64,000 nt of DNA from Lophium mytilinum (GCA_010093605.1 MU004192.1:64563-128562); one strand, 5' to 3'; numbered from the stretch's first letter, positions 1 to 64,000 are shown. The notes: generated from the sequence alone by a model not told the origin. Numbers and translations are program-made.

Positions 1-1162
1 GTCTTGTCCCGGCTTCCGCTCACTAAGTATTTGCCAGAGTACTGTATTGTGTACACGCATTCCGTGTGAGCCTCCTCCTGGTGGTTGGGGTGTGGCAGCT
101 GGAAATTTAAGTAGCGGCCAGTATTCCAATTTTCCTCCAGTCTCCGCTTCTGCTTGTAGAGATATTGCCAGTTGATCTTCGCGTCGGGACTTGGTAGTAT
201 CAGTGATGGCTTGACCGGCGGGTCCAGGGCCATCGGTGAGATGGACAATATCGAGGAGGTTTGGGGAGACATGGTGGATTGATCTCCGCCCGGGATATCA
301 TGAAATGCAACATCTTGCATCCTGTCGTCAGTACCACTGGTAGCAGTGTCGTCGGCCTCCACAATGCCATGCTGCTCTCCCCACGCTGGCGTGCCCTCCT
401 GTGAACCGTCCAAAGTGAGAGGCTGAAGGCGATTATGGATGCTTCCATCTGTCGCAGCTCCGTCCCCGAACAGCGTTTTCTCTCTAATGCGTTTCTTGTG
501 TGATTGCGGCTCATAATCCATATCTTCAGCCGTTCGTGCCCGCGTCTTGCGCTCCTTCATCTCCGCCTTCCGCAACTTCTCCGTTTCCTCATAGTTCCGA
601 ACTTGCTGTGTATTCGACGTCCAGCCTTCTAATCCAAACAGTAGTTTCCACAAGGGGCTATCCAGCGTCCTCATTCGCCACGCTCTGGAGAGAGTCGAGG
701 CGCGCAAAAGGGTCTCTGGTTCCAAATAGGAAAATATCTGGAAAGTTATTTCGGGCGGGAGATAGATGACCGGGTCCAGATGTAGCAGAGGGTTCAGCCT
801 CTCGACTAGGCCAGCTATGGACGACGTCTGTAGTGAGCGGAGGATGGCATAACAAAATTCTACAACTATCAGTATATTGAGGATATTGCCGCATCTGCCA
901 TAGTGCTCTTACCGCTGCGTTCGCCTTCACTCATGCCTAGGATGTAGTCCGGCAGAACATACTGGGCATCTTGGTCGAGCCCTTCGCCTAACCTCGAGTC
1001 CGTTCGCATTACCGTGTCGCTGCCCGTCTGGCTCCGAGTCTCCTCGGAGTACCCCTCGTCGATCTTGAAAGACGAGTTTATCATCGAGGGTGCTCGGAAT
1101 GCGGGGGTGTATGGGGAGCTACCAAAGGGCCCTGCGCTCGAGTTGGGTAACGAACCAGCCAT
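1..1162 (-). CDS. F-box/WD40 SCF substrate adaptor, FWD-1/beta-TrCP-like; 3' part runs off the left edge
   Basis: ATG at 1162 (MAGSLPNSS...), intron about 860-912, then F-box LDPVIYLPPEITFQIFSYLEPETLLRASTLSRAWR. Near the edge INWQYLYKQKRRLEENW and the first WD repeat AHTECVYTIQYSGKYLVSGSRDKT. Confidence 0.88.
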
Positions 1163-1928
1163 GTCGAAAGCCAGGATGGTCCCGGGTGGCGCGAGCAATA
1201 CGGTCGGACAGCCTTCTCAGCTTATGGTAGGTTGCGTATACGGCAGGCCGTCTATTGGATTCGGCGGTGGGGCGCGTTGCACCTTCGGGGGTCTCTCCGG
1301 CGTCGGAGTGTGTTTGTTGGGGTCTTTGTGGGTAGGCTTCGCGGTATGGTGTCCGGCCTGGAGGAGTGAACTGTCAGACGCGGGTTAGCCTTCCAGCAAA
1401 AAAGGCCGTTCAGTGAATGAAGGTGCAAGGCGGAGCACGGCGCTCGACACGGGTGGCAGTGGTATGTATAGGCGTGGTGGGAGGCTGACTAGGGTTCCAG
1501 GCTGATGCGGCTCGTGCCAAGGGATATATGGCGCTAACCGAATGTGGCTGCTAAAGATCACAATACGCACGCTCGTGACGCTCAAGGGCGCTCAAATCGA
1601 TTTATCACGACCGACATGTAAAAGACTTCGTTTTGAGATCCTTCTATCATGATACGTGTCACTAATTGGGCTCGAGATTCCAGTACTATATATGCAAAAC
1701 GGTGCTGGAAACCTGTGGAAGGAAGCCATGCAGAATATCTGAGTTTCGATCACTAAACAGGTACCTTCACTTTGAATATCAAGAGTCTATTCATCTAGGC
1801 TTGGTTGTTGCTCATTAGAGTACTATACCAGCATTTCTAGGGTATGTACCTTCTTCATCAATACACGTCTTTCCAAAGACCTCATATACAAGACATCAAC
1901 CCATATACCTCCCATCCATCCGATCGTA

Positions 1929-3265
1929 TTACTTGCAGAACTTCCCAAACTTGCGGTTCGTGATGGGCTGTGGGAATAGTCCGCCATCTAAGAGCTGGAA
2001 CAAGTCCCACTCGCCGGCGCCGCCCTCGGTCTTGAAGTTCCAGAACATCCAGCCCTTAGTTTTGGACTCGAACGTATCTAGCTGCGTCTCGATGTACTTG
2101 CGCACATCATCCTTCTGTGATTGTGTCCAGCTCGACACCTTGCCAGTTTTACCCGCACAAGAACCAGTACGCGTAGCACCATCCCAGGTTCCTTCATATC
2201 GATTTCCACGCTTGAAACCATTCAGATGCGGCGCGCAGTCCGTCAACGCGGCTGACCACTCGCCCACAAACGTCCACTTGTCCGCACCGTCGTAGCTGCC
2301 GGCCGCGTCGCAGACCTGTTGCCTGTGCTGGGCTGGGGTCATCTTGATCAGATTCTTATCAAAAACCTGGTACTCGTGATGGTCCATCACCACACCCTGC
2401 GCGTTGTTGTCCGACGGCGTCAGGAAGCCGTTCCAGTAGGCCGGGCCGAAGAAGCCATCATGCAAAATGACAGGAGTGTCGCTGATCTTGCGGAGGTTGT
2501 TGTAGCCATCGCGGTAGAACTTCTTGGTGATAGCGCCGTTCGTGTCAATGACAGGCATCAAAGGTTCGTTGACAAGCTCGATGCCGACGACCACGTCCTG
2601 ATAAGCCGCTTTGGCATACTTGTTCTCAATCACGGCTAGGACCGCATGCGTCTGAGCAATGCTGTCGCCAGCGCCCCACGTGGGATTGCCGGTATCAAAA
2701 CGGTGGCCCGAGTTGTCGAATCCGTTTTGCGATTTTGGTGCGCCATGTAAATCAATCAGCACTTTCAGTCCGGTAGACCTGGCCCATCCGATCGCATTAT
2801 CAAGGTATGGGGCTGTCCCGGAGGTGTAAGGTCCTCCGTAGTTCTTGTAGGCCCAGTATCCGATTGGAATTCGAACGATATTGAATCCCGCTTTCTTGAT
2901 CTTCTGGAAATCAGATAGTGAGACCCAACTATCCCAGTGTGGCTTGAGGACTTTCTGGCATCCTGCCGCGCCCAGTTTGGCGCAGAGCGTCCATTCGTCG
3001 TGCACTTCGTCGGTTTTTGAGTTCGCCAAGTAAATTGATGGAGTGATAAAGCTTCATATCGTCAGTGAATCGTGTGCAAGTAGATAACAATTTCTATCAT
3101 TTACGGTTCGGTAACAAGCCATCCTCCGATATTCACACCCCTGACTTTTGTATTACCCCAGTCGAAGGCCACAGCGCGCGAATTGAGGCCTCTGTGATGA
3201 ACATGTTCGGCGGCACATGTCGTCACTACCGCGGCCGCGACCACAAAGCAGTTCTGCAGTAACAT
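1929..3265 (-). CDS. Secreted GH5 exo-beta-1,3-glucanase (Exg-like)
   Basis: Exon 1 MLLQNCFVVAAAVVTTCAA (signal peptide)...KVRGVNIGGWLVTEP, intron about 3053-3105, then VRIPIGYWA, IDLHGAPKSQNGFDNSG, acid/base IELVNEP, DHHEYQVF and nucleophile VGEWS. Confidence 0.93.
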
Positions 3266-3749
3266 AGCACAAAAAATTGACGCAGTAATGCTTTAGAGTG
3301 ACTGGAGTGACATTGAGGGAAAAGAAGTATAAGTATATTAGTCCGGACTGAGCTACCCTTGCATTACGAGCAATGGGATGACACCATGGGTAAAGGAAAT
3401 AAACTGCTGCTGTCCCGGAGCAAGGAACCAGGTGGGGCAAGGCGTTCTCCTGAACAAACATATGAGCGAATGACTGATGATGAGTGTTGCATGGGAAACA
3501 GCAGATCATGCGCGATTCGTTAAGAGACCAATTTCGCCTGGAACGCGACGAACAGAAATATCGACACCGTCGCGCCCTGGTGCCTGTATCAACACCGAGT
3601 TTGCCCGTGATGTGATCTGAAATCAGAGGTCTGCCATACCTCTTTGGGATGTGACGAGCTTCGAGCAGAATTGTCATTGGAAGCTCAAAGGGACTTGGCA
3701 AGCCACCGAGTGAATTGGGATAGATTGATGCGAAAAGTCAGCACCTAGT

Positions 3750-3782
3750 CAGGCACACCAGGCACACCAGGCACGCCAGGCA
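3750..3782. repeat. Short 9-bp tandem repeat (CAGGCACAC), about 3.5 copies, upstream of the glucanase
   Basis: caggcacac caggcacac caggcacgc caggca read directly. Confidence 0.7.
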
Positions 3783-5904
3783 GGGGTTGATGAGACCAGG
3801 CGTGCCAGACCACGCCGTCGTGCTCTCAGCTCTCCACGCGAGCGTCGGCGGCGGCGTCGATCCCACAGGGAGGCGGACGTTTGATGTCACGAAGCACTGA
3901 CATTGCGAATCGTGGTGTTGAAGGCCGATTAAAATCGTTTGAACTTTGATGCGATTCTCTGCATTATCAGGAAAGGGCTCGGAGATCTTTGCGTCTCTCA
4001 AATGAAGCCACGGCTATCCAGCGGAAAACCGTAGGTTCTTCTCCAATCGGCTCCTCCGAGGTCATGGTTGCCGGTTTTTAAAAAGTGGACCGGCAATTAG
4101 ACGCCCGGACGACGCCCCTTAATTCATATCCACGCTACCTCCGCCTATCCTGTCACTGTCTTATCATATCGATACCCCGCAAGCGCCATTGAGTAATCCA
4201 TATGCAGGTACGGTACCTGAGAAGCATCACCAGCATGTAATTCGGGTTGCTCGACAACCGTAAATATTCTCAGTGTCTTAGGGCTGCACACCTCTTATCA
4301 TGAACCCTTTGAGAGACTAGCTCCTATAATTGAGACCCCGTATTGACCTGCAAGGTAGACGCTGATCTCAGCAGACCGCGAGTCGTTAGCTCTAGAATAT
4401 GTAATCCTGGTGCCTATCCTGGTGCTTGGTCGTGTTTCCGAGGTTTGCAACGCAGAGCCGCTAGCATTCCGCAATCAAGATGCTATCGTAGGTCATGTCG
4501 AACTCTATTACGGTCGTGAATTTGTCCTTGTTGATGCGCATGTTTCTTCTTCTATCACTAAAGTAGTATTGTATCTAGGCTAGTATTCTGTCCACAAGTA
4601 GTCGGTATCTTCCCGAGTCCTTGCAAGCTGCAACAGCAGCATTAAGCAATCGATGTCAAAACTAAACGCTGGAATCGAGATATTGTCTCTGTCTTTCGAT
4701 CCCGTCTTCAGGCACACGTCAAACCCATTTTTCTTATGCGGCGTTGATATTCACGTGATCGCCGTCTCTACCGGAGCCTTCAAAGGGTATTTAATTTACC
4801 CCGGGAGCCACCTTATCTAATGTTTCGTTTTAGTCTCCCCGCGTTTCTCGCTCTTAGATCTGCTTCACTTGTACTCTACAGGAAATTGATAATCAAAGGT
4901 TCTAGACGCGCTGAGCTACGGTATCTCGCAATGCTTATGAAGATACAGCCCGGCCATTCTCTCCACTCTCTTACTGGCTTAACAAAACTTGGCAAACGTT
5001 TATAGATTTATTATACGAGGACGCCGGTGGTCAGATCGGACGTAGTGGTGTGAAGCGGTTTAGGTGACTGTTACGTGACACTAGAGTCACTGGGTAAAGT
5101 GGTAACGAACGCGGCGGAATGAGCACAGGCAAACGAAAGGTTACTAGACTCACTTCAGTTACGCTTGCTATTCTAAATACAAGGTAGAAAGGCTTCCGTG
5201 TTGCCATTACCGTCAAATTTAGCACCCTTTTAAACCTAATCACGAACCTACAGATCGAAAAGAGATAATACGACTTGAGGGAAGAACTGCTGAGTCCATC
5301 TTCTATGCAACATGTGACTAGTAACCTCAGAGGCTGGTCAGGTTAGCCATCCTCCACCTCCACGGCAGGCGTCAGACCGAAAAAAGCCAGAATGTGCGGA
5401 TAGGTCGCCATATCAATCGATCTCGAGATTGAAGGTTGCTTCCCGGAGCTTCTACCGGGATTTCTGCCGAAGCCTCCATCGGGGCTTTTGCTGAAGCTTT
5501 CCCTAAGCTTTGGAGCCTCAGGACCCTCTCTACCTATCACATAGCTCCCTATGCATGCATGCTCTTAGTCTTTCTTCGCAATCAGTGTCGGTGGAGCCGA
5601 AAAACGAAGGCGGGCTAACAATCGCATTTCGCCAATCTCCATCTTTGGAAATGGAAGACGATTAGGAATGGAAGAACGCGAATGAAGGAAACATGCTAGA
5701 ACTTGAGCTATGAACGTTTCAGCAAATACTAGAACGGATATTATCTTGTCAAAACGTAGCAATAGCTCATCTTAGCTTCATGCAAAATTGGCATGTTGAC
5801 TGCGATCCTGAAGTATTGATATAATGAGCGTGAATAACTTTCGAGGAGAGATTGTTAATAGGTGCCCTTTATCACTGTGTCCTTGTATGCAATCGTCTTC
5901 ACCT

Positions 5905-8900
5905 TTAAAAAGCATGCGGCCGCAGCACGTACTCTGGCTGCTCAACCTTTGCAACGGGTCCATACGCCCACTGCACAGCTGCCGTACTTTCTAGCGACAA
6001 CGACGTGAGCTTACCTCCCTCGGCGTCGAGGGACCAAAGGATAAGTCCTATTGTGTTTTCACCCTGGTGATTGATGATTCCTTCTGGAACGGGGAAGCTT
6101 CTTTGCGGCCCGATGTTTGCAACTAAACGTTAGGGTGAGACTATATCATAATAACGAGTGTCCGCTTTTCTTACTGTAGCGACCAAACTTGTAGCCATTG
6201 ATGAAGAGGTTCACTCGAAGACTGCCAGTGCCCTCAAAGTTGACTGATAGAGGAGTATCATATGATGCATCAAGGTCGAGGTCAAACGTGGCTTTGGTAT
6301 CTAGTCAACGCTGCACTGCCAGAATCCATTTCGAACCTCAAGCTTACGTGTAGAACTCGACGCCGGCGTGGTTCAATCCTTCAAATGGGGACTTCACATC
6401 CCACGCTTGTGTCGGAGGATGTGGGTAATGATATCCTTGTAGACGTTACTATGACAAGAAGATCATGTTTGGGACTCGGGCTTAGACTAACCTGATCTCT
6501 CTGCGAAGAAGCCACTTTCTTGAGAGGGCCCCTAACTTTGTCTTCGTACTGTCCGAATTAGACTTATTATTGGTCGGCGGCAATGAACAAGAACTTACAT
6601 CTTCCCCTCCCAAATTGCCCGTGACTTTCCAGGTGATGTTCGGAGTTTTGCCGTCGATTGTATAATTCAAAATGCCACGTAGAAACTAAGCACTAGTTAG
6701 AAATAGTGAGGACTATGCTGAGCTGAGATGGAGCTGACCGTAATCCCTCCGGATTCGTTCTCATTGTTCCCCATATGCTCCTAACCGTGGCGTTAGTCTA
6801 CCACAATGCGTCATCTAATGGAGTAATGCCGAACATACGAATAGGACTGTAAAAACATATGGGGTCCCAGCAGTAATGTTTTGAGGCAGCGTGAAAGACT
6901 TGGACGTGTACTGCGTGGTGTTTTGGCCAGTAAATGCGCTAAGATATGTATCGTTGAGCCATACGGACCACCTAAAGGTAAAGCCGCCACTTATTTTAAG
7001 GTCTAGTTTGGTTTGATTGCCAGCTGCAATGAAGTGGCCTCGATATAACTGGTTTCCGACGTGGTACTACACATGATGTTAGTGAGAACTTTTGCATTGC
7101 ATTGGATGAACTCTGAGGGTTACCAACACCATAGGTTCCGGTGTAAAGATTAGTCGGAGTGGAAAGAGCGCGGGCTCCGTTCACGGTGGTATTATTGTCG
7201 CAAACTTCCCAGGCCGAATCGTCGTAAGCTGACTGGATTTCGGGAAGGCTGTCGATTGATCGCTAAGATGGGATGAGCTTCTCCGAGTTCTGCATGTCTA
7301 TAAGATTGCCTACTTACCCAGTCTAACTTCTCTAGAGACGGTAAATATACGGTAGGCTGGTCGTACTCGAGGTGACCTTTAAAGGTACCGTAACTCGTTC
7401 TAGAGGTCGGTATATGTCTTCCATTCCAAGTAATAGCCTTTACATTCTTGGGTCCGGCAACTTCTAGATTTGCGGTGCTGTTAAGGTCTTCTGTGAGAGA
7501 TATCACACTGTTCTGAATAGTGGCACTGTGAACAAGGTAGGGACCGCCAACGAGCACGGTATCGTTGCTGATCGTCGGGATTTCCTTACTAGTGGGAAGT
7601 TCAGGAACCCACCAATTGTACACCGTAGAACGATCTGCAATACAGTTAGATTGGTCTGAAAGTAGGTTTACAAGAGCGTCTTACCCAGTATCAATATGAG
7701 GATATCAGATCCAATCGAGATCGCCGTCTGACCAACGGTGACATAGTTTATGATATACGTGCCATTGTGATTCTCGCACTTGTTGATTGTTCCTTCATTT
7801 ACGTGGCACTGGCGAGAGCCCGAGGCTATAATTGCTGTTTCATGAGTCTCACCGGATGCTCCATACAAGACGAGGATGTATCGAAAATCCAGTTTAAGCC
7901 TTCATTATGATTGTGAGCTGCTGAGGTAGGACAAAGACTCGATTTGAGACCTACCAAGTGTATATCTCCGCGCTGGAGTATAGAATGCTGTAAGGCCTAA
8001 CCGCAAAGTCGGTAACATGGATCTATTGCACGGGTCAACTTGAATGGTCGAGATCAATACTGTAGGATCTTCTACCTTCGAATTGTAGCCCGCTAAGGTA
8101 AGGCTACCGCCGAGTTGAGGTATTGTGAGTGTTCCTTGAGTAGTCGGAACCTTGAGAAGGTAAGTCTTGTTGGTTGTGGAACGGTAGTCTGCATGTCTTG
8201 TGGTCCAGAACGTCGTGTTCCCACGTAAAACATCCTTGGTTTGCGACACAAAGACATTAGGGGATGTGGAGTAGGCATCAGAGGCACTGTGGATAAGCCT
8301 CGAAGTTCTGTATGCGGGGGCAACCTTGAGAAACTGTGCTTCGAGTTTGATCTCCCCGTACTTCTCCCTGCTTATTGCACGGTTTTCCGAAATAGCAGCT
8401 CTGAAATCGCAGCTGGTATACACTCGTTGCCACGACATGTGGCCCCAATTAGTACCACCATATATCATGTAGAGGCTCAACTCAGTTACAAACATCGAAT
8501 AGCGATTCTTGTAGAATAGACGAGTTATCCCGGCGTCTAGCTGAGTAGGGCAATTGTCGTACCCTATACCTCCCCATTGGTCGTAGAATCCATCACCGCA
8601 TTCGCCGATCAAGTGCGGGTCGTACGAAGAGTATTGTTGATAAAGGGTCCAGTCGTATTGGTCCATAGTCGCAGGTAGCTCGCCGCATGACAGCGGATAG
8701 TAATCGTAAGTGTAAATCTCGGGCTGGCTGACATTCTCGCCGGCAAAGACCCCGCCATGGCTCACATCGTTATGAATAGTTGGGACGACCATACCAGCTT
8801 TTTCGAACCGTGATGCTAAGATGTCCATATCTCCATACGCGGGGTATTCAGTTCCGGGCACCGAGGGTGTTGAGAGCTCGTTTTCTATTTGAAGTAGAAT

Positions 8901-9639
8901 TATGGTTCCGTTATTCGTGATCTGGTGCGGCGCAAGCAGTTTGCCGATTACAACGACATACGGTGCGATCTCGCTGTAGAACGACTCGTTTGAAACACGC
9001 CAATAAACACCTTCCGGAGCGTGGAATCTCCAGCCGGGAAACCCACCGCCCGTCAGCTCTAAGATCCGTTAGTTCAGCGGATTGCAACTACTGCGAAAGG
9101 GCCGAGAGACTTACCTGCGTTAATGTATCTGTACGTGTCGTTGGTCAGTAACGTTATCGTGTGGAAAAAAATGAGGTATTAATGCTCACGGGCCTGGCCT
9201 CACGATGACATAGAGTCCAACTTCGCTTGCTGCATGGAAGAAAGCGTGATAGGAGAAAACGCCGTCGAGCCGGAAGTCGCCTTTCTTGGCCTCGATGAGA
9301 CTCCAGTTTATGTAAATGGAGATGGTATTTAACCCCATTGCCTTCACTTTCTGGAGAATATCGAGCCAAAGCGACGGGCTTGGGATTCTCCAAGGATGGA
9401 ACTCTCCTCCGTAGACCATCAGCCGCTCCCCATTTATTTTCATCGAATACTGATCCTAAGTAACCTGCTCGGCAGTTAGCCTTACACATACTGTCAAATG
9501 AAAATGATAGACGTACGACATTCTGCAGAGAATCTGTGCCCCTAGTCTGTCTTTGGGATGCATCGGCGAAGCCTACAAAACGGAAGAGGTTAAGGGTCCA
9601 TAGAGTTACTAAAAAGGAGGCAGCAAGTCTCAAGTTCAT
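5905..9639 (-). pseudogene. GH35 beta-galactosidase (LacA/BgaA-type), multi-exon, disrupted
   Basis: Signal peptide from ATG 9639; motifs GGEFHPWRIPSPSLWLDILQKVKAMGLN, RPGP/YINAE, QIENE, YMIYGGTNWG, WKVTGNLGGED, GPQRSFPVPEGIIN; stop at 5905-5907. In-frame TAG at 9456-9458 where the family has VTWD, and a 1-nt frameshift near 6520 in the RGPLNEGG motif. Confidence 0.85.
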
Positions 9640-11222
9640 GATTGTAGGACGACTCTAACAGACTTGTAGAAGAAGCTAGGCACATTTTGCTGAAACGCCG
9701 ATACTGCCTTTATATATTCAGACGTTCCTGCAGCTCCACAGGCGTGATCGCATCTTGCCCACTTGGAGTCAATATCCAAGGATTATCAAAACTGTCAATG
9801 TGCATGGTCCGAGAAATTCCCCGGATTCTGGGGTGCTGCTACGTCGGAATTTTGCTGCTTTACTCGCGCAACAGGAAAACATCTACGCGAGCTACCTCAA
9901 GCAGTTCAATAGCCCCAATGAGGAGACCTTTCCGCATCGGGAGGATCGCCTGTTGCGGACGTCCATTGAGCCTTTTCTGCTGTGCTCCAACTTGCTCGCA
10001 TGGATGTACGGCGTGATGAGAAGGAGGATCGCCAGTGTTCTGACTTTCATACGGCTCAATAACGCCGAAGGGATGGCATTCGAAGGATCCCGTAGTGAGT
10101 TCGTGGACCATACCTTGCAATGCGGAGCATATTTCCCCTAGAGACAGATGGCCCATTGAGCCGAGCGTTGATCGTGCTGGTCCATACGAAAGACCGTTCG
10201 TTCGGAATCGAGGCTGGCGAGGATCTTGAGGGTCAGGTGTCTCTAAATGGCTGAGTTGTAGTATCACCTTATGTAAGCCGCCCTCAGCGGTACAACAACA
10301 ACAAAAACTACACGACGGCCCCTAGGTATTGGAGGAATGCGAGAGGTATCCCTCTTTAAGAGAGCACGAAATCCTGGAGCATACACTTGGGTTTGTCTTG
10401 ACTCCGCCTACTTCGCAGCCAGAGCACGTGATCTAGAGAACATGCGTAATCTCGGCCATGATTGGGTGGTGTATTTCGTGAGAGGATCACGCTTGGGTAG
10501 GCTCACGGAGTAAAGTAACAACGAAAGCTTCACAACGGGATTCTTCCGCCGCGTAGAATAATGCATTGGGCATATGCGGCTCGATTCCCAGGTATCACAC
10601 CCTCCCTACGAGTGCATGAATGAACCTCAGCTGGTACCTATCGCGCTATTTTTAACCGGCGTGGGTATCGTGGCCCGCACAGACTTGCCATGGCTCGGCA
10701 TATCGACAGCCAGGACTGCCCCTTTCGATCAATCACCGTCAGGGTCCTCCCTCCTCGCGCGCTTTGGCTCGCTCCCTCTCGAACTTCTACCAAAGATGAA
10801 TCCGAAAACATGAGCAACTCTTGCGCTTCTAAAACTGGAAGCAGTCTGAGAAGCGCATTGAAGTCTGTGCTTGTCTTCTGTTGTGCCGCCCTTCAAATGC
10901 CGAGCTCCGACACCCCTTTTATCGTTTTCGCCAGCCAGGCCAGCTCAGCCGCCCTGTGGATTCTAGTTCGCCTCATGGCGCTCTCCCGCGAAGCTTCTAT
11001 AGACGCCGCTCGCCTGTTTCTGACGCTTTGGGATTTCATTTACTTTGCCTAGACTCTCGCAGGGGCTTTCAAAACCACCTTCGTGCCCACTGTTTGCTCT
11101 CGCCTTTTTGCTTACGATGCAGTCACTCGCTTTCGCATTTCCTCACCTTCGTTTTTGATTTTATAGAGAGAGCGGTGTTTACATTAATATTATTGTCCAA
11201 TCATCGTGCCCTCAACTGAAGC

Positions 11223-12688
11223 ATGAGATTCGTCACCCTCCTTTCGCTTTCCGCGGCGGCGCGACAAGCATTTGCTGCGACGTACACAGCTGCCAACGGC
11301 GAAGTCTTCAACATCCAGCCTTCCACGGACTACTACGGGGGCGATCTCACACTAGAATGGACCGACACACTGAACCAATGCCTCGACAGGTGCTCGGTCA
11401 CCACTGGATGTATCCTTGTCTCCTTCATCGGACCGGGGAGAGGGCCATGCTATATGAAGAGTAGCTACTACCAAGCCCAAACCAACACGCAGGTTACTGG
11501 AGCAAAATTGATTGCGTCTGCCACCAGCTTAGCTTCTTCATCTTCGACATCGACATCGAAATCTTCGACTATTACTAGCTCCGCCTTGTCTTCAGTAACG
11601 ACAGCCACAACCAGGGCTAGCACTAGCACCACCTCGGCTTATGTGTGCACTACTAGCGCCTCTGGATGGGAAGTACTTGGAGACTTGAAGAACAATGGCG
11701 CGAAAACCCCTGTCGGTACAAACATCACTGGCGTCCTGACGGGCGATGCTGCAGAGGCCAAGACGGACTTGGGTTACACTCCTCCAGGGTTACGTGGAAG
11801 TGCTGCTTGCAAAGCGGATACCTGTTGCATATGGTCTTATATTGCCGCGGACCTCAAACCATTTTTCCTGGAAACCGACGGTACATGCAATCAATGGGCT
11901 CGTAGAGCTGTTCGCCTTGGATTCCACGATGCTGCCGGCTGGTCCAAGCCCAATAGTTTGGCAGGAAAGGACTACGGCGGTGCGGATGGAAGCATTGCGC
12001 TTTCCGCGGAAGAAGCAGCGCGGTCAGAGAATCAGGGCCTGGCGGATATCATTGCCAAAGTTCAGGAATGGCAAACCACGTATGGGGTTGGAATGGCAGA
12101 TCTCATTCAATTCGTCTCTAATCTCGGTGCCGTGGTCTGCCCAATGGGACCTCGAGTTCGGACCTGGGTTGGCCGCAAAGATAGCTCCACGCCTGCTCCC
12201 ACTGGCCTTCTCCCAGATGTCAAGGATAGTGTTGACAAGATCGTCTGTCTGTTCGGGGACAAGACGCTCAGCTACACTCAGCTTGCCGCGCTTATGGGCG
12301 CTCACTCCACATCTCAACAGTTCTTCGTTGATCCTAGCAAGGCTGGCCAACCACAAGATGATACGCCTGGAGTATGGGACACGAGGTACTATGAGCAGCA
12401 TCGACCAGGCTCGTCGGTACCATCCGGGGTCTTCCAATTTGCGAGCGATTTGGCAATCGCGAACGACACGCGTACCAAGAGTCAATGGACTTCGTTTGCC
12501 ATTTCTGGCCGGGCAGCGTGGGCAGCGGTAAGCCTTTCTTTCAGATAGATTCTGGAGACTCTCACTGACATATCTATCAGAGCTACGCTACCGCATACGT
12601 CAGACTGAGCTTGCTTGGTGTCAACAATATGAACAACCTGACAGAGTGCTCACACGTCTTGCCGAAAGCGGTACTGACGTTTCCCTGA
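11223..12688 (+). CDS. Secreted class II-type heme peroxidase with N-terminal PAN/apple-like domain and Ser/Thr linker
   Basis: Signal peptide; DYYGGDL...CLDRC...GC...GPCYMKS; S/T-rich linker; distal RAVRLGFHDA, GGADGSI, proximal GAHS. Intron 12528-12580, final exon SYATAYVRLSLLGVNNMNNLTECSHVLP to TGA at 12688. Confidence 0.88.
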
Positions 12689-13811
12689 AACCTCGCAGCG
12701 ATCGGAGGTTGTTGAACCTGCATTGTACATACATACATTCCCATATACCAAAGATAATAGTAATGTCAAGTCACGAGAGACGCGTCCCTAGACGACCTAA
12801 GTTATATACGAGTGCAAGTACTGCTACCTTCCTGTCAGGGCAAATGCACCCACAGCAAGTGCCTTTGCTACAGCACAGCAACTGCGAGTGCAAATCTTGC
12901 TTGAGATTTCATAACATCTGGAAACTCAGGTTGAAGCGTAAGCTGGCTGCAAAAGACCGAGGTGGGATGTTGAGATCTGTGCGCTGAGGAGACATATGAT
13001 ATGCTGCCGGAGGATTATTTGTAGAGGTTCCAGGATTTCGTCGCGCTAGCGTTTCACGCACTTTTGCGGACGCTAACTTCGCCAAATATGTTTTGCGCGG
13101 TCGCGCGTTTCCCTGCCTCGTTTGTTACTGATCCGCGATACTAACCCTCTCCGCCATCGGTTTCTTCCATGATTCGGCCACCAACGCATGCCCACCGCTG
13201 TCTGTTCTAAGCGAAAAAGAGATACAGCCATCTATGGCAGTATGTGAGTGGGTCAGCCGAAACGCAGCTGCATGATAAAGCCTGACAAGACGCCTCACGG
13301 TGGGCGAGTGGGTGCGATCGTGGCAGCTCTTCGCGCAGCCGTCAAATGGGCGTTTTGTCAGACCAACGAATGGTCAGGTCCAGGATGAGGCTTCGTACTG
13401 GGATTGGACGAAGAGGAAGGCTGAGATTGACCGGACTACGATTCTGGTGATCTATTGCAGCTGCCAACGCATCACTTTTGAGATTGATTGCCTTTTGCCT
13501 GCTGAAAACTAACAAAACGGGTGGTCGACGATAGGCATAAGTTTTGGGCCATGCCTCCTTCAGTCTTATTTAGCCCGCAACTGTGTCGTTCAAGGTCTTA
13601 TTTTTTAATCGCACCTGACACCACATCTCTTATCCCATAAGACTTTCTCTAAACCACAACGTTCACTGCACTGTCATCCCAAGACAATACGTCGGTTCAG
13701 TTTCTCGGTCGGCATTAATTACTGTTCTACATGTCTGCTACCCATCTCAAGCTTCTAGTGCATTCCCTATCTTTCAACCCTTAATAATCAACAACAACAG
13801 CCCTATAGAAG

Positions 13812-16800
13812 ATGTCTCCTCGCGATTACTTTGCCAAAGAGTGGCCCACTGCTTTCTCGACGAGGACTATTCAACGGAACGTCGTCAAGGAAGAGAGATC
13901 TATCAACGCAGAAGGCAAAGGCGCTTTGCTTTTCTTATGCGACACGAAGCACAAAGCACCCTCACGCAGAGTCCAAGCAGTGGGAGATTTCTGTCGAAAC
14001 GCCTGCCTAGACGATATCAAACGTGGACTAGGCCCTGGTGGACAATGTCGGACTGCTTGGCTTGATGATAGGAGCTTTCCAAACGAGTTGAATGAGCCGG
14101 ATGCATTAGATGCTGGAGAACTCAGAACATGTGCAAACCCACTGACGGCAACTTCACTTTACCATCATCTAAATCAACCGGTATAGGATCACCTGATATA
14201 GTTGGCTTCTGGATCTAGAGTTCAAGCATAGCTGACATTTTAATTAGCGATTTGGGAACGGAAATCTGCCCGATGCGGATAGACGGGTGATGTAAGACAA
14301 GTTCCCCGCCTTCCATCGTTTAGCTTAAGATACTGACTCTTTGTTTTAGTTACATATCCAACTTAGATCCTAGTCATGTTCTCGTGCTCGCAGAGACTGC
14401 CGCCTACAATCAAGCCAAACCATTGAGAGATGCCTTTGTAAAGCATATGGGATATGAAACATCGATCCGAGTCAACATACCTGTAAGCACTCGAAAAGCC
14501 TATTGCTATGTTGTTAAACACATGTTCTTATAATGACGCTAATCAAGACTGCGATTGTCTTGTCTTCCAGTATTCCGAATCGTTGCCATCTTTCCAGCTA
14601 GAACTACATCTTCCCTTCTTCGCCTTTAAACAGCTCCCATCATCATATGTAGACAGCTGGCACACACAAGGGAGCAACACGATTCCAACGAGATCCTGGA
14701 TCGACCTATCGTTCTTAAGCAACCAGACGTCAAATTTAGAAAAGGAACCACCTTACGGCATATACAAAGCACGGTCTTCCTTTATGATCTGTGGCTCGAA
14801 TGACCGACACTGGACTGGTTACGCTTTCGTAGATCGTGACATGGAAGATGAAGAAGAGTCCACCTACAATGGCTTAGTACAGAATCGAATTACTGGTTCG
14901 CCATCTAACGTGCCCGTTTGGGACCCAAGAGAGTATTTCCTCATTGTTCTCGACGAAAACCTACTGAAAGTGCAGAATGAATGGGAGGATGTGGTATTCA
15001 AGGTTGCGCAAGGAATAGAGAGTCATGTATGCAATTTGCCTGGACTAAAGCATCTGTTGTACTACGACAAACTCGTACTGACCTTCATGACAGAGATATC
15101 ACCGCTCAGATACTATGCCACGTGACCGTGGTATAACGTCACACGGTGATTTTGAAAAGGCTTTGGACTGGACCAACAGGACCATTTCGCTCTTGAGTCA
15201 CCTCACAGAGCTTCTCTCCGACACAGTTGATGCTTGGGAAAAATTCAAGAACCTGGATAGAGACATCGACTACTTTTACGACTCCTCTGAGGCATCTCTG
15301 AAGTCTTCGAAATCGAAGTGTAACTTCTCAGAATGGCGTGCCCGACAGTCCGTCCGATCTATCAGCGAGAAGATCCTGGAACTGAAACGTCTGCAAAACA
15401 AACTTCGTTTATTGAGCGAGTCCTGCGACAAGTCTGTCAAAGATGTAAGTCTATATCCATAGTACCCTCTTCTCTAGAAGAATATCGCAACGAGTAGGGC
15501 AATGCTCCTAACTCTTACCTATAGCTTAAACTGCGGCAAGCTATTGAAATCAGGAAAGCGTCACAGCATACCGGACTCACCGCGGAATTCACTGTATTGG
15601 TTAGTCAGTTACATTCACTTCTAATATTCCGCGAGCGCTAATTCTCTCAAGGTGCTATACCCGTTCACGCTTGTACTAGCCTTTTTCTATATGCCACAGG
15701 CTTCCGTCCCTTTCACACTCAGCTTTAAATACTTCGTTGTATCGATCTTCGTTTTCATGGCTGCGATGGTTGCGTTCAAGATATTGTTTGTTACTCTCTC
15801 TGGCATGTTGCAGTCTTGGTGGCGGAAGGGGCCAGTCACCATAACGAAAGGTTTCTTCGAGCGGCTTCTTTTACGAAAGGCCGACGACAGCCTACCTTTC
15901 TCGAATGAAGATTTGCGTGGATGCTTCAACGATTCCATTCATTCGAAATATAGCCAGCACACGACACCAAACTTCGGGGACCCTTTCGATGATAATCAGT
16001 ATGAATCACTGCTCCAAGGAGTGGAGAATGGCGAACCCCCTTTTCTCGATAGTCCTTACCAACGTAACATATCCATAACAACCAAGGCGTTGTCTTCCAC
16101 GCAAGATTATCCTAATCCGAAACGCTCAGAATGTTCATATTACGAGGAACCAAACTCCGGCGATGACGCGACTGAGCTTCAGGAAGGACCTCCTAATCAG
16201 TCTTACCAGACGTCACTAGAACTCGAGAAAGGAACCGAGTGCTCCCCAATAACCAGCGAACCAAAAGCGTCACATGAGAGGCAACCAGCACTTAGCACCA
16301 CTTCCACAATTTGGTCGGGAGTGGATAGCGACTACGATTGTTCCATTGAAGAAGGTCCGTGTGATATATCGGTGCTAAAGGAGGAAATCATCGACCGAGT
16401 TATGATCCAGTTCTATCGAATGTTCTATGCAACACTTGGTAGTCGTGGTGCTGCGTCTGGAGAACCCAATTCCGCACATGGAGACCCACTCAATTACGGT
16501 GGCACCTCGAGCAGCGGATCTTCGCAACACAACACCGGGAAGCGAAAGACCAATAGAGATAGAAACCGAAGAGATAGCGATGAAGAAGATGGCAATTTGC
16601 ACAAAAGGAGTAAACCTCACAAGGATGATGATGATCTTGAGTCTGATCGAAGACTTGCATGTCCTTACTTCAAACACAACCCCTCCAAATACCGGGACAT
16701 CACCCCTTGTAGAGGGCCTGGGTGGACTGAGCTCTCACGTCTCAAGTGAGTCTAAGCCAAACCTTTCCCCTTACCAAGCGGAAGTATTAACGCAGTTTAG

Positions 16801-17826
16801 GGAACACATATATCGCTGCCATTCGCTTCCGCCTCGCTGTACCCGATGCTGTCAAATATTCAAGTCCGAGTCTGATGTGACAGCCCATTCTCGACTGCCA
16901 GAAGGGTGTGAGGTTCGAGACGGAGAACCGCCCGAAGGCATCGATGGCTGTCAGATACAGAAACTAAGATCCAAGAAGAGGGGTCAGTTCAGCAATACCA
17001 GAGAGGATCGGTGGAGCTACGTGTATTCGGTTCTTTTTCCAAACATGGCGATCCCGTCACCGTGTAAGTAATACATTACTATCAAGATCGCACTTCTGAA
17101 TTATCGATTGACAACGCTCTAGATTACGATTATGAGGAAGACTTCGGTCAAAAACCTACCGATTCCCTAGTCTCTGCAAGACTCGCTCGTTATGACGCTT
17201 TTCTGAAACGCCATTTGCCAAACATTGTCCGACAAGAGCTTCAAACCGAGATGGAGAAGGAGCTTAGCGTGATAGATGAGAACTTGACGAATAAGCTACC
17301 GAACATCGTTGAGAGCTGTCTAGAACGGCTTTGCCGGATGTTCCAAGGCGTGGCTTTAGCGGAACAGCCCATACAGAACGAAGGTTTAACACATGAGCGA
17401 GGGACCAACGTGTCAGGCTCTGCCGAAGCGGTCGATGTAACTCCCTTTCCACACCTATCGTGCCAAGCCAACCTGGGGTCCTACCAAATACCCCCGGAGG
17501 TCTCCCCAGATTTCAACGACGAGTTCATGGCTTCATTCGATATGACTGGGAGCGGCCCGCCTGATTCAGCGTACTGGTCTCAGGGATGGCCTCGAGAAAC
17601 AAATCCACCAATGGGGGAGTCCGACATTCTCTTCTCTGGAACAGATCATCCGCGCGAGCTTTCATTTTCAGGTTTCGGGTTAAGGTCCCCAAGGGCCGAA
17701 GAAACGCAGACTTCAACCTATTCTCAAAACGAAGTGCAGAATTTTGAGAGTTTTAATCAGCATAGAAGTTCTCATGTCGGGAAGGGCAAGGGTAAAGCAA
17801 AAGGCTATGATGCGAGCGAATGGTGA
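13812..17826 (+). CDS. Multi-exon hypothetical protein: fungal CorA-like region with two TM helices followed by a Cys/His (C2H2-like) domain
   Basis: Eight GT-AG introns join the ORF pieces (approximate donors 14181, 14292, 14483, 15027, 15445, 15600, 16746, 17065). Motifs FQLELHLPFFA, WDPREYFL, TM VLYPFTLVLAFFYMP, then LACPYFKHNP...CRGPGW...RLKEHIYRCH...CTRC...H. Confidence 0.6.
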
Positions 17827-18781
17827 ACTAAGTAGGAAGTACTGTGATAAGTGGTCACGTCTCCTTTCGGGTTGAGGTGAAGATAATGACGAAGGCATGG
17901 AGCGATCGAATTTTTCAGGGTCACAACCAAGATTATGGAGAACTCTTCTTGTGCATAGTTAGCTAGTAATATCAAGCAGTCTACTCTTCCAAGATTCCTT
18001 ACTGAGTTGCGCTTCATCTGATAATAACTACGTATCATTGCGCTTCCGCTGATAAAGGTAAATTACCACCCAGCCGGGCTGCTCTTTACAGTTGTGTCGA
18101 GCTAGCAAGAGACAAATAAGAGCAGTAGTTAAATCATACGCACACCGAGAACAACGGCATGAGGATTTGTTTGCGGGCTGTGCTAGATTCGATACTTTTT
18201 GGCCAAGACTCGCCCAAAGAGATCATGCATGGTGGTTGATAACTTGTTCAGTCTCTCCGTGGCCAATTTGGCATGGTTCTTGAGAGATCGTATGTGCAAC
18301 TCTTCATCCCTCTTTTTACACGTCTATCAGTACAGAAGAGAACCCCTACGTTTCGTCGAATTTTCCTTGTTCATCCTTCCGGGGTCAAGTTTGACTTGAC
18401 ATGCCAAGCCCTGCGATGCCGCTCCCAACTCCCGCCCCCCGTCCAAGGTTGTCTCACAAAGCCATCCCGCAGCCGGTGCTACAAAACCTTTATCCTGACT
18501 GTTCCCGCTCTTGCAAGCCACAAAATCCCCCAGCACGCACCGCAATGATTCCAACTTTAAAGCCGATTAACCCACCCGGGAGGGTCCCGCTAGCTCCTCC
18601 GTATTCCGCGGTAGTTTCTTGACTCTTGCTGAACACCTGCCGGGATCCGTGACCGAGCCCCCACCTTGCGCAATCGGAGCCAGCGCCATAGGCAAGCAAT
18701 ATGTTTTCTGCGCGCTGTCCTCCTAGGCTATGTTGCCTTCGCATTATTACTATCCCAAAGCTTGAGAGTTAAGAGTTGGAT

Positions 18782-20732
18782 ATGGGCTTGGAGAAGAAGG
18801 GATTATCGGCACGGTCATCGATCGAGAGGGAGACAGCGCTGGAGACGGAGGACGATCTTGTGCAGTCGCAAAACCCACCAACGGCTGGAGATGGAGAGAA
18901 AGAAGCTGGAATGGAGCCTGGTGGAGAGCAGAGACCTGTGGCGTCGAAGGCACGGTTGATTATACTGGTGCTCACGGTGACGGGTGCTGCGTTTTTGAAT
19001 GTAGGCGGATCTTGGGGTTGTCTATGAAAGAGAGCTGACATGTCCAAAGACTCTAGCTGTACAAGCCTGCGTGATTGTCCTCCCGACTATTGGAAAGGAG
19101 CTTGATATCCCAGAGAGTCGTCAGCAATGGGTCATCTCCGCCTACTCTTTGACATTCGGTTGCTTCCTGGTATGTCGCGTTCGCGCTATACAATACACCA
19201 CTGGAATGTTTTGCTAATTGTTTACAGCTGCTATGGGGACGCCTCGCAGATGTATACGGGAAACGAATGATATTCATATGGGGCTCCGCTTGGGTGACAG
19301 CGACAACGATTGCGATACCATTTGTGGACAACGAGATTGGATTCGATGTGCTGAGAGGCTTACAAGGACTGGGTGCAGCTGCGAACGTCCCCACAGCTAT
19401 CGGAATACTGGGCGTCACATTTCCTCCGGGTAAAGCAAAGAATTACGCGTTTTCGTGCTATGGTGAGTGACGAATGGGAATGCCAAGACTTTGGCTTTAG
19501 TCTATATCTAACGCGAAGTAGGCGCTGGAGCTCCGATGGGATCTATATTCGGAAACTTGCTGGTAACTTTACTGAGAGTAGTTTACTGGATAGAGCTGAT
19601 CTTTTCTAGGGTGGCCTCATTGGCGCTTATTTGACCTGGAAATGGGTCTTCTGGATCCTTGCCATTCTCGCTGCAATAGTCACTGCGGCAGGCTACTTCC
19701 TCATCCCAGTCCCACCCATTCCTGCAAGCGCTGTGGAAGGACCCAAAGCAGCTGTAGACTGGATTGGCGGAACGCTCATCACGGTCGGGCTTCTTGTCCT
19801 CATGTTTGCTCTCACCGAGGGCAATGTGGTTGGCTGGAGTACGCCTTGGGTGTCCGTACTAATTGTAGTCTCCATCCTACTTATAGGCCTCTTTGTTGTC
19901 TGGCAATGGTGGTTGGAGATGAAGACTGCGCGACGACCTTTGATGAAGGTCTCGATTTTCAATAATCTGAAGTTTTCTGCGGCGATGGTCACGATGTTGC
20001 TTTTTTTTGCATCTTTCAACAACTACCTTATTTTTGCTACCTACTTGCAAGTCTTACAACACCCTTATATCCTCTGAAGTCTGTCTAACAGAGCTTAGTT
20101 TCCAAGAATACCAAGGTCTAAGCGCAATCCAAACTACCCTTCGCTTCATCCCCACCGGCGTTTGCGGTGGTGAGTTGCCCTACCATAAACTCTCTAGACA
20201 TCCACTAACCCTCGACCCAGTTCTTGTCGCTTTCGTAACGGCCAATATTCTCTCTCGAATTCGCGGCAACTACATTCTAATATTCGGCACCCTTGCTACC
20301 TCCATATCTGCCCTCCTTTTCGCTGTCCCCATCCCACCTCACACGATCTACTGGGCCTGGAGTTTCCCGGCCATGATTCTGGCTGTTTGTGGCGCTGATA
20401 CCGTGTACCCTTCTTTGACCCTCTTCACCGCGCACGCTCTACCACAGGAAGACCAAGCACTCGGTGGCGCCCTCGTCAACGCGGTTGGACAGGTAGGCCG
20501 TGCAATTGGCCTCGCGATCGGTACGGCTGTACAGACAGCGGTGGTGGCGAATCGGAGGGGCATCCAGATCAAAGACGTGGGTCGAGATGGCCTGTCAAAC
20601 AAGCACGACGTAGCGTATCTAGACGGGTTGAGAGCGGCAGAGTGGTTCGATTTCGCATTAGGCATCGCAGCATGCGCAGTAGCCGGGTTTGCGATGAAGA
20701 ACACGGGCATTCTAGGGGCGAAAAAGCACTAA
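18782..20732 (+). CDS. MFS drug:H+ antiporter (DHA2/ATR1-like, 14-TM type)
   Basis: Multi-exon; QQWVISAYSLTFGCFL, WGRLADVYGKR (motif A), RGLQGLGAAANVP, WKWVFW, VDWIG, QVGRAIGLAI. Confidence 0.9.
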
Positions 20733-20820
20733 AATCTCGTCCACATATCATAAAAGTCATATACCTATACCCACCTCATAGAAAAGCATCCCATCCCTCT
20801 ACTTTCAAGGCTTTCTCGCC

Positions 20821-21666
20821 TCATAATTGACTGCCCTCATCCCCACCCGCCATCGCCCACTCCGCCACAAATTCCGCATGCACAACCGTCGAATCGTACA
20901 CCTTTACCCCTTTCACCCTCCCCTCCTCCACTTCCCCTTCTAGTAAAGGCGCCAGATCCGTACACGCCAACACCACCGCCTCGGCCCCCTGCTCCCGCAG
21001 CCCCTCTATAATCCCCAATACCTTGTCCCGCGACTGCTGCGTCACGACCCCTTTCCCTAACTCTTCGAAGATCACATGGTCCACCCACGCCGTCTCTTCC
21101 GGGCTGGGGGTCAGGACGTCGAGCCCATAGCGCTTGCGGAGAGGTGGAACGTAGAAGTCTCCATGGCACACGCCCTTGGTCGCGAGTAGGCCGACTTTCT
21201 TCACCCCCGCGCCGCGCAGCTTTCCACCGACGGCGTCGACGACGTGCAGAATGGGGATGTGGGAAGGCAAGGCGGCTTGCACGGCGGGCGCGGCGGCGTG
21301 AATGACGTTTGCGCAGATGACGATGGCGGAGGCGCCGATTGATACTAAGTTTTTCGCTGCGGGTATCAGGAGGGGGGCGGTGGAGGCCCAGTCGCCGTTT
21401 GAGGATGAGACGCGGGAGAGGAGGATGGAGAAGTCGAAGCTGTGGAGGAGTAGGGACGCGGAGCGAGCCCCGCCGAGTTTAGAGCGAGTGTAGTCGTTTA
21501 TGGTGGTGTAGTAGAGGGTTGTGGAGGGGTAGGAGGTGCCGCCTAGGAGGCCGACGGTCTTCATTTTGGGAGTGAGGGTGGTAAATTGACTCTTGTTTGT
21601 GAAGGCAGATGGAAGCTGGAAAATAGAGATTGAGGTTGGTTTGGAAATTGATTTAAAAAGGGACAT
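20821..21666 (-). CDS. Aspartate/glutamate racemase family protein, intronless; possible N-terminal mitochondrial presequence
   Basis: MKTVGLLGGTSYPSTTLYY, two catalytic-type Cys motifs (AIVICAN and VVLACTD), IPILHVVDA, VGLLATKG, YDSTVVHA. Confidence 0.88.
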   Translation of the reverse strand: MSLFKSISKPTSISIFQLPSAFTNKSQFTTLTPKMKTVGLLGGTSYPSTTLYYTTINDYTRSKLGGARSASLLLHSFDFSILLSRVSSSNGDWASTAPLLIPAAKNLVSIGASAIVICANVIHAAAPAVQAALPSHIPILHVVDAVGGKLRGAGVKKVGLLATKGVCHGDFYVPPLRKRYGLDVLTPSPEETAWVDHVIFEELGKGVVTQQSRDKVLGIIEGLREQGAEAVVLACTDLAPLLEGEVEEGRVKGVKVYDSTVVHAEFVAEWAMAGGDEGSQL

Positions 21667-22166
21667 AGAGGGTTAAAGCTGGACTCTAGTATCATATAGA
21701 GAGACTTTAGGAACTGCAGAACAAGCGGATCATAAATGACGGGGCGAACATTAGAGTCGAACACAACTGGAGGAAGATGTCGATGTTATAAGCTCATTAC
21801 AAAGCCAAGGAGGGATGCTGATTTCTTGCGCCCTGCGCCCTATCCATCAGCTAGGTGCAAACTATGATTTCCCGCTTCATGCGTATGAATGCAATGATGA
21901 TTCGGATGTGGGGGAGGCTTGACTGGGAGATTAGAGGATCGAGATGATATTTGCAAAGCAACTTTCAATACTCTCTTATGAGAATGAAGATTGTTCCAGC
22001 CGAGAGGTAGTATGGATGAAGGTTGAGAATAGGTAGGTGCATGTCAGCGAGTCATGTACCTATCTAAGCGGGGAGGGGTCGATCTCCGCTCACCTCCGCA
22101 TCTCACTGCATCCCTCTTTCAACGACTCAAGCTACCACTGGAGGCACATGAATATCGTCTGCTACA

Positions 22167-23134
22167 ATGACATCCTCACCAGCTGGCCTTACGCCTGAAC
22201 AGCTCGAATCTTTCAATACCAATGGCTACCTCATCATCCCTGACGCCCTGTCAGCAGACACCGTGTCGACTCTCCTCGCCGAGACGAACAAGATGCTGGA
22301 AGACTTCTCACTAGACGACCACCCTATGACCAAATTCACGACTGGTGAAGGGGATAATGCGCACGTAGGCGACGATTACTTTCTCACATCTGGCGACAAA
22401 GTACGGTTTTTCTTCGAGGAAGGTACTAAATATCTGCTGCGCTCCTCCTCTAGAATACCAAACCACTAATCTGACCACGTCCCCTAGCCGCTTTCGCTCC
22501 AGATGGTACGTTATTGAAGCCGAAAGCCCGCGCCATCAACAAAATCGGACACTATCTACACGCCCTCTCCCCCTCTTTTCGCTCCATCTCCCTCTCCCCC
22601 GCGAACGCTGCTATCGCCCGCTCCCTTGGTTTCGCAGATCCTCGCGTGCTACAATCTATGGTCATCTGCAAACAACCCGAGATTGGTGCCGCGGTAGGGT
22701 CGCATCAGGATAGCACGTTCCTGTACACAGATCCGCCCAGCGCCGTGGGGTGGTGGTATGCCCTCGAAGACGCGACGATAGAGAATGGGTGCCTTAGTTT
22801 CGCGGCGGGGAGTCATAAGAGAGAGGAAGTGAGGAAAAGGTTTATCAGGAAGGAGGGAGGAACGGCTTTTATCGAGAATGATGGGGAGAGGTTTCCCAGG
22901 GACTTGGAGAAGGAGGCTGTGAATGGGGAGAAGAAAGAGGAGTATACGATTGGGGAGGTTAAGGCTGGCACGCTGGTGCTCATTCATGGGAATCTGCTGC
23001 ACAAGAGCGAGAGCAATACGAGTGGAAAGAGCCGGTTCATTTATACGTTTCATGCGATTGAGGGCGACAATAGGTATGATGAGAGGAATTGGTTACAGCC
23101 GCCCAAGGATGGGTTCTCGAAGCTGTATACATAG
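22167..23134 (+). CDS. Phytanoyl-CoA dioxygenase family Fe(II)/2-OG oxygenase (PHYHD1-like)
   Basis: YFLTSGDKVRFFFEE, intron about 22423-22487, INKIGH, QSMVICKQPEIG, HQD motif, WYALEDATIENGCL, IHGNLLHKS, SR. Confidence 0.92.
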
Positions 23135-23507
23135 GCTAGGCTAGGACTAGGGTGTTGATGCGCATGAACACCAATAGTACTGTACGTTCAAGTCTCAAGG
23201 TTTACTCATAGCAGTCATCACTTAGATGGAACAGTATTTACAGCGTTTTCATTATCAGCAGCAAAGAAGATTCGAGTATGTACTGATGAGCATAGCCCAT
23301 TATAGAATACTATTATTCAGTGACGGTTCCCAATGCATTGGTGGAATATGTCCTTCTTCTACGTCAAAAATCTTGAATCTAGCTAATATCACCTCTATAG
23401 ATTTATCATAGCGGGCACTCTCTCTCTCTAACGAGCGAATAAGAATGCAGTAGCCTCAAAGTACGTCTTCACTTGGTCCTTATCAGGCTCCTCCTCCCAC
23501 AGATCAG

Positions 23508-24617
23508 CTAAGATCGGAGATTCAGCTTGCTCGAATCATCATCCTCCGCTCCAACTGCGATGAACCTCGCCACGTTCATCAGTTCCGGAAATCGCTCTGA
23601 AATCTCCTCCATGAAATTTTCGCCCATCTGCATCTGGATTTGGTTCTGCGCCTTCTCGCCCCCGCCGGTTGCACTCGAAATGGAGCCAATTGGGGGTCGC
23701 TTCTTTTCTGGCACTGTAATCCAGCCAAGCTCGCGCTCCACATCGGCCACAGCTTTGTGAATTCGAAGTAGGAGCAACGTATTTCCGGACAACCAAGCGC
23801 CTTGCTCGTTCTTGAGGACTAGACTTCGAGGAATCACAGGTTTATTCCAAGGCTCCGCGGATCCAGCCCGGCTAGTGAACTCTCGGCCGTAAGGGTCGAA
23901 TGCGTCCCACGGATTGAAAGCCATGGGACTCCCTTCATCCTTGTTACGTTGGAACTCCGCCTTGATCACGGCTTCCAGCTCTATACCCCGAGCCCTGGCG
24001 CCCTCCCGCCATCGTTTGAGGAGTTGTAGAAATCTCTCTGCAGATCCATTTTTGCCTACGTCTTGCAAGCTCGGTACACTACCGAGTTGCTCTTCGAACA
24101 TTCTCTTTACTAGTTTATCAAGACCCGTGGTAGTCACGAGAGGGCCCGCTGCCGGTGTTGATTTAGGGAGGCCATCACCCAAGTAGCTTGCGGATACAGG
24201 AAATGACTCGAAGACCTCATCTGCGAGAGGAAGATCACGTCCGGCGACTCGACCGAATCCCATCATTGCAGGCAGCCCATCTGGTTGACCGCAAGAGGCC
24301 CCAAACCCCCGTGGAGGCGGGATGTGGGCAGCCTTTTCCGACAGCAGAAAGTCGATCAAGTGCCTCTCGTAACGGATACCAGCGCAGACGATGGGCCTCG
24401 GAAGTACTGGCCCACAAGGCGGCACTTCGCGCTAGGCAGATATTCTACGTGCGATGGATCGGTTGTCATGAACTCTGGTATCAGGAATCTGCATGGATCT
24501 ATCAGAGCGTCCTGGATGATCAATTGGAGAACTGTAATAAGACACTGGTAAGTCGCGTTCCACATGAAAATGGTGTCTGAGGGTGGCCTCAAAGCTTTTA
24601 ATATAGCATCTTGCCAA
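23508..24617 (-). CDS. Hypothetical protein, 5' end unresolved; possibly disrupted by an in-frame TAG at 24432-24434
   Basis: 305-codon ORF of ordinary protein composition, in frame with the 61-codon ORF just upstream. No family recognised. Confidence 0.45.
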
Positions 24618-25568
24618 ACACTAACACGCTAACGTGCCAGTGAATAGCAAGCTGCCAACATTGAGTTAGCAAATACACTGCTAAAAGTCATATAGGAGTA
24701 GCTTAGGTAATAGCGAGCAACGCTTATATTGAGATTCTGCTCACGTGATCTTGATCTGTTGTGACTGAGATCGGTTTGATCGCGGAGCCTCAGCTTAATG
24801 ACTAACCAATTCTTGATCGTATGCATACTGTTTATAGCGGAGAACGATGGATCTAATGTTTTGATAGATAAGAAGCTCACCTGGTGGGATGATGCTGCGA
24901 CCTATTGTACCGCACGGCTTCTTTTAGCTTCTTTAGCTAGCATGCAGGCGGATGCAAGGGTAAATACGCCACTACAGCCTCTTCCCACGTCCGGTGGTCT
25001 AGCGCGGAAACTGAGTCAACCCTAGTCAAGGTCCTTTTTCAGTCTATTGCTGAGCTGGTTCAACTACTAATTGGTTAGGAGACTGCTATTCCTCTCTAGA
25101 GGGCGTCCGGGAAGAGTACCTTATACGGTAATTCTGTGGCGTTATTTTAGCGCTGGTTCACCGGACGTGGGAGAAGACTGTAGTTATGGCGAGAAGTCCC
25201 TTTTTGGTCTTGGCAGGGTCCAAAAGGCTTTGTTACGCAGCATCTTCTAGATGCGCTAACCGGAGGATCCGAGAAGAGGCTGTGAATGGGTACGAATCTG
25301 CCTCGGTCTGATCCCTTGTGATTGGTAGGGGTTCAAATGCGTTAGGCTGTGAGTAAGCACCCGCTCATCATCCGCCTACCTTTGTAACCATGCACGGCCA
25401 TGCAGGGACTACTCTGCTGGGTTAAAGTTTGAGGGAACCCCTCCGATCTTTGAGAACGTCTGATCGTCACTTTCATCTCAGATATGACGCTTGGAGGCTG
25501 CATTGCCAGCGCTTTTCAGATTCCATTTCGCGCCTAAGCTCTTTGTTTCCGGCGATTCCGCACTCAAT

Positions 25569-28500
25569 ATGCCAAAATCGTGTTCACCAACGGCGCGGGA
25601 GCGCGAAGTCTATCGGTGTGTGCGGAAGCCACTCCGAACCAGCCCTGGGGGCTTGAGGCTAACAAAATTACTTAGATATTATCAACCCTCAGACGATCCC
25701 GTTCCAACCGCGAAATCCTATCCAAGGACAGATGTCCCGCGATCATCAAGCGATCCAGTCTTGACAGCCTTCGCTCAGCTGGGTGCTCACAGACTAAGGG
25801 CCAAGCGTGGTCTCATCACGCTTTCTACGAGAGAAACCGAATACATTCTTGCGGAATCAGGAGTAGGCCTCGGTTTGCAGCAAGACGACGATAAAAACGA
25901 TCCACTATGGCACGGAACTGTTGCGCTTCATAACACTACCGGCCTTGGAATGAAACTTTGCCACCATTTCTGTAGTTCCAAGGAAGACCTCCCTTATGCT
26001 GCTTTCGATGATCTAAGGAATTATAAAGAGTTCAAGGACCAATATGTCGTGACCCACCCTCCGCACATCAGGTTTCTTACTTGCGTACCTCTTCGATCTT
26101 CGATATACAATGCGATCATTGGTACGTACATCGTGGTGGACGACAAACCACGTGATGGGTTGACCGAGGAGGAGGTTGAGTTCATGATTGATATGGGCGT
26201 GACGGTAATGGATTATCTCGATGCTCAACGCAACAATCGGAAACAACACCGTGCGGAAAGGATGGTCAAAGCAATTGGCCTTTTCATTGAGGGAAAGTCG
26301 ACTCTCCGGGAGTGGTGGTTGCAAGGCGGTCATAAGAGGGAGCAAACGAAGGTGACCAAACGAGCTCGCACTGGCACAACGACGCTGGATGTTCAGGCAG
26401 ACATCGAGTTTGGTGTCCAAGACCCCGTAGAACAGACTTTTACCCGAGGCATGGAGAGTCTTTCAGAGCATGATGGGAAACCACTTCTGTCACGATCACC
26501 CTCCTCATCTACCCTCTCGCACATCGAACGCAAGGGTGACGGACGACCTAAGATCCCCAATAGAGACAGCACGTACTCTGCATCAGACACTACGATTCCG
26601 TCTGCCGTATTCTCCCCAGCGCCCCAAGCAGCCTCCGTAACCACAGCCGACACAACTGAGGGCTCTACTACCGGTCACGTTAGACATACCTCGGTTGCTT
26701 TTGACATGCCCCAGGAAACCGCCGACGTGTCGAAGGAGCTTCAAGAAGCACTCCTGACGAAAGACTTGAAAGCAGTTTTTGCTCGGGCCAGTAACCTTAT
26801 TCGGGAAGCTGGCGGCGTGGATGGTTCCATATTCTTTGATGCTAGCGTGGGATCTTTCGGCGCTGCTTCTGAGAAGGACATCATGGGCCAGAAAGCTCCA
26901 GGTACTTTCCACGTTGATGAGACAATGACAACTAGTGACGATGATTTTGCACGCAAATCCTCGGACCAGGATACTCCTCCCAGGAATGCCAATGATGGTA
27001 GCCCGTCTGAGCAATGCTGCAATATCCTTGGTTTCAGCACCCGGAAACGTTCCAGTCTCAAGGGCCACTCGCCCCCCCCTGAGCATCATACCTTTCCGGA
27101 AAGAGTGCTGAGAACACTGCTAAAACGATATCCGCATGGGAAAGTTTTCAATTTCGATGAAGATGGGTCGTTCTCGTCCAGCGACACAGATAATGCGTAC
27201 ATCGGAGGCGAGGATGAAGACGGACCGCGCAAACACGTGAAATCTGAAGCAACGATTCGGCGGAAAAAGGTATCGCGAGAAGCAGAAGCGGCCGCGCTTT
27301 TGAAGGCACTCCCCGGAGCTCGCAGCATCTTTTGGTTCCCGCTCTGGGATCCAACCAGAGAACGGTGGTATGCAGGGTCACTCGTGTGGTCAACCGGTAC
27401 ACGAACTCTTTGTCCGATTGAGGACCTTGCCTACCTCGCTGCGTTTGGCAATAGCATCATGGCTGAGGTAGCCAGACTCGCCGCCCTGGTCCTCACTCAG
27501 ATGAAGACGGATTTTATTTCAAGTATTTCTCATGAGCTACGGTCCCCGCTCCATGGTGTTTTAGCCAGCGTGGAATTCCTCCAGGAAACCCCCCTGACGG
27601 AGGTGCAAGCAGATATGGTCAGCAATATCAATGCATCCGGCAGAGTGCTTTTAGACACAATCAACCACGTTCTCGATTTCTCAAAAGTTAACAAGAAGGT
27701 GAAAGGCAGGGGAAAAGTCTCAAAGAGAAGGACTGGAAAGAAGCAGAGACTTTCTTTTCAAGACCATGAGAACTTGGATAACACGGCAGAAGATAATGCG
27801 GATATGTGTATCCTATCGGAGGAGGTTGTGGAGAGTGTATGGGCTGGTCGAAATATGAGTAAACTTCTTTACCCAACGCCTGCTAGTCACCAAAGGTCAC
27901 GCCCGCAATCGATGATTGGCGCCCCCGAAACACCTGTAACCATCATCATGGATATTAGATGGCAGCCTAATTGGACTTTCGAGATGGATGCTGGCGCATG
28001 GAGAAGAATCTTGATGAATCTTTTTGGGAACTCGATGAAGTATACCAAGTCTGGATTCATCAAGGTGTCAATGGCCGTTGAAGAGAATACGAGTGTCAGA
28101 GGGAAGAAAGCACGTTCCATGCTGGTGCTCAAAGTCAAGGACTCTGGCAAAGGGATGTCCAGAGAGTATATGAAGCATCATCTATACAAACCATTTACTC
28201 AGGAGGACTCGTTGGCGGTGGGAGCTGGACTGGGTTTGAGTATTGTCCGGCATATCATCCAGGACCTCGGCGGAGAAATCAACTTCACCAGTGAGCAAGG
28301 AGTTGGAACAGAAGCAACAGTCAAGCTGCCTATGGTAGCTGGTCCGCCAACCAAGGATGACATATCGGACCTAGTCGCGGATGTGAAGGGATCGACAAAA
28401 GGAAAGAAATTCCACCTGGAAGGGTTCGACAGATATCCGGATATCTCAGAAACACCCACGGGTATTCTCTCCGCTGATTCCGAGGCCGCCATGTTTCTCA

Positions 28501-29511
28501 AGTCGTCGATTCACGTCATGTTGACCGAATGGTTTGAAATGGACTCATCCACCGCTTGCATCTCGGACAAGACTGCAGAAGTAGTGGTCATTATGGAATC
28601 TGGCATTCCTTCCTTGATGGAGAAGTTGCAATCATATGAGCCTGGTACAGGACCATCGATTGCTATAATTCTCTGTAGCGCATACCCCCCTACCGGAACA
28701 GCCACTGTCATTGGATCACTCCGGGTGTTTTATGTTCCTCAACCGTACGTTAAGCTGTATTGTTTCTAGCCTTCCTGCTAACATAATTTTAGTTACGGCC
28801 CTCACAAAATTGCGAAGACTCTTCACCATGCCTTCACACAGTCATTCCCCCCCGAACCCACCCAAGACACCACCGCTTTGCCTACAACTACACCCTCAAC
28901 TATTCCCGAACCGGGCACCCTTTCAACAGGAGCTGAATTTCACACACCTCAATACCACGGTTTCGCTACACCAAAACCACCACTATCCCCGCCGCATCCT
29001 GCTCAGATCGACCGCAGAACATCAATCGACACGTCTATTATGCAACCCACCGGGATGCGCATTCTCCTCGTCGAAGATAACGAGATCAATCTGAAACTGC
29101 TAGTAGCGTACATGCGAAAGCTGAAGTTAAACCACGCGACGGCGATCAACGGGCTCGAAGCACTAAACACGTATAAGGAAGCCAAGGGGGGTTTCGACGT
29201 CATATTCATGGGTATGTCTTTTCTTCCGTAACCCTACTTTCTCACGGAATATATCTGACCTCCGCATAGATATCTCAATGCCAATAATGGACGGCATAGA
29301 GTCGACGCGACACATCCGCCGCTTCGAGCGCGAGACATCCATTCAGCCGGTTGCGCTTATCGCGCTGACGGGTGCGGCAAATCCGAACACGAGGCAAGAG
29401 GCATTTAGCAGTGGGATTGACTTATTCTTGACGAAACCGGTGCCGATGAAGAATTTGAAGGTTATGCTTGACGATTTGAAGGTCAATGGACGGCAAGGGT
29501 TGATGGCTTAG
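25569..29511 (+). CDS. Hybrid sensor histidine kinase (GAF-like, HisKA, HATPase_c, receiver)
   Basis: ATG 25569, intron 25616-25675. DPVLTAFAQLGAHRL, H-box SHELRSPLHG, N-box RRILMNLFGNSMKYT, G1 VKDSGKGM, F-box PFTQE, G2 GAGLGLSIV, receiver ILLVEDNEIN...DVIFM/DISMP...FLTKPV. Confidence 0.95.
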
Positions 29512-29789
29512 CTGATGAAGGGAAGGAGAGTGACCAAATGAAATAAAGCACTATGCGAAATATCAAAATCTGCTTGCTGAACGTATCACGGCTGATTTCC
29601 GCTAATTCAAAGTATAGGGACAGGAGTGGAGTGTGTTCTTCGAGCTCATTAGGATTCTCAAAGGCAAAACTACGTTAATCAAGCTGTAACTCGTCTCGAC
29701 CAGCACTAAGAGTAAGAATGGAGATGCTGCAATGCTCTGAAAGCGGGTTACTACGGATAGCTTCATGCACTCGACATAGCAGATGATCG

Positions 29790-30488
29790 TCAGCTCCGTC
29801 CACTCCCCCTTCCAGCCCCAATCCCAAGCCCCACCAACGCTGCAGCAAGTGTTGTGAAACTATCAACCAATCCACCAATATTTCCACCAAACCCAGCTCC
29901 AGCATTGGTTGCTGCAGTGCTTCCAGTAGCAGCGACTCCCGCGCCGGCCGTGGTTGTCTTCGTTGCTCCCACCGCCCCGATCGAACCAGTCGCCATGCAG
30001 TACAAATTAGCATTGAGTTCCAGATTATCGATGCTCTAGGTTGCCGACGGACAGGCTTGCATCATGCAACTGATATGAGCAGTAATTAGACCAAGGTACA
30101 TCATGGTTGTACATGCCAGAGCTCCAAATGCCAAGCCGTCGATGGATCGGACAGACGAGAGACCGACGGCTGAAAAGATCCACAGGTTCTTCTCTTACCT
30201 AACACTTCCTTGCAACTGATCGCAAGCACAGCCAGAGGTTGCGGTGGACTTGGCGGAGTCGTGGCTTGAAGGATAAGCGGAGCTGACTGGATCCATGCAC
30301 GTCTGGTAACCTTGGTTGTATTGCCCAACGCAGGAGCTCCATTTCTGGGGGTCGTCGCCGTAGTAGACGTAGATGCTGTCTGACATTGTGTGCTCGCAGT
30401 TGTCGGCAGTCAGGGTGGTTTGGGCTTTGGCGAGTGAGAATGCGTGAAGGAGGAGTGGTACAACGGCCGGAAAATAGAGGCGAGGCAT
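29790..30488 (-). CDS. Small secreted Cys-rich, probably GPI-anchored cell-surface protein
   Basis: Signal peptide MPRLYFPAVVPLLLHAFSLAKA, multiple Cys across exons, Thr/Ala/Gly-rich linker, hydrophobic C-terminus (TNAGAGFG...LAAALVGLGIGAG). Confidence 0.7.
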
Positions 30489-31898
30489 CGTTCTGACGTA
30501 TGAAGACGATAGTCTGCGGAGGAGTGACGTGTGGATGTGAGTTGGGGGATGAGTGGTGAGAGGGAACAGGATGAGAGAATGATTACTGCTCCTCCTTCAT
30601 AGGAGTATTTATGTAGTAAGTAAACTCACCGAGGCCACATAGTTATACGAGCTTTGGATTGGGGCACACTTTACAGCTGCACGGAAGCTGAACCTGGAAA
30701 ATATGGGGAGAAACGACGATTGGTTATTCGGTTCAGTACGGAAACCCCAAGAAGATAAAACGAACTTTGAGCTGGAAAGCTGAATGTCTTGGATGCTTCG
30801 CGAAGGCTTGGTAGGCTTAATACCAAGAAATACTGACCGTACCATGCCTGATGTGGAGTGAGGGTTTGGACAGGAGGTAGTGCCCGGGGAAAAGTCGCTC
30901 CAGAAATCGTCGTCTGGGCCGATTGTATTCAGCCATCTCCAACAGCTGTTATTGTCAGTCTCGGTCCATTCGTCATGAGCTTTCCAATGAGTTCTGTCTC
31001 TTTATCGACTTAACAGCCTTCATTTTGACTCTTTTCTCTAAGAGCCCCGGAATCTATGAATCTTTGGGGTGCGCTCGCTCTGCCTCTCTGTTTGAGTTAG
31101 TCCAAAAGTAGCTTACTTTCCGTTGCAACTTTCTTTCAATCATTTTTAGCGCTCGGAATCCCGTAAATGTACCTCAGGCAATGGCAAGAGAGACTCCAAT
31201 CTAATGTCGTAAGGCTGTGTTGGTAGTGCAAAGATATTGGCGTTGGAGATTTGCGCGCCATTCGAGATCAAGATGCACGTGACAAAAGACTAACGTTAGA
31301 GGTAATTTTGATATAACATCACCACAATCGCCCACCTCTTCTTCTCTCATTCATCAGGCTCGGAGGCGCCCGTTTTAGGGTTGCCGTTTTCTTCCTCAAG
31401 GAATTGCCCACTCCTTTCGTTGAACCGAACTCCCCTACCCCCCTTCCCAACCTAAGTTCTTCATCCTCTTTCAGACTGTCAGAAACCCGAGTTGCCCTCA
31501 TCTAGCCCAGTCCAGCGATCGTAGGATCACACCCTCCTAAACCACGCTCCCTCTGCCGGGTCCTGGAGTTCATCTTCGTCAAGCCTAGTCCCACGCATTC
31601 CGTCCAATCAGCTAGTACATCCTCTACGCCGCTCGATACGAGGTAGCGAAGTATCATGATCTCTTTTCCCCGGCAGACTGGTCCGATTTCCATCGGGCTT
31701 CGATTCATGAAGGCGCTGCGGCCTACCTGCCGAGTTTTCGTCGTACAGAGTTTACCTGGATAGGCAGGTTTTGGCGTGATCATAGCTTGAACATAGAACG
31801 AGTTTTTGGTCTTAGCCTCCGCACATATGCTGAGACACCAATTCGTATTCACAGGGGCGTAAATTGTTGGGTTGTGACTCGAAATCCGATAATCCGCC

Positions 31899-33956
31899 TC
31901 AATCACTGAACCCAATAAACTCCTCCTCATCCTCCAGCTTGGTCTGTTTCCTGACCGTCTCAATCATCTTCCTTAACTCCGCCTCCTTTTCCCGCTCCTC
32001 GGGCCCTAGCTTACTCACCCTCTCCTTCTCTCTTTTCGTCTCCTTCTTTTCTCGTCTCACCTCCCTTAGCGCTTTCTGATCCTTCTTCTGCGTCCACGCC
32101 TTCTCCTCCCTATTCATCTTTCCCTTTCGCTTCTCCCGGACCACTATCTTGCCCTCCGCTCTCTCAGCTCTTCGTTGTTCCAATTCTTCTAGCCTTGCTG
32201 CTTCCCGCTTCTTGTCTTTGTAGGGGAACTCATCCATCTCGAACTCGACACCGAGGCTCTTGTCCCCTTCCCACTTCTTCAGCTCCGGCATCTTAGGCAG
32301 CTTTAGTAAACCCCATGCATGCCCCAATTCCTCCCATTGAAGATCCGCAACGCGAAAGATGCTGCTAGCGGTGTGCTTGCTATAGGCCTGCACCCAGCTG
32401 ACAAAGGCTCGGTTTTGCTTGTCCCAAATTGCGCGATCTCCTCTTACCAGATCCCGGATCTGTTGGGTCGTGGTCTCAGCGTCCACAACGGAAAATGAAA
32501 TGGCAGGCGTAAGGAGCGGGGAAATGGGCGTTTGGCGGACGTTGAGGAAGTCGATGTATTCTTCTTCCCTACCAGGGGTGAGAAAAGCGACGGAGAGACC
32601 ACGTCGTCCAGCACGGCCCGCGCGACCGGAGCGGTGGATAAAGGTTTTGGGATCTGATGGGGGGTCTATTTGCAGGACTAGGTCGACGGAGGGGATATCG
32701 AGGCCACGGGCGGCAACGTCGGTTGTTAGGAGGATGGACGCTGGTATGGTTATCAGCTTCGTGCTGCTATTAGCTTGGAGATTTCAACTTACGCATTATA
32801 GAGTCAACGAACTTGGTGAAGTTCTTGTGGCGTACTTGGGGCGGATGTTTTCCATGCATCGGCACGATGGTGAAATTCGGGAGGAGAGTGGGAAAGATGT
32901 GCTGGAAGTAGTCCACACCAGCACATGTTGAGAGATATACGATGGACTTCTGAGGGGTGCGAGGGAGATTATTGAGGACAGAAATGAGAGCGGGGATCTT
33001 GTGTCGTGGGGGAGTGACGAGGTAGGACATTTGCAAACTAGCCGGAGTACGTTTGTCCGCAGCCCCTGAAGCAGATTTTACCTTGACGGCAATACGGACG
33101 GGGTTTCGAAGTCCTACGCGCACAATTTGATCGACGGCTTCGCTGACGCTGGCGCTGAAGAGGCCAGTGCGGCGCTGTTTGGGCAGGCGTTGAAGGATCT
33201 TCTGGAGGTCGTCCTTGAAACCTAGGTCGAGAAGTCGGTCCGCTTCGTCGAGAACTAGCACCTCGAAAGAAGATTGCGGACAGTGGACATGAGGGCTCGA
33301 AAGAAGCTCGAGCAGACGGCCGGGCGTGGCAATGAGCAGATTTGGGGATCCTCTGAGGAAAGCGCTTAGGTCTTGCGCGGGAGTAGTACTGCCCCCCAGT
33401 AGCAGCTGGGGCACGACCTTGGGTGTTGATGCTGGAAATGTGGGCTTTTCGAGTTCGACCTCCATATCATCGTCATCTGGTGGTTTGATGAAAGCTGCAG
33501 ATGGGGCATGAAATGCTAGCAACGAGAGCAATACAGCGTGGATTTGAGTAGCCAGTTCTCTACAAAACGTCAGATATGAATCAGAAGAATTTAAAAACTC
33601 CCTACCTAGTTGGCGAGATAATAATCGCGCCCACGTGATGCTTTTTCAGGGACCCGGCACGAAGCAGGCGTTCGATGACCGGAATGAGAAACTGGACAAT
33701 ATATATTAGGGAAGGCATAATTTGAGATCAAATCGAGAGCACTCACAGCTAGAGTTTTACCACTGCCAGTTACTGCTTCGACGACTACATCTTTGTTGGC
33801 AAGAAATAGTGGGAGCGTGCTGGCTTGGACGGGGGTCATTTTGGAGAAGCCCATTGCGGAAATGGCCTCTAGAATCCATTGCAACAGAGACGGGGTGAGA
33901 GCTTCCCATGCCCTAGATGCGCCTTTGACAGGCTCTAGTTTCTGTTCTGGGGCCAT
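31899..33956 (-). CDS. SPB4: ATP-dependent DEAD-box rRNA helicase Spb4 (DDX55)
   Basis: Q motif [91 protein letters not shown], basic C-terminal tail. Confidence 0.95.
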
Positions 33957-34050
33957 TGGGCTGGATTTATGCGGGAGGGAGTCGAGGAAGTTGGAGATGG
34001 AAATTTTGGTATTGAAGATCCCTGTAGGAATTTATGGTCGAGACTGCTAG

Positions 34051-34265
34051 CACGTGATGTTAGAATGATCATTGACTTGGGCATCATCGACCCTTTCGTC
34101 TAGCATCAAGTTTACACTGACTTTGACTACGGGCACTGCGGCATCCCAGTAGATTTTACAGGCTGACTGCTTGATGCTTTGAAGTATCAAGCCATCAAAC
34201 TCGCACGTGATCTTGGAATAGCTCTTGCCGCAAGCACCACCGGCCTCTCTCACCAATAACACGTG
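34051..34265. promoter_or_regulatory. Three CACGTG E-boxes in the divergent SPB4/DGK1 promoter
   Basis: CACGTG at 34051, 34204 and 34260; a known bHLH (Cbf1/Pho4-type) site. Function is inferred. Confidence 0.4.
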
Positions 34266-34760
34266 TGAAGTAACCTTGTTAAGGCTACGAAGACATTCCT
34301 AGCTACCCAGCAGAGTTCGCCGGCCGATTATATGATTGCTCTGAAGTATCAGGTTCATCAATAATCGTAGCCAGGTGTGACGATTGCGCCAAGACGCACC
34401 AAACGTGCAACACCACAGGAACAGCGATCGTCTCCCTCTTTCGTCTATCCCATCTCTCCCCGGCTACTCCGCGTCGCCGTCTTCACTGTGGCCCAGCCTA
34501 CTTCTCCGCCAGACGATGCTGCGCGTCCGACACCTCAGCTCACTCTGGCCCCCGCGAGCCCTGTCCGCTTGACTGCACGTCCGCTGCGCGCTTCCGATGA
34601 ATCCGCCGTGATACTGGAACCATCGCCAGGCTTCGACTCGCCCGACACCACCCCACTCCTTTCGTATCTTTCAAATTTCTATTTTCGCGCGCACACAACT
34701 CTGACTGGCCTCATCCGGCCTTCTGCGCTTCCCTCTTTTCCCCTCTGCTGGCGACAGGCC

Positions 34761-35984
34761 ATGGCATCCTCGAAGCAGTACCAGATCCCGAGCACCCCGC
34801 GGGTAATATCTCCATCGCCCACCCCCTCCGAGGCCAGCGCCCGAGATGGATACTTTGGCCCAGTGACGCGCTCTGCGGCCCGCGCCAACCGTCGCGCACC
34901 ATCGCCACCTACAATAGACGAGGACAGCTCCAGCTCAGACCCGGAGAAGCGGGCGCGTACACGGAGCAGAAGTCCTTTACTCGACGGCAAGAAAAGCCGA
35001 TTGAGCGGAATGACAGCTATGAAGCCAGGCCTATCCGCAAGAGGTGCTGGGAAGAAGGCAACCTTGACCCTGCAGAACGGCATATCGAACGGCCACCTGT
35101 CACCGGCGGCAGCGAACAAGGACTACTGGCGTGAGATGAGTAGGAGTCCAAGTCCTCTAGGCCTCATTCCCATCCACCAGAAATGGCGGTCATTTGTGAG
35201 TCGAGCCCCTCTATGCCCTCGACCGACATAGTGCAGTCACTGATAAGCCCAGATCCACCGGCATGAGATCCCCCGCAAGATCCTCCACGTCTCCATCGGC
35301 TTCCTCACCACTTTCCTCTACTGTAGTGGGACGCAAACCTCGCAGATCCACCCAGTCCTTCTTACCCTTCTGGTCCCCATAGCTGCAACCGACTTCCTCC
35401 GCCACCGCTACCATCAAGTCAATCGCTTCTACATTCGGTGCCTGGGCGCCCTGATGCGCGAGTCCGAGGTGGACGGCTGGAATGGCGTTATATTTTACCT
35501 GCTGGGCGCATGGACTGTACTGCGTTTCTTTCCCAAAGATGTGGGAGTCATGGGTGTATTGCTCCTGAGCTGGTGTGACACGGCTGCATCCACTTTTGGC
35601 CGTCTTTGGGGCCACCGTACCTGGCGCGTTCGGAAAGGGAAGAGCCTTGCGGGCAGCATTGCGGCTTGCATCATGGGTGTCATCACTGCCGCCTTTTTCT
35701 GGGGTTGGCTGGCTCCGCTTATGCCGGCGGCATACGATGCCCCGCCTAATTCCTTTGCCTTCCAGGGCACTCTCACCCTTCCTTCCAAAGCAAGAGAGAT
35801 TCTTGGATTGTCTGCGTCGCAAAGCTCAATCGCCGGGCCTCTAGCTCTTGGCGTCATGAGCTTGTGGGCAGGCATCGCGGCCAGCGCGAGCGAGGCCATC
35901 GATTTGTTTGGATGGGATGACAACCTTACCATTCCAGTACTTTCAGCAGCGGGCCTCTGGGCTTTCTTGAAAGCCTTCGGGTAG
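34761..35984 (+). CDS. DGK1: CTP-dependent diacylglycerol kinase (cytidylyltransferase family)
   Basis: MASSKQYQIPSTPRVISPSPTPSE, intron about 35196-35252, HEIPRKILHVSIGF, LMRESEVDGWNGVIFYLLG, LLSWCDTAASTFGR, GKSLAGS, DDNLTIPV. Confidence 0.92.
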
Positions 35985-37030
35985 TCTAAAGCGTATGTGG
36001 ACTTGATACCTTCTGGTGTGCTTTTTTTTGTTGGTTATGCTTCGTTATATACACCCTTTTCGTTTTCCTTCAATCTGCATATTCCCCTGAGCGCAAATTT
36101 GACTCTACAGCTAGACTCTTCCCCTTGTTGATCTCTGTATTCCTTCAACTTTGTTCAGCTTACAGAGAACCTTTGCATTCCCACATTGCCCAAACCTTCC
36201 TACTTTCTATTTTATGACGGCGTATGGATGCATTTGGTGCGTGGGTGGGTTTAGAGAGCTCTTACCTCACTTCTTGCATGCTTAGATGGGACCTATCTCG
36301 AGTTCTGCGGACCGGAAAGGATGCTTGGGGTGGATGGCTTGACGGTGGGAGGAGAGAATGTGCGATGAGGGAAATCTGGATGTGTATGTATGAGTAGACA
36401 CGATGAACGTGTGGTCGTTATGCTATCTAATCATTTCACGATCGTATCCATTTCAGCGATTCTCATCATGCGTAACTCCGTATCTTCTGAGATTATACAG
36501 ACAGGGCTCTTGGCAATCCCGCTGATCACTTAGACCTATCTAAGTAAGGCTGGGCTCAAAGTCAGGCTGACAGGCGCCGACAGGCCCACATTTCAGCCCG
36601 ATAGCGGCGAGCTGATACGCTGGATCGCATATGCTTAGAACATTGTGCCAAAAGCCCCGTTTCTATAATCTCAGAAGATACGGTAGGCAAACGGCGACCA
36701 AAGGACGCCTCGGCAGCAATTCTTGGAGAGCCGAGTAGTATAACACCTTTTCATTCTCCCACCTTGCTGTTTGGCAAGCCCATCCCACTCTTATAGCCCC
36801 GATGTACTGGCAGAAACTGAGATATTCACGACTCATCCGGTCAATTCTGTAAACTCTGTCTGGGTGGCTGTTGACGTATCACTCCTCGCCCCAGCCACCA
36901 TCCACCTTATTGTAGGTTGAGAGTCAAGAGATGGGAGTTTAATTCGTGGTAGGATAGTGGATATAGTGGTTGTCCACGAGTATTTGTTATTGTTTGGTCT
37001 AAACACTGATCTATGCCGCAAGAATACCCC

Positions 37031-38717
37031 TCAAGCTGTAGGACTGAACTTTGACATCTTCCGGATTCTTTCACCATAGGCAAAGAAAAGAAAAGGCACA
37101 GGTACTAGGACCAGGCATAAAAACGCTAACAGACTAGTAGCCCAAGGCACACCGAGATTATGGAACCTGAGACAAGTGTTAGGAATATCTCTTACAGCAG
37201 CACCAGGCACACTTACATGGCAGACGCGAAAATTGGGAATCCAGCTCCTGCCAAGGAACGCAACGCCGTATTCGATACTAGGGCGGAGTTGGCGTACCAG
37301 AGGTAACAATCAATGATATAGTTCAAGCCTTGAAGAAAGATCATCATGAGGCCCATTCCTATAGGTATGCATGAGATTACTTGAGGCACCCAAGAAATGT
37401 GCGAGTTGCTGGTCCATGCAAACCAGAACAGTCCGGCAGGTAATAGTACTGCGCCAAGCATCATCGGGGGCAGACGTTCTTCTGGGATGACTGCGTTATG
37501 TTCCTTGAGCTTGCGAGCGAAGCGGGTCGTCGTGTTCCAGATAACAATGCAGACCCCAAGCAGGACGCCGATAAGGATGCCGAGGAATGGCAGAGATCCG
37601 ACGCCATTGTTCCAACCTCGCTCCTCTTGGAAGGAGATTGGGAATGCTTCGAAGAAGAGATAGAGGTAGCCGTAGACAAGGCCGATGTAGATGTTCATCA
37701 GGAGTAGGATAGGTTCTTGAAACATCATTACCAGCGGTCGAAGAAGCAAATTGTACGCCATGGTACGGCCTGTAATCCGTACCTCTTCCGCTTTGGCGTG
37801 GGCGGCCCAGTTGCCAGTCTCGTGGCGAATACGTCTAGCCTTGTGCTTCAATATGATGTGGTGGGCTGTCTCGGGAAGCACAAGAAGTGCGTAGAGGCCG
37901 AAAACACCGCTCAGAATGAGTGTGATCCATTGCGTCCAGCGCCAGCCGAGATGGGACTGCGTGATGAATCCTCCTATCACGGGACCTAGTGTCGGACCAC
38001 CGAATGTCGCGGCGAAAACAAAGCATACCGCGACACCCCTATGCACTGGCTCCCAAAAATCAGCCAGCGCGCCTCCGCCAATGGCTATAGTGGATGATCC
38101 AAAGACGCATCCGAAAAAGCGGCAGAGCATGATTGTATAGAGGTTCTGAGCTACAGCGACGGGGATCTGAAAAATGGCGAAAACAAAGAAGCCGAATAGG
38201 AGGGGGCCGCGGCGGCCGTAGTGTTCTGAAATAGGTCCCCAGATTATAGGCCCGATGGCGAAGCCCTGAACACTTGATTAGTTTTCGTGACTTCCACCCT
38301 TGTCGGTGTACTTACTAGAACGAATAGAGAGGTCCCGAGCGTTGAGACAACCGTGGAAACGCCATACTCTTGTGCGATGGGCTCGGTTGCGGTACTGAGT
38401 ATACTGGACGAGAACGTTACGCAAAAGTTCAGTCCGCCAAGGGCTATAGTTATGAGCGACCTCCTCATCATCGAGAAGTTCAAAGGATGCCTGGGGTCGG
38501 CGGCGTGATCCCAATCGACAACATTCACGTCTTTTTCTTGCCCATTTTCCTTCTCGTTCTCGGATTCATCTTGTCCTGTACCATCATTGCCATCTTCAGA
38601 CTTCGCTTCAATGTCGGCCAGCGAATTACGGTGAGATACCCGTTGCAAAGTCGGACGCTGGAAAGCGCGGTGGTCTTGCTCCCCAAAGCTGCTAGGTGGG
38701 TTTCCAGGACTAGCCAT
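37031..38717 (-). CDS. MFS drug:H+ antiporter (DHA1 family)
   Basis: VDWD...DPRHPLNF, GPISEHYGRR, GPVIGGFI...LGWRW, LPET, EPIL, PEERL, YIIDCY...ANSA; two introns. Confidence 0.93.
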
Positions 38718-39244
38718 GCTCTTTAAGTCAATGACTGCAAAGTATTGATTGTCAGAATGTACAGTTGATCATCAAGAAGCGAGACCTATTCTATATATAC
38801 CCAGTCACAGTCCCTAAAAGCTAGCTATCTTGCTAGCAGACATTTTCGGATATACAGACGCCACAGGGTAGCTGGGAATAGAGACTGCTGAAAAATGCCT
38901 GTCGATCCGAGTGGAAGCCATGAAGCTTGCTGCTTTTGGGTGCATTTCAGATTTTTCATGGGTATGCTAGCATCATTGAAGTGCTGAGCGAAGCTGTTTG
39001 TCATGTCCGGAGCTGCCAATCCGAAGAGCTTCATCCGATCCTCAATCGGCTGTGAGACGGTTGCCACCTGAACATGGCGGCGGCTGAAGAAAACAAAAGG
39101 ATGTCTTTTCTCATGTTTCAGACCTGCGGCGGCTACTTTATCTTAGAAACGTTTGAGTGCCAAGGGCCAGCTTCATATGACTATTTCGAAGAGGGTATCT
39201 GGAAGCATTGGGATAGAGTCTGTGCCTGGGAGTGGAGCTGATCC

Positions 39245-39319
39245 TCGGATATGTGTTTCGGATGTACAGGCTCGGATCTACGTCGGATCTATAATGTCGG
39301 ATCTACGTAGGTCGGATAT
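39245..39319 (+). promoter_or_regulatory. Array of six direct TCGGATNT motifs in the divergent MFS/Zn2Cys6 promoter
   Basis: TCGGAT at 39245, 39258, 39272, 39283, 39297 and 39312. CGG triplets are typical Zn2Cys6 half-sites. Confidence 0.55.
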
Positions 39320-39590
39320 GCAGTATGCGCGCCACATTGTGACTCTCGAAAACTCTTCCAAACGTCTCATTCTCAGCCCTCGGACGCGTAGTCCGCCCTA
39401 TTTTCCTCTTTCTGCTAGCCAGCAGTGAGATCCTGCCGATGTTAGTCGTCGTAACAACATAGCAACGGATACAACAGGGGTTGCAAATATGATGATTCAG
39501 CGTCGAACGAAAGGTGTGTGCGATCCCAGCAGTCTAGTCTTGGCAATGCTCTCACTCCATTCGAGACCTCATTAACATTTCTTTGCTGCA

Positions 39591-41732
39591 GAAGGCGAAA
39601 AATACCAGCGCCTGCCACGAGCTTGCGAAAGCTGCCGATTGCGTAAAATAAAGTGCAATGGAGCAAATCCCTGCAGAGGCTGCTTGAACCACAATGAGGC
39701 GTGCCAATACCGTGTGAAGCCTCGCAATCGAAGGACGAAAGACGAACTGGCATCGCCTATACGACACACCACAACGTCGCAGCCAAATCTCCCTAACGCC
39801 AGTTCCCAGATTGACCCACTCCAGAGCAGAGAGGCGATTCAGAGTGTAAGCGCAACTGATCATGTATCTCCGATGGGGACCATCCAACTGTACTATGGCC
39901 CGTCTTCCAACTTCTCTTTTCTTCAGCATATCTATCGTAGCCTTGTTTGTCCATCCTCTCGAAAGAATCATATCTCGCCGGAGGTTCAGGAAGGTGGTCC
40001 TGGGCTTGACTTTTTTCAGCAGCGACAATCTTACTTCGCGCTAGCGCCCGAATATCCGCCATATGATATGAACATAAGTTTCCTTACATTGGACTGTGCC
40101 AAGAGGCTCGTTCAGTCGTATGCGACTACACTGGGCCATCTGGTACCGATCTGGTCCGAGGCTGAGCTGCTGTGCAGGTTGACGGCTCTGTATTGTCAAT
40201 TGCAGCGGAATGACGGGTCGTTCTCTCCTGACAAAACTATACTCCTCTGTATACTTGCCATTGGCGCCGCTACTGCTGAAATGCTCGATTGGGCTGAAAT
40301 ATTGTATATTCGAGCGAAGTCTGAGTGTATCATGTTCGAAGACGTCATGAATCTGCAGGCTGTTCAGATACCGTTGTTGATGGTATGCCTCGCCGGAACA
40401 GCCGTATGTTGACATGTGACTCACTTTTACAGGCCCAGTATCAAACGAATATGGGGCGCTCAAACTCCTCCTATATTTACCTCGGCACGGCTGCTCGGAA
40501 AGCCTTAGCAATTGGCCTTCACAGAGGCATCGGCGCGCACGACGATGGCAGTGACAGCTCCCTTGTCCAAGAAACCCGGACAACGTTGTGGAGCCTGTAT
40601 TTCTTTGAAACGCAAGTCTAGTCCTATTTCTTGTGATTTTCAGCTGCTGACGACCACATCCAGCTGGACCTCTTTTGGGCTGGGGCGCATCTGTTCTCTT
40701 GATGCTGATGATATATCATGCCCATATCCAGACAACCAGGAGTTCCTTGCTTCTATCTGCCAACTTTCGGCGATCATGTCTCGCTGCTCCAAAAACCTAT
40801 ACTCCAAACGGCAAAACACTTTGAAACAGATGTGGAAAGCGGCATCAACAATAAATGACGAGCTACGTGTGTTTGCAACCAAGGTCGGTATTGGAACAAC
40901 GGATCAATCCCGTACCTCCACACCTAGCGAATCACAGAGCGTGCAACGGTTTCTTCTCAACAATTGTAAGACTCCCTACGAAGACTCTTGCGTGATCGGA
41001 GCTGATAGTTCTAGTATACTATCAAACAGTCATCCTGACTTTCCGGCCGTTCCTTATAGTCTGGGCAGCCAACCAGCAAGCCAACATGGGAGGAGACAGC
41101 GGTGGAGATTATCCAATAACTCCTTTGAGCGTCGAGCAAAAATGGCTCCGAGAGGCCCGCAGGAATGTGGTTGACGCAGCTCAGGATCTTATTGCACATC
41201 TTGCACACGCTCATACCGAGCTACCAGTAGTCAAGGTACGCGCAGCGTTGTTTGCCCATCTAGATCAATTACACTAAACAGGCCACAGAAATTCAGGTAC
41301 CATGCATTTTACGTTGAGTTTGCATGCTGCCTTCTACTGTACACATACATCTGGGAGGAAAGGCTCTTGTACACCGACTACATAAAGACTGGGTTGGCAT
41401 GCTTGAGAGCTATGCAACCCGGCGAGCCGGTCACAAGCTCGATCGTCTGCATTGAGCGCATGCGACAAATTGTTCAGCAGAGCTCTGATTCCGTGTCTGT
41501 AGTAACAGGTGGAGAGCAACCGTGCTCTGCACAGACTTTGGACACAACAAATCCTTTTGCCTTTCCAACCGGTCCTCCTACATCGAATGATCCATCGAGA
41601 GATTTCATGAGTCTATGGCAGCCGGAGCTGATTAGCTCTCGACCGTCGACGGATTTTGGAAGTATGAGCTGGATTTTCGATGTTGCGGCATCCAGTCCGT
41701 CTAGCATTTTCCCTATAGACATGCTAGATTAA
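39591..41732 (+). CDS. Zn(II)2Cys6 transcription factor with fungal-specific TF domain; first exon upstream not resolved
   Basis: RACESCRLRKIKCNGANPCRGCLNHNEACQY, YYGPSSNFSF, YIYLGTAARKALAIGLHR, RTTLWSLYFFE, TFRPFL; several GT-AG introns. Confidence 0.9.
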
Positions 41733-42384
41733 CAGCGAGGGCTGTAGAATAGCGGCTGAATACTAAGTGGGCCTAAAGACAGGGCGCTTAGCTCTTGGAA
41801 AGAGTGCAACTACAGCAAACTCCTTTAAAAGCGGTTGCAAGGTGCAGAAGATGTCCCCGTTCAGATCACCGTTGCCTCTCTCCAATATCTAGTATCATCC
41901 AGCTTCAAGAGCAGGAGAAGTACGGAGGGTAAAGCGGACATAATAGACTGCTGAATGCGATATAGTACTATAACATGTTTGAACTTTAGTAGGGGTACTG
42001 CCTGCCGTGGGTTTGGGAGGGATGATACTGCGATAGAGACGCAAGGCAGAGACTAGGGGTACGCCGCGTCTGTAGATGTAACCGCTGCGTTTTGCGTATC
42101 ATCAAGGTCTAGGGGAATAAAGCAATCCACACCACAGCATCAACATTCCAAAAGAACGCCATATTTTTCCTCCTCATTACGAACCGCACTCAATCCCACG
42201 ACTCGAAAGACAGAAGAGATGGGTATACAATCATGATCGTAATCACACGACCCCGTTCAGCCCTACCATTTATGCGACCATGCACCCCACCCATACCCGC
42301 TTTTCCTTCACATAGCCCACCCATATGCACAACCTCGCTGTCCCTCGTACCCTTACTTACTGAGTGACGACGCACTAATCTTTT

Positions 42385-45300
42385 TTACAACCCACCACCG
42401 CTGCCTCCCTGTCCACCCCCGAAGAAGAATCCATCGAACAAGTCAAACCCACTGCCATCGCTCCAATCGTGGTTCCCATCGAAGCCCATTCCAAAACCGA
42501 GATCCGCGAGCCCGCCTCCTCCAGGTCCTGCCTCGCCCCCATTCACAGCCGCGCCCTGCACGGGAAACGAGTCCAAGAAATCAAGCTCCGAGAATGCGCC
42601 CATATCAGGATAGGCCGAAGAGATGTTTTGCGCGAAATTACTGTACGGCATCTGGTTACTGAGAGCGTACGGCGATATATTCGGATTCTGGCCTTGCTGT
42701 GTAGGCGGTGAAGTAGTGGCAATGGCGTCAGATTCGGCAGAGGACATTGAAGAGATAGGGGGCCGGAGGGCCGGGTCGAGGGCGAAGGCGTGCTGATGGC
42801 GTAGTTGAGGAGAGATATTTCGAGGGTCCTGCTTGTTGAATTGTTGCTGCTGTAGATTTTCCTGCTTGATGGCGTGGGAAGTAGGTTGGGGAGGCGGCGG
42901 AGGCCGCATGCTGCTAAGCTGGCTACTAATGCGGCTGAAGGAGCGGGCGTCGGTTTCGTCGTCGCTGAAGAGATCGCGGAGGTTCATGTCAAAGCGGGGA
43001 GTCGGCCGTCGGCTGCTTTGGAAATAGCTGTGTTGGTAGCCGGTTGAGAGTTCGGTATCCGAGCGTGCGTCTTGATCGGAGGTGTAGGTGCTTGGGGAAT
43101 GGAAGTTGGACATGTTGGCTTGGGAGGCAGTGCCCAAGGCCTGGGGCCCAAAGCCGGTAGTCGACATGCACATTTGGATCGTAGCTTTGCTCATGCGGTC
43201 AAAAGCGTCTCGACAAGCTTCAGCGGGTGGGCATTTCTCGATGAGATCTCCAAGAACGGATGTTGCTGCCAGGACTGTAAAGTCGACGTCGTCTAGGGAC
43301 TTTCGTACGTTAATGCTTGAGTCAGAGATAGATCGAGCTATAGCTTACTAGATGACTTCGTACGACTGGCGAGTGCCAGACGGCATACAAGAATGATATC
43401 CCTGCTCTGGTCAACCACGAATTTTATTTCTACAAGGGCATATAACTTACCAGCCATGAATAGATGATGTGTTGCAAGGAATGTGTAATTTACGAGATGT
43501 ACTCGATGAAGCTGCCGATACAACTTAAGCACCTTCTGCCCAGCTTCTGCAACCTTGAGGAAGACCCGCTCTTCATCTTCGCGTTCTTCAATGTTCAAGA
43601 CCGAAGGACTTGCAATGTCTCCATTAGTTGCGCCCAGCTCGCCGGCCAATACTGGAGGGACAGATAGGCTTTGGCGATACAACATGATGATAGCTTGCCA
43701 ATAATTAAGTTCGAGGAATAACGGCGAGAATTGCACTCCCGTCTCCATCTGATTCGGCGCAGATTCCTTCCACTCCCATAATCGGCGATCGATATCAATC
43801 CGCCAAGACCTAAAAGAGTCGAATCTCGCTAAGAACGGGGAGGGAAGCTTCGTGTGCATGAAGTCGTTTCCTTGATTTGCTCCACTGTCTCTTGCTTGTT
43901 GAGCTTGCCGGTGTTGCAGCACTTGCAGGATTTCGGATTGCAACAGCCGTAATCTGAAGTAGTGTTGAGCTACCACCTTGTAACTTGGCTCGGCGCCTCG
44001 AGGGGGGTTTAGGAAGCCTTCTTTGGTGATGTACTTGTCGTCCAGCATGGAAGGGAATTCCGTGGTGACGACCTGATCCGTGATTCCGAAAGGCCTACCA
44101 ACACACGTACTGACAAGCCGGTCGAACGAGTAGACACACCACCACAGTCGTCTACGGAGGTCCCGCACCCATTGCCGACGGCCCCTCTCTTTCGCATCAA
44201 TCTTGATGCCATTGCTAGCACCTGCAGTAGTTTCCGGATTCTCCTCAACCTTCCCGAAAGGATGCTCGTCTCCGTTGGAGCCGTCAATGCCTACGCCGTC
44301 TTCATAATGTAATCCTAGGTCCACTCCTAGTCGAACCGCCACACCGACAATATACCACAACCCGGGCGCCACTGGTCGGAGTAGCGCGAATCCCGCGAGC
44401 AACAGCACGGCTTGTAGCTCTTCCAGACCGCCTCCAAAGCCGTCGGGTCGGTCTGCTGCTGGCGAGGAGCCAAGGAAGGTTTCGAGATGCACAATGGCTG
44501 AAGCATGGTACTCTTCGGGCTGGTGCTGCTGGCTTGCAAGCTTGCGCTTCTTGTGGCTTGGCGGAGAGAAAGTTGGTGCGTTGGAGTGGTCGGATGTGGG
44601 AGACTCTTGAGGGTCAGAGCTGCCCATGATAATGCCAGCGCCAATAGCAAATACAATGTTAAGCATGTAGGATTCGCGTGACGTTCTATGCCGTCCTTCG
44701 GCGGTATATGTCCTTTCAAACATCTCCATAAATTCTCCGCGGTGTAGAATAGGGATTTGGGGGTTTGCATGCTCGAAGTAGAGCTCGACGAGCTTTAGGC
44801 CCAGCTCGTGGTCAGGAAATGGTGCTTGGCGTATAGTTGGCTTGGTATGCAGGCCGAAGAATGAGTCTCTCATGGACGTGCCCCCATCGGCGACATTGCC
44901 GGGGATCGTTTTGGCTCCCCGGATGCTTCCGCGCTCAGACGAGGCGCCCGAGACAGAGCTCTTCACGGCGGCAAAGACGACGCGCGCAAACGAGATGCCC
45001 GACGTCGATCCCAGATATCTGGGGTCGCTGGCGCCCTGGACCGACACCATTCCGATGTTGGATACAAGCTTCGTAAGCTTTTCTCGATCATACTTCTCGT
45101 TCTCCTCCTTTATAGCGCTCTCTGATTTCTTAGCCCCTCCATTGCGGTGGGCATCACCACCGGCAGACGACGTCGGCTTGTGCGAGGGGAGGCCATTCCC
45201 AGACGGATAGCTCGGCTCGAAGTGCTCGGGCGGGGCAAAGGCAATGGAGTTGTCCTGGAGCAGCGATTCAAGGTAGGACACGCGGGTCTCGAGGTAGTAG

Positions 45301-45654
45301 ACATAGCTGGGCGCGGGTCAGTATAGGATTGCTGGGACGAAAGACAGAGCTTCGCATAGGCACAGTGCGGCGCAACACACACCTTCGAGGGATCTCGCGC
45401 TTCGTTATCGGGTCGTATCCCACACAGCGCACATTGGCCTTCTCGCAGGAGGCACAGGCGGGCAGGTTCTGATCACAGCGGTTCTTCCGCAGCCGGCAGC
45501 GATTGCAGGCAGAGACATTGCGGAACGAGGATGCTGACGCGCTGGAGGCGGCAGAGGCCGCGGGCGACGAAGCTTTCCCGAGAAGTACGTCGGTGGGCGA
45601 GGGGCCGTCGCCGTCAATAGAGGAGTCCTCCAGGGAGCGCTTGAGGCCGGTCAT
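42385..45654 (-). CDS. uaY: Zn(II)2Cys6 regulator of purine utilisation (UaY/Ppr1 family)
   Basis: SFRNVSACNRCRLRKNRCDQ...CVGYDPITKREIPR/SYVYYLETRV, DPRYLGSTSGISFARVVFAAV, FALLRPVAPGLWY, DLRRRLWWC, VNYTFLATHHLFMAG, PPAEACRDAFDRMSKAT. Confidence 0.9.
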
Positions 45655-46775
45655 CGAGGCGCATGGCAGGACGTCGAGGTCATACGTTTTCGCTGGAGCT
45701 TCAGCTCGGGAGCTCAGTCACAGTATTGAAAACGAAGTCGGTCCCCACGCTGAGGGCTGCTAATTCCAATAGGCACGGGAGTTGGGGGCGACGAGAGACG
45801 GGTCGGTCCCGCATTGCATAAAAAGCAAAGCAGGCTGCTCAAGGTGCGCAGGCCCCGCAAGCATTGGATATGGCGGCTCTCTTATCGTGAACCAGGTGCT
45901 TGCTGATAGGCAAGCTGCCCGAGTCTTGTCACTACCTATTCCCGGTCGTAACTCGGCGCCTCTGATTTAGCCACCAACCGGTTAGAAGTGGACGGGCTAG
46001 AAGGGCTAGGGCGACGGCTAGGACAGCTACAGCTACGAGGCTACGAGGGGGCTACCTTTGCACGAGGGGCACCACTCCTGACGCTGCCCCGTCACGATGC
46101 CCAGATGCTGGACGGCTATCACGCCCGGACCTCGCCATTGGGTGCGCATGCGGAAGGTCCCCTAAGCCAGCCTGAACAAGCCAGCCTTTTCGCTGCTGAT
46201 CGTTAAGAGCGGGTAGCCTTAGCCCTCATTGCGCCAAGCACTAGCTATCTACTATCCACATCTCGGCTACAGAGCTCCAACCGCATTCCACGAGAGAGGG
46301 AGCAAGAAACGGTATATGTACAGCGCAAGTAGCTTTGTGGATCGCTAGTTCTAGGGCTCCCCGACACCCTGCCATCCGACATGTGAAGGTGCTGTAAATC
46401 CAGGGGAAAAGCCAAGACGGTCCAGACAAGGTGACGATAGAGTCAGCTGTAGCGATGAGTATAGAACTGTATGCGTACATGAAGGCTTTGCAGTATATGC
46501 TTCCACGGTAACGTCATTTTCCTTGCCAATTCTTTATAATTACATCGGGCGTCTTGTGTCAAAGTGCTTGCATCAGATCTCCTTTCAATTCACTCTCAAA
46601 CGGTTGTAGTTCCATTTGAAACTATTGTCTGCATTCACTGAAGTTCTCGCAATCTCTCAGAATCACCGTTTGCATGTATCCGCACTGTCCTGGAATCACC
46701 GTCTATGTATCACTGTCCGAGCGCCAATCGCCAGCCGAAGAACGAAAAAGGTCAATCCACCGTCCCTGGTCCATC

Positions 46776-47969
46776 TTATACATCCTTGACTTTGAACATC
46801 ATACTGGGGTCCTGCGCCACCCCCTCCTTGCCGTCCCACTCAAACACTGTTACCGACTCGACCGTCTTCAGCCCCAGTTGAGCCTTGTGGTTGATAAGAA
46901 ACCAACCAAGGCCGTTCCCATTCGCAGTTCCCAGCAATGCCTTCCCCTCCTCGGAATCCATGCTCAGTGTTACACCCGGCCATTTTGACACAGGCCGCCC
47001 GTTGAGAGCCCGAGCCATGGCTGCCTGCGATGGGGTGTTCTTCACCGGAAGCTGGAAGTAGTATCGAAGATTCTTGATGTCAGTCTTCTGGAGGTCGGCC
47101 TGGTGCTGCCATTCGAGGAAGAGCACATCTGACAGTTTATCGCCCAAGGCCGGGGCGTCAAATACCGGAGGAGATTGTTGTTCGCCTTTGAAACGTGGAC
47201 CGTAGACGCCAAGGGCATAGATTACACCCTCCATGTTGTTGTATATGACCGTGTGGAAGGCATTGGTAGGCTTGGAGCAGTGAGTTGGCGTACTTTTGCG
47301 CAGAACTTCTAATGTTTGTCTAGCCGGCTGCAGTAGGATCATACTTACTTGGAACCTCTTCCCGTCAACTGTGTACGGTTCCTCATGTTGCCAGGTCATA
47401 TGCACATTTCCTCCAGACCAGACGCCGTTCCTCTCCCTACGAGAAGCTGTCGAAAGACCCAGCTCTCTAACAGTACTCCTCATAGGCATTGAGATATCGA
47501 ACCATCCACGACATCCCGGCACCGTCTCCAGCATGTACGTCCCGTCCGCTGATTTCCAACCGTACCTCTTTAACTGCGTATACTCGGTATACGGGCTCTG
47601 CGACTGGAACCCCAAGAAAGCGGTAGCACCAGTGCTATCCTCCTTCGCAGCTCTCAGCAGCTTCCATCCCCTCGCAACTAGCTTGTTCCATTCGTTGTCA
47701 CTTGTCTGTGGCGGGACCTCTCGCTTGACCTGGGTCTTCGAACTCGGACTCTCCAACTCAACTCCAATCGACGAGTTCCCTCGCGCCCGGTTCTCGTATG
47801 GATGACGGATTGGCTGCACGATGTGGCGAAGGTTGTAGCTAGGGGGTGGGAGCAAGCACAATTGATAGTGGGCTAGGCCGATGGCTAGCGCGGCCGGAAC
47901 GGCGGCCACAGCAAAAGTCGTGAAGTATCGCTCGCGACCGGCTTTGCGGTAATTCTGGTTCATGCCCAT
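46776..47969 (-). CDS. Uncharacterised fungal protein, possibly secreted and Kex2-processed
   Basis: 397-codon ORF with a probable 78-nt in-frame intron (47271-47348); N-terminal hydrophobic segment, KR site, C-terminal WPG...EGKALLGTANG.GLGWFLINHKAQLGLKTVESVTVF. Confidence 0.7.
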   Translation of the reverse strand: MGMNQNYRKAGRERYFTTFAVAAVPAALAIGLAHYQLCLLPPPSYNLRHIVQPIRHPYENRARGNSSIGVELESPSSKTQVKREVPPQTSDNEWNKLVARGWKLLRAAKEDSTGATAFLGFQSQSPYTEYTQLKRYGWKSADGTYMLETVPGCRGWFDISMPMRSTVRELGLSTASRRERNGVWSGGNVHMTWQHEEPYTVDGKRFQVSMILLQPARQTLEVLRKSTPTHCSKPTNAFHTVIYNNMEGVIYALGVYGPRFKGEQQSPPVFDAPALGDKLSDVLFLEWQHQADLQKTDIKNLRYYFQLPVKNTPSQAAMARALNGRPVSKWPGVTLSMDSEEGKALLGTANGNGLGWFLINHKAQLGLKTVESVTVFEWDGKEGVAQDPSMMFKVKDV

Positions 47970-50460
47970 GGCTTGTACAACGGGCAGCTAGATTATCGCC
48001 ATGTAAAAGCCGAGGTGTCGGAACAATTTCCGTCGCTGGGTGTCTTGAGGTGTTTCTGATGGAGACTGATTAGAGAGTTTGGACTAGGTAGGAAGAACGA
48101 TGTAATAAATGAGCTCATTTGATTTTCGACAGCTGAATCCGCTATCTTGATCCGTCCTTTTTACTGACCGCTGCAAGTCTTGGAGAGCAGGTTCTTTTCT
48201 TAGATTGCGTTCGCTCATTGGTCTAACATGGAAAGGGTTGTAAGAAAACTGCCGTACGAGGTTTGTCAAGCACCATCATTGGTTTATCGGAAAAACCATG
48301 CGACTTTACAACGGTTAGAAGACATCCGTATGATACTCGTACGACTACTGAGTGCCGGAGCCTTCCCGACATAATATAAAGATGACTTGAAGTCCCGAGA
48401 ACGGTTATCTAAAGCTGTGGCGATGTTATACCGGAGCAACTTCATGATCCAATATCCGTCTTCAGCCTTCCGAAAACCACGCCCATTCTTCTAAATGCGT
48501 CCATACTCTCATTCAGACTCTCCGAACGCCATCAATAGCTTACTCCTCCTTTCATTAGCATCGCTGCCCGGGTCTTCGACTTTATCTAGAACATTGTCCA
48601 CCTCACAGCACTATATCTTCAGCCTCACCTGGCCTCCTTTCTTTCGAACATAACGTCCTGCGACTTCGTCTTGCTGCAATCGCGTCTTAACCTAGCTACA
48701 AAGACTCGGTCAAATGTCTTGCGTCTCCCATGCGGTGTTATTGCTCGAGGTCACCACCAAGCGTTTCGCCTGCTGCGTCTTCGACTTTACCCACTACGTC
48801 TGGTCACAGATATCTGCATACGCTTCTACCACCGCTTATGTTGCCTCTTGGTATTCTCAGAGTTCCGAATCGTACCGAAGTCTCTGCTTTCGAACGTCTG
48901 CTGAACTCGTTAGGCCACCCCAAGCTGTGACAGAGGGATGCGCACAGGTTGGAAGCGTGATCCGTCGTCCTGGATTATTGATAATATCATGAGGCTCCAC
49001 AAGCGGTGGCAAAAGGTGTGCGGACATCTTTGGCAACGCTTTGTACTGGCCCCAGCCCGGCTTAGTAACGACATTTCCCATAACGTACCCACATATTGAC
49101 CACCATTGGACTTGCCGGCGGTCATACTACGTCGAACCCAAGGTTTTCGCGAAGGTTGTAGCGCCCATAGGTTCGATTTGCAATTTGCAGCATGTCACAC
49201 CGTTTTCAAACGCTCCACGACAGGGTTCTGACGCTGGAGCACGAACAATTTGCAAGAAACTCAATCGACCGCTCGGAGATCTTCTCGGTCAGGTAGGTCA
49301 TTGGAACTTCCTTTACTAGACGGCGCCAAGTGCTCTCTCCATGGCATTGTACGCCCGCCGTTGCAGCTGGTAGTCGCCGTCCTGGACCCATGTCTCCGCA
49401 AGAAGACTTTCTTGGAGCGATAGAGGACTCTAGGAAAACAAGGTCGATAATCGTGACTATGAATGTCAAGGAACAATCGAAAGCGAGTGCGAAGACGTTG
49501 GTGTTGCTGGTTACGTTTCAAAATTCGAAATATAAGTAAGGGTCTCTCTGCACTCACACGAAGCCACCAGTGTTCCTCATCTGTTCTTTGGCCCAAAGCT
49601 TCTACTCCCCGTCCGTTAGGGTACTCCTCACAAGAGGATCAGGCAGGCGAACAAACTTGCAGATTGTATCTTCCACCATGCTAATCTGTAGGTCGGCTTA
49701 AAGGAAGAACTTCTAGCCTACTACTTCTAGAACCTCTGTATTGCCCGGCAGAGATACCGATAGGCCAAAATTCCCGGCCGTCTTTCGTGCCGCCAGGCTA
49801 TGGCTTCCGGTCTGCATGCCCGTTTTGAAACGTGATGCGCACGAGCTTTTGCACCGCGGCCACCTGCACGCTGCTGGTCTTAGAAATGTTTTCGAATAGC
49901 AGACTTGGTATACCTGTGAGTCTAGTACAAGAGTCCGGTTCACCAGCCACTTGTGCAAGCCAAAATTGATACCAAAGCAGATGACTTGGTCATACGTGCG
50001 TGGTGCAGGAGGAACGGACGAAGAAGGCCAGGGAGAGCACGTGAGCTTACTATTACCTCATAAGGTAGATCCGAGTGTAGAGATCAGAGGCCAGAATAGT
50101 AGTAAGTAAACGTTGCCTCCTCTTGTTGTTGCGCATATATCCAGTGAACATGGGGTCATTGATGGGCTGGTGATAGCGCATCCTGTTTTTCGCAAGGAAG
50201 ATAGCAATAAGGTCGACATTTTTCCTCGGAAGTTTTCATCGGTCGATGCATCTCACACCAGCCTGATGGTCTTTCGCAGCCCTCGGCAGCTTCGGTTCAC
50301 TCGTAATCAACTTCTTCTCATGTGTCGTCCGGTGGCGGAGCGCCCACTTGATCTCGGTCTTCAGCCTGCGCTTCCTATTGATGAACCGCTCCGTCTCAGA
50401 CCCTTTTTGCCCTCAACCTTCTTTATGGCCTTTAACGTCTTTATCTTCAATTACTTCATG

Positions 50461-50541
50461 TACTCCCATTACTCCCATTACTCCCATTACTCCCATTACT
50501 CCCATTACTCCCATTACTCCCATTACTCCCATTACTCCCAT
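50461..50541. repeat. Perfect 9-bp minisatellite (TACTCCCAT)x9
   Basis: Read directly; followed by degenerate copies (tattgctat tgctccc). Confidence 0.95.
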
Positions 50542-53500
50542 TATTGCTATTGCTCCCAACACTGCCACCCCTCGCACGTAAAGTAGACACTACTCCCCTG
50601 GTGCTCCAGGTAATCATTTGCATGCAAACCTAAACGGCTTTGCGTCTCGAAGACGCAGCAACTAGGCTCATCTACTACACTTCCTATCAAACTACACGTT
50701 TCTATTCCCATGAAAATTTCGTGGATCTAGCAGGGTTCGGGTATCTCGAAGCTATTTCGAGGGCTCAGTCAGGCTTTAGTGCATTCCAGACTCAGCACCT
50801 GGAGCGCTTTGAAAGTGCGGAGACTTGTCGTTTCCCATCGGTTATGGCAAAGTAGATTTTGGTACCATTTCTAAAAGTAGGAGGGTTGGAGGCGTCGAGA
50901 TTCCCGCGGGGACTTGGAAGCCTCCAGTATTAACAAGATTCAATAATCTTAGGCAGCCGAGCGGTAGTGGGCGGAGCGGGAGCATCGAGACCTGAAGGAG
51001 TTGGGGTGGAGATGGTGGATTGCGTTCATTGAAAAGACTGGTGTCGGTTGATGGTGTGGGAGTTACGCAGAGCATTTCCCGATCACCAGAGAAGATCCCG
51101 CAGGGCAGATCATTTGTATCGTTGTGCTCGTTTACTTTTCGTTCGCTTCCCCTTTTGTCGCCGAGTGTCGCTGCGTTGAGCTGTGGACGGTGTTCCTTTT
51201 TTATGAGGGTTGCCGGGGACTAATTTAAGATGGTGGGGTTGGTGATAGTGAGAGAGGGAGCTTACAGCACGCTGCTCCGGTGGCTTCAGGGATGAAAGCC
51301 TTGCGATTGGAAACTCCTGTTACATATCTACTCACCTTCCGCAAGCCTACGGTTTCTTCGTGTAGAACCTTCAGTCCGATCTTATGCTAGTATTTGGGCT
51401 AGCATCGAAGGTGTTCTAAGAATCGAGTCAAACGTCGTGGGAACTGTTCATATGATGTCACTTTGAGTTCAGGATAATGCGCTGTGGAAGCTGGTAGGCA
51501 ACAAGAGACTGAAGCAAGGAAATGAGGAAGTATAGAATTGGAGAAAGAGATGCTAATAAGAAGAGATTCAAGCCGTTTGCAGAGAGTAAGTGTCGGGCCT
51601 GTGTCTGGCTGCATTGAGTGAATGGAGCCTAGTCCAAGCGCCTGGCAAGCAAGTAAACAGGCTCTTACGTAAACGCTTCTGGGGGTATATATTTTACTTA
51701 GTTTTCTTGAACCGCCATGTACACTATGGGTACCGCCCTCATGGTCCTGCATATATACCCACCAACCAAATAAACCAAATCATTACTATCTCTGTCTGAA
51801 AGACCTACTAGTTCTACACGGGTTCGAGTCGCGATCAGGCTGAAGAAAAACCAATCTAATTGGCGTTTCTTTTGGCATTTTGCTAGGGGCCATTCACCCA
51901 CGTGACCGCGCTCACATGTCTGTTTTTGCTTGGTCGACTGGACAATGTGTGTCGCTTCTCAATCGTTTCGCAGGCTTATCCGTCTCTTGAGGGACAACTA
52001 TGAAACGTCAATCAAAACCACGCTCACACAGCAACGTATTGAGAGCCGACCACCCAACCCTGAAAAAGCTCAATCAACAACGACTGGAGTCCCCAAACTC
52101 ACAAAGAATTGCAAACCAGCCCAACCCAGCTGTCAGAAACCCAGTGGTATATCAACTCGAAACCACGTATCGCGACAGACTTACGTCGCCGACACTCACT
52201 GCCTCTCCCTCCAATCTCGCCCACCTCAAACAAGCCCAACCCAGCCGGCAGAATCCCCAAGAATCCCGCCACCATGGCGCTCAGAAACCGTGCCTCCGGA
52301 GAAAAGTCACGTCCTCACAGCTTACCACGACGTTTCCTCTGCCCACAAGCAAGCCAACCCCAACCGGCAAAAAACCCATCCTGGCCCCCATCTCCATCCT
52401 GCGGACTCCCCACCAGCATAACCCCCGCGCTGATCCACCTCTTGCGCCACTCACCACGGCCCTCGATTGCGCCTTGCGCGCGCGATTCGACTCAGCCTCG
52501 TCCCAGGATTGCCACGTTTCAACTATTCCACTCTAGAATCCCACGTTTCACACCCCTTCCCGAAATAGTCCTCGGAGAATATCCACCTGCCCGGTTGATG
52601 GATCGCGGTCCCAATCGCCCAGGATCCGATAAGAGTACATACAGTACGTACTGTAGTAGCATCCCTCCGTCTTAACAGGAATTGCGGAGCAGCAAGGCTG
52701 AGCCCCTAGAGCGCCCCTCCGCGCGAAGGAACGCAGAGCACACGTCGCCGACGTTCCACCAGCATTACCCCAGCCTGTCAGGCCTACCATGTTTCAAAAA
52801 GCCGATGACGCGCTGAGACATGTGGTGTGGTACGCTGAGTAGCGGGATTGAAATAGATTAGAAAGGAGCGGGCAGGAAGATGCTATGTATCTGACGAAGG
52901 AAATAGAATATGTGTATGCTCCACTCTCTTGCGATATTTGACCGCCGCAGATGTCGTATGCCGACCACGTGGGAAACGAGTAAGTAGTAGTACACGAATG
53001 CCCCGAGTCGATAGGGGGCCTTGGCTTTGGGCTAGCTGGCCGGCAGAATCAGAGTCATGGCGCTCATTCCAGAAGGCTTCGTAGAAGTATCCTGAGTCGT
53101 TAGCCAGCCATCCTAAAACGAATCCGTGCAAACATCATTCGACCAACCTTCTAGAAAGCCGTCTAAGACGAAAACACGATAACGGCGGACTAATTCCAGT
53201 GTCATGATGCCAAACCCACCAAATCTCCGCTTCGTTCCATCCTCGGTGATCGCAATGAATTAGAGAAACGAAGTCATGAGATCGGCACGGCGGGCTGAAG
53301 GTGGTCATGAATCTGACTTTTTTGCCTTGCCCCGCCCCGCTGGCGACATCGTCAAACGTCAGAAAAGATACCCATACCAGATCGGCAGTATCGGATCCTC
53401 CTGCCCCTATTCCGGAGCGACGTCGGCGCTTCATGCACCACCAAACCTTGCATCTCATCCCCCATCCCAAAAGGACCCACCAGCAGTGCCACCCCCCACC

Positions 53501-54560
53501 TGCCACACTCGCCACTTCAAACCGCTTGCCACATGGCAAAAACTGCCATGCCCACGTCAGGCATGTCCACCCACTCACCGCACTCTCTCCACACCTGAGA
53601 ACGAAATCCTGGGGTCATGTTTCAGAACGCCAGCCTTGCAAGGCGTGCACGCAATCCGATTGCTCGGAGCTGCTTCCGCGGTAGCGGACGCCCTGTCAGA
53701 TGACAGTGCAGGGCCTCATTGGCTTTCGGATATCGGGGTCACATGGGGCTCTGCGCCATCTTGCCTGCAGAGGATGAACTCCAATGACAACGCAGTAGAA
53801 AGTGTGAAATGCGGTCATCATGGTATGATATGCTACATACATGGAAACAATCACATCGGTACCTTTTTAAAGTTCAGCCTCACACAAGTAGTAAAAAGTG
53901 ATGATGATGAGATGATGTGATGTGAGTGTGATTGTGATATATAGCTTTCGAAATACGGGAAATGTGACACGTAGTCTTCTATGTTTGGATATCGCGAAAT
54001 AAAGTTTCCCAGTAGTTTCCCATTCCCGTTCCCTTTCGCAAGGTATTTGGTATTTCCCTTAATGCTCGTCCTTTTTCTTCTCCCAGCGCCTAGCAAATAA
54101 GCAACGCGTAAAAATTAAAAATGTCCCAAAACTTAGAAGAAATCCAATCCTGCTACAGCAAAACCACCTAACTCAGTCAGACGACAGAGAGGAGGAAGTA
54201 AAAAGAAAAACAACTAAACTCCCAACATGGAAATGAGACTCGTGAGATCCCTCATGGACTGCGCCAAAGCTATGCATGCAATGTGATTAAAAAAGTGATG
54301 TGGAGGTGTGACCAAGAAAAAAGCGAGAAAAAGAAAACCCATCGCAGAACTCCAAATGTTCCCGTGGCCCATCTAGCTACTTTTTTTGCTCCGACACCGG
54401 ACCCTAGGATAATTGAAGGAAAAGAAAAGAAAACGGTCGTAGGAGACCTCCGTCGCCGGCGTTTGAGGTCTAGATTGGGTGGAGGTTGGAAGCGGATCCG
54501 AGGTGGATACGACTGATTGCATGATCAGGAGCGTGGAAGCACGACAGTGGCCGAGCCATG

Positions 54561-56545
54561 TCATAAGCCACAGTTTCTCTCCAGATCCATGGCCTTGACT
54601 GCTTCAGCCTCCGTCTGCTCCTCCTCCTCACCAGTGAGCGTGATCACGCTCTCCATGTCCTCGTCATCATCATCATCCTCGTCGGAGTCCACAAGCGTCG
54701 ACAATGCTGCCTCGTCATCCGTGTCATCTTCGAGGGCACGCGCCATGGCGCTCTTGCGCTCTTCCTTCATCATCGCACTGGGTACGCATGCGACGAGTGC
54801 CACGCTGGCGCACATCCACCACGCGAGGCCGGAATAGCCTATTGTTTGGCCCGTGCTCTGGATCATACCCGAAAGAGTGGGACCAAAACCCCTGCAGACA
54901 CTGGCGGAGGAGGCAGCTGCGCCATTGAGCGTGCCCAAGACTTTCCAGGCGAGGATAGCAAAGACACCTGGGAGGCGAAAACTATGCGGGAGAAGAATCA
55001 AGTAGGGTGTGATGACGTAGAGAAGAGGATAGGTGAAAATCCCGAGCCAGAAGGTGCGGAGGGTCCCGAGACGGAGATTGATCCAAGGGAAGACGATGAG
55101 TTGAGCAAACATTTGGTAGATTCCCTGAACAGATAGAATCATGCCGATCGTCTTGGTGGACAAAGCGAAGCCGCCCTCAAATTTGAGTGGTAGCTGCGGT
55201 GGGACATCGGATTCAGGAAGAGACATGAGGATCGGCATCAACTGCTCGAACGAGACTGTGTGACTGTATGACAATTAGCCAAGAAGTGCGATGAGCGCTG
55301 GGTGCACCTACAACGCGAGGAAGCCGTAACCGATAATTGTCAAGCAGACCTGCCGGCTGAAAGCGTTGCGCCAGCTGGGTTGCTGGACTTGCAGCTTTTC
55401 GGCTGCGCCAATAGAGTATAGCGGAGGTTCCGCGAGGGAGGTTCTAGAGCTACACAGCGTAGGTGAGCTTCCAGGGCTGTGGAACGCAGCCAAGTTGTCT
55501 TCGTTTAGCATCGACCGTGTCTCCTCGAAGTTGGCATCCTTGTCGCTCAAGGGCTCTTCCCCGCCGTTCTTCCGGATCTTCCGTAGTAGCCACCTGCCCG
55601 CCTCAAGCCCGCGGTCTCGCTCATGTTTGATGTCTTCGTGTGTCTCTTCCAAAAAGAGGAATCCCACGACTAGCGCGAAAGCCACTACGAATGTGCAGAC
55701 CAAGTTCGGGAGAAGGTATGGGTAGGAGTCGAAGATTGAGCCAGGAGAGAATATTGAGGGGTAGTTCTTGACAGGCTCCGTAAGCAGTCCGCCAAGCCCG
55801 GATCCAAAGATGGTGCTGAAGAGGATTAGTCTGCGGTCTGGATAAGGCTGTGGTGTTGCATACCCAAGACACCAGATTGATGGCATAATAGAAAACGCGC
55901 GGGCTGTTTGCACATTTATTAGGCGATTTCCTGCGGATTCAGAGCGGAGATCTTACGTCGGTGTTTTTCGTCAGTGACCAGCTCTGCGACTGTGGTTTGT
56001 AGTACTGCAACGTTCCTGTGACGTGTGAGTGGTCGCTCGCTAATCGCTGCGAGGATCATCACGTACCCGTTCAACAATCCACCCATTGCGCGCGCGAACA
56101 GCGCCATTGGCAAACTCTTTGCAAAACCGAAGAGACACATGCTCAAGCCAGTGCCAAACAGACCTCCGAGGAAACAACTCTTGCGCCCAATCTTATCACT
56201 CAGACGCCCCCAAAGCATGCTCGATGCACACTCGGCAAAGGCAAAGGCGGAGGTGACCATGCCAACGTACATGGCGACTTGCGCCTTGTCTTCGGTGACG
56301 TGGAACGACTGGACCATGTAGTAGGCGTAGGGGAAGATGGAGGTGAAGGCGATTGGCTCGCATATGCGGCATAGTGCTGTTGAAGTAAGTCATTTGAACA
56401 CTTAAAGGTGCAGTACAGCAGGCAATGCTGTAATTGAATGGGAATGGCGGGGCAGCATACCCAATATGGCCATCTGCTGGGTGGGAAAGGGCGTCTTGTC
56501 CCTCATTATGGTGGCGGCCCCGCGCTTGCGAGCCAGAGAAGGCAT
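54561..56545 (-). CDS. MFS transporter (YCR023C/ZIFL-like), acidic C-terminal tail, apparent internal in-frame deletion
   Basis: FPTQQMAIL/LCRICEPIAFTSIFPY, WGRLSDKIGRK, GGLLNG/NVAVLQTTVAEL, YPYLLPNL, LEETH, GTLNGAAASSASVCRGFGP; multi-exon. Confidence 0.9.
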
Positions 56546-58642
56546 GGTGTATGGAGGAAGAAGAGCAGACGGAATGGTGTCAGTCAACTCGGTCAGTGAC
56601 GAGTTCGTAGAGGGCGGCGGCGGTCAGGTTTAGTATGAGAGCAGGAGGATTCGAGCCACTTTTCATAGGGCGGTCAGGGGAGGCTTGTTTGATATTAACG
56701 TGGGCGTCACTCGAAATAAAAGTAAGGCAAGATTTCAGTGGCGCTCTGGAGGCGGTAGGCCTTGCTCCGGCGGACAAGGATGATGGCAGCGGGGAGGAGG
56801 CGGAGAATAGCGGCGACGATTGCTGTGGATAGTCGGCACGGCAGCACACTGACGGGCGTCGACAGGGCGGACGGTCAGGCATTTTGAGCACATTGGGGCG
56901 GGTGGGCTGCTTCTGGCGGAGCAATTGACTGTGCGATGTGATAGGCGCGTTGGCAGGGCGGGCAGCGGGCAGCTGGCAGACAGGCAGACAGGCCGTGACT
57001 CCACGATGGGGCTTTTCCAAGGTTGGTGACCAGCACAGGCATGCATTTCCCCCCTGAGGTTGGGCACGGCCGGGCGTTTGGTGGTACAGAATCTCGCGGC
57101 GTCGCTGGCGGGGCACGACGGGGCCCGTGGCAGTGGGAAGCTAGCCGGCGCAAAACAGGCAAGGCTTTGGAGCTTGAGCGGCAGCGGAGGAGGAGGACAG
57201 GAGGACGGAAGGGGTGGGATGTGCTCGGCGTGCCTGTGGATTCTGCCCACTAGAGGCCACATGTTTTGCCCGTGTGGTGCCCATGACGGCCGCCAGCCCA
57301 GACGTCGATGAACACGACCCGGCAAACCCTCGCGGGCTGCGCTAGCCCGCGCTAACCACTGCTTCCGGCTCCCCGGGTTTGGCTCAGGACCGCGGCCAGT
57401 GCGCATCCACTTTGATCCTCTCCCTGCGCAGTGATCTGCTGTGCGTCCCACCCAGATTCCACGCCCCCCCTCCCCCCTGGGTCCTGCTGCTGGCAAGGCG
57501 AACCCGACATCCATCACCACCATCCGGCCCAGAAGCTGCTCGGCCTCTTGCCCGCCAGCCGCAGCCGCACGGCTTCAAAACCACTTCCCCGCCGACCGCG
57601 AGCGCAACGACTGCTTCTTGCTTCTTTGCACCAGGCTCAGGGGCGCCAGGGGCAGCGAGCATCGAGATGCTTCCGTGTGCTGGCGGCGAGTCAGAACCTC
57701 GTGCTGGGGCAAATTGGAGCGCGATCAGCTGCGCGCACGAATAGCAGCTTCGGGAGCCGCGATAGTCCCGGGCGCATCAAATGGCGGTGAATTGCGGGCG
57801 TCGCCAGCAGAGGCCCGTACAAAGGCCTCGTTCCCCCCGGCTCCCGGCAAGACGTCGCAGTGATTGGCACTGCCAGCGCGGGCTCAGCACAACGTCGCGG
57901 TGCCGCCTTTGCGGGCGGCCTGAGGATGCGATGGATGTGGCCAGCGCGGTGGGCCTCGGGAGGATGCCATGGATGCCAGCAGCTGGGCGTGACGACGGCG
58001 ATGATGCAACTGTCTGATCCGACAGCCCTGTCACTCCTGGCGGGAGTGGACGCGTTGCCTCAACACCACGGAGCCGTGTCGCGGACGGGTCCACTGCGAC
58101 TCAATGGCGAGGCGTGAGAGGCCGTGCTGGCACCATGAATGGAGGCCGGCAGCCCGGATGTGCGCGCAAACCGTCATCAGCTGACTCTTTCTACTGGTGC
58201 GTGGTTGAACGGAGCGTGGGTCCGGGAGAGCTTCCGTCGCATGTCGAGCGAGTCGTAGACGCCGTCTTCGGGTTGCCGACGCTGGCCATGCAGCGGACCC
58301 AACGGCCGTGGCATGGCCACAGCATGTGTGATGTCTGGTGCGTGAACCCTGTTCCCTACCCTCGAGGGCGGTGAAGGCTGATTTAGGGCTGGGGGCTGCC
58401 AATTGGCCCAAGTGGCTTGCATATTCCCACGCGAGATTGACACGATGGACAGGGGCAAGCTGCACGTTGAGACGACCGGCCTTCGTAAGCGCCTTCAAGT
58501 GCCGCGCAGCATCGGGCTCCTGAACGTTGATTGCTGCGCTGCCAGCGACGACGCTGCCAGTGGTAGCGCCCCGACCATGCCCTGCGAGCCGGCACCACCG
58601 TTGAGACCAGCGTCCGGGGCTCCTGGCAAGTGGACTCCAGGG

Positions 58643-59354
58643 GGGCTACAGTTTGGATTGCCTGTATCTTGGCGGCAAACGTTCTACGATGCCTGAAAAC
58701 GCCACGCAGACGCTAGAGGCGTCGAGCGATGCCAAATTCAGTGTAGACCACTGCAAATCAGCACCACACCCCGGCCCTCAGCGTGCACAACTCAGCAGGG
58801 CTGCTCAGCCATCACGTGATAGCCGAAAGCACCCGCCAGCGACACGCCGCTTGGGAATTCCACCTTGCAGCAGCTGGTTTCCCCGGTCGCATGTCCTCTA
58901 TATGTGCCTGTGAGGTGTGTAAGAGGGAGAGAAGAGGGCGGGGGGAGGGTAGAAGATAAAGGGGAGGCGTGCACGTGCATGGCACGTGCTGAGTTGGCCG
59001 AGCAACCACCAGATAACATAATACTCAGCCGCCCCCCAACCCTCTTCTCTCCCTCTTGCACACCTTACACCTTACAACTTGCGCAACCGAAATGAAGCAC
59101 AGCCTCACTAAGAACGTTTATAACTGTGTCGCTGGCGAGTGCTTTTAACCTTCACACCTAATTTCTCTAGGTCACGTGAGCGTTAGCCCTGCGCACGCCG
59201 TGTGAGTTGTGCATGCCAGAGAGCGTTGCATAGACATGGGTGCTCGAAGCTACAGCCATTTCTGGCCTGAAGCGAGAGCGCTAATGTCCGGGTGGCGTTT
59301 GTAGGCATCGTGAAACGTTTGCCGCCAAGATACAGGCAATCCAAACTGTAGCCC
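58643..59354. mobile_element. Non-autonomous foldback/MITE element, Mutator-like, 712 bp, with 9-bp TSD
   Basis: 41-bp perfect TIR GGGCTACAGTTTGGATTGCCTGTATCTTGGCGGCAAACGTT at 58643-58683, reverse complement at 59314-59354; direct repeat ACTCCAGGG at 58634-58642 and 59355-59363; further internal inverted blocks; no transposase ORF. Confidence 0.88.
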
Positions 59355-60461
59355 ACTCCAGGGGCTCCAAGGGCTCCAAGGGCTCCAAGGCCTCTCGAAG
59401 CGGCCAGGCGAAACAATGGCCCGCGTCGTGAATTGAGCAGGTGACCTGTCGCTGTCCCGGGATCGTGGGTCAGATTTCTCCGATTGATCTCCTCCCACAC
59501 TCCAATTCAGACGTCACCCTAGCCCAGCCGCGACCCACAGCCTGCGCAGTCTGGCAGCAGTGCACACAAAAATGCTGCTGACCGCCACTGCAGTTGCCTT
59601 GGGCTACTGTGGGCATCCGTTGCCCGACGCTGCGAGGTCGTGAGAGGCAGTGGTGCCAGCTCACATTCACTGTGACACAACGTCTCTTGGGTCCGCCTGC
59701 TGCTGTTGTGACACCGTCCGGGTCCTGTTCGAGCCCGAGACACAGGACGCCCGCCGTTTACGGTGTGAGAAACGTTCCAATGGACCGCCCGCATGCTGCC
59801 CGCCGTCCGCGCCGTTATCGCTCCCAGTCCAGCGGCCGCTGTGCAACTGGACCGAGCCCAAGTGGATGGCAGCAGGCTCGATATAAATTGGCGAATGCTC
59901 GTGTGCCCGACTTCTCTGGCTTCTCCCGCGCTTCGATGACTGGACTGTCGCATTCTCACACCTCGCTCCACTTCCTTGGGACGGCCGGTGAAGCCGGGCG
60001 TACAGAGTGCAGCGCCTGCACCTCAGTCAGGCTGCCCATGAGCCCTTTGCGCGAGCCCATCTGACTGCTCTGGCGCGCTGTCGGATTCTTCTCCGAGCCC
60101 GCAGTGTCGTGGTCCCAATCGAGAGCTGGCATGTCTTCCCGTGGCCCTACGAGTTATTGAATCTGACTTAACGCGTAACGCTGCATCGCCCGCAACAATC
60201 TCGAGCTTACCACAAGGCCGCTGCTGCCCGTCGCTGCCCGATCTGCGATGCCACAAATCAGACTGTGTGTTTCTTGTTGAACGAGGACCAGAGATGACGC
60301 CATCAGGGTGCTCACTGTGCGAGCGATCGTGAGACTTTTGGTGTTTTATGGGGACGAGCATCGCCTACTCTTAGCGGCCAATCATCGCCTCGCCCGCCGG
60401 CTAGCGCTTGCTCAAACCCTCCGCTGGACATCGTGAAAGTGGACCATCGCGACTCAACGAT

Positions 60462-61678
60462 ATGTCTGTACCCGACTCCCACCCGGCACTCCTGTCATTC
60501 TGGAAGCAAAACTTGCTGGTTGAGTTGTAAGTTAGTCCCATTCGTGGGGCGCTGGCTCTAAATGTGCCCAGTTCCAAGCTACGCGTAGCTCGTCTGGACG
60601 GCATTTTCGTGAGCATCACGCCAGGCGATCCCGCGCTCTGGGTAGGCGTCATATTCGTTCGGAAAGGTATCTATCCTTGTGCGCTGTGCAGCTCTCCGAG
60701 TGCAAAATTCTCAGCACCAATCCACCATTTCGGAGCCTGTCCGAGAAATCTGCAGCACCCACGCTCTCAGACCAAGTCAGCTAACGATCTCTTCACGCAG
60801 GGCCGTACTCGCCAGCTGTTCTGCGGTTCCAGATCTCGTTTCCCCCCACGTATCCTGCATTGCCCCCGCTAGTGACGTTCTCGACCGATGTTTTCCACCC
60901 TCTCTTGACCCCGTTGACCACCTACACCTACACAACTGGATCGTCAGAGACCGACACCGTAAGCGCGACCGACGAGGAGAGACTGCCCCCCGGCGGCTTC
61001 AGCCTACGCCATGGCTTCTCGCACTGGTTTGGGCGGGCGCGGAGGAGTGCAGCTAGTTCGCGGAACGTCAGTGGGTCTGGCGTGGGGACCACTTCGCGGA
61101 GCGAAACACCAGTCGTGAGCGAGTCAAAGGGTGATAACGCGGTCGCAGGAGGCTCGTCCCTGTCGGTGGCACCTCGCGGAGGGGTGCCCGTAGCTGCAAT
61201 TCTACGATACGTCCAGTCGACGTTCAGCGATGAGGCGATATTGGATTCCATCCCACTGGAAGCTGCCGCAAACCCAGGCGCATACCATGCTTGGCGGACG
61301 TACCGAGCGGAGGCCTTGCACTCAAACATCACGCCACCGCCGACGTCCCCATCTGCAGAGTCCCATACCAGTAGCGTTGGAAGCGGTGGGCGGTCGGGGG
61401 ACGCGGCAGGTGCGGCTCGAGCACGGCGGCCCGGGGAGTGGAACTGGGAGGGCGTCTGGGAGGAGCGTGTGAGAAAGGCGGTCAGAGCAAGCCTGTCTGA
61501 ACCCGTCCTTTACGGAGGCCTGGGCGGAGGCGAAGACATGGTACGACAGATCTCGATTCCGTGACTTTTCGCAGTGGACTGATGTCGACAGATTCGCTTT
61601 CTGGACGCAGATGATGAGAGCATCACGAAGATGACGAAGCAAATGCAGGCACTCGTTGCGGTCTCGGGTGAGACCTGA
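60462..61678 (+). CDS. Ubiquitin-conjugating-enzyme variant (UEV; AKTIP/FTS-like)
   Basis: KQNLLVE/FSKL, GIFVSITPGDPALWVGVIFVRK/GPYSPAVLRFQISFPPTYPALPPLVTFSTDVFHPL (UBC fold, no evident catalytic Cys), AANPGAYHAW, PGEWNWEGVWEERV; three introns. Confidence 0.85.
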
Positions 61679-61897
61679 AACAGCTTGAACCCTAGCTTAC
61701 CCAGTAGCCACTAATACTGACGTTGAATGAATACAAGATTGACCATGGTGATTGCTAATGAGTTAGAGAAAGAGTAGACGTGCTTCTGGTGAGGCCGTTG
61801 AGTGTAGTGAATAAAGATGTAGATTTAGGTGGTTGAGAACTTCCCAACGTCAAGATTGAGCCAGGACTCAACTGCGGCAAGAGCCGTAGCTTCCACA

Positions 61898-62314
61898 ATG
61901 GGCAGCCATCACTTTCCAGTCCCAGAGCCTCCTGATAAACAATCCCAGCTGCCATTTGTCCCATCCTTTGGTTTCACCCAACAGACGACAGCAAGCTTCG
62001 ATATCAGACCTCGTGCTCCCATTGCTGAGCATCCATCGGCCATGAACCCGCTCGCGCTTTCGACCCCCCAAGACGACAAAAGTCCAGCTCTACTTTTTCT
62101 GTCCGTTGCGCTGTTCGTATTCCTCCTCTGCTGCTCTGTTTTCATTGCCATAAAGCTGCACGCCCTCAAGAGCCAGACTTCACGGCACTCCTCTCCCGAC
62201 ACGCTTCGAGCCGGGAATCCTCCGGGCTTCCCACCCACGTCAAGCCGCCGTTCGTCTGATAGCTGGACGGATACGTCGTCCTCAGTTGGTCAAGAAGCTG
62301 CCTTATTTGACTAG
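61898..62314 (+). CDS. Possible small single-pass membrane protein or uORF
   Basis: Open frame with ATGs at 61898 and 62042 and one strongly hydrophobic segment ALLFLSVALFVFLLCCSVFIAI; stop lies 36 bp before the next ATG. Confidence 0.3.
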   Translation: MGSHHFPVPEPPDKQSQLPFVPSFGFTQQTTASFDIRPRAPIAEHPSAMNPLALSTPQDDKSPALLFLSVALFVFLLCCSVFIAIKLHALKSQTSRHSSPDTLRAGNPPGFPPTSSRRSSDSWTDTSSSVGQEAALFD

Positions 62315-62350
62315 GCCCGAAACGGCTAGTCTCCGCTCGCACGACCAATC

Positions 62351-64000
62351 ATGATCCTTCATTCCAGCCCTCACCAACTACAACCTCAACCTCTCCACCT
62401 CGTCAAGCAAACGCCCGTGAGAGGATTCAGACGGCGGCCTACGTCTCGCAGACCATCAGACGCCCATTCGTATCCGCAAGAGGCATCTCAGTTCAGGCTA
62501 GCCTCGTCTACTCGGGCTTCGCCAGCATTCTCAGTCCCATCCCCTATCAATGCATCCGGTGTGATTACGGCTACCAATCGTGGTACGTTCGGACTCGAAG
62601 CACAAGATATAATCAGCCAAAAGCCTAGCGATACCCCGCTCAAGGTTCGCAAAGTACGGGGCCGTGGAGCATCTAGATCCGACTCGGCGCAAAGCATTGC
62701 CAGCAACTCTTCTTACGCAAATCCTACTAATCCTATATCTTCTTACGCAACCCAAGAGCCCCATGCGGTAACTGTATGCAGGTCGATGCAGTCCCTCCCG
62801 AGGTCCTCCAGTGTCTCCCTGGAGAACTCCGACCCCAGTTTGCACAGTCAAGCAGTACAATCTACCAGTACGCTTGGGGAACATTCAAACACAATATCTG
62901 GTGGTCAGATCACTCCAAAGCAGACTACGAGTTCGCCAAGGATAACTCCAAAAAGACGCACGTCAACGAAAAGAAGAGTCCTTACGAGAATGCTTGGAGG
63001 CTTTCAGACAAAGTCGAAAACTCCACCTCGGCAACGCAGCGGTCAATCTGAGAGCAGTCTTTCTCGTAGGCTTTCGGGCAAAAGCGAATCCACTGACACG
63101 AGCTGTTCCAAGAGCCCCACTACCGTTGCTCAATCCACCAGTACACTGATAACCAACCAGTCGAGTTACAATCTACTCGAGAGGTATTTCCTCTCCCCAG
63201 CACACAGCTATGCTAGGGAATCACACTGTGAAAGGATTCTACCGACAGTGACTAGTTTCTAGTCTTTATTCTTACTACAGCAACACATTCTTTGCTACGG
63301 AATTATGTTAACATCACTTTCAGTCCGCGAACACCAAAAAGCGACCGTGTTACTTCCGCACCTCCGCCTTCGCCTTCAACTCCAAGCGATGTCGGATTGT
63401 CAAATGCTGGCAATGCCCATTCGCAATCCGTCCCTCCTTTCAACAAGCCTGAATACCCACCTCTACTGAACTTGGAGCTGAGCTTCATCGCCGAGGTAGA
63501 GAGCCTTGATTGCAAAACGGAGAAAACTATATGGGTAGCCATAGAAGGGAAGGGAGCAGCTGAGCCTCCTATATCTGGGGCTAGGAAAAGGCTACTCGGA
63601 CTCGATGTTGTCATAGTTATCGACAATTCGTAAGTTAGATTATTCTCTCCGAGCCATGCCTTGCGTGAGAAATATCGCCAACATCTGCAGTCATACTTCC
63701 TCTCAAGACTGTCTCGACAACGCACACAAAAATGTCATCGTTCTGGCAGAGCTATTGAATCGTCCCAACGATCGACTCGCGGTATTTTGCACGCATTGCC
63801 AGCACCGGGTCCAGGATTCAGAAAGTCTCACCGGATGCCACCTGCACCCTCTCCAGGAGCCGTGCGTGCAAGCTTTGAGAGAGGAGCTACAGTCCATCAA
63901 AGACCGTCCGATACGGCCCTTCAGACGTTCCCCGCCACTTGACGAGATTGTCGGTGCTGCTATACGAGTTCTCGCTCAGTCGGCTAGCTCGAGAATGGAA
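62351..64000 (+). CDS. Hypothetical protein with Ser-rich N-terminus and vWA-like domain; runs off the right edge
   Basis: Exons approximately 62351-63183, 63281-63628 and 63691 onward; IWVAIEG and LDVVIVIDNS (vWA first-strand-like), DRLAVFCTHC. Confidence 0.65.

Follow-up and report, generated by a model that had tools for sequence, protein, structure and literature searches.

A1, a short non-coding element in the 64,000-nt stretch of Lophium mytilinum DNA analyzed here (GCA_010093605.1 MU004192.1:64563-128562; referred to below as the window), carries the tips of one long MULE family on a body that is shared with short copies bearing other tips. Sequence comparisons point to a probable explanation, namely that recombination replaces the tips of this non-autonomous MULE and thereby changes its transposase partner; we infer the long-to-short direction, the repair mechanism and the specificity of the tips. 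A1 by itself is ordinary, fungal Mutator MITEs being known. What stands out is the pattern of tips and partners, together with a conserved chassis in the long elements.

The conflict between tip and arm is seen at the left end of A1. Positions 1–40 are identical to long family A (40/40) and match the short copy B1 at 17/40, whereas positions 81–120 match long A at 16/40 and B1 at 38/40. The 41-bp TIR is 41/41 identical to an end of the long A copy at C1:3456215-3483239, and over positions 1–45 the tip is 97% identical to long A. The match stops at 69–75 bp of the 309-bp long A TIR, and 40-mers from position 81 on show 17–23/40, which is background. The switch in similarity spans the ATGC..AAA box common to all copies, in a zone of approximately 20–40 bp.

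Tips at positions 1–45 match one of five long families in nine of the ten short copies (84–100%). The tip of A2 is 91–93% identical to long A2, those of B1–B4 are 86–91% identical to long B, that of the short copy C1 is 86–91% identical to long C, and those of C2 (95–100%) and C4 (84–93%) both match long F. A long partner for the C3 tip was searched for and not found, the best match being 66%. Identities to related families are intermediate (A1 to A2 86%, C2 to C 77%) and those to unrelated families are 37–68%. The same tip is present at both ends in nine of the ten copies (39–45/45), including copies in which the adjoining arms differ by half; the ends of C3 match each other at 28/45. The intermediate that would be expected, with a different full tip at each end, is not present among the ten short copies. 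Positions G2, A6, A8, G9 and T12 and the ATGC and AAA boxes are invariant in all tips. The tip of long G (L192:3147-3191) looks chimeric, with C-like first 12 bases and an A-like sequence from about position 18; it differs by 4/45 transversions from A and 9/45 from C, and its exons are nearest C.

The trees took in one of the three long A copies (that on contig C1) and one of the four E copies, while A2 and F were each represented by a single end. The tip tree (32 ends, 53 columns) rejects a clade of all short copies with p-AU 3e-9. The arm tree (110 columns) splits short from long elements with support of 83/93, and rejects the groupings of A-short with A-long (AU p 5e-7) and B-short with B-long (2e-4). 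The arm tree carries a long-branch warning, and RIP may draw the AT-rich long rows together; the less-mutated long B and E ends nonetheless group with the other long rows. Tips and arms do broadly go together, B with B and C with C, so simple co-descent accounts for part of the pattern.

The features of A1 and of long B are listed in Table 1. The first-pass annotation had described a 41-bp perfect TIR and an exact 9-bp TSD, and both are borne out at the coordinates given there; the TIR in addition goes on to 74 bp at 89% identity. The nested inverted blocks that it had listed (58784-58794/59203-59213, 58812/59172 and 58921-58938/59040-59057) are present at those positions, and the loop, put at less than 100 bp, is 87 nt between the innermost arms. 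A single-strand DNA fold of A1 gives -215.2 kcal/mol compared with a shuffle mean of -119.7 (z -16.7; 0/20 shuffles as good). The fold is real, but to describe it as a whole-length hairpin is slightly generous: the 191 pairs across the centre take in about 54% of the bases, and at positions 62–150 the arms are only 47% identical to each other. An artefact or chance hairpin is ruled out by the shuffles and by read run X1, which crosses both junctions without differences (X1 may be the source data). A structured RNA family was also rejected, the Rfam matches being of the hairpin type only and far under gathering scores. A1 has no open frame of 150 aa or more.

Table 1. Positions of features in A1 (window coordinates) and of the long B element
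Feature	Position	Strand	Remarks
Left TSD ACTCCAGGG	58634-58642	+	only flank length duplicated (2-14 tested)
A1, non-autonomous MULE element	58643-59354	.	712 bp, 56% GC
Left tip, 41-bp perfect TIR	58643-58683	+	
ATGC..AAA box	58689-58703	+	present in every short copy and long family
Left outer arm, type X	58704-58770	+	57/67 to B1, 30/66 to long A
Left inner arm	58800-58917	+	104/117 to B1
Innermost inverted arm, with 18-bp purine block	58909-58945	+	pairs with 59033-59069; 37 nt, 89%
Centre with CACGTG palindromes	58947-59062	+	106/115 to B1
Captured exon piece, host Dynamin_N-domain GTPase gene	59074-59124	+	45/51 to C1:3057719-3057769
Right outer arm, type Y	59203-59279	-	64/77 to short copy C1, 53/77 to B1
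Right tip, 41-bp perfect TIR	59314-59354	-	
Right TSD ACTCCAGGG	59355-59363	+	
Host 9-bp-unit tandem repeat	59364-59390	+	adjoins target site, outside element; whole repeat 59356-59391
Long B	C10:1913354-1916735 (L073:3355-6736)		open frames, barely RIP-mutated, exact TSD GTACAACAT

Searches of the host assembly (43.4 Mb, 49 contigs; the one genome compared) gave ten short copies of 585–742 bp, a lower bound as are all copy counts here. Nine have exact 9-bp TSDs, all different, and one has a TSD with one mismatch. Counting only the nine copies other than A1, eight have an exact 9-bp TSD with its own sequence; a TSD arising as a by-product of the adjacent 9-bp tandem repeat was rejected on these grounds. 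The proposal of a non-autonomous, multi-copy fungal MULE family is upheld by the ten short copies with distinct 9-bp TSDs, whose ends are shared with long elements that carry remnants of a MULE transposase. The copies are short, non-coding, bounded by TIR and TSD and fairly uniform in size, as MITEs are, but high copy number is not seen. The A1 family is MITE-like with a low copy number, and is longer than the usual MITE size, described as less than 500 bp (PMC3227409). As for the label Foldback, the shape fits, but no subterminal tandem-repeat array was found in A1, nor any direct-repeat array, only an ATGC motif that occurs twice at a spacing of about 31 bp; A1 lacks the tandem arrays that mark the Foldback-type elements Tm1, Muta1 and Galileo.

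Two further relatives are degenerate and were excluded from the identity matrices and trees. One, at C10:1916872 (L073:6871-7444), is 135 bp downstream of long B and has an apparent 10-bp low-complexity TSD and another tip again, for which a long partner was searched for and not found. The other, at C16:191196-191620, is a damaged copy of 425 bp with a tip 35/45 to E; a TSD was looked for and not found, and it was the only result of the search for short copies with E tips.

The body of these elements is better conserved than their ends. Arms and centre of A1 and B1 are 85–92% identical (left arm and centre), whereas the tips are 42% identical and differ by 19/45 transversions; across the family, variation is greatest in the first 45 bp. 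An earlier view that selection had kept the ends perfect while inner arms diverged therefore fails, in that tips vary most and arms and centre are 85–92% identical across the family. The right outer arm of A1 is nearer the short copy C1 (83%) than B1 (69%). The mismatch between the two arms of A1 comes not from gradual decay but from the presence of two old types of arm, from a short deletion and from the captured exon piece. The orientation of the centre relative to the outer arms varies among short copies, which is expected from recombination between inverted arms.

The exon piece at the position given in Table 1 matches a coding exon of the host Dynamin_N-domain gene with a genome-wide E value of 3.6e-10. 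Of the six differences, five are changes from C to T or from G to A when the host exon is taken as reference. The piece stands in place of the mirror arm segment. Copy A2 carries 80 bp of the same exon, and the other eight short copies carry none. With a host gene fragment between its TIRs, A1 can be classed from its sequence as a minimal Pack-MULE.

The first 69–75 bp of A1 recur at both ends of three long A elements (3,858, 10,341 and 27,025 bp), the two larger of which contain nested inserts. All three have exact 9-bp TSDs and 309-bp TIRs and have been destroyed by RIP; long A is full of stops. In tblastn, the 3,858-bp copy could be aligned with the transposase of long B, which has open frames (E 8e-25 and 1e-18). 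The search for a MULE transposase flanked by the same TIR led to family A, which has the A1 tip and remnants of such a transposase. Long A is missing from the 21 PF10551 hits because of its heavy RIP mutation. The protein of long B has a MULE domain (PF10551) at 38.8 bits against a Pfam cut-off of 27.6 and a SWIM domain also above cut-off, and close relatives of this protein carry DBD_Tnp_Mut. Protein searches gave plant MuDR-like proteins at 28–36% and one unnamed match at 48%; no named fungal relative of the long B transposase was among the matches. At what we take to be the sites of the DDE triad, long B has N where the second acidic residue would be expected, and the same holds for five of the six long elements compared.

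The TSDs of 12 long elements comprise eight that are exact 9 bp, two exact 10 bp and two imperfect, and the TIRs of the long partners are 197–309 bp. For the MULE superfamily, TSDs of 8–11 bp are described (PMC6446971). By its TSD, TIR and the ends of its partners, A1 is assigned to this superfamily, and family A is most likely its mover. A1 shares its ends with RIP-destroyed long A, so this likely mover is dead in the three copies found and A1 is probably stranded. The other PF10551 loci (20 stretches), including the possibly intact MULE at C2:1523762, do not share A1-type ends except for long B. A 2,856-bp MULE at L072:3871-6726 (C2:1522870-1525725) is unrelated; its TIRs (132 bp) are 98% identical, its MULE domain is open, and it is possibly intact. 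Long MULE copies at C10:349425-404272, C1:3456215-3483239 and C20:311248-331146 have grown to AT-rich blocks of 20–55 kb by nested insertions.

Tip replacement may be pictured as follows. The short family would derive from an old element of the same MULE clade, with arms and centre kept as one body. A MULE DDE transposase acting in trans would bind both tips of approximately 45–60 bp, excise the element and insert it with a 9-bp duplication. Where excision or breakage had occurred, repair with a long element as template would swap one tip, by recombination or template switching at the shared ATGC..AAA box, and the new tip would be copied to the opposite end by conversion, aided by the inverted arms. 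The matching transposase would then move the re-tipped element. The outermost 45–60 bp or so may have been replaced several times in this way by tips of different long families. The same process could flip the centre and mix arms between copies, and repair of a like kind could have captured the 51-bp host exon piece.

Conversion could instead be neutral, with long-element tips overwriting those of other copies ectopically (or exchanging with them) and any transposase of the clade moving any copy through shared motifs. The positions and boxes invariant in all tips would suit this, and cross-mobilisation through a minimal terminal motif has been proposed in the description of the coral CMITEs (PMC2872659). 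It is unlikely, in that the tip groups of the long elements follow transposase relatedness, nine of ten short copies have the same tip at both ends despite arms differing by half, and maize MuDR is described as strongly favouring its own TIR group (PMC10401008).

Two other histories dispense with tip replacement. Each short lineage may have split together with its long partner, with point substitutions keeping its tips in step with the transposase and the body conserved for a function such as transposition enhancer, promoter or hairpin RNA. Arm subgroups do partly follow tip groups, and the long elements keep their non-coding parts far more conserved than their exons, so strong non-coding constraint is possible in this clade. 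This history would nevertheless need convergence to 41/41 with long A beside an arm only 4/67 transversions from B1, and recombination would be needed anyway, the left arm of A1 being B-like and its right arm C-like; this history is improbable. The least probable is the model implied by the first-pass annotation, in which A1 arose simply by internal deletion from an autonomous long-TIR MULE now lost or outside the assembly. A distant homology does link the short arms with long TIRs (B2 and long B are 70% identical over 190 bp), and Epichloe EFT-26m is described as derived by deletion from a MULE relic (PMC3227409). The similarity of A1 to long A, however, ends well inside the long A TIR, arms or centre are shared by 0/12 long elements, and one parent cannot account for five tip types.

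Further support for a link of tips with transposases comes from six long elements of five families, compared by transversions only, which RIP does not create. Exons differ between deep families by 17–26% transversions, and four-fold sites by 36–40% against B, whereas a 345-bp intron differs by 1–7% and a 380-bp 5' module by 3–7%. The exons of B and E are close (5–7%) and their tips differ at 11/45. Tip groups follow transposase relatedness (B/E, A/A2 and C/F/G) and intron and module are shared, so the tips appear to travel with the transposase exons on a shared non-coding chassis. RIP convergence as the source of the likeness in intron and module is countered by the transversion-only counts and by long B, which is hardly RIP-mutated. 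Their likeness between families may be maintained by constraint or by conversion.

The intron is at L073:4946-5294 in long B, with counterparts in L031, L138, L192, L183 and L186, and the exons that flank it are near saturation. If retained, it would place a stop right after exon 1, ahead of the second catalytic position. A conserved RNA structure in the long B intron is not supported (z -1.44), and there is no Rfam match. The 5' module (L073:3640-4022) has a canonical-looking intron on the opposite strand, with a GTGAGT donor, a branch-like ACTGAC and a TAG acceptor, a hint of divergent transcription with splicing. Indels of 1 bp between families in this module speak against a protein.

A broader proposal can be made tentatively, and is well short of the confidence placed in tip replacement. 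Specificity may reside in a set of tip and transposase exons that can be swapped on a common non-coding chassis (inner TIR, the approximately 380-bp 5' module and the 345-bp intron), with one non-coding parasite switching among at least five transposases by capturing tips of about 45 bp at a fixed motif and outliving partners killed by RIP. It would be a DNA-transposon counterpart of SINE tail swapping, and would offer natural matched pairs of enzyme and tip.

The long repeats of the host genome show a strong RIP signature by the dinucleotide rules (TpA/ApT 1.7), and a Fungal_trans domain is detected in the genome. A1 is flanked by a divergent MFS gene (exon 56078-56374) and a ubiquitin-conjugating-like gene, whose start codons, as predicted from sequence, are about 2.1 kb and 1.1 kb away, respectively. 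Four read runs were compared at the locus. One air-metagenome contig (X4, depth 2.6, 25-nt short side) fuses the flanks with one TSD-like copy and is a weak candidate for an empty site in a relative. Run X3, whose identity as RNA is a guess, gives a 2,177-nt contig of high depth that runs from window position 59325, in the right tip, into the downstream gene, with little coverage inside A1; the contig start is a graph break and cannot be read as a transcript start. Two more short elements in the window (36478-36683 and 24971-25184), with 38–40-bp inverted ends about 130 bp apart, are probably unrelated MITEs. A tandem repeat of about ten 9-bp units at 50445-50543 lies within a 158-aa frame.

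The A1 family bears on the origin of non-autonomous elements and on how they retain a partner; the CMITEs, as described, posed the same puzzle of interiors conserved over TIRs (PMC2872659). Five natural pairs of tip and transposase on one body would be a test bed for the determinants of MULE specificity, and partner switching would be a survival route for a small element whose partner has been killed by RIP. An intron that hardly varies between exons close to saturation deserves its own study. Searches of the open-access literature, from which most subscription papers are absent, turned up the precedents cited here but none in which a fungal MULE had its tips replaced across several families of transposase.

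Among known systems, EFT-24m and EFT-26m of Epichloe festucae are described as fungal and non-coding, with 9-bp TSDs, long imperfect TIRs (115–116 bp) and degenerate copies, and EFT-26m has a long MULE relic as partner, all as in A1 (PMC3227409). Compared by description, EFT-26m differs in being a deletion derivative of its parent with about 96 copies (PMC3227409), whereas the A1 family has 10–12 longer copies that share only about 60–75 bp with five long families. Pack-MULEs are likewise described as non-autonomous MULEs with host gene fragments (PMC5225508); in the A1 family the fragment is only 51 bp (80 bp in A2), from one exon and in two of ten copies. Tm1 Mutator/Foldback elements of Meloidogyne have long TIRs, a foldback shape, 9-bp TSDs and MITE-like members, but their TIRs are described as holding internal repeat arrays, absent in A1 (PMC3169594). 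Galileo of Drosophila mojavensis also has long TIRs and a foldback shape, with chimeras whose ends and centre come from different subfamilies, but is described as a P-superfamily element with internal repeat arrays in its TIRs and 7-bp TSDs (PMC3573991).

The closest parallels concern the exchange of ends. In the description of maize MuDR, which cycles between heteromorphs and homomorphs, recombination of divergent TIR clades uncouples TIRs from interiors and conversion re-matches the ends; whole TIRs of 150–250 bp are exchanged and heteromorphs are common (PMC10401008). In the A1 family the change is confined to the outer 45–60 bp or so, the non-coding body being common to all; the long elements have intron and 5' module in common but keep each tip with its transposase exons. 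Coral CMITEs are described as MITEs with interiors more conserved than their TIRs, but are of the piggyBac/TTAA type with 13–16-bp TIRs and one family matched to an autonomous element, their origin being left open in that account (PMC2872659); the A1 family has a matched long family for nine of ten copies and a switch zone that can be mapped. SINEs, of which A1 is not a member, are described as having a conserved body that takes the recognition ends of different autonomous partners in the form of LINE-derived tails, but as retrotransposons they do so by template switching at the RNA level and at one end only (PMC5804259).
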